Source: Dehalococcoidia bacterium
GTDB taxonomy: Bacteria > Chloroflexota > Dehalococcoidia > Plut-88900
Length of the DNA: 64,000 nt
Assembly: GCA_965249275.1 (NCBI GenBank)
Contig: CBDFLQ010000007.1
Location: 32,001 to 96,000, forward strand
Direction of reading: 5' to 3'
Shown here: positions 1-64,000 of the stretch, one piece after another
Layout of the letters: every line of letters begins with the position of its first letter
Numbering within the stretch: position 1 is the stretch's first letter
Position numbers and translations under genes: made by a program
The notes under the pieces: model-generated
Database searches by the model: none
Seen by the model: only the letters and a program-made list of their open reading frames with translations
Told to the model about the DNA's origin: nothing

Positions 1-68
1 GAGATATACGAGACGGCCCGCAAGTGCCGGTAGTAGACGCCCGCACTCCACAACTCAGGAGACCCGAC

Positions 69-1523
69 ATGGCAGACATGCTCATAACTGGCGCCACCGT
101 CATCACCATGGACCGCGAGAGGCGGGTGATAGAGGACGGGGCTGTGGCCATAAATGGCGACCGGATCACCGCAGTCGGGAGCCGTGCCGAGATCGAAGCT
201 GCCCACTCAGCTCCCACGGTAATCGACGCCAGCAGGATGGTCTGCCTGCCAGGTCTGGTCGACGTGCACGGCCATGCGGGCCACGCCCTGGTCAAGACCA
301 TGGACCACGACTCCTTTACCCGCTGGCGGGAAACCGTCGAGCTCATCTACGCCGAGGGTGTCGACGAAGAATTCTGGTACGCCGAGGCCTCTCTAGCCGC
401 GCTGGAAAGGCTGAAGTTTGGGACCACCACGGGTCTCAGCTACTTCGGCGGTGGTCGGATGCTCATCCGCACCGACGACCCGGTCTACGCCGAGCAGCAC
501 TGCGAGGCCGTGGCCGCGGTCGGGATCCGGGAGTTTCTGGCCGTGGGCCCATGCTCTCCCCCCTTCCCCCGGCGCTTTGTCCGCTGGGACGGGGACAGCA
601 AGAACGAATATCTTGCTGACTTCGATCGTCAAATGGCTACGACTGAGGACATCGTCAACAGGTGGAACGGCGGGGCCGACGGCCGGATAAGCGTATGCCT
701 GACCTCATCGACGATGAACATGTCGCGCCCGCCGTACGCCGGGTTGCCGATGAATGAGCTGAAAGCCGAGGCCCGCACAGTGAGAAACTTGGTGGACCGG
801 CTCGGGGTGCTGCTTACCCAGGACGGCCACACCACCGGGACTATAGCCTTTGCCCACAAGGAGCTCGGCATCCTCGGGCCGAACGTGATTTTGTCGCACA
901 GCGTGGGGCTCACGGATGAAGAGATCGCAATATGCGCCGAGACCGACACCAAGATTGCCCACAATCCCAGCTCCCCCAACTCGTACCCGGCACGCTGCCC
1001 AGTACCCCAGCTCCTCGACGCCGGGGTCACCGTGGCCCTTGGTTCAGACGCGGCCTCCCCGGACATGAACTACGACATGTTCCGCCACATGTACTCGTGC
1101 ATGAGGCAGCACAGGGCGCAGTTCGGCGAAGGAGCCTACATCCCACCCGGAAAGGCCCTGGAGATGGCGACCATAGACGGGGCGCGGGCCTTGGGCATGG
1201 AGGCGGAAATCGGGTCTCTGGAGCCGGGCAAGAAGGCAGACCTGATCCTGGTGGACATGGACAAGCCTCACCTATACCCACTCAACATGCCCGTCCACAG
1301 GATAACCAACTTCGCCGGTGGGCAGGACGTAGACACCGTAATAGTGGACGGCAAGGTACTAATGCAAGGCCGAGTCGTGAGCACGGTGGACGAGTCGGAG
1401 GTGCTGGCTCGTGCGCAACAGGCAACCGAGACCATGCTGGAACGCACGGGCTTGCAGTCGAGCCTGGGTATGGGAGAGGGGTTCTGGGGCAAGAGCCGAT
1501 ATCCGGGGGCCTGGGACGGGTAG
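69..1523 (+). CDS. Metal-dependent amidohydrolase (5'-methylthioadenosine/atrazine deaminase-like)
   Basis: PGLVDVHGH metal motif, HNPSS, VALGSDA and C-terminal GSLEPGKKADL. ATG at 69 follows an AGGAGG RBS; the track's GTG at 24 is probably too early. Confidence 0.85.
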   Translation: MADMLITGATVITMDRERRVIEDGAVAINGDRITAVGSRAEIEAAHSAPTVIDASRMVCLPGLVDVHGHAGHALVKTMDHDSFTRWRETVELIYAEGVDEEFWYAEASLAALERLKFGTTTGLSYFGGGRMLIRTDDPVYAEQHCEAVAAVGIREFLAVGPCSPPFPRRFVRWDGDSKNEYLADFDRQMATTEDIVNRWNGGADGRISVCLTSSTMNMSRPPYAGLPMNELKAEARTVRNLVDRLGVLLTQDGHTTGTIAFAHKELGILGPNVILSHSVGLTDEEIAICAETDTKIAHNPSSPNSYPARCPVPQLLDAGVTVALGSDAASPDMNYDMFRHMYSCMRQHRAQFGEGAYIPPGKALEMATIDGARALGMEAEIGSLEPGKKADLILVDMDKPHLYPLNMPVHRITNFAGGQDVDTVIVDGKVLMQGRVVSTVDESEVLARAQQATETMLERTGLQSSLGMGEGFWGKSRYPGAWDG

Positions 1524-1547
1524 TAACCAAGTTGTTTTTATTGCCGC

Positions 1548-1553
1548 TATAAT
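1548..1553 (+). promoter_or_regulatory. Sigma70 -10 element for the LLM operon
   Basis: Perfect TATAAT about 100 nt upstream of the 1649 start, in an AT-rich intergenic stretch. Confidence 0.45.
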
Positions 1554-1648
1554 GCAAGCCACCCTCGTCGCTTTGCGCTAGAGGGGCAGACATGGTGGCA
1601 AGGTAACGAAAGTGTCTTTAGTTCGCGATTATTCCAGGAGGTGTAGGG

Positions 1649-2830
1649 ATGATAGAAAGATTCAGTATTCTGTATGCCGGCCACGTCAACGTCGATAATA
1701 TGGGATATGCCGGAACGCCGGCCAACGAGCGGTTTCTTTCGGATGAGGACCTGGCCTCGGCCCTCACCATTACCGACGAAATAGCCCAGACCGCCGACCG
1801 GCTCGGGTATCACACCCTGTGGATGGCGGAACACCACTTCCAGCGGGAAGGGTACGAGTGCCTTCCCAACCTCCTGATGCAGAGTGTGCACCTGGCCCAC
1901 ATCACCAAGAACCTGAAATTCGGGTGCGCGTTCAACGTGCCGCCCATGTGGAATCCACTGCGTCTCGCCGAAGACTACGCCCTTGCCGACCACCTGACGG
2001 ACGGCAGGGTTATCTTCGGGGTCGGGCGCGGATATCACACCCGGGAAGTGGAGTCCTTTGGAGCGCCCATGGTGGACAGAGACGCGAACAGGGACTATTT
2101 CGAAGAGCAGGTGGAGGTCATTTTCAAGGCCTTTAACAACCGCTCCTTCTCCCACCACGGCAAATACTTCGATATCCCTCCCAAAGTGCCTTACCGGGGC
2201 TACGAGCTGGAGGAGATAACCCTGGTCCCCAGGCCCAAGCACCTGCCCGTTGAGTGCTGGCAGCCGATAGTGAGCTCCAACCCGCGAGGCATTGATTTCA
2301 TGATCAAGCACGGGATCAAGGCCATCTCGGGTGGGGGCGCAGCCCCCGGCGGCGCCTCCCGGAGGGTTGTGGAGCTTTGGAGAGATTCTTTAGTCAAGTC
2401 AGGCCGAAACGCGGAACTCGGAGAAGACTTGATTATCGGCGAGAAATTCCACATGGCCGACAGCCGAGAGAAAGCCATAGAAGAGGCTCGGCCCTATTTC
2501 GAGGAGAACACGAAGATGTTCGGGCCCTTGGGGTTCGTCGGGGGTCTGAGCGAGGAGCAGAAGAAGGGCTTGGAAAATCCGACACAGGAGCTTTGGGCCA
2601 GCCTGCCCACCATCGAAGACGACGTCCGGTCGGGGAACTTCCTGTGCGGCACTCCTGCGCAGGTAATCGAGCCTCTGATGCTGCTTCAAGACCTATATCC
2701 GGGTCTGCGGGAAATCAACATCCAACCCATGATATCGACACCCTCGAAGGTCATCCTCGAGCAGATCGAATGGTTTGCCAAAGAAGTGATGCCGGCTTTT
2801 CAGGTGAAACAACCCAGTGCGGCCAGCTGA
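1649..2830 (+). CDS. Luciferase-like (LLM class) flavin-dependent monooxygenase
   Basis: WMAEHHF, PLRLAEDYALADHLTDGRVIFGVGRGY and C-terminal FAKEVMP; GGAGG RBS. Confidence 0.9.
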   Translation: MIERFSILYAGHVNVDNMGYAGTPANERFLSDEDLASALTITDEIAQTADRLGYHTLWMAEHHFQREGYECLPNLLMQSVHLAHITKNLKFGCAFNVPPMWNPLRLAEDYALADHLTDGRVIFGVGRGYHTREVESFGAPMVDRDANRDYFEEQVEVIFKAFNNRSFSHHGKYFDIPPKVPYRGYELEEITLVPRPKHLPVECWQPIVSSNPRGIDFMIKHGIKAISGGGAAPGGASRRVVELWRDSLVKSGRNAELGEDLIIGEKFHMADSREKAIEEARPYFEENTKMFGPLGFVGGLSEEQKKGLENPTQELWASLPTIEDDVRSGNFLCGTPAQVIEPLMLLQDLYPGLREINIQPMISTPSKVILEQIEWFAKEVMPAFQVKQPSAAS

Positions 2831-2893
2831 ATGGACGTGGAGAGCAATGGGCCTAGATTCCATCTCGACTCAGACTCGTAGGAGCAAGCGAAC

Positions 2894-4117
2894 ATGAAGG
2901 TTTCCTATTTCCATTTGATGCCATACCAGGACCTGCCCCGGGACTTCGAGTCCCAGTACCACAGCGCGTGGGTCGACCTGCCCAACGAGCACTTCGACTC
3001 GGCGAAAGGTGGACAGTACTACAGAGAATACCTGGCCCAGCTCCAGCACGCAGACCAACTGGGCTTCGACGGCATCTGCGTCAACGAGCACCACGGCAAT
3101 GCCTATGGCCTGATGCCCTCTCCGAACCTGATGGCGAGCATCCTGACCCAGACCACATCCGACGCGGCGCTCATAGTGCTGGGCAACAGCCTTGCTCTCT
3201 ATCAGCCACCGCTCAGGGTGGCGGAGGAGATGGCTATGCTCGACATAATGAGTGGCGGCAGGCTCGTAGCTGGGTTCCCGGTCGGGACTTCCATGGACAC
3301 GACATTCTCCTATGGACAAGTCCCGTTGCAACTGCGGGAACGCCACGCCGAAGCACACGACCTGATTATGAAGTCGTGGTCGGAGAGGAAACCATTCGCC
3401 TTCAATGGGAAGTACACCAAGCTGCGGTACGTGAACGTCTGGCCCCGACCCCTACAGAAGCCTCACCCACCGGTCTGGATACCGGGAAGCGGGAGTTTGG
3501 AGACGTGGGACTGGGTGCTTAACCACAACTACGTCTACTGCTACCTGAGCTACTTCGGGTACCAGAGGGCCGAGAAAGTGGTGCAGGGCTACTGGAACAC
3601 CGTCGCCGAGCGGGGTATCGACGATAACCCACACAGGTTTGGGTTCCTTCAGTTGGTGTGCGTCTCGGAGACGGATGAGCAGGCGGAGAAGGACTACGCG
3701 GAGCACGTGAAGTACTTCTACCAGAAGATGCTCTGGATACACCCGCCCTTTGCGGAGGCGCCCGGGTACCGTTCGATAAACTCGATGCGGAATTCGGCAA
3801 GAGCGCAGACGGGAAAGGAAGCGGCGAAAGCAGCGCTGGAGATGGGCTGGAAGGACTACGTGGAGAAGGGGCACATCATCGCCGGGAGCCCGAGCACCGT
3901 GCGTGAGCAGCTTACCGACGCGGTCAAGAGGCTGAGGATCGGCCACCTGATGTGCCTGCTGCACATTGGCAGTATGCCCGACGAGATAGCCCGCAAGAAC
4001 ACGGAGCTCTTTGCCAAGGAAGTTATGCCGGGCCTCCAGGGATTATTCAGCGAGTACGACGACCCGTGGTGGCCGCAAGCTGTGTCGAGACCCGTGGCGG
4101 CTCCTACGGTAGGCTAG
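2894..4117 (+). CDS. Luciferase-like (LLM class) flavin-dependent monooxygenase
   Basis: CVNEHH, PLRVAEEMAMLDIMSGGRL, PRPLQKPHPPVW and FAKEVMP. Confidence 0.9.
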   Translation: MKVSYFHLMPYQDLPRDFESQYHSAWVDLPNEHFDSAKGGQYYREYLAQLQHADQLGFDGICVNEHHGNAYGLMPSPNLMASILTQTTSDAALIVLGNSLALYQPPLRVAEEMAMLDIMSGGRLVAGFPVGTSMDTTFSYGQVPLQLRERHAEAHDLIMKSWSERKPFAFNGKYTKLRYVNVWPRPLQKPHPPVWIPGSGSLETWDWVLNHNYVYCYLSYFGYQRAEKVVQGYWNTVAERGIDDNPHRFGFLQLVCVSETDEQAEKDYAEHVKYFYQKMLWIHPPFAEAPGYRSINSMRNSARAQTGKEAAKAALEMGWKDYVEKGHIIAGSPSTVREQLTDAVKRLRIGHLMCLLHIGSMPDEIARKNTELFAKEVMPGLQGLFSEYDDPWWPQAVSRPVAAPTVG

Positions 4118-4136
4118 AAGATTTCGGAGAAAACAC

Positions 4137-4931
4137 TTGGTCGAATTCAGAGAAACAACGCTCTCCCTGCGGGGAGGCAAGTTCGAGATTCAGCTCGTGG
4201 AAGGGGGCTCGGGGCCCGACTTGCTCTACCTCCACGGAGAGCATGGGTTCTCGGGGTGGGCCCCATTCATCGACGCCCTCGCCGAAAACTTCCACATATA
4301 TGCTCCAGCCCACCCAGGCGTCGCCGACTCCATTGGCCTGGAGGAACTGGATGATTGCTGGGACCTGGTCCTCTTCTACGAAGAGCTAATGACGGGGCTG
4401 GGGATCGAGGGCGCGGGAGTCGTGGGCCATTCCTACGGCGGCATGGTGGCCGCCGAGCTGGCAGCGCATAGGAAGGACCTCGTGTCCAGGTTGGCATTGG
4501 TGGCATCCCTCGGTCTTTGGCGGGATGAAGTTCCCACCCTGGACTTCTTCACACTGACACCATCAGAGGAGGCGAAGGCCTTTTGCTTTGACCCTGAAAG
4601 TGAAGCGGCAAAGTCGGCCTTCGCTATGCCATCGGACCCAGAGGCCAGGAAGGAAGCGATGATCGAGCGGGCCAAGACCCTCTCGTCTATCGGCAAGTTC
4701 ATCTGGCCCATCCCCGACCGCGGGCTGCCTAAGAGAGCGCACCGTATCGGCGCGCCGACGCTGCTGGTGTGGGGCGATTCCGACAAGATAGTGCCGCCGG
4801 AATACGGGAATGCGTTTCAGGACCTGATTGCCGGTTCAGAGTTGCAGGTGATCGAGAACTGTGGTCACCTGCCCCAATACGAGCAACCCGAGGCATTCGT
4901 GTCGGCAGTGTCGGCATTCATGGCCCGATAA
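4137..4931 (+). CDS. Alpha/beta-fold hydrolase
   Basis: LLYLHG, nucleophile elbow GHSYGG, WGDSD acid and CGHLP histidine; TTG start. Confidence 0.88.
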   Translation: MVEFRETTLSLRGGKFEIQLVEGGSGPDLLYLHGEHGFSGWAPFIDALAENFHIYAPAHPGVADSIGLEELDDCWDLVLFYEELMTGLGIEGAGVVGHSYGGMVAAELAAHRKDLVSRLALVASLGLWRDEVPTLDFFTLTPSEEAKAFCFDPESEAAKSAFAMPSDPEARKEAMIERAKTLSSIGKFIWPIPDRGLPKRAHRIGAPTLLVWGDSDKIVPPEYGNAFQDLIAGSELQVIENCGHLPQYEQPEAFVSAVSAFMAR

Positions 4932-4949
4932 GGACAAAAGAGAAATAGC

Positions 4950-5034
4950 ATGGGTGCGTACAGGGTGATCTCCTCCGACTCCCACATAATCGAACCGCCG
5001 GACCTGTGGACGGCGAGGGTCTAGGGTCGGTTCA
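4950..5034 (+). pseudogene. Dead duplicate of the 5' end of the amidohydrolase at 6796
   Basis: Translates MGAYRVISSDSHIIEPPDLWTARV*GRF versus MAGYKIISSDSHIIEPPDLWTARVEGRF. 47 bp are identical (4968-5014 = 6814-6860); TAG at 5022 replaces GAG. Confidence 0.9.
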
Positions 5035-5083
5035 TTACTGACCCCAAAGAGCTAGGCATACGACTTTGAGGAATGTTTGTTAA

Positions 5084-6682
5084 ATGGCTGAAACCTTAGC
5101 CCATATGTTGGGAGGTTTCGGGTTATTCCTCTTCGGGGTCTGGCAGCTGAGTGAGAGTCTCAAATCCCTGACGAGTTGGCGCCTTAGAGCTCTTGCGGCA
5201 AACTGGCTCCCCAATCGATTTGCCGCCTTTGGCTGGGGTTTTCTTGCTGGGGCCGTTGCCCAGACGATGTCGGGGATTACCTTCATAGTCGTGAGTATGC
5301 AAAGGGCGAAGTTGGTTCCTTCCCGACAGGCCTACGCTATCATCCTTGGCGCCAACTTTGGCGCGCACCTACTAGTATTAGTGGTTACATTGGACGTCAA
5401 CCTCGTTGCCCTCTACACGATCGGCGTTTCTAGCGTGTTGATCATAAGCCAGCGAGTGTTCAGATTTCGCTCGGCTGCATTGGCCGTGTTTGGGGCGGCG
5501 CTTCTATTCGTAGGGCTGATATTGATCAAGGAATCAGGTGAACTACTAGTCTTTCAGCCTTGGTTTGAAACGCTCATCGCGTGGACCAGCCGTTCCATTT
5601 GGTTCTCGTTTGCGGTAGCAGCCATACTCACACTCGTTGTCCAGTCGGCAGCGGTTGTGGCTGTGTTCGGTATTAGTATGGCGTCGGTAGGCGCGCTGAC
5701 CATTGATGAGACCATGATCTTCATTTATGGCAGCGCTGTAGGTTCGGGCCTAATCGTATTGCTGTTGTCGGTAAATCTGTCTGGAACATCGAGACAGCTT
5801 CCTATGTACCAGGCGCTGATTTGTTTTATTGATGGCGGAGTGCCCCTGGCGCTTCTTTTGATCGAATTGAATCTCGGAATCCCGATGGTAAAGGCATTCC
5901 TTTTGTCGATTGACGTGGACTTGAGTATGCAAATGGCCATATTGTTTCTCTTGCTGAACCTTCCGGCAGCGCCACTGTTTCTTATTCTTGGGCGGATTGA
6001 CCGACTATTTGGGCGCCTGTGGTCTGCTACAAAAGAAGAGGAGATGTCCCAACCTTTATACATAAACGATCACTCCTTTGGGGACGTGGCCATAGCCTTC
6101 TCCCTGGTGGACCTTGAGCAAAAGCGCGTACTATCGAGGTTTTCTCAATATCTGGACTTTGTTCGTCGTGATCGTGGAATCCAAAGTTTAATGACATCTA
6201 CCAGAGAGCTAAACTCTCACGTAGATATCTTCCTAAGAGACCTCAGTGCGCACCAATCGGACTTCGATACGGAATATATGATCTCAATACAAGGGCGACA
6301 GAAGCTCATCACCTGGTTAGAAGAGCAATTTTCGGAACTTTGCATCGGACTGAACTCGCTGGATGACACCCGTGCTCTGAGAGACTTCAAACATAGTTTT
6401 GTCGAAGGGATAGATGCAGTAATGCTGGTCCTCAACGATGACACAATGGCTGGCGATGTGGATTCGCAATATTTCTCAACGGAACTAACCAGTGACCGCA
6501 GCGGCTTGATGTGAGAAATACGGTCCACGTACCTTGAGGGTGACTTGAAGCTATCCAAAGAAAACAGGGCTCGGATCATGAATATAACCGATACGGCTGA
6601 ACGCATATTTTTCCTTCTTTCGAAGCTTACTGATGGAATTGAGGGCTTCAAAAGACCGAAAGTCAGCATGTCTGCACCTTAA
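5084..6682 (+). pseudogene. Na/Pi cotransporter (NptA/YjbB-like) with a premature TGA at 6512-6514
   Basis: GGFGLFLFGV, AQTMSG, IILGANFG and VQSAA repeat motifs. The frame continues after TGA for 55 plausible codons (EIRSTYL...AERIFFLLSKL...) to TAA at 6680-6682. Visibly lower GC than the flanks. Confidence 0.7.
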
Positions 6683-6795
6683 GAATAGAACCTTGATTTG
6701 CCTCCTTGGGGAAATCTGTTACAACACGGATAGTGATATAGTGGATGCGCAACAATCCTAAGGTTCCAGTAACTTTGACCCACGGCAGGTGCCTT

Positions 6796-7917
6796 ATGGC
6801 TGGATACAAGATCATCTCCTCCGACTCCCACATAATCGAACCGCCGGACCTGTGGACGGCCAGGGTCGAGGGCCGGTTCAAGGAAAAGGCCCCGAGAGTC
6901 GTCTCGGAAGAGAATGGGGACTGGTGGTACATAGACGGCCATCGCACCAACTCATTTCAGAGCGGCGCCTTCGCAGGCGTGCGTTTCGAAAACCCCGAAG
7001 ACCTGCGTATGAGCGCCAAGTGGGAGAACGTTAGGCCCGGCGGCTTCATGATCGACGACAGGATTAAGGACCTGGACGCCGATGGCGTGGACGGCGAGGT
7101 CATCTACCCGACAGAAGGGTTGCTGGCCTACAACACCGGAGACCCGGAGCTGCTAACAGCGATATGCGCCACCTATAACGAAGCGATGTCCGAGTTCTGT
7201 AGCGCCGCTCCCGACAGGCTCAAAGGCATCGCCATGATCAACGTCGACGATGTCGCGAGTGCGGTGAAGGAGATGCACAGGAGCCGGCAGTTGGGACTCG
7301 TTGGTGCGATGATTACAGTCTATCCGACCGAAGACAAGTCCTACGATCGGCCCGTATACGAACCGTTCTGGGAGGCCGCCGAGGAACTGGGAATGCCGCT
7401 GAGTCTCCACGTCGCTACAGGCCGACCGGGGCCCGGACAGGAGTTCCAGGACCCTACCAACGTGCGGCCTGCGTTCTTCGCCACCGCCGACTACTGGGTG
7501 CGGGTCTCGTTGGCTCACATGATCTTCTCAGGGGTTTTTGAACGGCACCCGGGACTGAAAGTGATATCGGTGGAGCATGAGGTGGCGTGGGCGCCCTTCT
7601 TCATCGAACTGCTGGACTACACTTACACCCAACGCGCTCACCGAGGCCCCGGATGGCGCCGTTTCAAGCCGGGCGTATTGCCCAGTCACTTCTTCCGGTC
7701 CAACATCCTGATCAGTTTCCAGGAGGACGGACGAGGTATCAATGACCGCGCTGCGATAGGTGTCGACAACCTGATGTGGGGATCAGACTACCCGCACACG
7801 GAGTCGACGTTCCCCAGGTCGCGGCAGATCCTGGACGAGATCCTTGCCGGGGTCCCCGAGTACGAGAAGGCCAAGATAGTCGGCGGCAACGCCGCTCGGC
7901 TGTACAACTTCAACTAG
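6796..7917 (+). CDS. Amidohydrolase_2 family protein
   Basis: ISSDSHIIEP, LSLHV, SGVFERHPGLK and WGSDYPHTES. Confidence 0.9.
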   Translation: MAGYKIISSDSHIIEPPDLWTARVEGRFKEKAPRVVSEENGDWWYIDGHRTNSFQSGAFAGVRFENPEDLRMSAKWENVRPGGFMIDDRIKDLDADGVDGEVIYPTEGLLAYNTGDPELLTAICATYNEAMSEFCSAAPDRLKGIAMINVDDVASAVKEMHRSRQLGLVGAMITVYPTEDKSYDRPVYEPFWEAAEELGMPLSLHVATGRPGPGQEFQDPTNVRPAFFATADYWVRVSLAHMIFSGVFERHPGLKVISVEHEVAWAPFFIELLDYTYTQRAHRGPGWRRFKPGVLPSHFFRSNILISFQEDGRGINDRAAIGVDNLMWGSDYPHTESTFPRSRQILDEILAGVPEYEKAKIVGGNAARLYNFN

Positions 7918-7935
7918 TCTTCCCCGCCTCCCGCC

Positions 7936-8022
7936 TTCATTCCTGCGGAGGCAGGTCGCAGATGCGCCAAGGCGTGAAACCATCCCTCCTGAAGGCGCAC
8001 CCCCCGCCGAGCCGGAATCCAT
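7936..8022 (+). repeat. REP-like palindrome (TCATTCCTGCGGAGGCAGG...GAATCCA) split by an about 59-nt insert
   Basis: CCTGC-GGAG-GCAGG hairpin with a TCATT head. The GAATCCAT tail also present in the 8809 copy reappears at 8015. Confidence 0.5.
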
Positions 8023-8038
8023 CCCTGGGGCCGAGGGG

Positions 8039-8073
8039 CCGCTCACCCTGAGCTCCGTCGAAGGGTCGAGCGG
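8039..8073 (+). repeat. REP-like palindrome (ACCCTGAGC..GTCGAAGGGT type)
   Basis: CCGCTC-ACCCT...AGGGT-C-GAGCGG imperfect hairpin, a form common in intergenic palindromic repeats. Confidence 0.5.
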
Positions 8074-8128
8074 GGGGGCCGCACTTGCCGACCCGTCGCG
8101 CCCGCCCCCCAAAAGTGACACGAACCCC

Positions 8129-8158
8129 TTGACCAAACTTGTACACATGTACTATATT
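8129..8158 (+). promoter_or_regulatory. Sigma70 promoter with an overlapping LexA/SOS-like box GTAC-ACAT-GTAC
   Basis: TTGACC (8129) - 18 nt - TATATT (8153), with palindromic GTAC-N4-GTAC at 8141-8152 abutting the -10. Resembles the GAAC-N4-GTTC LexA box of Gram-positives and Chloroflexi. Confidence 0.5.
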
Positions 8159-8808
8159 CACCCTTGAATGGCCAATCACTCACCCTAACCCCAAAGGAGG
8201 AACCACAACCCAGGGGGAAGCCCACCCGACCCCACCCGAGGACTCAACGCCTAAGCCCATCCCAACGGCCCTCGCGCAGACCCGCGGCACAAGCAAACGA
8301 CGCCATCTCCTCTTACCGGGCCCCGTGCCCCCTTCCCTGACCACTAGGCGATGGAAGACGCCCTGGACCGTACTTGAAAGTCTCCTTACGGAGCAACCTT
8401 GTCCTATGGAGCGGAACGGGGCAGCCCGTAGCCGAGGCCCGCTCGGCTCTCCGTCCGCTTCCTCAAATAAACTGGGCTGCCGCCGTCTCCCGGCTCCGGG
8501 ACATCGTCGGCTAACTGGATACCCCGTACTCCTGCGAGGGGAACTGACCCTGGACTTTCCCCTTCCTGCACCCGCCTACGGCGGACAGCGCAGCCAACCC
8601 TGCATCGGAGCCTATGACGGATGACGGACCCGTACGTCCGACCATACTTCCAGGTCTAGGCGGCGGCGGAGCCCCGTCCCCACGTTCCCGGGACGCCTCC
8701 TAGCCCGCATTATCTAAATGTAGGGAGCCTAATCCAGCAAGCGTCTTCCATCGTCAACCCTCCAACAAACCAAACCCCAACACCCAACCGAATAACCCAC
8801 CCCCATCC

Positions 8809-8836
8809 GTCATTTCCGACCCCGATCGGGAATCCA
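8809..8836 (+). repeat. REP-like palindrome GTCATTTCCGA-CCCCGA-TCGGGAATCCA
   Basis: Hairpin with a CCCCGA loop; related copy at 11121-11152 on the - strand. Confidence 0.6.
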
Positions 8837-8931
8837 TTCCCAAGCGGCAAGACCGGTCTCCCTCCCCCTAACCCCCGTCCTTCCCGGGAAGTCGTGACTC
8901 CCTGTGTGGGAAGACGCTTGGGACCTGGAGG

Positions 8932-9189
8932 CTACACCCCCTCTGGGCGGCGGGCCAGGGCCGACTCTATGGCGGTGACCAGGGCCATCGCCGACTCCGG
9001 CGTGAGTTCCACGGCGACCCTCGCGCTGAGACCCCTGTCCTCGTTCACAAAGCTGATGTTCAGTGAATGGTCCAAGGGGGCGTGGTAGGGGTGGTCATAG
9101 GTGACGTTGGCCTGCTTTAGCGGGAACCACCCCTGGTGCCCCTTCCCACTCCCCGAGACTTCAACCTTTTCGACAATCATGGTGCACAT
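8932..9189 (-). CDS. Small conserved hypothetical protein (DUF6295-like)
   Basis: MCTMI..GSGKG..GWF..YDHPYHAPLDHSLNISF..ARVAVEL; last gene of the LLM-DLH operon; GGAGA RBS. Confidence 0.7.
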   Translation of the reverse strand: MCTMIVEKVEVSGSGKGHQGWFPLKQANVTYDHPYHAPLDHSLNISFVNEDRGLSARVAVELTPESAMALVTAIESALARRPEGV

Positions 9190-9235
9190 GTTTTTCTCCA
9201 GCGTGATTGGACTCAACTCCCAGTAGCCTAAAACG

Positions 9236-9991
9236 CTAGCTGAGGTGCCTCTCGAAGAAGTCCCAGATCCTGGCCCAGCCGTCGACAGCATGCTCTACGC
9301 GGTAGGCGGGGCGATGGTAGTAAAAGAAGCCGTGTCCCGCGTTGGGATACCTGTGGAACTCGTAGTCCTTCCCGTGCTTTTTCAGCTCGGCTTCGTGAAT
9401 ATCGACCTGCTCGGGCGTGGGAGATTGGTCATCCAAGCCGAAGAGCCCGAGGATGGGGCACGAGACGTTAGCAGTGTAGTCGATGGGAGCCACGGGGTTC
9501 TTGTCGTTTAGCTGGTCCTTGGACATGACGACTCCCCCGCCCCAGCAGTCCACCCCGGCATCGAATCCCGACTCCCGGCCTACAGTTAACATGACGTGCC
9601 GGCCGCCGGAGCATGTGCCGAACACGCCGACCTTGCGGTTGTGGAACGGCAGGGCCCGGACATATCTCATAGCCCCTACGATGTCACCGACTGCCTGGTC
9701 ATCGGGGACACCACCGTCGGCCCAGACCCTGGCGCCAACGTCTTCCGGGTCTCCGTGACCTTCGCGGTGATAGAGATTGGGCGAGATGGCCGCGAAACCG
9801 TGGTGCGCGAACCGGCGGGCGGCCTCCCTGTACCACTCGTCCCAGCCGGGCAGGTGATGGATTAGGACGACGCCCGGGAATGGTCCGCTGCCCAAGGGAC
9901 GGGCGAAATAGGCGTTAATAGCGTCTCCGTTGTGTCCATGCATGGTTATGGTCTCGGCCAGCATGCCTTCGTACATATTCGTCTGGTACAT
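9236..9991 (-). CDS. Dienelactone hydrolase family protein
   Basis: GTCSGG cysteine nucleophile and YPNAGHGF histidine; AAGGAGG RBS. Confidence 0.9.
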   Translation of the reverse strand: MYQTNMYEGMLAETITMHGHNGDAINAYFARPLGSGPFPGVVLIHHLPGWDEWYREAARRFAHHGFAAISPNLYHREGHGDPEDVGARVWADGGVPDDQAVGDIVGAMRYVRALPFHNRKVGVFGTCSGGRHVMLTVGRESGFDAGVDCWGGGVVMSKDQLNDKNPVAPIDYTANVSCPILGLFGLDDQSPTPEQVDIHEAELKKHGKDYEFHRYPNAGHGFFYYHRPAYRVEHAVDGWARIWDFFERHLS

Positions 9992-10043
9992 AGATCGCCT
10001 CCTTGAGTTCTGGGAGCTTTACTTGGTCTGTGGCCGGGGTACG

Positions 10044-11033
10044 TTATGCCTTCTCGACGGCTGGAATGATCTCCTTGGCGAAAATCTCGGACTGGTCCAG
10101 CATGTCCTGGAAATCGTCGGTAGCGGTGTGCATCACGATGAAGTGGGCGACTCCCATCTTCTTTAGCCCTACCAGCCTCTCGATGATCTCGTCGGGGGTG
10201 CCGATCCAGTGACCGCTCACCAGGTCCTCGGTGGGGATGTTCCTACGGAAGTAGCCGAGCGTGCTGTCCTGGTAGCGCTTGACCGCCAGATCATGGTCCT
10301 TTTCGACGCGGAGGTCGGCCCATACGCAGAAGTCGATGTCGGAAATGGTCCTTCCATTCTCTTCGAGCATGGGGGTAAGAGATTTGAGGACTGTCGGGGT
10401 CTCGGGGTCACGGACCATGGGCCCGAGACCGTACTTGGCGGTCCTCCTGAGAGAAGCTTCGCCGTGGGCTGCCAGGTACATGGGCAGGGGCCGCTGCACG
10501 GGTTTGGGGCTAAGCTCCATGCTCCCGAACTCCACGTATTTGCCGGAATAGGAGGCCGGGCCATCGCCGTTGAGGAGCAGTTCCAGTGCGTCTAGCTTCT
10601 CGTCGAGCATGTTTCCCCGATGAGCGCCTCGGCTCCGCGGCCTTACGGTGACGAACTCCTCCCGTGATCCGCCGAGGCCCAAACCCAACAGGAACCGCCC
10701 ATTGCTGAACTGGTCCAGTGTCGCTGACTGCTTGGCCAGGATGACGGGGTCCCGTAGAGGGATGATCACCACACCGGCGCCCAGTTTTATAGTCTTCGTG
10801 ACGCCGGAAAGGCTGGCGAGACTGATCATAAGCTCGTACCAGTTGGGCTCAGCGTCGTCGGAGGGGCGGCCTCTGAGGTCGGAGACCGGGGCGGTGAAGT
10901 CGAAACCCCAAAGGGCGTAGCAGCCGAGCCGCTCGGCGTCCTGGGCGAAGCGCACTAGCTCCGCAGGCCCGGCAAAGTTGGCCGGCACCAGGAAACCCTC
11001 CATGCAATTAGGCAGGGCGATGTCGAACTTCAT
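10044..11033 (-). CDS. LLM class (F420/FMN-dependent) oxidoreductase
   Basis: PLRDPVILAKQSATLDQFSNGRFLLGLGLG, PKPVQRPLP and FAKEIIP. Confidence 0.88.
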   Translation of the reverse strand: MKFDIALPNCMEGFLVPANFAGPAELVRFAQDAERLGCYALWGFDFTAPVSDLRGRPSDDAEPNWYELMISLASLSGVTKTIKLGAGVVIIPLRDPVILAKQSATLDQFSNGRFLLGLGLGGSREEFVTVRPRSRGAHRGNMLDEKLDALELLLNGDGPASYSGKYVEFGSMELSPKPVQRPLPMYLAAHGEASLRRTAKYGLGPMVRDPETPTVLKSLTPMLEENGRTISDIDFCVWADLRVEKDHDLAVKRYQDSTLGYFRRNIPTEDLVSGHWIGTPDEIIERLVGLKKMGVAHFIVMHTATDDFQDMLDQSEIFAKEIIPAVEKA

Positions 11034-11120
11034 TGTTGTCCTCCGTGTGAGGGGTGGGGGCGGGATGGGGTTATTCTAATGGGAGGGGGGTGGGTGAGCA
11101 ATGGAGTCGATTATGGGTGC

Positions 11121-11152
11121 GGGAGTTCCGTGTCGGGGCACGGGGATGATGG
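11121..11152 (-). repeat. REP-like palindrome (CATCATCCCCGTG-CCCCGA-CACGGAACTCCC)
   Basis: Same TCAT head and CCCCGA loop as the 8809 copy, with a different but still complementary stem. Confidence 0.55.
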
Positions 11153-11184
11153 AGGAAGGAAACTGTGGAGCGTTAATCGGCAGG

Positions 11185-11526
11185 CTATTCTTCTTGCAAC
11201 AAGGCATCGACTTCTTTGGATAGTGTTGGGAGATTGGCCTCTACAACGCCCCAGACCAAACGATTGTCGACGTCCGCGTATCCATGAATCAAGACGTTGC
11301 GGAAGGCTATGATGCGCCTGTACTGGGTAATCCTGCCGACCAACTCTTCGTCCACTCCGGCAAGGCGGGTCATGGCCTCGCCTATGATCTCGAACTCCCT
11401 CTCCACCGCGGCGCACAACATTGGGTCACTTTCGTAGTCCGCAAAAGTCTTGTCTCTCGTGAACTCTTTGAGTAAGGCGACGGCACGCTTAATGTCGTGC
11501 AGGTATTTCTTCGCCTGGAGCGCCAT
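11185..11526 (-). CDS. hepT: HEPN RNase toxin (DUF86/HepT) of an MNT-HEPN TA system
   Basis: RX4HXY motif RNVLIHGY and EIIGEA; overlaps the upstream MNT gene. Confidence 0.88.
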   Translation of the reverse strand: MALQAKKYLHDIKRAVALLKEFTRDKTFADYESDPMLCAAVEREFEIIGEAMTRLAGVDEELVGRITQYRRIIAFRNVLIHGYADVDNRLVWGVVEANLPTLSKEVDALLQEE

Positions 11527-11824
11527 ATACGGACATCCTTGTCTTCTGTACCGCTTCGAGGAAGTACGGATTCCTGATAGCTGATCCGATCACCAAGTCC
11601 ACCGGCTTTCCGAATAGGCTCTCCAAGGATTCCCAGAGACCGAAATAGGCGTCCGCATAGGCCCCAAAGCCCGTGGGGCGGAATTCGACCACAAAATCCA
11701 AGTCGCTGTCCTCTGAATAGCCCTCACCGGTTGCAGCGGAGCCGAACAGACTGAGATATAGCACGTTATGCTGGCGACAAAGCCGTTCTATGTCCGCGTA
11801 ACTTTCTGCCACTGCTTCGATCAT
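11489..11824 (-). CDS. mntA: Minimal nucleotidyltransferase antitoxin
   Basis: LFGS...SDLDF nucleotidyltransferase motif and LESLFGKPVDLV. Confidence 0.85.
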   Translation of the reverse strand: MIEAVAESYADIERLCRQHNVLYLSLFGSAATGEGYSEDSDLDFVVEFRPTGFGAYADAYFGLWESLESLFGKPVDLVIGSAIRNPYFLEAVQKTRMSVYGAPGEEIPARH

Positions 11825-12040
11825 TGAGGGCTCCCGGTCTCCGGCCCCAGCCTTTGTGCTCGTCGTCAAAATGTGCTTTGGCCTCTATGTGCGGTTCCGA
11901 TATCCTGCCGCCCTCCCCCTAGAAGCCATTCTAACATGCACCCAGAGTCGTCCTGTGCCAACGCAGAATGGTGGCGATTGATGTAGTAACGGGATAAGAT
12001 TGGGGGCCGAGTCCAACACTGACAGTAGAAAGGGACCGAT

Positions 12041-12958
12041 TTGAAATTAGGCATGGCGGGCCTCGGGCGGATGGGCGCAAACATGGCACTGCGTCTGATG
12101 AGGGGCGGCCACGAAGTCGTGGCCTATGACCCGCAGCCCGATGCGGTACGCTCCATCGAGAGTGAAGGTGCTCTGGGTGCACACTCCCTTGAGGAGATGG
12201 TTGAAAGGCTGACCTCTCCCAAAGCAGTATGGGTGATGGCCCCCGCAGGAGACCCTACCGAGACCACGATTCTCGCCCTTAGTAATCTCCTATCTACCGG
12301 CAACGTGGTAGTGGATGGAGGCAATGCGTTCTACAAGGACAGCATGCGCCGAGCCGCGATGCTTAAGGAGAAGGGCATAGGGTTTCTGGACGCCGGTACC
12401 AGTGGAGGCATTTGGGGTCTGGAGGAGGGCTATTGCCTGATGGTCGGTGGGGATGAGTGGGCCTATGAATTCATGCTGCCCGCGCTTGAGACCCTGGCCC
12501 CGAGCGGAGGAGTGGGTCTCGGAAGAGTAGGAGCGGCGGGCGCAGGTCACTTCGTGAAGATGGTCCACAACGCGGTCGAATACGGACTAATGCAGGCCTA
12601 CGCCGAAGGCTTCGAATTGATGTCGGCAAGCGATAAATTTGACATAGACCTAGAGCAGGTGGCCGAGATTTGGCGTCACGGCAGTGTCGTTCGCTCATGG
12701 CTGCTGGACCTGACGGCCAGAGCTTTGAGGGATGACCCCGGACTAGAGGGCATACGGGCGTACGTGGAAGACACGGGAGAGGGGAGATGGGCGGTTCAGG
12801 AGTCAGTTGATCTGTCGGTGCCTGTGCCGGTCATCGCGGCATCGTTGCAGGCCCGGTTCCGGTCTCGGCAGGAAGAACCCCTGGGCGCGAGACTGCTGGC
12901 AGCGCTTCGAAAGGAGTTCGGGGGACACAAGGTTATGAAATCGGACGACGGAAGATAA
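12041..12958 (+). CDS. gnd: Short-form decarboxylating 6-phosphogluconate dehydrogenase
   Basis: GLGRMG, VDGGN, GTSGG, GAGHFVKMVHNAVEYG, DTGEGRW and EFGGH. Confidence 0.92.
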   Translation: MKLGMAGLGRMGANMALRLMRGGHEVVAYDPQPDAVRSIESEGALGAHSLEEMVERLTSPKAVWVMAPAGDPTETTILALSNLLSTGNVVVDGGNAFYKDSMRRAAMLKEKGIGFLDAGTSGGIWGLEEGYCLMVGGDEWAYEFMLPALETLAPSGGVGLGRVGAAGAGHFVKMVHNAVEYGLMQAYAEGFELMSASDKFDIDLEQVAEIWRHGSVVRSWLLDLTARALRDDPGLEGIRAYVEDTGEGRWAVQESVDLSVPVPVIAASLQARFRSRQEEPLGARLLAALRKEFGGHKVMKSDDGR

Positions 12959-12962
12959 AACC

Positions 12963-14381
12963 ATGAAAGAGTTGTATAAGCAGACGGCCTGGCAGATGGT
13001 AGAGCTTCTGCGGTCGCGGCAGGTCAGTCCCCTGGAGGCGATTGACGCTTCCGTGGCCCGTATCGAGGAAACGGACGGCCATCTGAACGCCCTCCCGACC
13101 CTCTGCGTGGAGCGGGCGAGGGAACATGCGAAGAGGCTGATGGCGGCGCCGCCTCGGGAGCCGGGGCGTGGGTACCTCTACGGTTTGCCCATAGCCGTGA
13201 AGGACCTGGTAGACGTGGCCGGGGTGCGATCCACCAAGGGTTCGCCCATCTACGCTAACCGGGTTCCGAGGGAGTCTTCTTACTCGGTGGAAATTCTGGA
13301 GGCCAACGGGGCGGTGGTGATAGGCAAATCCAATACACCGGAATTTGGGGCGGGTGCCAACACGTTCAACGAGGTGTTTGGGAAGACCCGGAACCCGTGG
13401 GACACCCGCACCACTTGCGGGGGCTCTTCGGGTGGGTCGGCGACTGCTTTGGCCTCGGGACAGGTCTGGCTGGCCACGGGGAGCGACCTTGGCGGCAGCC
13501 TGAGGATTCCTGCGAGCTTCTGCTCGGTGGTGGGCCTGCGCCCGAGCCCCGGCCGCGTGCCGGAGGGACCCAAGGCTCTGCCCTTCGAGACGTTGTCGGT
13601 GGATGGGCCCATGGGAAGGACAGTCGGGGATACGGCTCTTATGCTCGACGCGGAGGCAGGGCATCACCCCGGTGACCCATTGAGCTATCCCGCCCCCGAG
13701 ACCCCCTACGTGGAAGCCGTGGACAACCCCAAGCCGCCTACCCGGATCGCCTACACTCCCGACCTGGGCATCGCTCCCGTGGCGTCAGAGGTAAAGGAGA
13801 TCTGCGCCGAGGCAGTAAAGCTCTTCGATGGGATCGCCGAGGTGGAAGAGGACACCATCGACCTGCATGACGCCCGGGAGACCTTTCAGACCCTGCGCGC
13901 GTCCCAGTTCGCCGCGAATATGAAACCGCTGCTCGGAACGCATAGAGACCAGCTGAAGCCGGAAGTCATCTGGAACATCGAAAAGGGGTTGGCTTTAAGT
14001 CGGCGGGATGTAGAGAAGGCACAGGCGGCTCGCGGTGCGTTGTTTCACCGAGTCACAGCCTTCTTCCAGAAGTACGACTTGCTGGTCTGTCCAACAGTCT
14101 CGGTCCCTCCATTCGACGTGGATATCCGCTACCTCACTGAAATCGAGGGTGTGGAGCTGGAGAACTACGTCGATTGGCTGCTGCTGACCTTCGCCTTGAC
14201 CCTGACGGCTTGCCCGGCGATATCCGTGCCGTGCGGCTTTACGGAGTCGGGGTTGCCGGTCGGGCTGCAGATCGTAGGTCCGCCGAGGGGCGAAGCCCCG
14301 ATGCTCTCGGCGGCGGCCCTGTTTGAGCAGGCGGCGGGTTTGGCGTCGAAGGTGCCGATTGATCCGGTCGTAAGGCACTAG
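12963..14381 (+). CDS. Amidase-signature family amidase
   Basis: GLPIAVKD, GKSNTPEFG, GGSSGGS and GSDLGGSLRIPASFC. Confidence 0.93.
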   Translation: MKELYKQTAWQMVELLRSRQVSPLEAIDASVARIEETDGHLNALPTLCVERAREHAKRLMAAPPREPGRGYLYGLPIAVKDLVDVAGVRSTKGSPIYANRVPRESSYSVEILEANGAVVIGKSNTPEFGAGANTFNEVFGKTRNPWDTRTTCGGSSGGSATALASGQVWLATGSDLGGSLRIPASFCSVVGLRPSPGRVPEGPKALPFETLSVDGPMGRTVGDTALMLDAEAGHHPGDPLSYPAPETPYVEAVDNPKPPTRIAYTPDLGIAPVASEVKEICAEAVKLFDGIAEVEEDTIDLHDARETFQTLRASQFAANMKPLLGTHRDQLKPEVIWNIEKGLALSRRDVEKAQAARGALFHRVTAFFQKYDLLVCPTVSVPPFDVDIRYLTEIEGVELENYVDWLLLTFALTLTACPAISVPCGFTESGLPVGLQIVGPPRGEAPMLSAAALFEQAAGLASKVPIDPVVRH

Positions 14382-14488
14382 ACGGCTGGGCGAGTGGAAG
14401 ACCTGCTCAAAGAGGTGGAGGAATTTCCTGCCTATGATGGCCTCGACTTGGATTGCGATCCCGGTCTTGCATAGACCCTTGGCCACTG

Positions 14489-15640
14489 CTAGGCAATAAC
14501 CGCCAATTCCTCACTGCCGGGAGTGAGCTGTTCCAACCCCTCGTCGGTGAGCAGATAGCTGGCCCCGACCAACGCGCCGATACCCTCATCTGGAATCTGG
14601 ATGGACGTGTGGAGATAGAAGGACATTCCGGCCCGGAAGACCTCCTTGGACTCCTTTATGATGCTCATGGTGTCAACCCAGCTGGGTGGGTACGCGGCGG
14701 AGATACCAATTCCGAAGCGCATGTTGGAGAACTGGGAGAACCCCCTGCGCTCCATCGGCCCAATGGAAGCCTCCTCCGCAGCTGCAACCCTCTCGCCGAC
14801 GGCGATGGCCCGGGCCCCGGTCAGCAGCGAGTCTCGACCTGCCTCGTGCATGGAGCGGACCCGAGGACTCGGCTCTCCGAGGGAAAAGGTCTTCATGGTG
14901 ACGCACTGGTAGCGCCGGGCGATACCGGCAAACTCGATGCACACGACATCGCCATTTTCCATGATGCGGTTTGTGGCCTGGCTGTGGGCGTTGGGGGAAC
15001 GAGGCCCGCTTCTCACCCACGTGGGCATTGCGGCGTAGTCGCAGCCACGGGACCGCATGGCGTACTCGATCTCGGCGGCCAGCTGTATCTCGGAGATTCC
15101 GGGCCGGATCGCGGCCACGGCCGCTTCCATACCGACGTTGGCATATGATGCGGCTTCTCGAATATACGCAATCTCATTGGGAGACTTGACGAGCCTCAGG
15201 CTGTTGATGGCCTCGGTAGCATCAACTATCTGGGAGGGCGCAAGGGCGTCTCTGAGGCGCTGGACATAGCCCGCGGATGCTGAGAATGAGCCTAGGTCCG
15301 CGGCAATCTTCTTGCCTACCAATCCCTTCTCCCTGACCGCCTCCCCGACCAGGTCTGCCGGATTATCCTTGCCGTAGTGGAAGGTGCGGAAGTCGGTGAT
15401 CCAGGCCGTCTCTCGGGACACGGGCTCGTCCACCTCACGAATGACTAGGCTTGGATCATCGTTTCCTGTGGTGAAGATCAAGGCTTGGTCGCTGAAGAAC
15501 GTGTAGGCCTCGTGGCCGGCGAAATAGTAGAGGAGCTCGGGTGCGATGCAAATGCACCCGTCCAGGCCCTGGTCTTGGAGGAGGTGTCGGGCTCGGGCGA
15601 GGCGGTCTCGGTATTCGGTTTTCGGGAAGGCGGGTGGCAT
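14489..15640 (-). CDS. M24/creatinase-family hydrolase (ectoine hydrolase DoeA-like)
   Basis: Creatinase N-domain (EYRDRLARAR), LRLVKSPNEI and AAIRPGISE. Aminopeptidase-P metal ligands look replaced (IEFAG, RFGIGI, YLH). Confidence 0.8.
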   Translation of the reverse strand: MPPAFPKTEYRDRLARARHLLQDQGLDGCICIAPELLYYFAGHEAYTFFSDQALIFTTGNDDPSLVIREVDEPVSRETAWITDFRTFHYGKDNPADLVGEAVREKGLVGKKIAADLGSFSASAGYVQRLRDALAPSQIVDATEAINSLRLVKSPNEIAYIREAASYANVGMEAAVAAIRPGISEIQLAAEIEYAMRSRGCDYAAMPTWVRSGPRSPNAHSQATNRIMENGDVVCIEFAGIARRYQCVTMKTFSLGEPSPRVRSMHEAGRDSLLTGARAIAVGERVAAAEEASIGPMERRGFSQFSNMRFGIGISAAYPPSWVDTMSIIKESKEVFRAGMSFYLHTSIQIPDEGIGALVGASYLLTDEGLEQLTPGSEELAVIA

Positions 15641-15708
15641 GATTCGTCTCCATTAAAGGGGATTGGGGTTGAGGCATGGTACTGAATCGGCAATGAAGAT
15701 TCAATGAA

Positions 15709-15744
15709 GCATCTTGACATCAACTTGTCGTGACACTAAGATGC
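15709..15744 (+). promoter_or_regulatory. vapBC promoter with an inverted-repeat operator; leaderless mRNA
   Basis: TTGACA (15714) - 17 nt - TAAGAT (15737), ATG 6 nt later. The GCATCTT...AAGATGC inverted repeat overlaps both hexamers. Confidence 0.65.
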
Positions 15745-15748
15745 CTGC

Positions 15749-16006
15749 ATGAGAACTACCTTGACATTGGACAATGATCTGGCCGAGGCGCTCAAAGAGC
15801 GCGCCCGTCTCCTCGACATACCCTTCAAACAAGTCGTGAACGACGTACTGCGTCGAGGGCTTTCACCCGCAATCCGCGAAGAAAAGACGGTCTATCGGGT
15901 TAAACCACTCTCAGGCGAATTTCGTCCGGGAGTAGACCTTCTCAAGCTCAACCAGTTGAACGACGAACTGGAGGCCCAGGAATTCAAGCTCCATGACGTT
16001 GAATGA
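15749..16006 (+). CDS. RHH-type antitoxin (VapB-like)
   Basis: MRTTLTLDNDL..FKQVVNDVLRRGL; ATGA overlap with the PIN toxin. Confidence 0.85.
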   Translation: MRTTLTLDNDLAEALKERARLLDIPFKQVVNDVLRRGLSPAIREEKTVYRVKPLSGEFRPGVDLLKLNQLNDELEAQEFKLHDVE

Positions 16007-16428
16007 TCATCCCTGACTTGAACCTGCTGGTCTATGCCTACAACAACAGTGCACCCTTGCATAACCCGGCTCGCGAGTGGTGGGAAGGCTTGGTTAATGG
16101 GAGTGAGCGGGTCGGTATTCCGTGGGTTGTCGTGGCGGGTTTTGTGCGGCTTCTGACGCACGGGAATATACGTGAGGCCCCTGCGACGACTACCCAGGCA
16201 ATCGACTACATTCGTGAGTGGTTCCGGTTCCCGCACGTCGTGCCGATCAATCCTGGGGTCGGTCATCTAGACCACTTTCAGAGTAACCTGAAGGCTGCCG
16301 GAGTGGGCGGAAACCTTGTTACCGACGCCCATATCGCTGCTCTCGCTATGGAATACCAGGCTGAAGTACATTCCAACGACACTGATTTCAGCCGCTTCCC
16401 CGGCCTCCGTTGGCGTAATCCCCTTTAG
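16003..16428 (+). CDS. vapC: PIN-domain toxin
   Basis: IIPDLNLLVYA, NLVTDAHIAALA and SNDTDFSRFPGLRWRNPL. Confidence 0.9.
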   Translation: MIIPDLNLLVYAYNNSAPLHNPAREWWEGLVNGSERVGIPWVVVAGFVRLLTHGNIREAPATTTQAIDYIREWFRFPHVVPINPGVGHLDHFQSNLKAAGVGGNLVTDAHIAALAMEYQAEVHSNDTDFSRFPGLRWRNPL

Positions 16429-16446
16429 TCCCAATAGGAGAAGGCA

Positions 16447-17664
16447 ATGTCTCAGGTGCTTAAAGGGATAAAGGTCTTGGAACTGGGCAGCTTTGTGGCG
16501 GTGCCCGCGGCAGGGACGATTCTGTCCGACCTCGGGGCTGAGGTGGTGAAGGTCGAGCACCCTGTGACGGGAGACCCGGGCCGGGGGTTCGACGTGAACA
16601 CGAAGGGTGTGATCACTCATGAGGGAGGACTCAACGTCTCCTTCGAATTGTTGAACCGAGGCAAGAAGAGCATCGCCCTGGACCTGGCAAGCCCGGCTGG
16701 GCAGGAAGTCGTCCACCGGCTGGCCGCGCATTTCGACGTTGTTGTCACTAACCTGACGCCTCACCGGCAGGAGCGCTACCGCATGCGGTACGAAGACCTG
16801 TCGGCGGTCAACGAGAGACTGATTTACGTCGTGCTCACGGGTTACGGGATGGAGGGGCCGGAGCGGAATCGTTCGGGCTTCGACTATGCAGCTTTCTGGG
16901 CCCGGTCGGGGCTGATGGGTATGTTGGGGCAGCGGGGCGGGCCCCCTGTGCAGGAACGCCCTGCCATGGGCGACCTCACGACGGCTCTGGGTTTGACGAC
17001 CGCTGTCGGGATGGCCCTGTTTGAGCGTGAGAGGTCGGGCAAGGGGCAGCGGATCGACACCTCGCTTCTGCACACGGGGATGTGGGTCATGGGTACCGAC
17101 CTGATAGTGGCGCTCAAGGACCGGGTCCCGGTGCAGCGTAACCTCCGAACCGACGTTATAAACCCGATCTTCAACTTCTACGAGGCCAAGGACGGGAAGT
17201 GGATGCAGCTGGTGATGGTGCACGGAGACAAGTATTGGCCCAACTTTTGCCGCGCCCTGGAGATCGAGGAGCTCATTGATGATCCGAGGTTCGATTCATT
17301 GGACAAACGCTATGAGAACAACAACGAACTAATCAAAATTCTCGATGACAGGTTCGCTGAGAGGACTCGGGACGAGTGGGCCGAGCGGCTGGAGGCCGAG
17401 GGTTGTATGTGGGGCCCGGTGCAGAGCCTGGATGATGTGATAGCCGACCCCCAGGCCGAGGCCAACGGCTACTTCCTGGGCATGACCCATCCGTCAGAAG
17501 GCGATTTCACCCTGGTCTCGCCACCGCTGAAATTCACCCGTACCCCTGCCCAAATACCCGACGTGGCCCCCGAGTTCGGCCAGCACACCGAAGAGCAGCT
17601 CCTCTCCGTGGGCTACACCTGGGACGAGATATCCCGGCTCAGGGACGAAGGGGCAATAGTCTAA
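16447..17664 (+). CDS. CaiB/BaiF family III CoA-transferase
   Basis: LSDLGAEVVKVE, NRGKKSIALDL, catalytic GD (AMGDL) and APEFGQHTEE. Confidence 0.92.
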   Translation: MSQVLKGIKVLELGSFVAVPAAGTILSDLGAEVVKVEHPVTGDPGRGFDVNTKGVITHEGGLNVSFELLNRGKKSIALDLASPAGQEVVHRLAAHFDVVVTNLTPHRQERYRMRYEDLSAVNERLIYVVLTGYGMEGPERNRSGFDYAAFWARSGLMGMLGQRGGPPVQERPAMGDLTTALGLTTAVGMALFERERSGKGQRIDTSLLHTGMWVMGTDLIVALKDRVPVQRNLRTDVINPIFNFYEAKDGKWMQLVMVHGDKYWPNFCRALEIEELIDDPRFDSLDKRYENNNELIKILDDRFAERTRDEWAERLEAEGCMWGPVQSLDDVIADPQAEANGYFLGMTHPSEGDFTLVSPPLKFTRTPAQIPDVAPEFGQHTEEQLLSVGYTWDEISRLRDEGAIV

Positions 17665-17674
17665 CCGCAAAAAG

Positions 17675-17710
17675 AAAGGGGAGGACGCCTGAGCGTCCTC
17701 CCCTTTTACT
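17675..17710. terminator. Bidirectional intrinsic terminator
   Basis: 14-bp stem AAAGGGGAGGACGC-ctga-GCGTCCTCCCCTTT with A and T tracts, between convergent genes. Confidence 0.85.
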
Positions 17711-17760
17711 TTCCTCTTGTGCTATAGGGCGGCTACTTCAGCCCCCAATAGTACGGTTTC

Positions 17761-20055
17761 TTAGGAACTGCCGTTCCCATCGTTCTTCTTCTGCAGGGCA
17801 TCCGTGATCGCCCCCGGGTTCATGGGTGTCGAATTGAATCGTATCCCTGTGGCCTTGTGGATTGCGTTGGCAATTACCGCAATCGGAGGAACGATGCTTG
17901 CCTCGCCGACTCCCCTGACTCCGAAAGGATGCCCAGGGTTGGGGCACTCCACAATGACCGTGTCGATCATCGGGAGGTCCAGGGAGGTGGGCATCCTGTA
18001 GTCCAGGAAGCTGCTGTTGGTGAAGTCTCCGTTGTCGTTGTAGAAGTACTCTTCGTTGAGGGTCCAGCCGATACCCTGGACTGCCCCGCCCTGCATCTGT
18101 CCTTCGACATAGCTGGGGTGTACAGCCTTTCCGGCGTCCTGGAATGCGGTGTATCGGAGCAGTTCAACCTTGCCCGTCTCGGGGTCCACTTCCACGTCGG
18201 CAATGGCCCCGGCATAGGAGCCGCCGATACCGGAGGGATTAACCGTGGCGCTGCCCACTACGGCTCCACCCACTTCCCGGGCTCGACCGGCCAGCTCTTT
18301 GAAGGTCAGCTTCAGTTCGGAGTCAGACGTAGAGCTGATGACGCCGTTTTCGTACTGTACGCTGCTCTCATCGGCTTCCCATATGCGGGCTGCCCGCGCG
18401 ATCATCTGCTTTTTCACGCTCTCGGCGGCCTCGCAGGCGGCCAGTCCGGTGGCGAAGGTGGTCCGACTGCCGTCCGATTGGGCGGTATAGCCTATGGAGT
18501 CTGTGTCCACTACGGCTGGGTTCACGTCTTCCGCCTGGATACCGAGGACCTCGGCGGCCTGCATGGCGATGGAGGCCCTGGTCCCACCGATGTCAGCGGA
18601 GCCTTCCAGGAGGTTTACGGTGCCATCGTCGTTGACGCTGATCGTGCAGGCCGAGGGCTCACCAATGTTGAACCAGAAGCCAAGTCCCACCCCGCGGCCC
18701 CGGTTGGGTCCTTCCAGGGGAGCCGAGTAATGGGGGTGGCTCTTTATGGCCTCCATGATTTCCATAGAACCGATTTGCGGGTTGATGGGACCGTCTATCC
18801 GACGGGTACCCTCTTTTGCGGCGTTGGCCAGGCGCAACTCGATGGGCTCCATGCCAAGCTTTTCGGCCAGCTGGTCCACAAGCTGCTCGCTGGCGAAAGT
18901 GGCGTTGGGCGCCCCCGGGGCCCGGTAGGCCGCCGACTTGGGCTTGTTTACCACAACGTCGTAACCTTCGGACATCTGGTTGGGGATGTCGTAAGCGGCG
19001 AAAATGCACATGGTGCCGCAGATAACCAGGGCGCCGGGGTAGGCGCCTGCATCGTAGGCCAGGTAGGACTCGCAGGCGACCATCTTTCCGTCTTTGGTTG
19101 CGCCGAGCCTGGCCTTTACATAAGAGGCGCAAGTCGGGCCGGTGGCTTCGAATACCTCTCGGCGAGACATCACTATCTTGACCGACTGGCCAGATTTCTT
19201 CGAAAGCAGGGCGGCTACCGGCTCTATGTAAATCTCCGTCTTTCCACCGAAACCGCCACCGATCTCCTGGGTCATTACTTTGACCTGGGATACGGGAATG
19301 CCAAGGATGTCTGCGGTGCGGTCTCTTACCAGGAATCCGCCCTGGGTGCTGCACCATACATGGACACGTCCGTCTTCGTTCCAGAGGGCAGTGCAGGGGT
19401 GGGGTTCGATGTAGCCCTGGTGGACGGTCTGGCACGAGAACTCGCCTTCGACAATGACGTCGGCTTCGGCGAAGCCCGTCTCTATGTCGCCCTGATCCAG
19501 CTTGTAGTAGCTGGCGATGTTCCCCGGTTTTTCCGCCTGTGTACCACCGATGTCAGCGTACATGTCCTCGTGGAGAAGAGGTGCGCCCTCTTTCATAGCC
19601 TCGCGGGCGCTGAACACAGCCGGCAGGACCTCGTAGTCGATTTCTATGAGCTCAACCGCCTCCTCGGCGACATGGGCGCTGGTGGCGGCCACGGCTGCTA
19701 TGGCGTGGCCCTGGTAGAAGACCTTGTCCCCGGCAAGGATGTTGTTCCTTCGCCACCGCAGGCCCCGGTCGTCTCCCGAATCGGGAAAGTCTTTTCCGGT
19801 CACGACGGCCTGCACCCCTTCCAGGGCTTCGGCTTTACTGGTATCGATAGACTTGATCCGGGCATGGGCGTGGGGGCTGCGCAGGATCTTCCCTTGCAAC
19901 GGCGAGGTCTTCGGGAAGTCGGCGCCGTAATTGGCCCTTCCAGTCACCTTGTCGGCCCCGTCGTGTCGAATAGGCCTTGAGCCTATCACGTCGAATTGCG
20001 TGTTCGACAATACGACGTTAGGTTCATAGTCCTGCTGCGGTTTCGTTGTGGTCAT
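17761..20055 (-). CDS. Xanthine dehydrogenase/CoxL-family molybdopterin-binding subunit
   Basis: KVTGRANY, LRSPHAHA, IGGGFGGK, AYRAPG, EGQMQGG and GVRGVGE. Confidence 0.93.
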   Translation of the reverse strand: MTTTKPQQDYEPNVVLSNTQFDVIGSRPIRHDGADKVTGRANYGADFPKTSPLQGKILRSPHAHARIKSIDTSKAEALEGVQAVVTGKDFPDSGDDRGLRWRRNNILAGDKVFYQGHAIAAVAATSAHVAEEAVELIEIDYEVLPAVFSAREAMKEGAPLLHEDMYADIGGTQAEKPGNIASYYKLDQGDIETGFAEADVIVEGEFSCQTVHQGYIEPHPCTALWNEDGRVHVWCSTQGGFLVRDRTADILGIPVSQVKVMTQEIGGGFGGKTEIYIEPVAALLSKKSGQSVKIVMSRREVFEATGPTCASYVKARLGATKDGKMVACESYLAYDAGAYPGALVICGTMCIFAAYDIPNQMSEGYDVVVNKPKSAAYRAPGAPNATFASEQLVDQLAEKLGMEPIELRLANAAKEGTRRIDGPINPQIGSMEIMEAIKSHPHYSAPLEGPNRGRGVGLGFWFNIGEPSACTISVNDDGTVNLLEGSADIGGTRASIAMQAAEVLGIQAEDVNPAVVDTDSIGYTAQSDGSRTTFATGLAACEAAESVKKQMIARAARIWEADESSVQYENGVISSTSDSELKLTFKELAGRAREVGGAVVGSATVNPSGIGGSYAGAIADVEVDPETGKVELLRYTAFQDAGKAVHPSYVEGQMQGGAVQGIGWTLNEEYFYNDNGDFTNSSFLDYRMPTSLDLPMIDTVIVECPNPGHPFGVRGVGEASIVPPIAVIANAIHKATGIRFNSTPMNPGAITDALQKKNDGNGSS

Positions 20056-20081
20056 AGGTCCAACTCCTTATCAGTGTGGGA

Positions 20082-21770
20082 TCAGGATACCATGTCACAA
20101 CTGCGGAGGAGCTTACCCGGAAGGGCGCCCGTGCAGTCGTTTCCTTCGAATGTAACTGCGCCGTTCACTAATGTGTAACGCAGACCCGTCGGTTTCTGGA
20201 TGATGCGGCGTTCGCCGCCTGGGAAGTCGTGAGCGTAAATCATCTTGTCGTGCTGGAACCCGAGTTCGTCCAGATTATAGACCATCACGTCAGCCCAGTC
20301 CCCGACCCTGAGGGTGCCCCTGTCCTTGAAGTCGGCAAACCAGCCGGGAAGAGCGCTCATCTTGTAGTGGCCCTGCTCCAGGCTCATGATCTGTCTGTCC
20401 CTGATCCAGTAGGTCAGGAACTCTACAGGCCATGTGCTCGTGGTGAGGTATCGGGTGTGGGCGCCGCCGTCGGACACAGAGACGTGACCGTAGGGGCTCA
20501 GGATGTTCTCGTCGAGAGGCCGGGGGTCGACGGGGTGAGCGAAGACGGTTTCAAGACCTTCGTCCAGGGCGAGGTCCAGGAAGGCGTCGACCGGGTGCTT
20601 GCCCTGGGCGGCGGCAATCTCGGCTATGGTGCTGCCGTCGTACTTGTAGTTACGCTCGTGCATGGTCTCCAAGACGGTGACCCGGGACCAGTCTGTGCGA
20701 AGGAGCTGCCGGGCGTCGGCGTCCCTCTTCATTTCGTCACGAATGTCGGGGTCCTTCAGCTTTAGGGTGCGCTCCTCTATGGAGCCGACAAGCGGGTTGA
20801 CCCAGCCGGGCAGCGAGTCGAAGAGGTTGTACTCGGAGAGCTGGAACTCGGCGTTGACTTCCATCACCAGTTCCTGGGTGAAGAGGGGAAGGCCCTCAGC
20901 CCGCATCTGGGCGACCCACTCATCCCGAGCAGACTCCTGCTCGAGGAGGACGTGGAGGGGTCTGCCACTGGTCCGCATCATCTGGGCCAGTAGTTCACGC
21001 TGTTTGGCCGGGCTCTTTTCGGGGGGAAGGCCGCCGGACTGGGCTATGGTCCAGCCGATGTGGCCCACACCGAACTCGCTGAGCACCTCGGACAGGCCGA
21101 GGTATTCCTCGTTGGAGGCTACGTGGCTGGGGAGCCAGGAGCCGTCCTCCGGGCGGTCGCCGGTGTTCATGTCGGCGGAAAAGCCGAAGGCGCCGGCCTG
21201 CATGGCTTCGTAGAAGATACGCTTCATCTCGTTCAGTTCGACGTCGGTGACGGAGGTCCGCTCCCTGGAGGCCATCATACCGATGACGTAGGCCCTCAGC
21301 GGCGAGAAGGGAAATACGGAGCCGACGTTAACGCCGAGCCCCTGGTTGTCCAGGCTGTCCAGGTACTCGGGAAAAGTCTCCCAATCCCAGCGCATCCCGA
21401 GCCGCATGGATTCGAGGGGAATAGCCTCGATGCGATTCATCATGCGCATGTTGAGTTCCCGGTCCTCGGGGCGGGTGGGTGCGAACCCGAAGCCGCACTG
21501 CCCGATGGTCAGGGAAGTGACCCCGAACCAGCCGGAAAGAGTGGCGTAGGGGTCCCAGTTAAGTTGGGCGTCGTAGTGGGTGTGGAGGTCGATGGCCCCT
21601 GGAGCGACGATACACCCCGAAGCGTCGATCTCCTTGGCAGCGCCTGCAGGGATACGCCCGCTTATGCGGGCCACGCGCCCTTCCTTGATGGCAAGGTCTC
21701 CCCGGTACCGTGGGATGCCCGTCCCGTCCACGATGGTCCCGCCCCTGATGACAACGTCGAACTCTTTCAT
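20082..21770 (-). CDS. N-acyl-D-amino-acid deacylase-like amidohydrolase
   Basis: VIRGGTIVDGTG, PGAIDLHTHYD, GQCGFGFAP and SDGGAH; GGAGGA RBS before the ATG at 21770. Confidence 0.88.
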   Translation of the reverse strand: MKEFDVVIRGGTIVDGTGIPRYRGDLAIKEGRVARISGRIPAGAAKEIDASGCIVAPGAIDLHTHYDAQLNWDPYATLSGWFGVTSLTIGQCGFGFAPTRPEDRELNMRMMNRIEAIPLESMRLGMRWDWETFPEYLDSLDNQGLGVNVGSVFPFSPLRAYVIGMMASRERTSVTDVELNEMKRIFYEAMQAGAFGFSADMNTGDRPEDGSWLPSHVASNEEYLGLSEVLSEFGVGHIGWTIAQSGGLPPEKSPAKQRELLAQMMRTSGRPLHVLLEQESARDEWVAQMRAEGLPLFTQELVMEVNAEFQLSEYNLFDSLPGWVNPLVGSIEERTLKLKDPDIRDEMKRDADARQLLRTDWSRVTVLETMHERNYKYDGSTIAEIAAAQGKHPVDAFLDLALDEGLETVFAHPVDPRPLDENILSPYGHVSVSDGGAHTRYLTTSTWPVEFLTYWIRDRQIMSLEQGHYKMSALPGWFADFKDRGTLRVGDWADVMVYNLDELGFQHDKMIYAHDFPGGERRIIQKPTGLRYTLVNGAVTFEGNDCTGALPGKLLRSCDMVS

Positions 21771-21966
21771 ATCCAATCCTCCGCTACATACACTACGGCC
21801 AAGCTGGGGACTTGTCGGTATTATACAGAGGAGTTGAGTGGGGGGATAGAGTGAATTACAGTCTTGGCCGAGAGGCCTAAACTAGAGGGATTTTCAGAAG
21901 ACTTGAAACGAAAACGGGCTGGGCGTAGATTATGAGACATACTGACAGTTCCTGGGAGATAACAAA

Positions 21967-23775
21967 GTGACAGTCCAACGCTACTCGGTAAACCAGCAGT
22001 CTATCCAGACTTTTTTAACTTGGGTTGAGGCCAACCAAATCGCAATCCCTGAGATTCAGCGTCCCTTCGTATGGAGTGCAACTAAAGTCCGCGATTTCAT
22101 TGATTCGCTTTATCGAGGATATCCAGTGGGATATCTCATCGCTTGGCAAAACCCTAACGTCAGGCTGAAGGACGGTTCACAATCGGCGGGTAAGCGCATT
22201 TTGATTGACGGCCAGCAGCGTATTACGGCCCTCGTCGCGGCTTTGAAGGGAAAGCCCGTGCTGGACAAGAACTTCAGGGAAAAGCGCATCACAATAGCCT
22301 TTCACCCCAATGAGGAACGATTCGAAGTCACTAATCCCGCCATCCAAAGGGACAAGGGATGGATACCTGACATCACTAGCGTCTTTGCTCCAGGAGCGAA
22401 GATGCGAGGGATAGTTGACAAGTACTGCGCAGACAATCAGGGCGAGGACAATAGCGGGCCTGACATAAGCGTAATCGATGATCGCTTGGAACGTTTAAAG
22501 GGCATCCTAAACAACCTCCTCGGCATCATAGACCTCAATGCTGAACTCGATGTGGAGACGGTTGCTGAGATTTTCGTACGTGTCAATTCGGAGGGCGTGC
22601 CGCTTAATGAAGCTGACTTCGCCATGTCTAAAATGGCTGCGAACGAGCAATACGATGGCCATCAGTTGCGAAAGTGCATCGACTATTTCTGCCACCTGGC
22701 AGTAGCACCCGAGGCATACAGCGAACTCTCCCAGGACGTTGATTTTGCGGCAACGGACTATTTCAGGCGAATGGAATGGTTGAAGAACGAGAAAGAGGAT
22801 CTGTATGACCCTACATACACCGATATGCTGCGGGTCGCGTTTACGACGAAATTCAAGCGTGGACGACTAAATGACCTTGTAGCCCTCCTTTCGGGCAGAA
22901 ATTTTGAAACACGCAGTTACGAAGAGAGTATTGCCGAAGAATCGTTCAGCAGTTTAAAAGACGGCTTGTTGAGTTTCATGAACGAGACCAATTTCAAGCG
23001 GTTCCTCATGATCTTGCGCTCAGCTGGATTTATGGATTCATCGCAAATAAGGTCACAGAACACCGTCAACTTTGCCTACATACTCTATCTAACGTTGCGT
23101 GAGAAGGGAGTCACCTAGGTTCTCATCGAGAAACTGGTCCGTCGGTGGTTTGTAATGTCAATGCTGACGGGGAGATATACCAGTCAGCTGGAAGGCAACT
23201 TTGGCCTCGACATCGCAAACATTGATACACAAGGAGCCGAGCAGAGTCTGAACGTTATCGAGTGGGCGGAGCTTAGCGAGTCGTTTTGGGAATTCGGTCT
23301 GCCACAGCGAATGATCACTTCGGCTGCAAGCAGCCGTTACTTCAATGTTTTTCTGGCAAGTCAAATCCACAGCAATGATAAAGGATTTCTTTCAAAAGAT
23401 ATAACTATTCCTACCCTGATAGATGGTCTGTCCGACGTTCATCATGTTTTCCCGCGCAACTATTTGAAGAAATTCGAGTTCAAGGCTTCTCGCTACAATC
23501 AAATTGCCAATTACGTGGTGATGCAGAGCGAAATAAACATAGCAATTAGCGATGATCCTCCAGCAACTTACTTCTCTGCGCTGTGGGATCAATGCAACGG
23601 CGGCGAGGCGCGCTACGGCGCTATAACCGACGCCAATGAACTACAGGAAAACCTTGCCGCTCACTGTATCCCCGACGGTATGGAACAAAGCAGCGCTGAT
23701 TGCTATGATACGTTCCTGGAAAAACGCCGTGCTCTCATGGCTCTAAAAATTAGGGACTACTACAGAAGACTGTAG
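21967..23775 (+). pseudogene. GmrSD-like (DUF262 + HNH/DUF1524) type IV restriction endonuclease interrupted by an in-frame TAG at 23116-23118
   Basis: DUF262 motifs [25 protein letters not shown]. Reads through as KGVT*VLIEKLVRRWFVMSML into ORF 23155-23775 in the same frame, which has DVHHVFP...NQIANY. Low GC. Confidence 0.8.
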
Positions 23776-23797
23776 TTAATCCTCTCCTAGCCCGAGG

Positions 23798-24970
23798 CTA
23801 CGCCCCCTTCACGTTGACGAACTGACTGAAGCGATGGATTACCGACACCAGCTCGGCTGATTGCTCCATTACTAGGTCGATGTCCTTGTAGGCGCCGGGA
23901 AGCTCATCCAGGAATGCCTCCGAACGCTTCACTTCGATTCCCTCCATCAGCCGGTCAAAGTCATCCATACTGAATAACTCTCGGGCCCGCCTCCGGCTGA
24001 ACCGGCGCCCCGCTCCGTGTGGAGACGTGGACATCGCCGGAACACAGCCCTTGCCCTTCACAACGTACGACGCCGTTCCCATCGACCCGGGTATCAGGCC
24101 CATCTGCCCCTCCTTCGCCATGATGGCGCCCTTCCGGCTAACCCACAGGTCTCGCCCAAAGTGCTGCTCTTTCTGGGTGAAGTTGTGATGGCACTGAATC
24201 GTATCGACGACCTGCATCTGCGGAATCCGGTGAGTCAACAGCCCGATGAGCCGGTCCATCATTTCTTGCCGGTTGAGCAATGCAAAATGCTGTGCCCACA
24301 TCAAGTCCTGATGGTACGCGTCGAACTGCGGCGTCCCTTCCGTCAGATAGGCCAGATCGGGGTCTTCAAGCTCAATGTGGGATCGCTCCATCAGGTTGCG
24401 CGCCACTCGGATGTGGAACATCGCCAACTTGTTGCCGATCCCCCGAGACCCGCTATGCAGGAACAGCCACACGCTTTCGTGCTCGTCCGTGACCAGCTCG
24501 ATGAAGTGGTTGCCCGAGCCGAGAGACCCTAGCTGGAGACGCCATTTGGGCGTTATCTTTGCGTAATCATCCAGGCGGTCACCGGCCAGATTTTCCAGTT
24601 CCGCTACCTTCGAGACGGCCGTCCGTTTGATGGACCGATTGTACTTCCCGGCGCTCAACGGAATCTGATGTTCGATTGCCTCACGGATTTCGACCAGGTC
24701 GTCAGGTATGTCGTCGCGAACCAGCGACGTCTTGACGGCAATCATCCCGCATCCGATGTCTACGCCTATCGCCGCCGGAATCAGCGCCCGTTCGGTCGGG
24801 ATGCAGCTTCCAACCGCCGCGCCCTTACCCAGATGGCAGTCGGGCATCACGGCAACATGCGGCTGAACGAACGTCAGTCTGCTGATGCGCTTCACCTGCT
24901 CGACGACATCGGGCTCCAGCTGGGCTTCCGGCACCCAACTCAATACTTTGTCCGCTATCTTTTCCGGCAC
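23798..24970 (-). CDS. rtcB: RNA 2',3'-cyclic phosphate/5'-OH ligase
   Basis: VMPDCHLG, GVDIGCG, GSGNHF, HSGSRG, CHHN, PGSMG, HGAGR, AYKDID and terminal VKG. Confidence 0.93.
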   Translation of the reverse strand: MPEKIADKVLSWVPEAQLEPDVVEQVKRISRLTFVQPHVAVMPDCHLGKGAAVGSCIPTERALIPAAIGVDIGCGMIAVKTSLVRDDIPDDLVEIREAIEHQIPLSAGKYNRSIKRTAVSKVAELENLAGDRLDDYAKITPKWRLQLGSLGSGNHFIELVTDEHESVWLFLHSGSRGIGNKLAMFHIRVARNLMERSHIELEDPDLAYLTEGTPQFDAYHQDLMWAQHFALLNRQEMMDRLIGLLTHRIPQMQVVDTIQCHHNFTQKEQHFGRDLWVSRKGAIMAKEGQMGLIPGSMGTASYVVKGKGCVPAMSTSPHGAGRRFSRRRARELFSMDDFDRLMEGIEVKRSEAFLDELPGAYKDIDLVMEQSAELVSVIHRFSQFVNVKGA

Positions 24971-24999
24971 CTATTCCTCTTCATGGGTGGCATAAACCT

Positions 25000-25737
25000 C
25001 TAAGGCAAGGCCGCGGGACCCGACAATAGTCCCCCGAAACCTTCAATGGGATTGGTTAGTCCGAGCTTGCCGAATATGGCCCAGATGTTGGCCTGGTTAG
25101 ACGTGACTGCAGATTTGCCCGTCTTCCGCTCCAGCCGGTCGACCATCTCCAGGGCTCGCCACGCGGTACAGGAGCAAAAGATGCCGTCGGCCCTGGGGTT
25201 GAGGGACTGGGCGGCGAACTCCAGGATGTCTTCGGGGTCCCGGTCGTTGATCATCCGGTCGGGGCCTTCCCGTGTCCAGTTGTCGGCTTCCAGGTTCAAC
25301 ACCTCGAACCCCGACTTCTCCATGTAGTCCCATAGCCTGTCGTTGTTCCATTTCGGGTACGGCGTGGCGATGGACAACTTCCGAATGCCCAGCGAACGAA
25401 GGGCCATGGCCACCGAGTGTGTGGTCACAGCCGCCGGCAGCCCCGACTCCCCCTCGATCATGCGAATCAACTCTTCATCCCAGCCCGGGCCTTTGTAGAA
25501 GCTGGACGTTGTGCCTCCGTAGGCAATGGCATCCATACCGGCGGTACAGAGATATCGGACGGCATTTAGGACTTCCGAGTTCATGCGGTCCATCTGGTCC
25601 TGCCCGAGATCATTTTCCGGAAGCCACATGCGGTGACTGTGGAGCGTGACGTTGGATGGTACAGCCATGTAAAAGTCCGGCTCGTATGTCGCGTCGGATG
25701 ACGGGACAATCAGGCCTATTCTAATTCGTCGCGCCAT
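25000..25737 (-). CDS. Asp/Glu racemase superfamily (maleate isomerase/arylmalonate decarboxylase-like)
   Basis: IGLIVPSS, IATPY, FCSCT and VTSNQA; GGAGG RBS. Confidence 0.85.
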   Translation of the reverse strand: MARRIRIGLIVPSSDATYEPDFYMAVPSNVTLHSHRMWLPENDLGQDQMDRMNSEVLNAVRYLCTAGMDAIAYGGTTSSFYKGPGWDEELIRMIEGESGLPAAVTTHSVAMALRSLGIRKLSIATPYPKWNNDRLWDYMEKSGFEVLNLEADNWTREGPDRMINDRDPEDILEFAAQSLNPRADGIFCSCTAWRALEMVDRLERKTGKSAVTSNQANIWAIFGKLGLTNPIEGFGGLLSGPAALP

Positions 25738-25775
25738 GACAACCTCCACTCGAGACAGTCCCTCGAATCCTGGAT

Positions 25776-26807
25776 TTACACCCCCGACGGCAGCCTATAC
25801 ACCTTTGCTGCTGTGTCGTAGAACATGGCTTGCCTCTCCGTCGGAGAGTAGTCCTTCGATAGCCGTTTGAAAGCGTTGAAGACAACGTTGTAAGAAAATG
25901 ACCATTTGTCCACGGGGAAGTTACTTTCGAACATGCAGCGCTCGGGTCCAAACTTCTCGATGCAGTAGTGCATGAACGGGGCCATCTCCTTGGCAGCCTC
26001 CTCGGACCCGACCGGTTTGTCGCGGGTGTGCCAGTCGAAACCGTTGTTGATCATACCCATCCCCCCAAGTTTCATGTAGACGTTCGGACACTCGGCCACG
26101 GCGGCGATGTCACGCTTCCACGTCGAAACTACCTCTTCGGACCGGGCAGCATATGGCCCAATTCGCATGAGTCCTCCTATATGGTCCGAAATTATCGTTA
26201 GGTCCGGTACGGCCCGAGCCAGTGAGGCGAGTTCCGGCAGCTGGGTTGAATACATCCAGGACTCCATGGTTAGCCCGCGACTGGCCAGCACCCGGGCCCC
26301 GGCCCTATAGCTGTCGCTCATCATCTGATGGGGAATCTTATAGAGCGCGGAGTTGGGTACGCTGGGATCGTCGTCCCACGTCACTGAGTGCCGGATACCC
26401 CGAAATCGATTTGGACTGGCCGCTTCCAGCCTGTCCAGCACCCTTCCTACGTCTTCTCCGAGGTTTAGGTTGGCATGCCCGACTATTCCGTCGGCCACGC
26501 GGCAAGGGCCGTATAGCCCGCTCGCGCTAGCCGCTGCGAGACCCTGGGCAAACTCAATCTCTCCGACGGGCCGCATCTCTTCCGGTGCGTTGGCCCGGTA
26601 CATGGCCCGGGCCTCGACGAAGACTGTTGCCACTATGTTGTGCCCAGAGCTTATATCGTCCAATAGCTCGGGGAGTAGATAGCGCTGGTAGGGCATCCTT
26701 TCTATCTTGTAGTCCCAGAAGTGATGGTGGGGGTCGATGATTGGGAGGTCGGGTTCCAGGGTCGGTTCCGGGGTAAGGGCGAGCCAGTCGTTGCTTCCGA
26801 AGGGCAT
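25776..26807 (-). CDS. Amidohydrolase_2 (L-fuconolactonase-like)
   Basis: IIDPHHHFW, FRGIRH, ISDHIGG, YMKLGG and MFESNFPVD. Confidence 0.88.
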   Translation of the reverse strand: MPFGSNDWLALTPEPTLEPDLPIIDPHHHFWDYKIERMPYQRYLLPELLDDISSGHNIVATVFVEARAMYRANAPEEMRPVGEIEFAQGLAAASASGLYGPCRVADGIVGHANLNLGEDVGRVLDRLEAASPNRFRGIRHSVTWDDDPSVPNSALYKIPHQMMSDSYRAGARVLASRGLTMESWMYSTQLPELASLARAVPDLTIISDHIGGLMRIGPYAARSEEVVSTWKRDIAAVAECPNVYMKLGGMGMINNGFDWHTRDKPVGSEEAAKEMAPFMHYCIEKFGPERCMFESNFPVDKWSFSYNVVFNAFKRLSKDYSPTERQAMFYDTAAKVYRLPSGV

Positions 26808-26870
26808 GGGTTATCCTCCGAGGTGGGGTGCGGTCGGGACTCATGATACCAGACCTGACGAAGGTCTCGG

Positions 26871-28118
26871 TCAGGTGTCTCGAGTCTCTCTGACCATGAG
26901 AACGATGGGTACCAGGAGAGCGGCGACGGCTGCCGTCATCAGGAAGCCGGGCCCGAGGGATGAGTAGGAATCTCGCAGCTCACCCATGATGTAGGGTCCG
27001 AAGAATCCGCCTACCTCCGCCGCGGCGAAGAACATTCCCGCCGCCACTCCCATCTTCGCCGCCCCGACACCCCGCGTCTCCATCAGCAACAGCGAGCACA
27101 TCGGCAGCATCGGTTGTGCGGCAAAGGTAAGCGCCATCAACGCAGCCACGGCTCCGGCGCCGGGAAGGAATACCATTGACGTGGCTGCGACCGCGCAGAC
27201 CACGAGCTGTAGACTCGTCATCGGGACTCGGTATCCTCGCTTTACGAAACCCGGTATGGCCAGCAGTCCGGTGAGCCCTACCCCAGTCGCGAGCGCAGCC
27301 CACAACCCTCCCGCATCCAGCGACATCCCTTTCTCCTCCAGGAAAGCGGGAGCCCAGCTTGAGTTGCCAACGTGCACAACGAAAGTTCCCATAGCGAGAA
27401 TCAGGATGATTTTTACATTCCTCAATCGGAGCAGGGACGTGAACTCCTTCAGAGCTAGAGAGCGGGTGGCCAGATGCGTGCTGGTGGCGCGGGTCTCTGG
27501 TTCCCTCGCAAATAGGACCCAGGCCACGAGGATGAGTGCGACTAGAATGCCGTAGACCAGGGAGATGCCTCGCCAGGACCCTGTCAGGGGCTCGACCACC
27601 GTGTTGGCGGTGGCGAAAGCCAGGCTGATACCCGATGCCGGACCCGTTGAGTAGATTCCCGTGGCAATGCCGCGCTCTCGGCCTTCGAACCAGACGGATA
27701 CCAGTTTCGGGGAGCCCACCGAGATCAGCGGCCCGCCGAACCCGAACAGGCCCACGGTGAAGAACAGCTGGAGGAAGTTCTGGGAGAGGCCGCGCGCGAT
27801 CAGTGAAAGCAGAATTATCAGGATCCCCAATCCCAGCGACTTACGCAGCCCCAGCCTGTCTACTAACAGGCCCACAACGGGCGCAAAGAAGATGTATACG
27901 ACATGCCAGCTCCCGTGCACCAGCCCCATCTGTGCCGAGTTCATGTTGAGCTCTTCCTGGATCGGCGTGACGAGAGGTGAGATAGTCCCGAAGGTCAGGC
28001 CGAAGGAGAAGTAGAGAGACCAGCACAGGCCGACCATAAGCCAACGGGCTCGGGGCTTGGACGCGGGCACGGGATAGGGGGAAACTGCCGCAGCGGGGAC
28101 GGGGGGAGATGGAGGCAT
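26871..28118 (-). CDS. MFS transporter
   Basis: About 12 hydrophobic segments, motif A GLLVDRLGLR and WFEGRERGIA. Confidence 0.88.
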   Translation of the reverse strand: MPPSPPVPAAAVSPYPVPASKPRARWLMVGLCWSLYFSFGLTFGTISPLVTPIQEELNMNSAQMGLVHGSWHVVYIFFAPVVGLLVDRLGLRKSLGLGILIILLSLIARGLSQNFLQLFFTVGLFGFGGPLISVGSPKLVSVWFEGRERGIATGIYSTGPASGISLAFATANTVVEPLTGSWRGISLVYGILVALILVAWVLFAREPETRATSTHLATRSLALKEFTSLLRLRNVKIILILAMGTFVVHVGNSSWAPAFLEEKGMSLDAGGLWAALATGVGLTGLLAIPGFVKRGYRVPMTSLQLVVCAVAATSMVFLPGAGAVAALMALTFAAQPMLPMCSLLLMETRGVGAAKMGVAAGMFFAAAEVGGFFGPYIMGELRDSYSSLGPGFLMTAAVAALLVPIVLMVRETRDT

Positions 28119-28275
28119 GGGAATAAGATAGTAACAGGGGTGGAATAGGTAGTCTATGAGGCGGTTGGGGTGGAGGATTGGGCGGAGCTATATCTGATAT
28201 GATGCTCGCTGTTCACTTGAAAACGTGTGAATTCGCACAAGGTTCCACGCTGGTCATGCCTGAGGAGGTTACATA

Positions 28276-28956
28276 ATGCTAACGTACAAGAATCGGGACA
28301 TCCCCGAGACCTTCGCCGAGATAGTCGACCCGAAACACACTGCCCTAATCGTCCACGAGATGCTCAACGATTTCCTGAACCCCAACGGGGAGTTCGCAAG
28401 GACCATCCCCGACAACCCCCTGGTGAAATGCATGCCCGATCAGGTCGGGCCCCTGATCAACCTGGTCAACGAGGCCCGGGCAGCCGGTGTGAAGGTCATA
28501 TACGTCGGCTGGACGAACTACCCCGACAACAGCACCCGTGCGGACCCCGAGATCCGGCTCGCCTACGATCAGATCATGGACGGGACCTACGTCATGCAGC
28601 GGTGCCTGATGGAAAACACCTGGGGCCACGACGTGATAGACGAACTCAAGCCCGCGCCCGGAGACCTTGTGATCAACAAGTACAAGCGTGACGCCTTCGC
28701 CGGGACCAGCCTTGAGGCCATCCTCCAGTGGAACCGGATAAAGACCTTCATCATCGTTGGGATTGGGGTCCACGTCGGGATCATCCCGACGGTCAGCAAC
28801 GGGATGAACAAAGGTTACTTCACGGTTACTCCCGAGGACTGCATGGTCTCCCACGAGCGTGACTGGGTGGAGACTTCCATGAAGTTCTTCAGGATGTGGG
28901 GCTTCACCAACCCGTCCTCCGACATCATCGCCGCCTGGAAGGGTGAGGGGAACTAG
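28276..28956 (+). CDS. Isochorismatase/cysteine-hydrolase family protein lacking the catalytic Cys
   Basis: TALIVHEMLNDF, ELKPAPGDLVINKYKRDAF and GIGVHVGI. Confidence 0.85.
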   Translation: MLTYKNRDIPETFAEIVDPKHTALIVHEMLNDFLNPNGEFARTIPDNPLVKCMPDQVGPLINLVNEARAAGVKVIYVGWTNYPDNSTRADPEIRLAYDQIMDGTYVMQRCLMENTWGHDVIDELKPAPGDLVINKYKRDAFAGTSLEAILQWNRIKTFIIVGIGVHVGIIPTVSNGMNKGYFTVTPEDCMVSHERDWVETSMKFFRMWGFTNPSSDIIAAWKGEGN

Positions 28957-30560
28957 GCGGAATGTGACGCCTCTCCCTCGAGCATAGTCTTCAGGACGTC
29001 GTTCGTGCCGACGGAGCCGAGAAGCGCTCCGGACTCGCGGTCGACCACCGGGAAGACCGTGACGGCGTGCTCCGCCATCTGCTCCAGGAAGTCGTCGAGG
29101 GGTTCGTCGGGGTAAGTGACGACGGGCCTGCGATTCACCAGGCTTCCGATGCGGATGTTCGGCCAGGTATTTTGCGGCAAGCGGCGTACCCTGCGAAGTG
29201 AAAGAGTGCCGGCCAACTTCCCTTGGTCCTCGGTTACTACGTAGTCCTGTCGCTCATGTCCTGCCCACAGCTCCATGAACTGCTGCACCGTCAGGTTGGC
29301 ATTTGCGAAGCGCCGTCCCTTCTCCAGAATGTTGTTGACGGTGAGACCCTGGAGAGAGAATCGGGCGAAGGAAGGCACGATTGAGGTCGGGAGGGTTGCC
29401 TGCCGGGTTTCGTCGGTTCTCCTGATAGCCAGTCCCATGATTGGAGGCACCGCGAATATAAAACCGATCATGAGGAGCGTTAGCAGGGAGAACATCTCCC
29501 GCGAAATCACTTCGTTTTCCAGGAGAATGTGAAGGAAAGCTATTTCGATCACTCCTTTACCCATGATGCCGGAAGCCACCGCGAATCGACGCGACAATCG
29601 GGCCACCGTGACTCCCATCAAAGACCCTGCGGCTTTGGCAAATATCACCACTGGGATGACGGTTGCGAGGGTCGAGGCGGGCAAATTCGTGAAGGAAAGG
29701 TCCACTTGAGTCCCGGCGGAAGCGAAGAACAAGGGGATGAATACGCCTTGGGACAGGCCGCGAATCGAGGGCAGGATTTCGTTACGGAGTCGGCGGGGAA
29801 GGCCCGAGTTGACCATGCCGAATACCAGGGCGGCCAGTGCCTCGTCCATCCCGATCTCATGGGCGCCCCATACCACTATGAACAGGCTGCCTACCATAAG
29901 TGCAGAGGCAAGCTGGGGCGCTCCGATAATCCTTCTCAAGGAGACAAGGACCCGCGGTACAACCTTCGCTGAGAGCACCCATGACGCAACTACAAACAGA
30001 ATGATCTCTCCGAGCAAGACCACTATTTTCCAGCCCCCCAGCCCGCCGGGATGCGACGATTCCTCTAGCGCGAAACCCGCAACCAGCAGGCCGACAATCT
30101 CGACAATTACCACGGTAGTGAAGATTTCCAGGCCAACTGAGTCTTTCAACTTGCCGAGGTCTCCCAGCACGCGGGCGGCTATGCCCAGGCTCGAGAGTCC
30201 CATCAGGGAGGCCAAAGTGACGGCGTTGGGTACGGATAGGTCTATCACGTAGAGAAAGACCACCAGGTTGGCGGTAAATGGGACGGCGAAGCTGATGAGA
30301 GCGGCGACGAAGAAGCGGCCACGCAGGGTCCCGATGAAGCCGGATATGTCTATCTCATCGATTCCGATGAGGAAGAAAAGAAAGAGAACCCCGACTTCGA
30401 AGAAGAGCTTGGCTTCCTCGCCGGGCTCAAACCAGATGCCCAATATGATGCCCACGACGAGGTAGGCCAGGAGGGAGCTCTGTTTGAAGCGGACAGCCGC
30501 GCCCTCCAGCAGTTTGGCGCATACGAGGACGAGGCCAATGATCAGGAAATCGCTGGTCAT
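28953..30560 (-). CDS. CPA2 cation:proton antiporter with a C-terminal CBS pair
   Basis: SSLGIAARVL, FIPLFFASAG and GKGVIEI, followed by soluble CBS-like repeats (YVVTEDQGKLAG; FPVVDRESGALLG). Confidence 0.87.
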   Translation of the reverse strand: MTSDFLIIGLVLVCAKLLEGAAVRFKQSSLLAYLVVGIILGIWFEPGEEAKLFFEVGVLFLFFLIGIDEIDISGFIGTLRGRFFVAALISFAVPFTANLVVFLYVIDLSVPNAVTLASLMGLSSLGIAARVLGDLGKLKDSVGLEIFTTVVIVEIVGLLVAGFALEESSHPGGLGGWKIVVLLGEIILFVVASWVLSAKVVPRVLVSLRRIIGAPQLASALMVGSLFIVVWGAHEIGMDEALAALVFGMVNSGLPRRLRNEILPSIRGLSQGVFIPLFFASAGTQVDLSFTNLPASTLATVIPVVIFAKAAGSLMGVTVARLSRRFAVASGIMGKGVIEIAFLHILLENEVISREMFSLLTLLMIGFIFAVPPIMGLAIRRTDETRQATLPTSIVPSFARFSLQGLTVNNILEKGRRFANANLTVQQFMELWAGHERQDYVVTEDQGKLAGTLSLRRVRRLPQNTWPNIRIGSLVNRRPVVTYPDEPLDDFLEQMAEHAVTVFPVVDRESGALLGSVGTNDVLKTMLEGEASHSA

Positions 30561-31471
30561 GCTGTGAGGCGGGGCAATGCAGCAGCGAGCGCCTTAATGT
30601 GGTCGGGCGTTGTGCCGCAGCACCCACCTATGGCCCGCGCTCCGAGCCCACTCCACTCCTTGGCGTAATCCAGGTATTCCTCGGGGGACATAGACTCTTC
30701 AAAGTCCCATCCCACGCCTTGATACACGGCGCCCTGTGCGTAGGCGCCTATTGGCATATTGTGATGTCCGGCCAGCTCCCTGAGGGCAGCCGTGACGTAC
30801 GGGGCCTGGCAGCAGTTGAGGAATAGCACCGAGGCGCTCGCATCTCTAACGGCGGCCTGAGCGTCCAGGATGCTTTCCCCTGACTTGACTCTGCCTTCCT
30901 CGTCGACCACGAATCCGGCCCAGGCAGGCATCCCGGCCTCAACGGCGGCCTTAACCCCCGCGACGGCCTCGTGGATTTTGGTGCATGTCTCGACGAGGAT
31001 TACGTCGACACCCGCTTGAGCCAGGACACGGACCTGCTCCCGATAGGCGGACAAGCATTCGTCGTATGGGAGGACGGCATCTGGGTTGTAGGACTGGCTG
31101 AGGGGGCCCAGGGAGCCAGCGACGATCACTTCACGGTCGGGCGCTGCAGCCCGAGCCTCAAGGGCGGCCTTTGCGGCCAGCTCGTTGAGTCGTACCACCT
31201 CGGCCTCGGCCTTCGCCTTGGAGATCCAGCCGATGTGGGTCAGCTTACCGACGTTGCAGTTATAAGTGTTGGTAATTGTTACTTCGGCCCCGGCACGGAT
31301 GAAGTCTTCGTGGATCTCCCGGATGCCTTCCGGGGACTCCAGCATCGCCGCTACCGAGAGCTCCGACGACCCTGCGGCGATGCCATGCCTTTTGATCTCG
31401 GTGCCCATTCCGCCGTCGAGGATGACGGCGTCGCCCCGGGCCAGTTTGGCGGTCAACGCAGCGAGGCTCAT
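30557..31471 (-). CDS. Homocysteine S-methyltransferase family protein
   Basis: ILDGGMGTE, AGSLGP, LNCC and Zn-binding GGCCGTTP. Confidence 0.9.
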   Translation of the reverse strand: MSLAALTAKLARGDAVILDGGMGTEIKRHGIAAGSSELSVAAMLESPEGIREIHEDFIRAGAEVTITNTYNCNVGKLTHIGWISKAKAEAEVVRLNELAAKAALEARAAAPDREVIVAGSLGPLSQSYNPDAVLPYDECLSAYREQVRVLAQAGVDVILVETCTKIHEAVAGVKAAVEAGMPAWAGFVVDEEGRVKSGESILDAQAAVRDASASVLFLNCCQAPYVTAALRELAGHHNMPIGAYAQGAVYQGVGWDFEESMSPEEYLDYAKEWSGLGARAIGGCCGTTPDHIKALAAALPRLTA

Positions 31472-31489
31472 TCCGGCACCCCCTATGTG

Positions 31490-32185
31490 CTACTCTCTCA
31501 TCCCTTCCAGTACGGTCGCGACACCCTTCTGCAGGTCCTCGAACACCTCGCGGACGCTGCGTCGCGCGTCAATCGTCTCAAACTCGTACTGTTTGGAGAG
31601 GCTGCGAAATTCCTCGATGAGCGACTCCTGGTAGCGGACGAAGCTGGCGTAACGATCGGGCTCCCGAAGGAAGTCGTGCCCCGACTCCCAGTGATCGAGC
31701 TCACGGTTTGCCATGACGCGGGGAATCAGGTGTTCCAAGTCCACGTCCAAGAAATAGATTTTATCCGGTACCATTGCGAACTCCATCACGTCGTCGAGCC
31801 ATTGGGGGGGGACGCCTCGAACCCTGGCACGCGCCATAATTGAGAAGATGTAGCGGTCGCCCAGGATGACCATGCCGGCCTCAAGCGCCGGCAATATGCT
31901 CCTCTCCATTCGGTCCCAGAAATCGGTAGCGTAGAAGAGGTTGAGGGTAAGGTAGTCAAGGATATGCCCCCGCTTGGCGCGGTCTATCCCGCTGCCCGTG
32001 AGCGAGGAGCGCCTGAATCCCGTGTCGGAAACGGCAAAACCCTCCGTCTCCAGCCATTCCTTGAGCAGCGCTATCTGGGTGGACCGCCCGACACCGTCGG
32101 TTCCTTCGATTACGATGAGGCGGCCCGGCAGCGGTTTCTCCCCCAGCTTGAGGGGTGTGTGACCATAGAACGTTGGAATCTTCAT
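31490..32185 (-). CDS. Thymidylate-kinase-like protein with a degenerate P-loop (putative PPK3 regulatory subunit)
   Basis: LIVIEGTDGVGRST (K->R), LFYATDF and ILGDRY. Confidence 0.8.
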   Translation of the reverse strand: MKIPTFYGHTPLKLGEKPLPGRLIVIEGTDGVGRSTQIALLKEWLETEGFAVSDTGFRRSSLTGSGIDRAKRGHILDYLTLNLFYATDFWDRMERSILPALEAGMVILGDRYIFSIMARARVRGVPPQWLDDVMEFAMVPDKIYFLDVDLEHLIPRVMANRELDHWESGHDFLREPDRYASFVRYQESLIEEFRSLSKQYEFETIDARRSVREVFEDLQKGVATVLEGMRE

Positions 32186-32234
32186 CAGCGTATCCTCGTA
32201 GCGTTCTGATCGCGCAGGTGGATTTGGCGGGAGG

Positions 32235-33059
32235 CTAGCCCTCGGTAAGAATGGGATCGGTCAGACGCTGGTATCCAGTGGGCGGCAAGTAGCGGCCTGT
32301 TAACCCGGTGCTGGACAGGGCGTCAGGTACGCTGTGGCTGTCGAATTGCATGATTCCCGGGAGCAGGGGCTCGACGTACTTTCTGACCTTTTGCTGCTGC
32401 GCGGCTATTGTCTGAGTGGCGTCTATGGTTACTAGGCCGTACTCATCCGTGAGCCTGCCGTATTCCTCCAGGAGACGGCCCTGGAACTTGCGGAAAGACT
32501 CCTCTCGGCTGGAGGAGAGCCCCAAGTCCTGCCCCGACTCATAGAAGCCAAGCTGGTCGCGGCCTGTGACTATCCGGCGGATCGATTCCTCCAGGGGGAC
32601 CTTGAAATAGAATGCCAGGGAGGGTCGGATGGCGAAGGAATAGACGCGGCGCAGCCAGTCTCCGTTGACCCCGCGGGCTGTGTCCCTGGCAAGGGCGGTG
32701 TAGACATAACGGTCAGCCAGAACTATGGTGCCCGACTTCAGGGCGGGTATAACCTGCGTGTAGACGCGGTTGGCGAAGTCAGCGGCGTGGATCAAGCTGA
32801 AGGACATGGGAGTCAGCATTCTCTCCTGCTTGCCCCGTTTGGTAGTCCGCTTGACGATTGGTGAGGAGTTCCACTCCGTGAAAATAGTGACGTAACCAAG
32901 CCGCTTCAGCCATTTGCCCAGCAGATCAATCTGGGTGCTCTTGCCGGAGCCGTCTATGCCCTCGACGATGATCAGGCGGCCAGGGTACTTGCCATCTTGT
33001 GGATGATTCCCGTACCTCTGGCCCATTTGGAAGTTCGCGCTCAGGTCGTTATCCGTCAT
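32235..33059 (-). CDS. Thymidylate-kinase-like protein with an intact P-loop (putative PPK3 catalytic subunit)
   Basis: LIIVEGIDGSGKST, FTEWNSS, IHAADFA and VLADRY. ATG at 33059 lies 2 nt after the ppx stop. Confidence 0.82.
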   Translation of the reverse strand: MTDNDLSANFQMGQRYGNHPQDGKYPGRLIIVEGIDGSGKSTQIDLLGKWLKRLGYVTIFTEWNSSPIVKRTTKRGKQERMLTPMSFSLIHAADFANRVYTQVIPALKSGTIVLADRYVYTALARDTARGVNGDWLRRVYSFAIRPSLAFYFKVPLEESIRRIVTGRDQLGFYESGQDLGLSSSREESFRKFQGRLLEEYGRLTDEYGLVTIDATQTIAAQQQKVRKYVEPLLPGIMQFDSHSVPDALSSTGLTGRYLPPTGYQRLTDPILTEG

Positions 33060-33061
33060 CT

Positions 33062-34684
33062 CTACCCTCGTACGATGTGCAAAGGTTGGTTGAACTCTGC
33101 ATTCCAGCGTTCCTGAAGATGGGGGGCCGAGGCCCGGGCCCATGCCGGAGTTACTATGGTGGCTACTTCCTCCCCGGAAGCATTCGTAGCCCCGCTTTTC
33201 TCCGGCGAGATGGTAACACATTCCGGCGAAACATCAGGCGGCAAACGGCGCTCGATTTCGTCGGTAACCAGCAGGATGGCAGCTGCCTGTCCTACGAACC
33301 GCTTGTCAGTGGGTGTCAACGCATCCGAACGTAGGAAGGGCTCTATAAGAATCTTGTCCTCGGCAGCCAAGAGAATTGCGGCTATCTGGGCGCACTCCCT
33401 GTGGGTAAACCCTGGCAAATCGGACCGGGTGACCAGGGCGGCCGCCCTGTCGTAGCGGTTGTAGAAATCAATTGAGCTGCCTACGTCCAGAAGAAGGGCA
33501 GCGCACCTGAGAGACGAGGTTAGACGGCGGTGGCGGCCCTGCCATACGGCCTCTGCGATACGGCCACTGATGTTGGCCCTCCGTGCCCCGCGCCGGGAGA
33601 ACCGAGGAGCGAAGCGCTGGGTCAGGTCGCGTAGGCCCTCGGATCGGATCTTGGAGCGTTTCGGCAGAGAGATAGTCTTGCCCGTTGGTATAGGGCTTGG
33701 ATGCCGAGCCAGACCCTCCCGCAACCCCTGCCCCGATACGACTATCCCCTTGGCTCCCGTGTGGGATATAAGAGTTTGTGCTATCAACGCACCCCCAACT
33801 ATGGAGTGGGTCCGCCTGCGGTTCATGCCGGGTATGAGGGCCCTTTCCTCCCTGGTTGAAGAGGTCATCATATCCATGAGAATTGCGAGTCCGTCGGGGC
33901 TTATGTAGTAGCCGTGCATTTTGGGTACGGGATGGGCAGTCCGGCGGCGGTCCAGCTTGGCTAGGAGCCGCATCGAGCCCCCGGACCCGACCAGCGCTCC
34001 ACCCTTGGGGAGAGGCGGGATTTTGGCCTCGGAGAAAAGGTCTGCGGCGTGTCGGGCGGCCGCTGCGAGGTCATTCGGTGAGGGTTTGTCCGTCAGCCGG
34101 AACAGGTTGGCGAAACGCAAGCTCCCGAGCCGCAGGGAGTCTAGAGTCTTCAGAGAACGACGGGCGAACTGCACTATCTCGGTGCTGCCGCCTCCCAGGT
34201 CCGCGAGGAGACCCCGGGCCACGGGCAGCCCGTGAATGGCACCGATGAAGCAGTAAGCGGCCTCCTCATATCCCTCGATTATCCGAAATGCGACGCCGTG
34301 CTTTTTGGTCGCGGCCTCAGTCACCTGGGAGGAGTTGAGGGATTCCCGCAAGGCCGCAGTTCCCACGCCGTGGACTTCCTTGATGCCGTATCCCGAGCAG
34401 ACTTGGGCAAAGTCCTCGATGGCGTCTATTACCCCTGCGACACCTTCTGAGTCCAGAGTCCCGTCGGCGTCGACGTGAGACATCAGGTTTAGGTTCAGTA
34501 CCTGCTGGGCTATTGGTTCTATGCCCCCGCCGGGATTCAGGCGAATTATCTCGGCCCTGGCCGAGCCGGACCCTATGTCGATAACTGCGGTCAGGGAGTC
34601 GTTGGATAAAGGAGTCGGGCCATGCGCCTCGGGGTAGAGGTCATGACGCGGCCGAGTTTGGAAGGATCGGAGTTCAGGAACCAA
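33062..34684 (-). CDS. ppx: Ppx/GppA exopolyphosphatase with an HD-like C-terminal domain
   Basis: IDIGSGS, GTAALRE, YEEA, DLGGGSTE and GLREG; C-terminal AALLLDVG (HD->LD). Confidence 0.88.
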   Translation of the reverse strand: MVPELRSFQTRPRHDLYPEAHGPTPLSNDSLTAVIDIGSGSARAEIIRLNPGGGIEPIAQQVLNLNLMSHVDADGTLDSEGVAGVIDAIEDFAQVCSGYGIKEVHGVGTAALRESLNSSQVTEAATKKHGVAFRIIEGYEEAAYCFIGAIHGLPVARGLLADLGGGSTEIVQFARRSLKTLDSLRLGSLRFANLFRLTDKPSPNDLAAAARHAADLFSEAKIPPLPKGGALVGSGGSMRLLAKLDRRRTAHPVPKMHGYYISPDGLAILMDMMTSSTREERALIPGMNRRRTHSIVGGALIAQTLISHTGAKGIVVSGQGLREGLARHPSPIPTGKTISLPKRSKIRSEGLRDLTQRFAPRFSRRGARRANISGRIAEAVWQGRHRRLTSSLRCAALLLDVGSSIDFYNRYDRAAALVTRSDLPGFTHRECAQIAAILLAAEDKILIEPFLRSDALTPTDKRFVGQAAAILLVTDEIERRLPPDVSPECVTISPEKSGATNASGEEVATIVTPAWARASAPHLQERWNAEFNQPLHIVRG

Positions 34685-34955
34685 GACGCTGCAGTTTTCT
34701 CAGAAGGCTTGTTCCTTGTCAAACACAGAATGGCGGGCATGCGAGCAGTGCTCAGGTAAAGGCGCGGGTTTCAGTTCCGATGATAATACAGGCCTTCAAA
34801 GGGGCGCAACGTGTCGCGGGACATCCCCCTGCTCCCGAAATCATCGTCTTGCCCTTTATCGTTGTACACCTAGCGGTCGATGTCATTCATCTACGCTAAT
34901 TCAGTACAATGCCCATAAATGTATTAGTTCAAACATGGCATAGGCATATGACTCT

Positions 34956-37900
34956 TTGACTCATTCATACAATCTCCGAATCGGAGTGACCCTGGCCGTA
35001 CTCGTCATTGCAGCGAGTGTTTTCCTGGGATGGTCGGCACTATCCCTGCCTGCGTTGGCGAACGGGAATGATTGGGGGATGGTTGAAGTAAGTGAAGTCA
35101 CAAAGACTCGGGCCAAGGTGACGGTCACCTTCGTCGACGAAACCGCAAGCGGCCATGCGTATTGGCGCTTCCGCACGACCATGCCCGAGGGACAATGGCT
35201 CGGACTTGACGGGGTCTCGGTCATCGGCGGTATCTCCGTATTCGATATTGCTATGCTGAGCCCCGGGACCGATTATGAGTTACAAGTGTCTCTCGACGGG
35301 GATTTTTTGCAGACTGACATCCTATCTAAGAAATTTACAACCCTTCCCCCCGACCCATCCGTCTCTGAAGTGATTGTTGAAGATATCACCCTGACGGAGG
35401 GAACCGTCCTCGTAACCATTGCCAACCCAGGTACTTCGTCCAAGACGGTCTACGTCCGCTACCGCACCGACGACACCCAACCCTGGAGCAATCCGCCAAT
35501 CACCATAACCACCGTGACGGGTACGGCGATGAAAAAGCTGTCCGGCCTATCTCCCGGTACCCGGTATGAAGTAGAGGCCTCCTTGGGTGACGGTTTCCTG
35601 CCCACCGAGACTGAATCCACGACTTTCACCACCCTTCTCCCAAGGGTCTCAAGTGTGAGGCTAGAAAATGTCACCACTTCCGAGGCAATGGTCAATGTGA
35701 CCATCGCCGAACCGTGGCCTGGTGAAAATAGGGTCCACTTGCGTTACAGCATCGCGCCTTCAACACAAGCATCCTGGATTAAGCCTGCTCCAAAGTCGGT
35801 GGTTGGAGATACCGAAACGTTTGATCTGACGAGTTTAGCCCCAGCCACCGAATACGAAGTGGAAGCATCCCTGGATGGCGAGTTCATGACGGGGGTCGAG
35901 TCCGCCACCTTCACTACGGCGGCTTCCCCGAGCATCGGATCGGTGAACATGGCCGGCGTCGAGCAGAATTCAGCAAGCGCCATTGTCAGCATATTCGACT
36001 CGGATGGGACTGCCGTGACGATCAACCTGCGCTACCGCGAGACATCCAGTGGAGATTGGAATGCGGCCCAACCGAAGACGTCTACGACTGATACTATGGA
36101 CTTCACATTGTCGGGCCTGACGCCGGACACGGAATACGAGGTGGAAGTGTCGCTCGACAACGGCTTCTCTCTAAGTCAGTTCACCTTTTTCATTACCGAA
36201 TCAATGACATCCAGGCCACCCTCCCCAGTGGTTCGAATCTCCGGTCTCTTCGCAGAAGATATAACGCCTGGCTCGGTGACCGTGATTGTAATGATCGCCG
36301 GCCCGGAAAACCGAGTAACAGTGAATTTGCGGTATAGGGTCGAAGGCACGAATACGTGGAGCCGTATACTCCGCCGAACCACCGCTACGTCGACCGCTCA
36401 ATTCGAACTTGGAGGACTGACAACCGCTACGAACTACGAAATAGAAGCGTCCCTAGATCCCAACTTTCCGATCCAAGATTCCGCGTACGATATCTTCACA
36501 ACTGCAGCAGTTCGGGTCTCGGGGGTCAGGCTGGAAGACATAACCGACACAGAGGCGACCGCGATTGCAGAGATTGAAGATCCCCAAGGCCGGACTACGG
36601 TCTTCGTGCGCTACATAGCCTTGGGAACGGGGGCTTGGAGCGAACCCCAAAGCCGAATTACTAGCTCCAGTACGGTGCGTCTTTTCCTAGCGGACCTCCT
36701 GCCGGATACTCAATACGAGGTGGAGGCCTCTTCAGAGGAGAGCTTCCCCGGTGATAACTCGGCACTCGAGACATTTATCACCGAGCCCGCGCCCAGGGTC
36801 TCTGAGGCAAATGTGGAGGGCATCACCAATGTGTCCGCCACATTTGCAGTGGACATTGACAGCCCACAGGCTCAGATGAAGGTATATCTGCGGTTCCGTA
36901 TCGAGGGTACAGGGACCTGGAGTACGACCAGAACCCGTACTACCTCCATACCCAGCGCGCGGTTTTCCCTAGCGGACCTGAAGTCTGATACCGGATATGA
37001 AGTCGAGACATCCCTTGACAAGGACTTCCCCGCGGGCAGCACTGTATCTGTGGTCTTTTCTACGCAACCGAATCCCAAAGTCTCGGACGTGACAGTCGAG
37101 GACATAACGGAAAAGAGCGGGACTGCAATTGTGAAGATTGACGGGCCACAACCCCGGACAACGGTCTATCTTCGCCATCGCTCCCAGGGAGACTCAGCTT
37201 GGAACGTGCCTCAAACCCGAACAACCTCTTTGGACACTGCGCGATTTACTTTGTCGGGACTGATGCCGGACACCGGGTACAACGTAGAGATCTCACTGAA
37301 TCACGACTTCGATGAGCTCATTTCTGAGACCTTTCTCACGGCTGCAAAAAGGCCGAAGCCAACCTCCGTAACAGGAGGGCCCATTACACAGACCACGGCC
37401 GCTATCATTGTGCATATAGACGACCCTCAAGGCAGTTTGACAATCCATCTACGTATCCGAATTTGGGGCTCAAATACTTGGAACAATCCTGAAACCCTCG
37501 TAACGTCGGCCTCCGCCGCTCCCTTCGACCTGAAACGCCTTACAGGAGGCACAACCTACGAAGTCGAGGTGTCCCTTGAATCAGCCTTCCCTCCTGCGGA
37601 TACGGTTTCGGCCATCTTCACGACCACCCCTGCGACTAAGGTGTCGGGGGTGAATGTCGGAAGTGTTGCTGCAATAGAAGCCACCGTCACGGTCACAATT
37701 TCCCACTCTGAAGGGAATATCCGGACGGTCTATATGCGCTACCGCGGGCTGCCTGAGGGGGACTGGAGTGCAAGCCAAACGGAAACGGATGCGTCAACAA
37801 TGGATGCCCTTCTACCGGGCTTGATTCCCGATATGGAATACGAGGTACAGGCCTCGTTGTATGAGACTTTTCCGACTACCGACACCCAAGTACAGAGGTT

Positions 37901-38366
37901 CAATACTCTTTCCGCACAGCCCATGGAGATGCCAACCCCCGTGCCCGCAGCAACACCCACTCCTACACCTACACCCGTACCCACATCAACACCCGAACCC
38001 ATATTTACCCCCGAACCAACTCCCACATCCACACCCACAGTTGAGCCTACCATGACCCCCACCCCTCCACCCCCTCCGTCACCCACGCCCCTACCGTCTC
38101 TCACCCCTACTCCCATGGCAACTCCCAGCTATACGCCCACCCCGACCAGTGAGCCCAAACCCGCCGAGATACCTGCTCCCATGCCTACCACAATCCTAAC
38201 TGCGCCTGCACTATTATCACCCACCCCTGCACCCACCTCGACATCTCAGGCGGAGGAAGAAGAGACCGGGACAGACTTAGCCCTCGTGATCACCATAGTC
38301 ACATTGGTCATTGCCTTTACTATGGTGATCGGCTTCTTCGTATACCGCCGGAGAACGGTGAGTTAG
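34956..38366 (+). CDS. Cell-surface protein: signal peptide, 10 fibronectin type III-like repeats, Pro/Thr linker, C-terminal membrane anchor
   Basis: Ten repeats of about 95 aa with (Y/L)R..W and LxPxTxYE(V/I)xxSL, then PTPT-rich linker, TM helix and RRR stop-transfer. Start codon uncertain. Confidence 0.88.
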   Translation: MTHSYNLRIGVTLAVLVIAASVFLGWSALSLPALANGNDWGMVEVSEVTKTRAKVTVTFVDETASGHAYWRFRTTMPEGQWLGLDGVSVIGGISVFDIAMLSPGTDYELQVSLDGDFLQTDILSKKFTTLPPDPSVSEVIVEDITLTEGTVLVTIANPGTSSKTVYVRYRTDDTQPWSNPPITITTVTGTAMKKLSGLSPGTRYEVEASLGDGFLPTETESTTFTTLLPRVSSVRLENVTTSEAMVNVTIAEPWPGENRVHLRYSIAPSTQASWIKPAPKSVVGDTETFDLTSLAPATEYEVEASLDGEFMTGVESATFTTAASPSIGSVNMAGVEQNSASAIVSIFDSDGTAVTINLRYRETSSGDWNAAQPKTSTTDTMDFTLSGLTPDTEYEVEVSLDNGFSLSQFTFFITESMTSRPPSPVVRISGLFAEDITPGSVTVIVMIAGPENRVTVNLRYRVEGTNTWSRILRRTTATSTAQFELGGLTTATNYEIEASLDPNFPIQDSAYDIFTTAAVRVSGVRLEDITDTEATAIAEIEDPQGRTTVFVRYIALGTGAWSEPQSRITSSSTVRLFLADLLPDTQYEVEASSEESFPGDNSALETFITEPAPRVSEANVEGITNVSATFAVDIDSPQAQMKVYLRFRIEGTGTWSTTRTRTTSIPSARFSLADLKSDTGYEVETSLDKDFPAGSTVSVVFSTQPNPKVSDVTVEDITEKSGTAIVKIDGPQPRTTVYLRHRSQGDSAWNVPQTRTTSLDTARFTLSGLMPDTGYNVEISLNHDFDELISETFLTAAKRPKPTSVTGGPITQTTAAIIVHIDDPQGSLTIHLRIRIWGSNTWNNPETLVTSASAAPFDLKRLTGGTTYEVEVSLESAFPPADTVSAIFTTTPATKVSGVNVGSVAAIEATVTVTISHSEGNIRTVYMRYRGLPEGDWSASQTETDASTMDALLPGLIPDMEYEVQASLYETFPTTDTQVQRFNTLSAQPMEMPTPVPAATPTPTPTPVPTSTPEPIFTPEPTPTSTPTVEPTMTPTPPPPPSPTPLPSLTPTPMATPSYTPTPTSEPKPAEIPAPMPTTILTAPALLSPTPAPTSTSQAEEEETGTDLALVITIVTLVIAFTMVIGFFVYRRRTVS

Positions 38367-38429
38367 GGGTAAATCGTAGGCGTGAGTGTATAATGTGACC
38401 ACAAGAGTCCTTGTGGTCGGGAGGCTGCA

Positions 38430-38705
38430 ATGCCGAGGATACAACTGATACTCTCGGACGAAGAGCGAGAGTTGTTTAAGGCCCAAGCACATCGAGAGGG
38501 CAAATCCCTTGATGAATGGCTGAAGGTTGCCGCTCTCCAGCGTCTGGGGTGGGCACCCCCTGTAGCCAAGTCTGGCAAAATTGAAGACCTTGATGCGTTC
38601 TTCCGTAAGTGCGATGCGATTCCAGGACCCGAGCGTGAGCCCGACTGGGAAGAGTACAAGAAGCTGATTAATGAGGTGCGCCCGTCAGTAGCGGATGCCT
38701 CGTGA
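38430..38705 (+). CDS. Antitoxin (RHH-like)
   Basis: MPRIQLILSDEE..AHREGKSLDEWL; GTGA overlap with the PIN gene; TATAAT and GGGAGG upstream. Confidence 0.78.
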   Translation: MPRIQLILSDEERELFKAQAHREGKSLDEWLKVAALQRLGWAPPVAKSGKIEDLDAFFRKCDAIPGPEREPDWEEYKKLINEVRPSVADAS

Positions 38706-39085
38706 TTTTCGTCGACACCAACGTCTTCATTTATGCTGTGGGCAGCAGTCATCCGTTGAAGAGTCCGGCGGAGGAGTTTTTCCGTAGTGCTCGGGACAGC
38801 GGCACGTCCCTAGTTACCTCTGCGGAAGTGCTCCAAGAGTTGCTCCACGTCTATCGACGCACTGGTAGACTTCAACAATTGGATGATGCGATGTTACTGG
38901 TCACAAGTGACATCGTACAAGCGTGGCCTTTGGAGTGGGCGGATGTGGACAAAGCCCGACAACTTCACGATAGCCATCCTGAACTGGAGGCCCGAGACCT
39001 CTGCTATCTCGCAAGCTGCCAAAGGCGTGGCATATCGACGATCATGACTTTCGACCAGCCTTTGCTGGCGGCGGCTAGCGCCTAA
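38702..39085 (+). CDS. vapC: PIN-domain toxin
   Basis: IFVDTNVFIYA, TSAEVLQE, ARDL and MTFD. Confidence 0.9.
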   Translation: MIFVDTNVFIYAVGSSHPLKSPAEEFFRSARDSGTSLVTSAEVLQELLHVYRRTGRLQQLDDAMLLVTSDIVQAWPLEWADVDKARQLHDSHPELEARDLCYLASCQRRGISTIMTFDQPLLAAASA

Positions 39086-39147
39086 ATATGCTAATCTGCG
39101 TCCAATAGCGCCACCTTGTTCTCCAACGCTCATTAAGGCTAACGCGA

Positions 39148-40263
39148 ATGGACGACGTCGAGACCCTGGCCCGTAAGCTGATCGCAATCGATTCCCAGAG
39201 CCACGTCAGCAACGCACCCCTGGCCGAGTTCGTCTCCGATATTCTCGCCCCCTTCGCTGAGGAAATTGAGCGAATCGAGTACACGGACCCCGGTGGCCGT
39301 CATAAGGTCTCGCTTGTAGCGCGGGTAGGCAAGGGGAGCGGAGGCTTGGCCCTCTCCGGGCACATGGACACGGTGCCAGGTCTGGGCTGGGATGCCGATC
39401 CCTTCGAGGCGAGAGTTGAAGACGGGAGAATGTACGGGCTGGGAGCGGTGGACATGAAGGGTGCTATTGCCGCGACACTCGTGGCCGCCGAGACTTACGC
39501 CCGCCTTAGGACACAGGTGCCGCTGACCCTCATCTACACTACCGACGAGGAAACCGACACCCAAGGCGCTCGCAGCATAGTCGATGAATCGGAAATCCTA
39601 CGGTATGTCGCGCCTCGGTACTGCATAGTAGCCGAGCCTACAAATCTGCAAGTGGTCAACGCTCACAAGGCGGCTATCACATTCAGCGCTACGGCTCGGG
39701 GCAGGGCGGCCCACAGCTCCAGTGGTAAGGGACTGAATGCCAACATAGCCATGATCCCATTCATCCACGAGATGGGCCGACTCTACGCCGAATTGGTGGA
39801 AGACGAGGCCTACTGGGACCCGAGCTTCGAGCCGCCTTTCCCGGACTGGAATATCACCATCGACAACCATGGAACGGCGGCCAACGTTACCGTTCCACTC
39901 AGTACCTGCCGGGTGAACTTCCGCTATACACCCACCCTGGACCCGGGCCCCGTACTGGCCAGGGTGCAGGAGTCGGCGGATAGGGCGGGGCTGGAATTGG
40001 AATCGTGGAGCAGCGGCCCGCCCCTCTATATTGCGCCCGACTCTGAATTGGTCCAGCTGGCACTGGAAATTACCAGCCAGCAGGCTCCAATTTCGGTCCC
40101 GTACCGCACCGACGCCTGCATCCTTAGCGAGGCTGTTCCGTGCATAGTGGTCGGGCCGGGAGACCTGAGGCAGGCCCACACCGTTAACGAATGGGTCAGC
40201 GTGGAGCAGCTTCACCAGAGCGTCGACCTATACTTGAAGTTCATACAGGCCGTCTGCAGTTAG
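39148..40263 (+). CDS. argE: M20 metallopeptidase, acetylornithine deacetylase-like
   Basis: SGHMDTVP, GAVDMKG, TDEE, VAEPT, AAHSS and AHTVNE. Confidence 0.8.
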   Translation: MDDVETLARKLIAIDSQSHVSNAPLAEFVSDILAPFAEEIERIEYTDPGGRHKVSLVARVGKGSGGLALSGHMDTVPGLGWDADPFEARVEDGRMYGLGAVDMKGAIAATLVAAETYARLRTQVPLTLIYTTDEETDTQGARSIVDESEILRYVAPRYCIVAEPTNLQVVNAHKAAITFSATARGRAAHSSSGKGLNANIAMIPFIHEMGRLYAELVEDEAYWDPSFEPPFPDWNITIDNHGTAANVTVPLSTCRVNFRYTPTLDPGPVLARVQESADRAGLELESWSSGPPLYIAPDSELVQLALEITSQQAPISVPYRTDACILSEAVPCIVVGPGDLRQAHTVNEWVSVEQLHQSVDLYLKFIQAVCS

Positions 40264-40292
40264 TCCAGGCCTGAGACTTAAGGAGGCCCACA

Positions 40293-41396
40293 GTGTGCGC
40301 GATGCGATACCCGACCTGGGAAGAGTTCATGGGCGATTGGGAGGAGTTCATCAAGGGCAGTTTCGGGGACAGGCCTATGTTCCCCACCCTCGCCCCCGAG
40401 ACTCCCACCTTCATGGGCCTGCCAGAGGCCAAGACGCCGGAAGACCTGAAGGGCGTTGACGCGGCGATAATCGGCGCGCCCTACGTGGCCACAACCCACG
40501 AGACCTATGCGGGAGTTGACCGAAACGAGTGGCTTTCGGCGCCGAAGAGGGTCAGGCAGCAGTCGGCGCGCTACCAGTCGGGGTACATTCAGGAGTTCCG
40601 GATGGACGTTTTTGATCACCTGAAGGTCGTCGACTACGGTGACGCTCCCATACCAGCCGAGGTTATGAGAGACCAGTCCCCCGAAAACATACTGAAGGCC
40701 CAGGCCGCCGTAGAGATGAAGGTAGGACAGGTGCTGGATGCCGGGGCCATTCCGGTGGTTATCGGGCAGAACTCTCCGTGCGGGTCCTATGCCATCGCAA
40801 AGCCGATAGCCGAGCGTACCGACGGCTCCGTGGGCTGTGTCAGCCTAGACACACACTGGGACATCCAACCGATAGACTTCCTGTCCCAGGACCCGAGAAT
40901 CGCCGGCTCGGCGAGCTGGAAGCACAAGATGTACGAGTTTCACGAAAACATGCACCCCCAGCACCTGGTCGAGATTGGGGAACGGGGGATGCTGGAGAGA
41001 AAGGACCTGGTCGAATCGTATACCGACCGTGGGGCGCGGTTTATCTCCTCATGGGAGGTGCGGGACGAGCTCGGCATGAAGGGCGTTGCCCACGAACTGG
41101 ATCGGGCTTACAACGGCACGAAAGCCGTGTACGTCCACTTCGACATGGATGTGATGGGCGGGGCTGGCCCAGCGCCCGGAGACATCCTCGGCGAGGCAGT
41201 GGAGCCCATAGGCCTATCCGACTTCGAGATTATCAAGATAGCCCATGAGGTGGGGAAGCGGGGGGTGTCGGGATTCTCTTTCATCTGCATCCCGCCCGGG
41301 TCGGCAGTGGTCTATCGGGTGATTGTCTACGTCATCATGTACATGCTCGCCGGGGTAGCGATGGCCAAGAGGGACGGGACTTACCTACTTAAGTAA
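40293..41396 (+). CDS. Arginase/agmatinase (ureohydrolase) family protein with an atypical metal site
   Basis: PTFMGLP, VVDYGD, LDTHWD, EIGER and VHFDMD; the canonical GGDHS is replaced by GQNSPCGS. Confidence 0.82.
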   Translation: MCAMRYPTWEEFMGDWEEFIKGSFGDRPMFPTLAPETPTFMGLPEAKTPEDLKGVDAAIIGAPYVATTHETYAGVDRNEWLSAPKRVRQQSARYQSGYIQEFRMDVFDHLKVVDYGDAPIPAEVMRDQSPENILKAQAAVEMKVGQVLDAGAIPVVIGQNSPCGSYAIAKPIAERTDGSVGCVSLDTHWDIQPIDFLSQDPRIAGSASWKHKMYEFHENMHPQHLVEIGERGMLERKDLVESYTDRGARFISSWEVRDELGMKGVAHELDRAYNGTKAVYVHFDMDVMGGAGPAPGDILGEAVEPIGLSDFEIIKIAHEVGKRGVSGFSFICIPPGSAVVYRVIVYVIMYMLAGVAMAKRDGTYLLK

Positions 41397-41422
41397 GATT
41401 TAAAAAAGCCGCGCCCGGTCTC

Positions 41423-42238
41423 TCACCGACCCGGCGGCCGCTGATCGGCTGGCAGTTCGCTTCCGCCGGTCCCGTGGGTGAAATCTTCACCCCATTCGTA
41501 AGGCAGGTCCGTGATCTTGCCCGGCTCGTCGAGCGTGTCCAGAGTGCCGAGAGCATCCTTGATGATGTTCGTCTGGAGCTCTCTGTCGAACGGCTTGCCA
41601 CATTGATGTCCCAAAGGGAAGTTGACGAACACGGGCCGGGGTGGCTTCACCTGAGCCATCATGTCCCTGACCGAGCCTACGTACACGGTGCTGACGCCTA
41701 CCTCTTCAACTACCCTCGCTAGCAGTCCAACGGACTGGTGGTCCAGCGGTCAGGCAGGTACACAGAAGAGGACGTCAACCTTGGCCTCCTTGAGTTTTCT
41801 GGCGATCTCAGCCGCCAACTGTGTCTGGAGAGCTGTACGCTTGTACATTCTCCCCATACCGAGTCCGTAGTTGATTTCGGCCAGTTCCCCTATATAGCCC
41901 TCCTGCTCCAACTCCCGGAATCTGTCTAAAGGCAAGATGACGTTGGGGTCCCGGTCGGCGTCACGGTGGTCATAATAGTTGTAGTTGATTATCAGGTCTT
42001 TGGTCGGGGTGTCTTTGGAGATCTCCCGGTAGCTTAGCTCGCTTCTGGCCAAGGGGTCGAAAGGCTCCTGGTCCCTGCGGGACATCCCCGAGGAGCAGAG
42101 CAGTGCCACCTTCGCCTGGTCGAGCGGCTTCTCGAACGGGCTCCAGGTCGTGGTCTGGAACACTGACCACTTGTAGGGTGGAAACCCGTGGCCTTGATAA
42201 TAGGCGTTGAGGTTGGCTACGTAGTCTATGGGCTTCAT
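41423..42238 (-). CDS. Selenoprotein of the glycine/sarcosine/betaine/D-proline reductase B (GrdB/PrdB) family, 271 aa, Sec at TGA 41750-41752
   Basis: Track ORFs 41750-42238 and 41423-41686 share a frame and read VLFCVPA-U-PLDHQSVGLLARVVEEVGVSTV..KPPR..FPLGH. N-half has KVALLCSSG, DPNVILPLDRFREL and EGYIG. SECIS-like hairpin directly after UGA. Confidence 0.88.
41717..41748 (-). promoter_or_regulatory. Bacterial SECIS-like hairpin
   Basis: mRNA after UGA: C-CGCUGG-ACCAC-CAGUCC-GUU-GGACUG-CUAGCG, giving a 6-bp lower stem, 5-nt bulge, 6-bp upper stem and a G-led apical loop. Confidence 0.72.
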
Positions 42239-42363
42239 CCACGACCTCCTTGCTATAGGGGCAATCCCCGCTCCAGCCTTTGCAACCGTCTCAACTTCTC
42301 TGGGGCCACCTCATTCCGCCGGGACACTGTCTGAATCGCATTGGCTACCATTTATTTTCGGCG

Positions 42364-42392
42364 AGTGTAGCATTCGGAATACCCTACTTCAA
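42364..42392 (-). promoter_or_regulatory. Sigma70 promoter of the selenoprotein gene
   Basis: TTGAAG - 17 nt - TACACT with an extended TGn; AAGGAGG RBS before the ATG at 42238. Confidence 0.5.
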
Positions 42393-42404
42393 ACTGTCCG
42401 GGCG

Positions 42405-42539
42405 CGGTGGGTGTCGTGATTTTCCTTCATCTGCATCCCTGCGGGGTCGGCAGTCAAATATCATGTGATTGTCTACTTTGATATGTACCTACTCGCTGGT
42501 GTGGCGATGGCGGAGAGGGATGGGACTTACTTGCCGAAA
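42405..42539 (+). pseudogene. Degenerate duplicate of the 3' end of the ureohydrolase gene (41259-41393)
   Basis: RWVS*FSFICIPAGSAVKYHVIVYFDMYLLAGVAMAERDGTYLPK versus RGVSGFSFICIPPGSAVVYRVIVYVIMYMLAGVAMAKRDGTYLLK: 35/45 aa identical, no indels. Confidence 0.88.
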
Positions 42540-42555
42540 TATGGCGAAATAGTAG

Positions 42556-42594
42556 AGCAAAAGATTCGGGCGGTTGGCTTAGCCAACCGCCCGA
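42556..42594 (-). terminator. Intrinsic terminator of tmRNA
   Basis: 14-bp inverted repeat TCGGGCGGTTGGCT/AGCCAACCGCCCGA followed on the - strand by ATCTTTT. Confidence 0.8.
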
Positions 42595-42607
42595 TTGTCT
42601 TCTTACT

Positions 42608-42960
42608 TGGTGGAGACGGGGGAGGGTCGAACTCCCCGTCCAGAAGGTGGCCCCAGAGCGTCTACAGGCTTAGACGGCACTTAAATTTCGCCCGCCGTAT
42701 CGCAGCCGACGACGACAACGGAAGGCTAGCTGAATAGTCTTAACCTGTCCCTCACAGCATTAGGGCAGGAGCACCTCGATTTGCGTCGCCCTGAGACGGC
42801 CTTCGAGGAGAGGCCGAACAGGACGGGTTACCTAGTGTCTAGGCAGCCAGTGCGTACTGACGTTTGCCAGTTATGTTTTTGCCGCTGGTTTTACGAGTCC
42901 CACGGCGCCTCGGCCTGCAACCCTGGGTTACCGTGACTCCTGTCGAGCCCACGCGTCCCC
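42608..42960 (-). ncRNA. ssrA: tmRNA; tag peptide (A)GKRQYALAA
   Basis: 5' GGGGACG..CTCGAC and 3' GTTCGA T-arm with CGTCTCCACCA (G3.U alanine determinant). Resume context ATAACT-GGC; tag ORF 42839-42868; directly downstream of smpB. Confidence 0.96.
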
Positions 42961-43027
42961 AAGCTGTAGGACTCTATTTTAACATAACGTCTTGCTTGAG
43001 ATTCGGGACCCGAGACCCGAAGAGCGC

Positions 43028-43489
43028 CTAGCTGCGTCTTATGCCAGTTTCCTTGAGGACGGCCCGCTGCATCTGCCTATCGGCCTCCCGGCGTGCGATG
43101 GCCGCTCGCTTGTCATAAAGTTTGCGCCCACGCGCCACCCCGATCTCTATCTTCGCCTTATGGTTCTTGATGTAGAGCCTCAGCGGCACCAGCGTCAATC
43201 CCTTCTCCTGCACCTTGGATGAGAGGTAGTCGATCTGGCCGCGGTGCAACAGCACCTTTCTAGGACGCATGGGCTCGTGGTTCGATCGATTGCCGTTGGA
43301 GTAAGGCGAAATGTGGGCGCCGTGGAGCCAAAGCTCGTCGTCTTCCGGGCGTGCGAACGCATCCCGGATGTTGACCTTGCCGTCCCGGATGGACTTGATC
43401 TCTGTGCCCGTGAGCACGAGTCCTCCTTCGAACGACTCCAGGATGTCGTATTCAAACCGGGCTTTGCGGTTGACGCTGATGGTTTTCAT
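43028..43489 (-). CDS. smpB: SsrA-binding protein
   Basis: NRKARFEY, LTGTEIKSIR, GLTLVPLRLY and RGRKLYDKR. Confidence 0.98.
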   Translation of the reverse strand: MKTISVNRKARFEYDILESFEGGLVLTGTEIKSIRDGKVNIRDAFARPEDDELWLHGAHISPYSNGNRSNHEPMRPRKVLLHRGQIDYLSSKVQEKGLTLVPLRLYIKNHKAKIEIGVARGRKLYDKRAAIARREADRQMQRAVLKETGIRRS

Positions 43490-43503
43490 TAGAGGTGCAA
43501 GGG

Positions 43504-44967
43504 TTATCCCGATATCGAAAGCACGTGTTCGACGGCTGCTTCCAGCTGGACGTCCTTCTGGGCCGCGAGATCGGCCTCGGTGAAAGACACCAGGATGTCA
43601 GGTTCGATGCCGAACCCCTCGATTACGTCGCCGTCGGGGGTGAGCCAGCGGGCAAAGGTAACATTCAGCCCCGACCCGTCAGACAGGTTGTATAGGCGGG
43701 TGACGCTTCCCTTGCCGAAAGTGGGGAGCCCGATAAGCTGGGCCCGGCCCCGGTCCTGCAGTGCGCCCGCCAGCACCTCTGCGCCGCTGGCGCTGTGCGC
43801 GTCTACCAGGACGGCAAGGGGCACGTCCAGGGCTGCGCCGCCGCCGTCAGCATTCCAGTCAGTCTTGCTTCCATTACCTTCCATCTCGATTAGCACCAGG
43901 CCGCCGTCCAGGAAGAGATCGGCAACCTGGACCGTCTCCCGCAGCAGCCCCCCCGGGTTCTGACGCACGTCCAGGATGATTCCCTTAGCTCCTTGGGACA
44001 GAGCTTCTTCCAAGAACGCCTCTGTCTCACCGGGGGTGCGGCGGGTAAACAGGTGGATCCTGATTCGGTATATGTCGTCGTCCAGGGATTCCATACTGAC
44101 ACTGTCGATTGGAATATTTCCGCGCACTATGACCACTCGCTCAGGGTCATGGTCCAGAAGGTGCTGGATCAGGAGCTCGACAGGCGTGCCTTCCGGCCCC
44201 CGGATGCGCAGTATCGACTCCCGCAGGGTGATGGAGTTCGCCTCGGTTCCGTCGATCTCCAGAATGATGTCGCCGGCCAGGATTCCGGCGGCCTCGGCGG
44301 GGGAGTTTTCCATTGGGGATATGACTATTGGGTACCCCTCACTATTGGTGCCCACGTAGGCCCCTATCCCGTGGAACGAACCCTCCAGGTCCGACTGTTC
44401 CAACCTCAGGTCTTCCCGGGACAGGTAGGCTGTATACGGATCGGCCAGGGCCCCGACCATGCCACGGATGGCGGCGATGCTCAGGTCTTCCAGCCCCAAA
44501 GCGTTATCGGTGGGTTGAGTGTATGCGTATGCGAGGACTTCGTAGGCCTCCTCCAGCTCGTCTCCTCCCGGCACCGAGAAATAATTCTCCTCCAGTTCCA
44601 GGTCGTATTCCAGGGCCCGAGCCTCGGCTATGGAAAGGGACGTGTCTTCGGTAGCTTCCAGGATACCGAATATGGCCCCGTCGCTCAGCACGCGCGGGTC
44701 TATGTCGTCGATTTCCACGTACTCCCGCTGGACTATGCGCCAAGCCTCATAGAGGGTGCGGGCTTCGTCTGGCAGGCTTATGGTGAGCGGCTCCTCATTG
44801 GGTTCCGCAGTAGCCGTGGATTGGGGGATGGCATCGGAGGTGGACTCATTGGGGGTCGAGTCCACGGGCGTTATATCCCCGCCCCCCCGGCATGCGAACA
44901 CGAGGGCGATGACGGAGATGAGAAGGATGACTGTAGCGAGCCGTTTAGAAATCGGCAAAATACTCAA
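43504..44967 (-). CDS. S41A carboxyl-terminal processing protease (probable lipoprotein)
   Basis: Lipobox-like LVFAC, DPYTAY, PDZ GIGA, LDVRQNPGG, SASGAE and TFGKG. Confidence 0.92.
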   Translation of the reverse strand: MSILPISKRLATVILLISVIALVFACRGGGDITPVDSTPNESTSDAIPQSTATAEPNEEPLTISLPDEARTLYEAWRIVQREYVEIDDIDPRVLSDGAIFGILEATEDTSLSIAEARALEYDLELEENYFSVPGGDELEEAYEVLAYAYTQPTDNALGLEDLSIAAIRGMVGALADPYTAYLSREDLRLEQSDLEGSFHGIGAYVGTNSEGYPIVISPMENSPAEAAGILAGDIILEIDGTEANSITLRESILRIRGPEGTPVELLIQHLLDHDPERVVIVRGNIPIDSVSMESLDDDIYRIRIHLFTRRTPGETEAFLEEALSQGAKGIILDVRQNPGGLLRETVQVADLFLDGGLVLIEMEGNGSKTDWNADGGGAALDVPLAVLVDAHSASGAEVLAGALQDRGRAQLIGLPTFGKGSVTRLYNLSDGSGLNVTFARWLTPDGDVIEGFGIEPDILVSFTEADLAAQKDVQLEAAVEHVLSISG

Positions 44968-45063
44968 ACCTCAGCATTGGGGCGTAAACAATTACATCTG
45001 GGTCCAAAGCCTAAGGAAATTTTATCATAGCCATAGGGCGCCTCCAATTCGGAATCGGAGACG

Positions 45064-45093
45064 TTGACACATCGGAAGGCGTGTCCATAGAAT
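45064..45093 (+). promoter_or_regulatory. Sigma70 promoter
   Basis: TTGACA - 18 nt - TAGAAT upstream of the zinc-ribbon gene. Confidence 0.55.
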
Positions 45094-45143
45094 CGTAGTC
45101 CCCGCGCCCCGGAACCCGAGTTGATCCCATTAGTGAGGCTGGT

Positions 45144-45845
45144 ATGGCGGTCGGAAGGCAAATTTACGAACTGCATCAGCTGGACGCTTCAATCCTCGAT
45201 ACGGACGCCGCCCTGGCTCTCGTCAACCGCAAATTGACGGACGATTCAGAGCTCCGGAAAGCCGAGGCAGTCCTTAGTCGAGCCCAGGAAAAGCTCGCGG
45301 GTGTGGAACGGCGTCAGCGTGAAGCAGAGGCCCTAATCAGCGACATCCAGGCGCGCCTCGGCCCTCTGGAGAAAAAGACCTACGACGGCTCAGTTGGCAA
45401 TCCCCGCGAACTCCAGAGTATGCAGCGCGAGGTGGAAAACCTCAAGAAGCGCCTTTCCGATGCTGAGGACAGCTTTCTCACTATTCTTGACGAGCACGAT
45501 GCTGCATCAAAGGTTGCTGCTGAAAAAGAAGCCCAGCGTTCCGCCACCGAGAAAAAGAGGAAGACCGAGTTAAAAGACCTAGCCAACGAGAAGGACAAGC
45601 TTGAGTTCGATCTTCTGGAGCTTTCCGAAAAGCGTGACGGCAGGGCCTCTGCGTTGGACACGGACCCGAAGAGACTGTACGAAACTCTTCGACAATCGCT
45701 GGGAGGGTTGGCCTTAGCGACCATTGGGCGCGGAATGTGCAACATTTGCCGCATATCCTTGCCAATGAACGTGGTCCAAAAAGCGAAGGCCGGCAGAGAA
45801 CTGTCCCAATGCCCTACCTGCTCAAGGATCCTGTGGGTCGAGTAG
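45144..45845 (+). CDS. Coiled-coil protein with a C4 zinc ribbon (DUF164/CdsZ-like)
   Basis: LHQLD, long coiled coil, CNIC and CPTCSRIL; the usual neighbour of rnhA and rnpB. Confidence 0.88.
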   Translation: MAVGRQIYELHQLDASILDTDAALALVNRKLTDDSELRKAEAVLSRAQEKLAGVERRQREAEALISDIQARLGPLEKKTYDGSVGNPRELQSMQREVENLKKRLSDAEDSFLTILDEHDAASKVAAEKEAQRSATEKKRKTELKDLANEKDKLEFDLLELSEKRDGRASALDTDPKRLYETLRQSLGGLALATIGRGMCNICRISLPMNVVQKAKAGRELSQCPTCSRILWVE

Positions 45846-45894
45846 TTCACGTCCACCCCATTTCCCCCGGCCTCACTTTGAAAGGAGTGACGGC

Positions 45895-46299
45895 GTGATG
45901 AGCAAAACTATCATCCAGACTGACGGCGCTTCCCGCGGAAACCCGGGGCGCGCGTCCATCGGCGGCGTGATATGGGACTACGAAGGCCAGGTCATCGCCG
46001 AGGTCAGCAAGGCCATAGGCATCGCCACCAACAACGTGGCGGAGTACAGGGCACTGGTTGAGACACTGGCCAAGGCCCTGGAATTGGGTGTCGAGTTTGT
46101 CGACGTCCGTCTTGACTCAGAGCTGATAGTCAGGCAAGTCAACGGCAGTTACCGGACCAAGAAACCCAAGTTGAAAAAACTCCTCTCCCAGGTCCAGGGG
46201 CTACTGCAGTCATTCGATGGGTACGTGATCCGGCACGTGCCTCGATGGGACAACCGCCACGCCGACTCCCTCGCCAACCGAGCCCTGAACGCTCGCTGA
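45895..46299 (+). CDS. rnhA: Ribonuclease HI
   Basis: TDGASRGNPG, TNNVAEY, DSELIVRQ and HVPR..N..ADSLAN. Confidence 0.93.
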   Translation: MMSKTIIQTDGASRGNPGRASIGGVIWDYEGQVIAEVSKAIGIATNNVAEYRALVETLAKALELGVEFVDVRLDSELIVRQVNGSYRTKKPKLKKLLSQVQGLLQSFDGYVIRHVPRWDNRHADSLANRALNAR

Positions 46300-46342
46300 A
46301 TTTGACCTCCCCGTTAGGGTGGCATAGTCTTGAATGGGACTT

Positions 46343-46677
46343 GGAGACCGGGTGGCCGCCCGCCTCGGCGGGAGGAAAGTCCGAGCTCCACCGGGAAGGA
46401 TGCTGGGTAACTCCCAGGAGGGGAAACCCTACGGAAAGTGCCACAGAAACATACCGCCCGTCCATGGCGGGTAAGGGTGAAATGGCGAGGTAAGAGCTCA
46501 CCAGTAGCCGGGAGACCGGCTAGCTGGGCAAACCCCATCCGGAGCAAGGCCAAATAGGAGGACAATGGGACCCGGCCCGTCCTCGGGTTGGCTGCTTGAG
46601 CCCGGCGGTAACGCCGGGCCCAGATAGATGGCCACCGTCCGCCTCAGGCGGATACAGAACTCGGCTTATAGGTCTCC
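46343..46677 (+). ncRNA. rnpB: RNase P RNA (bacterial type A)
   Basis: GAGGAAAGTCCGAGCTCC, GGAAAGTGCCACAGAAA, GGGCAAACCCC..GGAGCAAG and ACAGAACTCGGCTTA; P1 GGAGACC/GGTCTCC; upstream TTGACC-17-TAGTCT promoter. Confidence 0.97.
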
Positions 46678-46688
46678 GCAGGTCTCGG

Positions 46689-46727
46689 TGGGGCGGCGAC
46701 GCGTGCGTCGCCGCCCCATTCTTTCTT
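46689..46727 (+). terminator. Intrinsic terminator of rnpB
   Basis: TGGGGCGGCGACGC/GCGTCGCCGCCCCA inverted repeat followed by TTCTTTCTT. Confidence 0.8.
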
Positions 46728-46792
46728 GAAGGCACGGCACGTCGACATATATACTGGGCTATCGCCCTCGTTTAGCCTTGCCGGAGGTACCT

Positions 46793-48763
46793 ATGACCAC
46801 CTTGAAAAAGGCCCCCGAAGCCGCCGAGACTCGGTCCCAGACCGCCCATCCCCTCGATCCCCTCACCCCTGATGAAATAGTCCGCGCCGTGGAAATACTG
46901 AATCGGGACCAGGAAATTGGGACGCGTGTGAGGTACGAAACCGTCGTCCTCAACGAACCACCCAAGGATGACGTCCTGGCCTACGATGGGACGAAAGCGC
47001 TACCCCGTGAGGCTTTCATCTGCATCCTGGACAACGACTCCCGCCGCACCTACGAGGCCGTCGTCTCTCTCTCCGAGGACCGCGTGAAGTCCTGGAATCA
47101 CATCCCCGGAGTCCAGCCCAAGATCATGCTGGACGAGTTCTACGAGTGCGAACAGGCAGTTAAGCAGGACCCGGCCTTCCGAGAGGCCCTCGCCCGACGG
47201 GGAATCACCGATGTGGACCTCGTGATGGTTGATCCTTGGGCTGCAGGCAATTACGGGTATGAGGGCGACAACGGAATGCGGTTGTCCTACTCGCTCTGTT
47301 GGCTTCGCTCCAGCCCCAAGGACAATGGCTATGCCCGACCCATCGAGGGCGTCGTCCCGGTGGTCGACCTTAACGAGATGAAGGTACTGCGGGTTATCGA
47401 CCACGGCGTTGTGCCCCTCCCTCCGACCGACGGCAACTACTCCCAGAATTTCATTCACGAGTTCCGGGAAGACCTTAAGCCCATAGAAATCACCCAGCCC
47501 GAGGGCCCCAGTTTCACGGTGGACGGGTGGCATGTTGCCTGGCAGAAGTGGGACATGCGTCTCGGGTTCACTCCCAGGGAGGGCCTGGTCCTCTATGACA
47601 TCGCTTACACTGACCAAGGGCGTCGACGCCCGATTATCTACCGGACCTGTCTTTCCGAGATGGTTGTCCCCTACGGCGAGCCGAATTCGCCCCACTTCCG
47701 CAAGAACGCCTTCGACGCCGGAGAGTACGGCATCGGCAACCTGGCCAACTCCCTTACCCTGGGGTGTGACTGCTTGGGCGAGATTCGCTATTTCGACGCC
47801 GTGACAAATGACACCCGGGGCGGCGTAATGGAAATACCCAACGCCATCTGCATGCACGAAGAGGACTTCGGGATACTCTGGAAGCACGTCGACTGGCGGA
47901 CCGGAGAGACCGAGGTGCGGCGCTCCCGCCGATTGGTCGTCTCGTTCATCTCCACGGTCGGCAACTACGAATACGGGTTCTTCTGGTATTTCTACCAGGA
48001 CGGCACGATCCAGTACGAGGTCAAACTTACCGGCGTGCTCAACAACGCTGCCGTGCCCCCGGGCCACGTGCCCGAGCACGGGACTTTGATTGCACCTCAA
48101 CTCGCGGCCCACATCCATCAACACTTCTTCAACGTCAGGATGGACATGGCGGTGGATGGGCAGAAGAACTCAGTCTACGAGGTCAACAGCTACGCCTGCC
48201 CTGCTGACGAAAACAACCCCCACCACAACGCCTTCTATGCAGAGAAGACCCAGCTGAAGACCGAGTCCGAAGCCCAGCGCAACATCGACCCATACTCGGC
48301 CAGGTATTGGCTTATAACCAACGAATCGGAGACTAACTACCTTGGGCAGAAGACCTCCTACAAGCTGATACCGGGAGAGAATGTGCTGCCCTTTGCCCAC
48401 GACGACGCCTCGGTCATCAAAAGAGCGGGGTTCATGACCAAACACCTCTGGGTCACGCCCTACGATCCCGCGGAAATGGACGCCGCAGGCGACTACCCCA
48501 ATCAGCATCCGGGTGGGGCCGGACTTCCGGCTTACACGAAGGCCAACCGGAGCCTCGACAACACCGATCTCGTGGTCTGGTACACATTCGGACACCACCA
48601 CGTCCCTCGCCCCGAGGACTGGCCCGTCATGCCCGTGATGTACACAGGTTTCAGCCTGAAACCTGTCAGCTTCTTCGACCGGAACCCGGCCCTGGACGTG
48701 CCGCCTTCCAGCCACGGGAACGGCCATCACTGCGGCGGGCACAATGGCTCGTGCCACGCGTGA
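46793..48763 (+). CDS. tynA: Copper/TPQ primary-amine oxidase
   Basis: HPLDPL, catalytic Asp in AFDAGEYG, TPQ motif GNYEY, Cu ligands HQH and HHVPRPEDWP; no signal peptide. Confidence 0.95.
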   Translation: MTTLKKAPEAAETRSQTAHPLDPLTPDEIVRAVEILNRDQEIGTRVRYETVVLNEPPKDDVLAYDGTKALPREAFICILDNDSRRTYEAVVSLSEDRVKSWNHIPGVQPKIMLDEFYECEQAVKQDPAFREALARRGITDVDLVMVDPWAAGNYGYEGDNGMRLSYSLCWLRSSPKDNGYARPIEGVVPVVDLNEMKVLRVIDHGVVPLPPTDGNYSQNFIHEFREDLKPIEITQPEGPSFTVDGWHVAWQKWDMRLGFTPREGLVLYDIAYTDQGRRRPIIYRTCLSEMVVPYGEPNSPHFRKNAFDAGEYGIGNLANSLTLGCDCLGEIRYFDAVTNDTRGGVMEIPNAICMHEEDFGILWKHVDWRTGETEVRRSRRLVVSFISTVGNYEYGFFWYFYQDGTIQYEVKLTGVLNNAAVPPGHVPEHGTLIAPQLAAHIHQHFFNVRMDMAVDGQKNSVYEVNSYACPADENNPHHNAFYAEKTQLKTESEAQRNIDPYSARYWLITNESETNYLGQKTSYKLIPGENVLPFAHDDASVIKRAGFMTKHLWVTPYDPAEMDAAGDYPNQHPGGAGLPAYTKANRSLDNTDLVVWYTFGHHHVPRPEDWPVMPVMYTGFSLKPVSFFDRNPALDVPPSSHGNGHHCGGHNGSCHA

Positions 48764-48766
48764 CCC

Positions 48767-51109
48767 GTGGATGGTTTAAGCACAACCGAAATCGGAGCGG
48801 GGGACCTGAAGGCCGTACTGCCCGACCTGACTGGCACGCTCAACCTTTCCGGGTTGGATGGCCCTGTTACCGTCTACCGAGACCGGTCGGGCATACCGCA
48901 CGTCCAGGCATCCTCTCTGCACGACGCGTTCTTTGCCCAGGGATTCGTAACGGCTCAGGACCGGCTTTGGCACATGGACTGGGACCGTCGGCGAGCCTTG
49001 GGGAGATGGGCCGAAATAGCAGGGCCCGCGGGCGTCGAGCAGGACAAGCTGATGCGGAGATTTCGGCTCGGGGCAAGTGCAAAAGCCGACTTCGAAGTCG
49101 TGAGCCCGGACACGCAGGCCATGCTCGAAAGCTATGCCGGGGGCGTCAACGCATTCATTCAGACCGCCTCCGAGTTGCCCATCGAATACCGTATCATAGG
49201 CTCGGGCCCCGAGCCCTGGGAACCCTGGCACTCGATGGCGGTTTTCAAGGTGCGTCACATCCTGATGGGCTCCTTTGAGCGCAAGTTGTGGAACGCGCGG
49301 ATGGTCCGCAGGCTCGGCTACCAGAAGGCACAGGAAGCGATACCCAAGTCCCGGCCCGGCGAGCTGCTTATCGTGCCGCCGGGAGGCGAATACTCAGGCC
49401 CTTCGGATAAGTCGCTGCCGGACTTCCTTGAAGGCGCGGAGTGGCCGGGGCTCCCTACAAGGGAAGAGGGTGGAAGTAATAACTGGGCGGTGCACGGGAG
49501 CCGGACTGCCTCCGGCGCACCTCTCCTCGCAGGGGACCCGCATCGGGGACTTGAGGCGCCCAGCGTCTACTACCAAAACCACATAGCGTGTGACGAGTTT
49601 GATGTTGTAGGGCTCTCGTTCCCCGGCGTGCCGGGGTTTCCGCACTTTGGACACAACGCTCACGTCGCCTGGTGCGTAACCCACGCCATGGCCGACTACC
49701 AGGACCTCTTCATCGAGCGGTTCAAGAATGATGATCCCCGTTTCTTCGAGTTCAGGGGTGAGTGGGAACCCGCCGAGGTCTCGACCGAAGTTATACAAGT
49801 CGCAGGTGAGCCTTCGGAGCAATTCGAAATCATCTCCACGAGGCACGGTTCTATCGTGGCAGGAGACCCGGCCAAAGGGACGGCTTTGGCTCTCAAGTAC
49901 ACCGCCACTGCCGAACCCATCAAGGCCTTCGACTCGATAAGTCGGATGCTCGCTGCCACGTCGGTTGACGAGATGGATGAGTCGATGCGGGACTGGGTTG
50001 ATCCAGCCAACAACTTCGTCTGCGTAGATGTGCAAGGCGACATAAAGTACCTGACCCGGGGCCGACTCCCGATCAGGCCCAAGGCCAACGGATGGGTCCC
50101 TGTGCCCGGCTGGAGCGGCGACTACGAATGGACGGGCTACGTCCCCTTCGAGGAAATGCCAAGGTCTCGGAACCCCGAGACCGGTTTTATCGTCACCGCC
50201 AACAACCGCATCACCGACGAGGACTATCCTTACTACATCGGCCTGGACTACGACGGCGAGCATCGAGCCAGGTGTATCTATCAGGCCCTCGAATCACTAG
50301 CCTCGGCTACGGTGGAAGACATGACCTCTGTGCACGCGCTGCGTACGTCGATACCGGCCCGGGAGCTGTGTGAGCTGCTGAACGATGTGGAGATGCGCAC
50401 CGAAGCCGCCGTCGAGGCCAAACGCCTACTCCATTCATGGGACTGCCGGATGGACAGAGACCGTCCGGAACCAACTATCTTTAGCGCCTTTCATGATGCC
50501 CTCGCCGAGGCCTATTCCGCGTCCATCCTCGGGCCCCTGGCCGAAGAAATGGCCGGTGAGACGGGACGGGGAGCGCCGTCCTGGTACGGGCGCACAAAGT
50601 CGAGCCTGCACGATAAGCTCAAGTCGGCATCCTCCTCCGGCGAGATGACTGAAGTTCACTCTCTTCTCGCTGGAGCCTTGGAAACAGCAGTTACTAAGCT
50701 GAAGGCTTGGCTCGGGGAGGAGATGTCCGATTGGACCTGGGGCCGAGTCCACAAAACGAGTCCCAAGCACGCCCTATCCGCTGCCTTTCCCAATCTGGCC
50801 CAGGAACTTAATCCCCCGTCTGTGGGCACCCACGGAGACGGCTTCACGCCCTTGGCGGGCTCCTACTCGGCTGCGGAGCCATACATACTCACGTCGGCTT
50901 CGATGGCACGGTACGTCTTCGATGCGTCGGACTGGGAAAACTCTCGCTGGGTCGTGCCTCTGGGAGCGTCCGGGCATCCGGGAAGCCCTCACTACTCCGA
51001 CCAGGCCGAGACATGGGCCAACGTTGCTCTCCTACCCATGATCTACGACTGGGAAGCGGTCTCCCGTCAGTCCGAGACTCATCAGTCCCTGCTCCCGGCA
51101 ACCGATTAA
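48767..51109 (+). CDS. Penicillin acylase family (S45) Ntn hydrolase, cytoplasmic
   Basis: RDRSGIPHV, AQDRLWHMD, GSNNW nucleophile, AGDPH, TANN and GASGHPGSPHYSDQ. Confidence 0.93.
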   Translation: MDGLSTTEIGAGDLKAVLPDLTGTLNLSGLDGPVTVYRDRSGIPHVQASSLHDAFFAQGFVTAQDRLWHMDWDRRRALGRWAEIAGPAGVEQDKLMRRFRLGASAKADFEVVSPDTQAMLESYAGGVNAFIQTASELPIEYRIIGSGPEPWEPWHSMAVFKVRHILMGSFERKLWNARMVRRLGYQKAQEAIPKSRPGELLIVPPGGEYSGPSDKSLPDFLEGAEWPGLPTREEGGSNNWAVHGSRTASGAPLLAGDPHRGLEAPSVYYQNHIACDEFDVVGLSFPGVPGFPHFGHNAHVAWCVTHAMADYQDLFIERFKNDDPRFFEFRGEWEPAEVSTEVIQVAGEPSEQFEIISTRHGSIVAGDPAKGTALALKYTATAEPIKAFDSISRMLAATSVDEMDESMRDWVDPANNFVCVDVQGDIKYLTRGRLPIRPKANGWVPVPGWSGDYEWTGYVPFEEMPRSRNPETGFIVTANNRITDEDYPYYIGLDYDGEHRARCIYQALESLASATVEDMTSVHALRTSIPARELCELLNDVEMRTEAAVEAKRLLHSWDCRMDRDRPEPTIFSAFHDALAEAYSASILGPLAEEMAGETGRGAPSWYGRTKSSLHDKLKSASSSGEMTEVHSLLAGALETAVTKLKAWLGEEMSDWTWGRVHKTSPKHALSAAFPNLAQELNPPSVGTHGDGFTPLAGSYSAAEPYILTSASMARYVFDASDWENSRWVVPLGASGHPGSPHYSDQAETWANVALLPMIYDWEAVSRQSETHQSLLPATD

Positions 51110-51110
51110 A

Positions 51111-51260
51111 AGACCCACCTCGCGGGCTCAGGCGGTGTTCCTTCTTCCGGCTAAGAGGTTCTGTGCTTTGACCTGCAATATGAGTGCTCAGACGGCACTG
51201 GGATGCCTAAATTGAACCCCAAGCCCTAAAAGAGCCCCCATTGTCTATTGACCGCAGGGC
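51111..51260. ncRNA. Structured RNA candidate (possibly 6S-like)
   Basis: Nested pairings GGGCTC/GAGCCC, GGCT..GAGGTTC/GAACCCC..AGCC and AGTGC/GCACT form a rod with internal bubbles. Strand and identity unresolved. Confidence 0.3.
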
Positions 51261-51367
51261 AAGACGTATGAGATGCTTTTAAGCGTGCTACGTGGGCTGT
51301 TGAGCGCGTTTAATATTAGAGCGTCGGAATGGCCCGCAACATTCTCATTCTAAGGTAGGGGAAACAA

Positions 51368-51511
51368 ATGCAAGGATATTGCGTAAAGTGTCGAGCCTCC
51401 CAGGAGATCAAAGACGCCGAGCAGATCACCATGAAGAATGGCCGGCCTGCCACCCGAGGCATCTGCCCGGTCTGCGGAACTAAGATGTTCCGCATCGGCA
51501 AGTCCAGTTAG
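51368..51511 (+). CDS. 47-aa zinc-finger microprotein (DUF5679-like)
   Basis: MQGYCVKCRASQEIKDAEQITMKNGRPATRGICPVCGTKMFRIGKSS; two CxxC motifs; AGGGG RBS; below the ORF track cutoff. Confidence 0.88.
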   Translation: MQGYCVKCRASQEIKDAEQITMKNGRPATRGICPVCGTKMFRIGKSS

Positions 51512-51660
51512 CTAACGTCTCAGCCTCGGGCCTTCCGGCGCATAGTTGGCCCGAGGCAAAACCCGCTCCCGTATAACACCATCAGGTCTGGCGGCCTGTT
51601 TTTGATAAAGCGGGAGCGATATCTTATCTACCCATCTTCCAGTCAACGATAGCGCGCGCT

Positions 51661-53604
51661 TTAGCGTGCGTTGATCTTTGTTGCCACTGGGAAGTGGTCA
51701 GATGCTTGACTCCGGGTGGATGAGTATTTCGTTGACTCCAGGTCTGGGCTAGTCCATACGTAGTCGATGCGCTGGTGTGGCCCGTCCGATGGGGAAGTGA
51801 ACCCCTCGCCTTGGGTCCCTGAGTCGACGAAGGAGTCCAGAAGCCCGGCTTCCTCCAGCATGGTAATTTCCGGGTCTCCCGGCCCGCCGTTGAGATCGCC
51901 CAGGAATACGGTTCGAGATAACCCATCCCACCTTTTGAGTATCGCCTCCGACTGGGGTATTCGATGCTCCCCCTCGTCCCGGCCCGCGTGGAAGTGCGTG
52001 GCAATGACTCTCAGCGGCTCCTCATCCCCGATGTCTATTTCCACCCAGAGGAACCCTCTGTCCAGGGACAGGTCGTCGTTGTTGGGCATCTCGTGGTTTT
52101 CCGAAAGGACGATAGGATAACGGCTGAACACCGCGTTGCCCCATACGGAATCGGCGGCAGATCCCCAAGCGTAGTCCATGTCGAGACGCTGGGACAGCCA
52201 TGTCAGGATGTCGACGGACCCGTCTACCAGCCAGCCCCGAGACACCTCCTGAAGGGCAACGATGTCGGGGTTCTCAGCCTCGATAACCCGGGCTATCTCC
52301 TCCAGCTCGAATCCGCCTTCAGTGCCGAATCCCTGGTGTATGTTGTAGGCCATCACCCTGACGGGCAGCCCGTCCCCAGTCTTGACCTCCGGCTCTGACC
52401 AGGTAATGGTCAGGATTAAGGGAGACAGCATAAGCAGGGCTGCCACCCGTCCTGCCCATATGAAAGGCGCCCGGGGCCGCTCCACCGACTTCCCCCAAGT
52501 CCCCACCCAGACAGTTACGCCGATTAGTACAACTGCCCCGATAATGATCGCCCGCTGAGGCACCCCGACGCTAATGTCGTAGGCGGCGTAGTAGAGAAAG
52601 ACTGCTCCGAGAAAGATCAGCATTCCCACGCCCGAGAAGAGCGTGACCGACGTAAACCTCCTCCCTTCAAGCTCGGGGCCATTCCGGGACGCGAGGGACG
52701 CCAGCAACAATACCAGCATTAGATGCCCGATAGGCATGACGATCGCGGCAAGGGCCCCGGACTGTTCCGCCAGCAAACCGACTATTAACAGGACAGTCGC
52801 GGCCGGAACCAGGACGAGGACCAAGGGTCGGCGCAAACCCATGACGATGGCTGCCAAGGCGAGGCCCACCAGGTTGGACGCCACAATCAACGCCAGCACC
52901 CCGGGTTGGTCCCACCCGATTAGCGCCGTCTGCTGCCCGATGTTCTGGAAATAGAGCATCTCCAGGAAGAGGAACGGCCCAAGAGCCAACAGGAGCAAGG
53001 AGCCCCGATAGCTTGGTGGCTGCGCTTCCTGGCCTCGGCTGCGGATTGAGATGATCTTTGCCGATCCTGTCAGCCCTCCGGCCAGAAGTACCGCTATAAC
53101 GTCGGCGCCCACATTGTTCTGCCATGAGAGATCGACAGTGCCGAATCCACCCTTGATTGCCGTGTCCAGGGCCACGCCGACCAACAGCCCCAGCAACCAC
53201 GTTCCACCATCAATTCTCTTGCCGTTGGATACGAGCGAAGCACTGGCCGGTATAGCCCACAGGAACAGGACCGCACCCCCAATCGACAACGCGAAGTCGA
53301 CGACCGCTACGTCTACGAACTGGATGATGATCCGAGCTGCCCATAGTCCCACGGCGCTCAACTGCAGCAATCCCCCGGGGCCCATGCCTCGAGCCAAGAC
53401 GGGCGCCAGGAACATCATCAGAAAGCAGAGAAAGGCCACTCCCCCAACCCCGACCGTCGAGACTTCCCTCGCCTCCCGCATGTAGAAAAGCAGGCTGGAC
53501 ATGAACAGCCGCAGCATCTCGATGCCAACAGCAAAGAGGAGTGTGATGAAGATGAAATGCCAGATGCTGGATCGGGCGCCGGTGTTCTTTGATCCGGTGG
53601 TCAT
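51661..53604 (-). CDS. Polytopic membrane protein with a C-terminal endonuclease/exonuclease/phosphatase domain (CWH43/PGAP2IP-like)
   Basis: Many TM segments, then MAYNIH, ALQEV, GNAVFSRYP, LGDLN, RIDYV and ASDHFP. Confidence 0.87.
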   Translation of the reverse strand: MTTGSKNTGARSSIWHFIFITLLFAVGIEMLRLFMSSLLFYMREAREVSTVGVGGVAFLCFLMMFLAPVLARGMGPGGLLQLSAVGLWAARIIIQFVDVAVVDFALSIGGAVLFLWAIPASASLVSNGKRIDGGTWLLGLLVGVALDTAIKGGFGTVDLSWQNNVGADVIAVLLAGGLTGSAKIISIRSRGQEAQPPSYRGSLLLLALGPFLFLEMLYFQNIGQQTALIGWDQPGVLALIVASNLVGLALAAIVMGLRRPLVLVLVPAATVLLIVGLLAEQSGALAAIVMPIGHLMLVLLLASLASRNGPELEGRRFTSVTLFSGVGMLIFLGAVFLYYAAYDISVGVPQRAIIIGAVVLIGVTVWVGTWGKSVERPRAPFIWAGRVAALLMLSPLILTITWSEPEVKTGDGLPVRVMAYNIHQGFGTEGGFELEEIARVIEAENPDIVALQEVSRGWLVDGSVDILTWLSQRLDMDYAWGSAADSVWGNAVFSRYPIVLSENHEMPNNDDLSLDRGFLWVEIDIGDEEPLRVIATHFHAGRDEGEHRIPQSEAILKRWDGLSRTVFLGDLNGGPGDPEITMLEEAGLLDSFVDSGTQGEGFTSPSDGPHQRIDYVWTSPDLESTKYSSTRSQASDHFPVATKINAR

Positions 53605-53984
53605 GGGTGAGCCTCCCCCATCAGCTGGTCCAGTCGTTCGTCGCTTATCCCGAAGAAGTGGCCGACCTCGTGGATTACCGTCTGTCGGACCTGCTCCTCC
53701 ACTTCCTCGTCGGTCTCACAAATCGCTTCTATGGGCCTCTGGAAGATGAATATCCGGTCGGGTTGGCCGCCGGTGTGAAAGACGCTGCGTTCCGTCAGAG
53801 GAATGCCGTCGTAGAGGCCGAGTAGCTCCAACGGATGGTCGAGCCCGACAGAATAAAGCTGCTCGTCAGACGGGTAGTCCTTGATGACGCGGGCCACGTT
53901 GCCTTCGCCGAGGATTTCGGCAAACTCGGTTGGAAGGCTAGCCAGGGCCTTTTCCACCAGCTCGTCAAACCGGCTATGCTCGAT
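53601..53984 (-). CDS. Zincin-like metallopeptidase (Zincin_1)
   Basis: LLGLYDG, PDRIFIFQRP and VIHEVGHFFG. Start uncertain: ATC at 53984 behind GGAGG, or ATG at 54017/54035. Confidence 0.85.
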   Translation of the reverse strand: MEHSRFDELVEKALASLPTEFAEILGEGNVARVIKDYPSDEQLYSVGLDHPLELLGLYDGIPLTERSVFHTGGQPDRIFIFQRPIEAICETDEEVEEQVRQTVIHEVGHFFGISDERLDQLMGEAHP

Positions 53985-54133
53985 GATATCGCCTCCAGGG
54001 GTCGGGTCCGAGGCCATTATAAGCGGTGCCGACATGCAAAGTTCAGGATGAGTCGGACTGTTGAGAGGTGGGGGCACTAGGCATTACACTGTATCGTCGA
54101 TAGGCTACCTAACTAAGGGGAGCGACAACGACA

Positions 54134-54343
54134 ATGGCGGCTTCACAGGGATTGTCGTGCACCAAATGTGGGCACTCCCGGTTTGAGGTCGATGAAATCC
54201 GGACCACCGTTAAGATTTCCAGGTTCTTGAACATACAACACAAGAAGTTTACAGCTATAGTTTGCACCGGTTGCGGCTACACCGAGCTCTATAGAGGCGA
54301 CACCTCCAGACTGGCCGATGTGCTGGACTTCCTGGCAGCCTAA
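54134..54343 (+). CDS. Small zinc-ribbon nucleic-acid-binding protein
   Basis: CTKC, SRFLNIQ, CTGCGYTELY and DVLDFL. Confidence 0.82.
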   Translation: MAASQGLSCTKCGHSRFEVDEIRTTVKISRFLNIQHKKFTAIVCTGCGYTELYRGDTSRLADVLDFLAA

Positions 54344-54364
54344 CCAAGACCACGGGAGAATTAC

Positions 54365-56065
54365 ATGACCATAGGCCACGAAATGATCGCCGATGTGCTC
54401 CAGGAAGCAGGCATCGAATACGTTTTCGGAATACCTGGCGGAAGCACCGGCGCCATCTACGATTCCCTATATAGCAGACCGGGTGTCAAGGCGATTCTCG
54501 CCCGGCACGAGCAGGGCGCTGCCATCATGGCCGACGCCTATGGCCGCGCCACTGGCCGACCCGCAGTGGTCATGGGCCAGGGCCTCTTTATCGGCTCAAA
54601 TGCGTCCTTCGGCATCATGGAGGCCCAGCTAAGCAGCTCTCCCATGGTAGTCCTCACCGACACCTCAGACGGGGACATGGCCCAGCACCCGGCCAACCAG
54701 TCGGGGTCGGGGGAATACGGCAGCATTGACCTGTTGGCCATCTTTCGCTCCATGTCGAAATACACAACCCTTGCCACGACTCCCAAGGAGGCCGTAATAG
54801 GGCTTCAGCTGGCGATGAAGCATTCACTAAGCGGGAGGCCGGGGCCCGGGGTGGTGCTCATGCGCAGCCGGGCGCTTGTGGGGGAGGTGGACGTCGAGTC
54901 CGCACCCTTCATCCACCCGACCCGGGGCTATTTGAACACCAAGCCCTCCGTGGCTCGCCCCGAAGACGTGGAAAGGACAGCGTCCCTCCTCGCCGAGGCC
55001 AAGTTCCCGGTCATAGTAGCGGGCAACGGCGTCCACATGGCGAACGGCCATTCACAGTTGCAGCGCCTCGCCGAGATGCTGGGAGCGGGAGTCGCTACAT
55101 CCTACAAGGGAAAAAGCACCCTCCCCGAGACCCATTCCCAGGCCCTCGGCATGGTGGGCCAGTATGGACAGCAGGCCGCCAACACCGCAGTGGGCCGTGC
55201 CGATGTTGTGCTGGTGGTCGGGGCCAAGCTCTCCAGCCAGGAGACCGTCGGAGAGACACCGTCCCTTTTCAACCCTAAGAGGCAGACAATCATCCAGATC
55301 GACGTTGAGGAACGTAACGCCGGCTGGTCCTTCCCCATTGACATTGGACTGATCGGGGACGCCAAAGAGGTAATGGCCCAGATCATCGAGGCTCTTGACG
55401 GCAGAGAACCAGACACAAGTCAGAGAGTCAAAGGCCTCGCCGCTCTGAAGAAGCAGGCCTCCTACTACAACGACCCTGAGCTTTTCATGGACTCGTCTCC
55501 CGTTATGCCCCAACGTCTCGTTCGTCTGCTGCAGGAGACCCTGGACCCCTCGACAATTATCAGTCTGGACGCGGGCAACAACAGGGTCTGGATGTGTCAT
55601 CACTTCCAGTCTCAGAGAGCCAAGACCATTTACGCTCCCGGCGGTATGGCGGGGATGGGCTGGAGCCTGCCTGCGGCCCTCGCGCTCAAGCTTGTCCACC
55701 CCGACAGGCCTGTCGTCGGGGTCACGGGGGACGGGGGCTTCATGATGTCCGTCCACGCACTTTCGACCGCCGTCCAGTACAATCTTCCCGTTGTCTACGT
55801 GGTGCTGAATGACTCCTCTTTGGGGATGGTGAGACACCATCAAGGCGAAAAGAGTATCTCCTCGGAGTTTGCAAAGACCGATCACGGGGCCATATGCCGC
55901 TCGATGGGCGGCTACGGCGTCCAGGTCAGCGATTCCAGGCAGGTACCCGACGCGCTGAGAGAGGCCTTTGCCTCGGGCAAACCCGCCGTCGTAGACGTAC
56001 TGATCGACCGAGGCCCCAACCCCGACGACTTCCGGGCCACGGCCCGGAGGCTTACGGATACTTAG
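54365..56065 (+). CDS. Thiamine-diphosphate-dependent enzyme (acetolactate synthase-like)
   Basis: VFGIPGG, ARHEQ, SGRPGP and ThDP motif GDGGF...LND. Confidence 0.9.
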   Translation: MTIGHEMIADVLQEAGIEYVFGIPGGSTGAIYDSLYSRPGVKAILARHEQGAAIMADAYGRATGRPAVVMGQGLFIGSNASFGIMEAQLSSSPMVVLTDTSDGDMAQHPANQSGSGEYGSIDLLAIFRSMSKYTTLATTPKEAVIGLQLAMKHSLSGRPGPGVVLMRSRALVGEVDVESAPFIHPTRGYLNTKPSVARPEDVERTASLLAEAKFPVIVAGNGVHMANGHSQLQRLAEMLGAGVATSYKGKSTLPETHSQALGMVGQYGQQAANTAVGRADVVLVVGAKLSSQETVGETPSLFNPKRQTIIQIDVEERNAGWSFPIDIGLIGDAKEVMAQIIEALDGREPDTSQRVKGLAALKKQASYYNDPELFMDSSPVMPQRLVRLLQETLDPSTIISLDAGNNRVWMCHHFQSQRAKTIYAPGGMAGMGWSLPAALALKLVHPDRPVVGVTGDGGFMMSVHALSTAVQYNLPVVYVVLNDSSLGMVRHHQGEKSISSEFAKTDHGAICRSMGGYGVQVSDSRQVPDALREAFASGKPAVVDVLIDRGPNPDDFRATARRLTDT

Positions 56066-56103
56066 ACCCTTGATCCAATAGCACCCTACGAATTGTATAA
56101 ATT

Positions 56104-57645
56104 ATGACTAAAGACTTCGACGCGATAATCATCGGTGGAGGCCACAATGGCCTCGTAGCCTCAGCTTACATGGCCAAAGCAGGAATGAGTGTCCTGGTGC
56201 TCGAGCGCCGACACATGGTCGGCGGCGCATGTGTCACCGAGGAACTAATCCCCGGCTTCCAGTTCTCTTCATGTGCCTACCTTTCGTGGCTCCTTCAGCC
56301 CAAGGTCGTCAAGGACATGGAGCTTCACAAGCATGGTCTCGAGTTGTACAGGCTCGACCCCCACTCCGCCCGGCCCTTCCCGGACGGGAGCGGCATGCTG
56401 TTCTGGGACGACGAGGAGCGGACTAAAGAGTCTGTCGGCAGAATCAGTCCGGGAGACGTCGAAGGGTACAGGGCGTGGTCGGAGTTCTGGGACAAAGCAG
56501 CCGAAATCATGCAGCCGTACATGCTCCAGCCGCCGCCCACCATGGAAGAAGTCGTGGAGCGTGTACGAGGCACCGAGCACGAGGATGTCCTCAATACCCT
56601 TGTCACGGTCAGCATGGGCGAGCTTCTGGACCGCTATTTCGAGTCGGAGAAGATCAAGTCCTGTATGGTTTATTCCCCCGACCCCCGGGGCCTTTGGGTC
56701 GTCGGCAACGCTCTTCCGTCCGCGTACTACGCCTGCAACCGCTACGTGGACCCCGCGGACACCGGACTGCCGAGGGGAGGCATGGGCGGCCTCACCCGTG
56801 CGATGGCTGCTTCAGCACGTTCCAGTGGGGTCTCCATACGGACCTCGGCCAAGGTAAAGAAGGTGATCATTAGGGAAGGCAAGGCTATAGGTGTAGAACT
56901 CGAGGACGAGGAGCAGATCGAAAGCGCGATAGTAGTATCCAACGCCGACCCCTTCCAAACTTTCCGCCATCTTGTCGGCCTCGAGAATCTTGATTCCGCC
57001 TTCTCAGATGCTCTGTCCAAGGCCAAGACCAACTTGACCCACCTGAAATTCCACTGTGCGCTGCGGGAAGCCCCCGACTTCTCTCGCCACTTCCCTGACC
57101 AGGAGTCGAACAAATACATGGGTATGATGGACATATGCCCATCGCCTGAATACTTCCAGAACAGCTGCCGGGACACTGCAGAAGGCCGCTTCACCGATTC
57201 CCCTATTCTCGAGTTTCAAGTTCCTACTGTACTCGACGACTCCCTTGCACCGAATGGCAATCACATACTCTCGGCCTTCATCTTACACGCCCCCCGTGTG
57301 TTGGCCTCCGGGTCCTGGGACGACGCCCGGGAGGAGACCGCCGAGAAACTAATCGATAAGATCACTGAGTACGCTCCTAACTTCCGAGACGCGGTCATAG
57401 ACTGGCGGCTGATCACGCCTGACGACATGGAGAGCAGGGTCGGCCTGACGAACGGCAATATCCATCACCTGGACCTGGTGGATTCCCAGATGCTCTCCAA
57501 CCGCCCCCTTCCCGGCTGGTCCGACTACCGGACGCCGATTGAGGGACTATATCTCTGCGGGGCCGGGACCCATCCAGGCGGTGAAGTCACGGGGGCCCCG
57601 GGGCACAACGCGGCTCACCAAGTTTTGAAAGACTGGGCCTCCTGA
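56104..57645 (+). CDS. Phytoene-dehydrogenase-like FAD oxidoreductase
   Basis: IIGGGHNGL, GGMGGL, GNIHH and LYLCGAGTHPGGEVTGAPGHNAA. Confidence 0.9.
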   Translation: MTKDFDAIIIGGGHNGLVASAYMAKAGMSVLVLERRHMVGGACVTEELIPGFQFSSCAYLSWLLQPKVVKDMELHKHGLELYRLDPHSARPFPDGSGMLFWDDEERTKESVGRISPGDVEGYRAWSEFWDKAAEIMQPYMLQPPPTMEEVVERVRGTEHEDVLNTLVTVSMGELLDRYFESEKIKSCMVYSPDPRGLWVVGNALPSAYYACNRYVDPADTGLPRGGMGGLTRAMAASARSSGVSIRTSAKVKKVIIREGKAIGVELEDEEQIESAIVVSNADPFQTFRHLVGLENLDSAFSDALSKAKTNLTHLKFHCALREAPDFSRHFPDQESNKYMGMMDICPSPEYFQNSCRDTAEGRFTDSPILEFQVPTVLDDSLAPNGNHILSAFILHAPRVLASGSWDDAREETAEKLIDKITEYAPNFRDAVIDWRLITPDDMESRVGLTNGNIHHLDLVDSQMLSNRPLPGWSDYRTPIEGLYLCGAGTHPGGEVTGAPGHNAAHQVLKDWAS

Positions 57646-57685
57646 CCGAGGCCGGACAATTTTGATGAAACGGAGACCTAGCTAG

Positions 57686-58816
57686 ATGGCCAGAAACGGG
57701 TTCAAAGTGTTGGACAGCGACATGCACGTCATGGAGCCTTCCGACCTGTGGCAGACCTACACCGATGCCAAATTCCGAGACCGCGCACCAGTATTCCGCG
57801 GCGTGGAAACGAGCCACGGGTTCACCAACAAGTGGATAGTCGAGGGTAGGATTTTCCCTGCTCATTCCGACAGGAAACCTCGGACAGAGGTACTTGCCGG
57901 TCGGCACGAGGCGATAACAGACAGGTTCGCCAAGGCACGGGCCGCCAAGTTCGACAACGTCACCCAGTTGGAAGCCCTCAAGGTTGAAGGTATCGACATA
58001 GCGGTGCTGTTCCGCACATTCGGGGCTCACGTTATTGCCCTCGACGGTCTGGACCCCGACCTCGCCCTCGCCATCTGCGCCGCCTTCAACGACTGGCTCC
58101 ATGACTTCTGCTCCGCCGACCCGTCTCGGCTTAAAAGCGCTGCCCAGATGCCCATGCACGACGTCGAGAAGGCCACCCAGGAGGCCCGCCGCGCCGTAAA
58201 AGAGCTGGGCATGGTGGCGCTCGTTCTACCCTCCAACCCGGTCAATGACAGGCCCTGGTACGACCCCTACTATGACCCGTTCTGGCAAGAAGCCGAGTCA
58301 TTGGGAGTGCCGGTCTGCTTCCACGGCATTCAGGGGGCCTATCAACAGCACATCGGGACCCGGTTCCTGGATTCCTTCGTCATAGCCCACGCCGCCACAC
58401 ACCCTTTGGAGTTGATGATGGACGTGGGCAGCATGATTGGTGGAGGTGTGCTGGAGCGGTTCCCGACCCTCAAGGCAGGGTTCCTCGAAGGCAACTGCAG
58501 CTGGCTTCCCTGGTGGCTCTGGCGGCTGGACGAGGAGTGGGAAACCTTCGGCCCGTGGGAGAGGACAAAGCTCCAGGGCCCGCCCTCCGAATACTTCCGA
58601 CGCCAGAGCTTCATCTCCGTGGACGTGGACGAGTTCATGGTCAAGAACGTCATCGAGACTGTCGGGGACGACAACCTTGTCCTTTCCACTGACTACCCCC
58701 ACCACGACTCCAAGTATCCCGATGCCCTGGCCACCTTCCTGGAGATGGACGTCGTCCCCGAACCTTCGAGGAAGAAGATCCTCTGGGACAACTGCGCCAG
58801 GCTCTACGGCATATAA
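57686..58816 (+). CDS. Amidohydrolase_2 family protein
   Basis: LDSDMHVMEP, VCFH, GGVLERFP, FLEG and STDYPHHD. Confidence 0.9.
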   Translation: MARNGFKVLDSDMHVMEPSDLWQTYTDAKFRDRAPVFRGVETSHGFTNKWIVEGRIFPAHSDRKPRTEVLAGRHEAITDRFAKARAAKFDNVTQLEALKVEGIDIAVLFRTFGAHVIALDGLDPDLALAICAAFNDWLHDFCSADPSRLKSAAQMPMHDVEKATQEARRAVKELGMVALVLPSNPVNDRPWYDPYYDPFWQEAESLGVPVCFHGIQGAYQQHIGTRFLDSFVIAHAATHPLELMMDVGSMIGGGVLERFPTLKAGFLEGNCSWLPWWLWRLDEEWETFGPWERTKLQGPPSEYFRRQSFISVDVDEFMVKNVIETVGDDNLVLSTDYPHHDSKYPDALATFLEMDVVPEPSRKKILWDNCARLYGI

Positions 58817-58860
58817 ACGTTTTACATAATCACATCGACATTGACATAAGAGAGGCATAA

Positions 58861-60018
58861 ATGGACATCGACAAGATCAGGTCGCAAATTCCCGTCTGTA
58901 GCAACCTTACCTACCTGAACACCGGTTGGTCGGGCCCGTCTCCCGAGCCGGTCCTCGACGCCATCAAGGCTAGGATCGACTACGAGTCGGCGGAAGGGCC
59001 TGTCAGCAAGCCGGTTCTTGAGTCCGGCCACGAAATCGAGGACGGCACCCGGCAGGCCGTGGCAGGCCTCCTGAACGTCGCCCCGGACGAGCTTGCGTTG
59101 ACCCAGAACACCACCGAGGGCCTGAACATGGTGATGGCCGGCTTCCCCTGGCAGGAAGGCGACGAGATCATCACATTCGACATCGAGCACCTGTCCGTAA
59201 TGATCCCATGCCTCTACGCAGAGAAAAGGCACGGGGTGAAGGTGCGGGTAGTCGAGTTGGGCACCAACGATGAATGGGACACGATCCTGAGCAAAGTCGA
59301 GGCGCAGATGAGTCCCCGCACTCGGATGATCGCCTTCAGCCACATCCAGTTTTCCTGTGGCCTGCGCATGCCCCTGGAGGGAATCCGCTCCCTGACCAAG
59401 GATAAGGGCATCTACATGCTGGTAGACGGGGCCCAGACCCCGGGCCACATCGCCCTTGACCTTTCAGGATCGGGCGTGGACTTCTACTTGACTCCCGGCC
59501 ACAAGTGGATGCTCGGGCCGGAGGGCACAGGCGCTCTGTTTATCAGGCGAGACCACATAGAGATGATCAATCCCTCCTACGTCGGGCACAGCGCCGTCAA
59601 CACTGAGAAAAAGCCCCTTGAATTCGAACTTTCCGGGATGAACAAGTTCAAAGTCAGCACCACCAGCGCAGCCCTGGCAGCGGGTTACGGAGCCGCCATC
59701 GGCTTCATCAACGACGCCGGCCCCACAGAGATCGAGGCCCGTAACATCGCCCTGTCCAGCTATCTGAAGGCCAAACTGCTGGAGCGTGGCGGCTACGATG
59801 TTCTCTCGCCGCTGGAAGGCCCGGGACTCTGCGGTCTCACTTCCTTCCGCGCCGAGGGCGCGACATCCCAGGAGATTGTAGATCGGTTGTGGGAAGACCA
59901 CAGGATCGTGGCCCGGTCGGTGGGCGGTGTGGATTGTGTCCGAATCTCCTCCGACTTCTACAACACGGAAGAAGAGCTCGACCGGCTCATGGAGGCGCTC
60001 TCGGCTATCGTAGCCTAG
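58861..60018 (+). CDS. Class V PLP-dependent enzyme (cysteine lyase/isopenicillin N epimerase-like)
   Basis: YLNTG, NTTEG, EH, VDGAQ, PLP lysine in GHKWMLGP, and RIS..FYNT. Confidence 0.88.
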   Translation: MDIDKIRSQIPVCSNLTYLNTGWSGPSPEPVLDAIKARIDYESAEGPVSKPVLESGHEIEDGTRQAVAGLLNVAPDELALTQNTTEGLNMVMAGFPWQEGDEIITFDIEHLSVMIPCLYAEKRHGVKVRVVELGTNDEWDTILSKVEAQMSPRTRMIAFSHIQFSCGLRMPLEGIRSLTKDKGIYMLVDGAQTPGHIALDLSGSGVDFYLTPGHKWMLGPEGTGALFIRRDHIEMINPSYVGHSAVNTEKKPLEFELSGMNKFKVSTTSAALAAGYGAAIGFINDAGPTEIEARNIALSSYLKAKLLERGGYDVLSPLEGPGLCGLTSFRAEGATSQEIVDRLWEDHRIVARSVGGVDCVRISSDFYNTEEELDRLMEALSAIVA

Positions 60019-61280
60019 GCTGTCAGCCTGCGCTCGACCAACCGGCCCCGCTTAAAGACGGCCGCCACGTCCGCCAACGCGGATGGATTCTTGCTAGGGT
60101 TGCCGTTCGCCACCAGGACGTCTGCCTGCTTCCCTGCCTCCAGGGTCCCGACTCTGTCGGAGATTCTGAGAGCCCTTGCCGCTTCGCTGGTTCCCGACAT
60201 CAAGGCTTCCATGGGGGTCAGCCCTGCCTTGGCTAAAGCCTCGATTTCCCGGGAAAAGTAACCGAACGGATATGCGCCCCAGCCGCAGTCGGAACCTGCC
60301 ACGAACTTGGCCCCCATTTCCCGTAGGCGGCTGCACTCGTCTATGCGTTCCTGCACGGCTCGCTCGCCCTTGACCACTTCCTGCTTGTCCTCGTCGGTGA
60401 GTTCCTGGGCCTCGGCCTTCTCCCTCAGCAGCCTGAGCCTCGACTGCCACATAGCGAGGGTTGGGTTGTTCCAAACACCCTTGGATACCAGCTTCTCGGC
60501 CACCGCTTCATTGAATTGGTAACTCTCGTCGGGATTGGCAAATACGCAATGTGCGATCATGGAAAATCCGGCGTCGACGGCCATCTCTATCCCCGCCGAG
60601 CATCGCGCATGTCCAAAGGTGGGCACGCCCTTCTCTCTCGCCGCGCCCGTAATGGCTTCCAGCTCTTCCAAACGGAAAGCTGCAGCGTAGGGTCGGGTCC
60701 CGAGGGTGCTCCCTCCGGTGGTCATTGCCTTCAGGAAGTCTGCGCCCGCATTCAGGTGCTCCTGGGCCTTGGCCCGTGCCTCCTCGGGCCCTGAGACCTC
60801 GGAGCCCATAAACCAGCAGTGCCCCCTGCGGATGGTGATGGGGTTGCCGCAGGCCAGCACGTCTGCCCCTATTACCGTTCCCTTCTCCAACGCAGCTTTC
60901 AACCGGAACCCGAGGTCATTCCACGCCCCGAGGTCGCACACGGTAGTGACCCCGGTTTCCAGAGCTATGCGCACGTTCCTGAATGAACGGGTCAGGCGAA
61001 TCTCGTCGTCATCCTCTGCGTTGACGTCCTCGCCCTTGCGGCTGTTACCGGGCATGTTGGTGTGGGTGTGGCAGTCGATGAGTCCGGGAACGATTGATGC
61101 TCCAGGGTATTCGAGCACGGGCCCCAAGACCGCGTCTTTGGCCTGGGCCTTCGGAATTACCCCTTTGATCAGCCCATCTTCAAGAACGAGGGCCGACCTC
61201 TCGTCAGCATCCCCTCCCAGGCCGTCGATGATCCTGTCGGCTATGAGGATTGATGTCCCGGATCCGTCGTGTTCAGGCAA
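60015..61280 (-). CDS. Amidohydrolase (imidazolonepropionase/prolidase-like)
   Basis: PGLIDCHTH, carbamylatable Lys in FLKAM, GHA, IAHC, AGSD and GKQADVL. Confidence 0.87.
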   Translation of the reverse strand: MPEHDGSGTSILIADRIIDGLGGDADERSALVLEDGLIKGVIPKAQAKDAVLGPVLEYPGASIVPGLIDCHTHTNMPGNSRKGEDVNAEDDDEIRLTRSFRNVRIALETGVTTVCDLGAWNDLGFRLKAALEKGTVIGADVLACGNPITIRRGHCWFMGSEVSGPEEARAKAQEHLNAGADFLKAMTTGGSTLGTRPYAAAFRLEELEAITGAAREKGVPTFGHARCSAGIEMAVDAGFSMIAHCVFANPDESYQFNEAVAEKLVSKGVWNNPTLAMWQSRLRLLREKAEAQELTDEDKQEVVKGERAVQERIDECSRLREMGAKFVAGSDCGWGAYPFGYFSREIEALAKAGLTPMEALMSGTSEAARALRISDRVGTLEAGKQADVLVANGNPSKNPSALADVAAVFKRGRLVERRLTA

Positions 61281-61312
61281 AAGATGCTCCCTTCGGAGAA
61301 TTCTGCTGGGCG

Positions 61313-61471
61313 CTAGTCCTGCTCATTCTGCATTTGCCGGTTCTTTGCAGCGTTCATTTGCCACTGCCGATCCTGGAGCCATAATATCACCACGGCTGTG
61401 GCGGCCACCCCGACGACTGATAGCGTAATAAACCCAATAGATGCCAAGAAATATAAGATCAATTTGCCCAT
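61313..61471 (-). CDS. 52-aa single-pass membrane microprotein
   Basis: MGKLILYFLASIGFITLSVVGVAATAVVILWLQDRQWQMNAAKNRQMQNEQD; strong GGGAGGT RBS. Confidence 0.6.
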   Translation of the reverse strand: MGKLILYFLASIGFITLSVVGVAATAVVILWLQDRQWQMNAAKNRQMQNEQD

Positions 61472-61535
61472 GCTATTACCTCCCGGAGACCCCGCGGCAC
61501 TAGGGCCTATTGCAGCATCCCGGCCGTTGAAATGA

Positions 61536-61610
61536 TGGTCGGGGTGGCCGGATTTGAACCGGCGACCTCATGGTCCCAAACCATGCGCGCTACCCCTGCG
61601 CTACACCCCG
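61536..61610 (-). tRNA. tRNA-Pro (anticodon TGG), CCA encoded
   Basis: CGGGGTG acceptor stem, anticodon arm CATGG-TT-TGG-GA-CCATG, T-loop TTCAAAT and 3' ACCA. Confidence 0.97.
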
Positions 61611-61729
61611 ATGGTCAAATCATATTCCGGGCCCGTATGCCGGTCAAGGAAAACGGCTCGGCACACGGCTCCGGAATGGACAATCCCCACCCCCCAAACT
61701 AGACTTCCCACCTGCCCGGAGATATTTCC

Positions 61730-61867
61730 ATGAACAACCGTAAGACGATATTGCTGATAGGGGCCTTTCTACTCGCAGCAGGCCTGAGCCTCTTGGCCCG
61801 ACTGCTTGACGATAGGAAGAAGGCCCGCACCCCTGAATCGGGACCTGGTCCCGATTCAGACGGATAA
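61730..61867 (+). CDS. 45-aa single-pass membrane microprotein
   Basis: MNNRKTILLIGAFLLAAGLSLLARLLDDRKKARTPESGPGPDSDG; GGAGA RBS; basic N-terminus followed by a hydrophobic helix. Confidence 0.45.
   Translation: MNNRKTILLIGAFLLAAGLSLLARLLDDRKKARTPESGPGPDSDG
61833..61859. other. Perfect 13-bp inverted repeat at convergent gene ends
   Basis: CTGAATCGGGACC-t-GGTCCCGATTCAG, overlapping the permease stop codon; no clear U tract. Confidence 0.6.
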
Positions 61868-62575
61868 GTCCCTGCGGGCGAATATCGCCAGCGCCGCTAG
61901 GTGCCCCCCTACTACGATTCCCCCCAGAATCCCTATTCCCATCCAGTCTACAGTCCCGCTGTGCAGCAGTTCGGACGGGTCGTAGTAGTGGAAGATGGAT
62001 ACGGACGCTAGCCACTTCAGCCCCTCGTAACCCGACCCTATCACCTCGGCCAGGTAGGCAATGAAGGTTATGACGGCGGCGAGGGCCAGGGCGGTTCTCT
62101 GGTTCGAGCACATTGCAGAGGCAATCAGCGTGTAGCTGAAGACCGTCATCACCAGCAGATAACCCACTGCGGTTGAAAGGGCCAGACGCTCAATTCTGAT
62201 ATCCGCCTCGATTACGGCCACTGCCAACGCGCTTGAGGCCCAACCGACAAAAGCCAACCCTGCGACAGCCAGCGCAAAGAACATGGACTTCCCGAGAGCC
62301 GTGTGTCGGCGGCGCAGCGGCAGGGTGCCGAGCGTCAACAGCATGTTGTCTCTCTGGTTGTTGGACAGGCAGCCGGACGAGAAAATCAGGGCATAGACTA
62401 CGAGATAGAAAACAAGGGAGCCTGTCGCGGGCATGGGTAGATGAGCCGGACCGTATGCGGGCATCTCCGGGTCCCAGAAAACCGAGAGCGCTCCTAATAC
62501 GAACAGTGCCAGGGCCCACGAGACCAGAGCCAATCGACTCATCTTGAAATGGAGATGCAGAAGACGGCTGGTCAT
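61856..62575 (-). CDS. ABC-2 type transporter permease
   Basis: About 6 TM segments, PLRR...GK, SIFHYY and C-terminal FARRDL. Confidence 0.85.
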   Translation of the reverse strand: MTSRLLHLHFKMSRLALVSWALALFVLGALSVFWDPEMPAYGPAHLPMPATGSLVFYLVVYALIFSSGCLSNNQRDNMLLTLGTLPLRRRHTALGKSMFFALAVAGLAFVGWASSALAVAVIEADIRIERLALSTAVGYLLVMTVFSYTLIASAMCSNQRTALALAAVITFIAYLAEVIGSGYEGLKWLASVSIFHYYDPSELLHSGTVDWMGIGILGGIVVGGHLAALAIFARRDLSV

Positions 62576-63480
62576 ACGTACGGGCCCGGGCCATAGCCCT
62601 TCATCATGTCCATCAGTATGTTCTCAACCGCATTGTCAATGACCTCGACGTCCTCCACGGAGTACTTGCCGAGCCTCTTTAGCAGGCTTCCCGCCTCCCC
62701 GTCCAGCGTTACCACCCACTCCCTGCCGTTGCGGCTGACCACCGACATGTTGTGAGTGATGATGTCCTGGAGCTCTACGTCTTCCCGAAAAATGATCTTC
62801 ACCCGCTTGCCGAGCTTCCGGTTCAACGTGGGCATTTCCCGGATGAAGTTCATATCGCCGTTAACGAGCGTGCCCACTCTATCGCTGACCTTGGCAGCCG
62901 TACGCGGTGAATCGGTCGAGATGACGATGGTCGTGCCTTTTCGCCTCTCCTCATCTACCAGGTCGTACATTACACGTTGAGAGGACTCGTCCAGGTTGTG
63001 AAAAGGGCTGTCCAGGAGAAGTATGGGTGGATTGTGCTGGAGAGCCAGCGCCCACTCCAGCCGCACCATCTCACCCCGTGAACAGTTGCCAATCTTCTCA
63101 GATTCGTTGATCTTAAGCCGCTCCACCAATTCTTGGCGCCTGGGGGCCCCTGCCTTTCGGGCTGTGGCGCTCAAGTCCATATATTCCCGCCCCGTTAGGT
63201 CTGGGTGGAACCGTTGGTCGCCGAATACACACCCGACCCTCTCCCTGATGTGGTCGGACTCCGATGCGCAATCGTAGCCCAGGACTTCCGCCGTGCCACG
63301 AGTGGGCCGTTTCAAGCCCAGGAGGATGTGCATTAACGTTGTCCTCCCGGAGCCGCTCGGCCCCAGGATAGCAAAGGTCTCACCTTCACCGACTTCGAAA
63401 TATACGCTCTCCAGCGCCACGGCGTTGCCGTAGTGCTTGGTGAGGTCGGTTACCTGGATGAAGCGCTCTTTCCTGAACAT
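62572..63480 (-). CDS. ABC transporter ATP-binding protein with degenerate motifs
   Basis: GPSGSGRTT, CSRGE, LLLDSP and ISTD; overall DrrA/CcmA-like layout. Confidence 0.85.
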   Translation of the reverse strand: MFRKERFIQVTDLTKHYGNAVALESVYFEVGEGETFAILGPSGSGRTTLMHILLGLKRPTRGTAEVLGYDCASESDHIRERVGCVFGDQRFHPDLTGREYMDLSATARKAGAPRRQELVERLKINESEKIGNCSRGEMVRLEWALALQHNPPILLLDSPFHNLDESSQRVMYDLVDEERRKGTTIVISTDSPRTAAKVSDRVGTLVNGDMNFIREMPTLNRKLGKRVKIIFREDVELQDIITHNMSVVSRNGREWVVTLDGEAGSLLKRLGKYSVEDVEVIDNAVENILMDMMKGYGPGPYV

Positions 63481-63547
63481 GCCCGCGCGATTTTACCCCT
63501 TTTGTCCTTCCCCCGCCCCTCCCGGCCCCACCCGATTTGCCGGTCTT

Positions 63548-64000
63548 TCAGTTGATGGAGAAGACGGACCCCTGCTCGGTCTTGGTGACCTGAATGCGAA
63601 CAGGGAAGGCCTCCTTTAGCTCGTCGATGTGGGTAATGACGATTATACGGTCGAAGTCTTCCTGTATCGAGTATATGGTGTCCAGCAGCTTTTCACGCCC
63701 CGCCCCGTCCTGTGTCCCGAACCCCTCGTCGATGAACAAGATGCGCAGCGGCGCTCCGGCCCGCCGAGTCAGCAGTCGGGAAATTGCCACCCGCAATGCA
63801 AAGTTGATGCGGAACGCCTCGCCGCCGCTGAACATTTCGTAGGGCCGAGCCCCGAGCTCGTCTGCAATGTTGATGTCCAGCGTCTCAATTGAGCCGCCGG
63901 TGCGCTTCTCACGCTGCGTCTCTATCTTGACGTGCATCCGGTTGTCGGTCATGCGGCTGAGAAGCCGGTTTGCCTCATCCTCGATCTCGGGCAGGACGGT
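63548..64000 (-). CDS. sbcC: SbcC/Rad50-type SMC ATPase, C-terminal part (runs off the window)
   Basis: Signature FSGGE, Walker B LFIDEGFGTQD and VITH. Confidence 0.9.
   Translation of the reverse strand, partial: TVLPEIEDEANRLLSRMTDNRMHVKIETQREKRTGGSIETLDINIADELGARPYEMFSGGEAFRINFALRVAISRLLTRRAGAPLRILFIDEGFGTQDGAGREKLLDTIYSIQEDFDRIIVITHIDELKEAFPVRIQVTKTEQGSVFSIN

Follow-up and report, generated by a model that had tools for sequence, protein, structure and literature searches.

A PrdB-like selenoprotein gene of a U-x-x-D clade, split by gene calling, in a Dehalococcoidia genome

The gene and its in-frame UGA

The locus lies on the minus strand of a 64,000-nucleotide stretch of Dehalococcoidia DNA, referred to here as the window, and consists of a PrdB-like selenoprotein gene at positions 41423–42238 (271 codons followed by a TGA stop), assigned to the GRDB family and, within it, to a clade with the motif U-P-L-D-H-Q. 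Under translation table 11, this gene appears as two ORFs, one of 162 aa (41750–42238) and one of 87 aa (41423–41686), the latter opening with a GTG start that is located 21 codons past an in-frame TGA at 41750–41752. When TGA is read as U, positions 41423–42238 yield a single 271-residue frame with one internal TGA at residue 163, in the context ...VLFCVPA-U-PLDHQSVGLLAR... (motif VPA-U-PLDHQ). The original prediction had considered the two ORFs to be one frame joined by this TGA and had assigned the gene a promoter and ribosome-binding site of its own. The read-through translation and the corresponding codons of homologues agree with the single frame. A Shine-Dalgarno-like AGGAGG can likewise be read from the sequence at 42245–42250 on the minus strand, 6 nt 5' of the ATG at 42238–42236, whereas the promoter was not recovered: a scan for sigma-70-like consensus sites gave two matches, both intragenic, and none in the intergenic region at 42239–42565. 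Upstream of this region is a tmRNA gene, the sole Rfam match in the neighbourhood, with a strong terminator at 42594–42566, implying that expression of the PrdB-like gene involves either separate initiation or read-through. Contigs assembled from RNA libraries of relatives span the TGA in three of four runs without any listed difference at this codon, at low depth and with possible DNA carry-over. These contigs leave 42326–42553 (intergenic) and 41300–41584 (the 3' end) uncovered.

To characterize the TGA, the aligned codon was tabulated in 81 gene copies (80 related loci). TGA was found in 72, TGC in eight and TGT in one, such that nine Cys codons stand beside the 72 TGA codons and no other residue is encoded there. 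Past the TGA, the frame stays open for about 100 codons and is strongly conserved, and the 21 codons that separate the TGA from the next possible start contain residues that are invariant in 77 aligned homologues. Residue 163 also aligns with the TGA-encoded residue of a 442-aa GrdB-like protein from the same genome (BLASTP E 5e-14), in keeping with the earlier proposal that selenocysteine (Sec) occupies the GrdB-type Sec position. Judged by these alignments, both called ORFs are parts of a single gene whose product is a selenoprotein of 271 residues, with UGA-163 decoded as Sec.

It should be considered whether the TGA is instead a true stop. The locus would then contain two separate genes or a pseudogene, or the TGA would stem from a sequencing error, and Sec would play no part. 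Public gene callers do split the gene: among the 120 listed of 178 database homologues, 117 are 200 aa or shorter and stop just before the Sec site (103 of the 120 are exactly 162 aa in length), while the three full-length entries present C, C and W at this site. The recurrence of TGA at the same codon in most copies across many phyla, with substitution only by Cys codons, nonetheless speaks against a true stop, as does the conserved frame of some 100 codons beyond it, with 21 codons before any restart. The truncated entries also show that annotation pipelines miss the PrdB-like family, 117 of the 120 listed close-relative entries ending at the UGA.

The SECIS hairpin and the decoding machinery

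Immediately 3' of the UGA, at 41715–41749 on the minus strand, the minimum-free-energy fold contains a two-stem hairpin composed of a lower stem, a 5-nt bulge on the 5' side, a 6-bp upper stem (41737–41732 paired with 41728–41723) and a GUU loop (41731–41729). The region matched no Rfam family. As a single sequence, the hairpin is no more stable than expected by chance (z = -0.61; an equally good fold was obtained for 55 of 200 shuffles), and support for the element was thus taken from covariation. Across the 72 TGA-bearing sequences, 70 of them distinct, 93.2% of upper-stem cells are paired, three pairs present compensatory changes (CG/UA 31:31, UA/AU 33:31 and GC/AU 62:4), and the G and U of the loop are invariant; the covariation score was reached by none of 500 shuffles. 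In all nine Cys-codon homologues, one central stem pair is broken and the loop GU is changed to GC. The GUU-loop hairpin that had been noted after the UGA is therefore present in the fold and, as the covariation and its loss in the Cys forms argue, is a real SECIS.

For the decoding machinery, profile searches of the source genome returned selA (541.3 bits), selB (369.4 bits) and selD (388.7 bits), all above the curated cut-offs, and selD itself contains one TGA. By contrast with these three genes, tRNA-Sec was not found in the source assembly, whether by the Rfam model, by ARAGORN, by a regular-expression scan or by blastn using a relative's selC region; this assembly comprises seven contigs, is 87% complete and is also without tRNA-Ile and tRNA-Asn genes. 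The best 'tRNA-Sec' matches within it correspond to tRNA-Ser or to an odd element with a GCC anticodon. Two chromosomes from the same genus do carry tRNA-Sec (anticodon tca, 65.8–67.3 bits). The search for sel genes that had been suggested along with the original prediction thus succeeded for selA, selB and selD, while selC was found only in the same-genus chromosomes. SelA was found in all three of the searched genomes that carry TGA forms and in neither of the two that carry Cys forms.

The absence of tRNA-Sec from the source assembly is a further point in favour of a true stop. The presence of SelA, SelB and SelD, together with the SECIS covariation, stands against it, and we consider a true stop to be already contradicted by the evidence and highly improbable. 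From the genes and alignments at hand, UGA-163 is decoded by SelA, SelB, SelD and, presumably, tRNA-Sec, guided by the conserved hairpin 3' of the UGA.

Family placement and comparison with known reductases

The protein scores 44.1 bits against Pfam PF07355 (GRDB), over residues 32–156 and with a cut-off of 22, and it shares the Sec column of this family, as expected for the GrdB/PrdB-type selenoprotein hidden by gene calling that had been proposed. The ESM Atlas clusters closest to a natural Cys homologue also bear GRDB or PrdB names. Among curated families, the best score is obtained with TIGR04483, the PrdB equivalog (165.6 bits, E 1.2e-48, residues 29–250 of 271), although this remains below the cut-off of 300. 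The subfamily model TIGR01918 gives 47 bits with a cut-off of 65.45.

The replacement of the expected Cys by Asp at position +3 was likewise found as predicted, the motif being U-P-L-D here, but it is no isolated oddity of this genome. Asp is found at +3 in 78 of the 81 clade copies. In the wider family, C/U-P-x-C-H-Q prevails: of 116 stretches that cover the site among the top 150 representatives, 74 are C..C and four are C..D. In a FastTree phylogeny, the U-x-x-D proteins form one set of 78 rows with a support of 97; two Chloroflexi Sec forms with U-x-x-C (L059 and L103) are unresolved at its base. The hosts include Chloroflexota, Desulfobacterota-type deltaproteobacteria, Alpha- and Gammaproteobacteria, Actinomycetota, Binatota and others, with marine Gamma- and Alphaproteobacteria and Myxococcota-type MAGs among them, and, within the class of the source genome, 75 of the 201 genomes sampled carry a relative. 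In the 77-sequence alignment, residue 163 is the only invariant Cys/Sec column. Invariant residues after the TGA include P164, H167, R175, E178, G181, T184 and R201, and further invariant polar residues are Y22, W24, H91, D93, D97, N99, R130, Y132, R134, D155 and Q222. Taking the profile, motif and tree together, the protein belongs to the GrdB/PrdB superfamily, as part of a distinct clade of short, stand-alone U/C-P-L-D-H-Q proteins. In the GrdB-like paralogues of the source genome, too, the canonical Cys residues are missing (TUGTGTRSG), and one of these paralogues is found close to GrdA.

The nearest outgroups in the tree are stand-alone (U/C)-P-x-C-H-Q PrdB-like proteins, mostly Cys forms, which are of the same length class and share the motifs H-x-YYDH-x-DA-x-x-D-x-N, FMGR-x-Y-x-R, PPR and FPLG, but which keep the Cys at +3. 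The homology to GrdB, GrdF and GrdH (about 430 aa) is confined to their C-terminal half (PF07355 positions 216–341); the window protein, at 271 aa, does not have the N-terminal half of approximately 200 residues, scores only 41–48 bits where the cut-offs are 602–800 (TIGR01917, 45.3 against 602; GrdF, 48.2 against 800; GrdH, 40.9 against 775) and is not accompanied by a grdE/grdA/grdC neighbourhood. D-proline reductase is an enzyme of strict amino-acid fermenters. The hosts of the window clade, going by their names, do not belong to the Stickland fermenters; among them are marine Gammaproteobacteria MAGs and one isolate that bears the label Kordiimonadales. Clostridial PrdB resembles the window protein in its PF07355 superfamily and in its similarly short length (the TIGR04483 profile has 238 positions), but differs at the motif, as the Asp takes the place of the U-x-x-C Cys. 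Two reviews list TIGR04483 with a U-x-x-C Sec motif (PMC9312934, PMC13188914), and GrdB is given as U-x-x-C-x-x-C (PMC13188914), as compared to U-P-L-D-H-Q in the window. Given a score below the PrdB cut-off, Asp at +3 and the usual lack of a GrdE/PrdA partner, described below, the protein is, by these sequence criteria, not D-proline reductase PrdB.

PrdB-like proteins are among the commonest selenoproteins of marine and sediment metagenomes, where they are still labelled 'D-proline reductase'. For the U-x-x-D branch this label is almost certainly wrong, as this large and phylogenetically coherent branch has neither a resolving Cys nor, in most hosts searched, a pyruvoyl partner. 'PrdB' homologues outside Clostridia, including Cys homologues, are found in the surveys of Zhang and Gladyshev of 2005, 2006 and 2008, which, in the parts accessible, count 42 genes in the Sargasso Sea and 235 Sec and 110 Cys forms in GOS, and also place 'PrdB' in Anaeromyxobacter and Geobacter (PMC1088965, PMC1794560, PMC2398784). 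The same parts give the motif as UxxC and the name as proline reductase, with no mention of a U-x-x-D form or of PrdA being absent (PMC1088965, PMC1794560, PMC2398784). Since the clade described here contains marine Gamma- and Alphaproteobacteria and Myxococcota-type MAGs, it probably overlaps the 'PrdB' entry of these surveys. No description of the U-x-x-D form was found in the open literature searched, which on proline reductase in Chloroflexi or Dehalococcoidia yielded only these selenoproteome surveys and one glycine-reductase paper.

Pyruvoyl partners, neighbourhood and proposed chemistry

The original prediction had described the gene as an orphan without adjacent partner genes. The orphan status applies to adjacency only, as the genome carries GrdE/PrdA-family genes elsewhere. 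Within the window, no gene of this family (PF09338) is adjacent, whereas the search for prdA/grdE across the source genome found four PF09338 genes, arranged as two tandem pairs (C6:683426–686164 and C5:630753–633358), on contigs other than that of the PrdB-like gene. No B-type selenoprotein was found among the scanned genes flanking these pairs; their flanks do contain CoA-transferase III and acyl-CoA dehydrogenase genes, families that are found beside the PrdB-like gene of deltaproteobacterial loci as well. The source genome further contains a GrdA gene that has a TGA in frame, and nine PF09338 matches were found in a close relative (G005). Among 98 co-directional neighbours at 48 of 79 loci, none belongs to PF09338, and this family was not found in four of five other host genomes (two complete or chromosome-level genomes with Cys forms and two large genomes with Sec forms).

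These observations bear on whether the protein is a substrate-specific 'protein B' selenosubunit that operates in trans with a GrdE/PrdA-family proprotein, in a Stickland-type reductive cleavage of the C-N (or C-X) bond of a pyruvoyl-bound amine, in which GrdA or thioredoxin would stand in for the absent Cys. The two PF09338 pairs with no B-type selenoprotein at their flanks would be available as partners, the TGA-containing GrdA gene, the nine matches in the relative and the flanking families common to the pairs and the deltaproteobacterial loci fit as well, and the GrdB-like paralogues, equally devoid of the canonical Cys, include one near GrdA. On the other hand, a partner in trans should be considered in light of the four of five other genomes in which PF09338 was not found, the absence of this family from the 98 co-directional neighbours scanned and the location of all four candidates on different contigs from the gene. 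We thus regard a selenosubunit of this type as unlikely, although the PF09338 genes of the source genome and of G005 count against partner independence in this particular organism. A partner-independent, single-Sec enzyme is, on the distribution of these genes, the most likely form of the protein, and a chemistry distinct from that of the Stickland reductases, as proposed originally, is plausible.

The neighbourhood offers few clues to the substrate. In the source genome, the gene is monocistronic and lies outside any metabolic operon, and no operon is conserved across its genus. Loci from other phyla place it within catabolic-looking operons, the contents of which vary between phyla and which hint, loosely, at acyl-CoA and methyl-group metabolism. 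Some hosts carry a conserved ACAD-ACAD-gene-O-methyltransferase-NMO cluster. The argE-like (M20) and arginase-family ureohydrolase neighbours, in which an indication of an amino-acid or amine substrate had been seen, were discarded as clues to function: both are convergent with the gene, are conserved in only three of the six closest Dehalococcoidia loci, and therefore say little about the substrate.

An AlphaFold2 model of the protein (pLDDT 90.5, pTM 0.90) places residue 163 between a strand (156–160) and a helix (164–179). Neither the protein sequence nor the 77-sequence profile retrieved a relative from the PDB, and Foldseek gave no PDB match at E <= 0.001. VIA-align matches, with a best Z of 7.9, were to Rossmann-like, periplasmic-binding and SDR folds, and were discarded as unrelated and within the background of the tool. 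In the model, Sec163 would cap the N-terminus of the helix that follows the beta-strand in a Rossmann-like alpha/beta domain, and would serve as the catalytic nucleophile or redox centre. As the clade has no conserved second Cys, its members would be unable to close the internal selenenylsulfide of their U-x-x-C relatives. Asp166 and the invariant His167, predicted from helix geometry to lie one turn from Sec163, would most likely act as acid/base, and alkylated or oxidised selenium would then be freed by an outside thiol (of the thioredoxin type) or by water.

Alternatively, the protein could be a one-selenol redox protein, peroxidase- or reductase-like and comparable to 1-Cys peroxiredoxins or to U-x-x-S/T selenoproteins, in which Sec would cycle via selenenic acid or by forming a mixed Se-S bond, either with thioredoxin or with a small thiol. 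The single conserved Sec/Cys at a helix N-cap, the preference for Sec over Cys (72 of 81 copies), which is typical of redox selenoproteins, and the monocistronic gene with no metabolic operon in the source genome are all compatible with such a role. Yet the many invariant polar residues suggest a small-molecule site shared with the substrate-binding GrdB/PrdB proteins, the operons around the gene in other phyla look catabolic and no match to a thioredoxin fold or peroxidase was seen, and we find a purely redox role quite improbable. With modest confidence, we favour the combined explanation of a Sec-decoded protein of the GRDB clade that would be independent of a partner in most hosts and would use a catalytic Sec163 with Asp166 and His167.

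A bolder extension, which we offer as speculation and consider doubtful, is that the clade represents a new class of enzymes, descended from a Stickland-type selenoprotein B, in which a selenol and an Asp-His pair, completing a triad, would act free of a pyruvoyl group and of an Se-S cycle, as a lyase, transferase or hydrolase on a methylated or CoA-linked small molecule. If true, this would explain the abundant 'PrdB' selenoproteins of oxic oceans and non-fermenting bacteria. Sec163, Asp166, His167 and the SECIS are now defined as testable features, and natural Cys forms, one of which is found in the complete genome of Kordiimonadales bacterium IMCC3096, provide an entry to genetics and biochemistry that does not call for Sec insertion.

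The reading frame and decoding of its internal TGA

The gene at 41423-42238 on the minus strand is one open frame of 271 codons plus a stop, of which the sole interruption is a TGA at 41750-41752, in the context ...KVDVLFCVPA-U-PLDHQSVGLLARVVEE... Translation under table 11 splits this frame into a 162-aa ORF (41750-42238) and an 87-aa ORF, for which the only possible restart is a GTG 21 codons past the TGA. A Shine-Dalgarno-like AGGAGG was read in the sequence 6 nt 5' of the ATG. A total of 178 database homologues were found and, among the 120 listed, 117 are no longer than 200 aa and 103 are exactly 162 aa, the short ones terminating in ...VPA or ...VAA, immediately ahead of the Sec site (residue 163). 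Three of the 120 listed are full-length, two reading VPA-C-PLDHQ and one VAA-W-PLDHQ. Trp or Gly is found precisely at the Sec position in public records P0008, P0141, P0145 and P0176, which could reflect genes called with TGA as Trp or Gly in the code, and not true substitutions.

Related loci were collected by a scan of one genome per species, in which 99 relatives gave 80 retained loci with 81 gene copies. Tabulating the codon aligned with the TGA, as the original prediction had proposed, revealed TGA or Cys codons only (72 TGA, 8 TGC and 1 TGT). In every copy, the frame remains open for about 100 codons past this codon and, in an alignment of 77 sequences, conservation beyond the site is among the highest in the protein, with P164, H167, R175, E178, G181, T184, R201, F204, P208, G210, G214 and Q222 being invariant. 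Two separate genes are thus ruled out, and the proposal that the two ORFs are one frame joined by the TGA was borne out. The gene is real and mis-annotated. The nearest relatives of the host are Dehalococcoidia, at 86-97% identity; in a class-wide sample, 75 of 201 genomes, including all 6 of the same genus, gave a match at E <= 1e-20, with an in-frame TGA in all but one of the matches listed.

The minimum free energy fold of the RNA 3' of the UGA is the predicted two-stem hairpin with a GUU loop. As a single sequence, this hairpin is no more stable than expected by chance (z = -0.61, with 55 of 200 shuffles folding equally well), and it is rather covariation that supports it. Across 70 distinct TGA-bearing sequences, the upper stem is paired in 93.2% of cells, pairing is kept by compensatory changes in three pairs (C-G/U-A 31:31, U-A/A-U 33:31 and G-C/A-U 62:4), and G and U of the loop do not vary. 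The covariation score was reached by none of 500 shuffles, all slid controls scored lower, and RNAalifold recovered the same helix. One covarying pair joins the first base of a Ser/Thr codon with the third base of a Gly codon, so conservation of the protein does not account for its covariation. In all nine Cys-codon homologues this pair is broken, and the loop GU is replaced by GC.

The search for Sec machinery found SelB (369 bits), SelA (541 bits) and SelD (389 bits) in the window's own genome (G000), all above the curated cut-offs. A tRNA-Sec was not found in this assembly, which is 87% complete in seven contigs and also misses tRNA-Ile and tRNA-Asn genes, while tRNA-Sec with anticodon TCA is present in two same-genus chromosomes. 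Among five other hosts searched, SelA was found in all three with TGA forms and not found in either of the two with Cys forms. Database homologues, site codon, hairpin and decoding machinery thus agree on UGA as selenocysteine, and we regard it as close to certain that the gene encodes a PrdB-like protein with decoded Sec. Short contigs from RNA libraries (90-99% alike) span the TGA in three of four runs, with no difference listed at this codon; given their low depth and possible DNA carry-over, they should be considered only a hint of expression.

Further TGA-containing genes in G000 encode GrdB-like and GrdA proteins. The selD gene (G000:C2:14217-15140, locus L012) has one in-frame TGA, so that SelD is probably itself a selenoprotein. 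Three unusual tRNA-like genes lie within 3 kb of contig C5 (G000:C5:382659-382747, 383323-383411 and 385421-385511, the last being L022 1501-1591). Two are 89 nt, called tRNA-Gly(gcc) and tRNA-Ala(tgc); in both, the variable arm is long, the anticodon stem has 6 bp and the D stem 3 bp, and CCA is encoded. The third reaches 34.6 bits with the tRNA-Sec model, although its anticodon is GCC. Presumably, these three genes resemble the 'allo-tRNAs' of the literature.

An Asp-bearing clade and its proposed chemistry

The Pfam GRDB model (PF07355; cut-off 22) matches residues 32-156 with 44.1 bits. Of the curated families, PrdB matches best (TIGR04483, E 1.2e-48), yet its 165.6 bits fall short of the equivalog cut-off of 300; the GrdB, GrdF and GrdH models, with cut-offs of 602-800, give 41-48 bits. 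In the alignment with a 442-aa GrdB-like protein from the same genome, residue 163 falls on the residue that TGA encodes there. When 1.84 billion cluster representatives were searched with a profile, the number of relatives was 3921 at E <= 0.001, 1623 at 1e-10 and 185 at 1e-30. Among the top 150 representatives, 116 aligned stretches cover the site, of which 74 read Cys at the site and again at +3 (most commonly CPVCHQ), as opposed to only four with C..D; the family norm is thus (U/C)-P-x-C-H-Q. The Asp noted in place of the second Cys was present in 78 of the 81 clade copies when residues at +3 were tabulated (76 PLDHQ, one PLDHH and one PRDHQ), the other three reading PVCHQ. Both motif types have all the remaining family motifs in common (H-x-YYDH-x-DA-x-x-D-x-N, FMGR-x-Y-x-R, PPR and FPLG). 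From such sequence comparison, the clade appears to retain the binding-site architecture, with the second Cys alone exchanged.

A FastTree phylogeny of 115 proteins, obtained rapidly and not bootstrapped, combined the 77 rows of alignment A4 with 38 full-length representatives (235-320 aa, Cys at the site). The Asp forms make up one 78-row set with local support of 97; two Chloroflexi U-x-x-C proteins lie at its base, their placement unresolved, and one long-branch outlier is placed elsewhere. The window protein groups with six Dehalococcoidia sequences, beside a large deltaproteobacterial group, and is a typical member of a widespread clade.

A confident AlphaFold2 model based on the 77-sequence alignment (pLDDT 90.5, pTM 0.90) presents an alpha/beta domain, with residue 163 between strand 156-160 and helix 164-179. 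Sequence search found no solved relative, and the fold matches of the model are generic. In CxxC/UxxC redox centres, the nucleophile is found at a helix N-cap, with the +3 and +4 residues one turn on; in the clade protein, this turn would instead be filled by Asp166 and the invariant His167, and the alignment contains no further conserved Cys column. Based on these features of model and alignment, Sec163 could act as a single-selenol catalyst, with an adduct or oxidised form of the selenol being resolved by an external thiol or water and Asp-His serving as acid/base. We give this proposal roughly even odds.

Genomic context and pyruvoyl partners

Co-directional putative operon partners were present in 48 of 79 loci, and none of the 98 scanned is a GrdE/PrdA-family protein. 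Of five other host genomes searched, four (~4.3, 4.6, 6.3 and 5.3 Mb) gave no match to PF09338, the domain of these pyruvoyl proproteins, and the fifth, a close Dehalococcoidia relative, gave nine. The clade as a family is therefore most likely not dependent on a pyruvoyl partner. For this organism alone, a partner acting in trans is possible: the noted lack of adjacent prdA/grdE held, but G000 has four PF09338 genes on other contigs, in two tandem pairs (L106-L109; G000:C6:683426-686164 and G000:C5:630753-633358). Genes for CoA-transferase III, acyl-CoA dehydrogenase and a molybdenum-hydroxylase subunit lie on their flanks, and no B-type selenoprotein was found among the scanned flanking genes of either pair.

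The partners that recur in this clade are acyl-CoA dehydrogenases (10 loci), family-2 O-methyltransferases (10 loci and one fragment), nitronate-monooxygenase (NMO)-type FMN enzymes and enoyl-CoA hydratases (4 loci each), URO-D-type methyltransferases (3 loci, one with a corrinoid protein), and UbiE-type methyltransferases, CoA-transferase III and DUF1847 (3 loci each). In other phyla, operon partners point only loosely toward acyl-CoA and methyl-group metabolism. A conserved deltaproteobacterial (Desulfobacterota-type) cluster (L041 5603-10980; likewise L033, L045, L060 and others) comprises two acyl-CoA dehydrogenase genes, the PrdB-like selenoprotein gene, a family-2 O-methyltransferase and an NMO-type FMN enzyme, sometimes near CoA-transferase III, enoyl-CoA hydratase or acyl-CoA synthetase genes.

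In the window, the argE-like (M20) and ureohydrolase (arginase-family) neighbours had been taken as a substrate hint; this reading loses its footing, as they are convergent with the selenoprotein gene and recur in only three of the six closest (Dehalococcoidia) loci. Upstream on the same strand (all minus) are an S41 (Ctp-type) peptidase gene (43504-44967) and smpB (43028-43489), followed by the tmRNA gene ssrA (42608-42960; ARAGORN tag peptide GKRQYALAA, Rfam 144 bits) with its 13-bp terminator (42594-42566), directly upstream of the selenoprotein gene. Coverage of the tmRNA in the RNA-library contigs is thousands of times deeper than that of the selenoprotein gene. The wider neighbourhood, on the plus strand, contains a copper amine oxidase (46778-48763), a penicillin-amidase-family protein (48767-51109), a 1136-aa fibronectin-III-like-repeat protein (34956-38366) and a PIN-domain gene (38702-39085).

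Three selenoproteome surveys (PMC1088965, PMC2398784, PMC1794560) count 'proline reductase PrdB', which has Cys homologues, as one of the most abundant marine selenoprotein families and also report it from Anaeromyxobacter and Geobacter, the motif being UxxC in all three. Two reviews give PrdB as UxxC and GrdB as UxxC (UxxCxxC) (PMC9312934, PMC13188914). Searches of open-access full text turned up neither a U-x-x-D form nor independence from PrdA. What is new here is the clear definition of the clade as a selenoprotein B variant that lacks the Cys and most likely acts without a partner. G000 also encodes two full-length GrdB-like selenoproteins of 442 and 461 aa, with one TGA each (L024 688-2016, G000:C6 ~703042-704370; L025 760-2145, G000:C6 ~129672-131057), whose motif T-U-G-T-G-T-R-S-G, unlike that quoted for GrdB, is without either Cys of U-x-x-C-x-x-C. 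Next after the L024 gene comes a DUF5940 protein, and at C6:705958-706398 there is a GrdA gene that contains a TGA.
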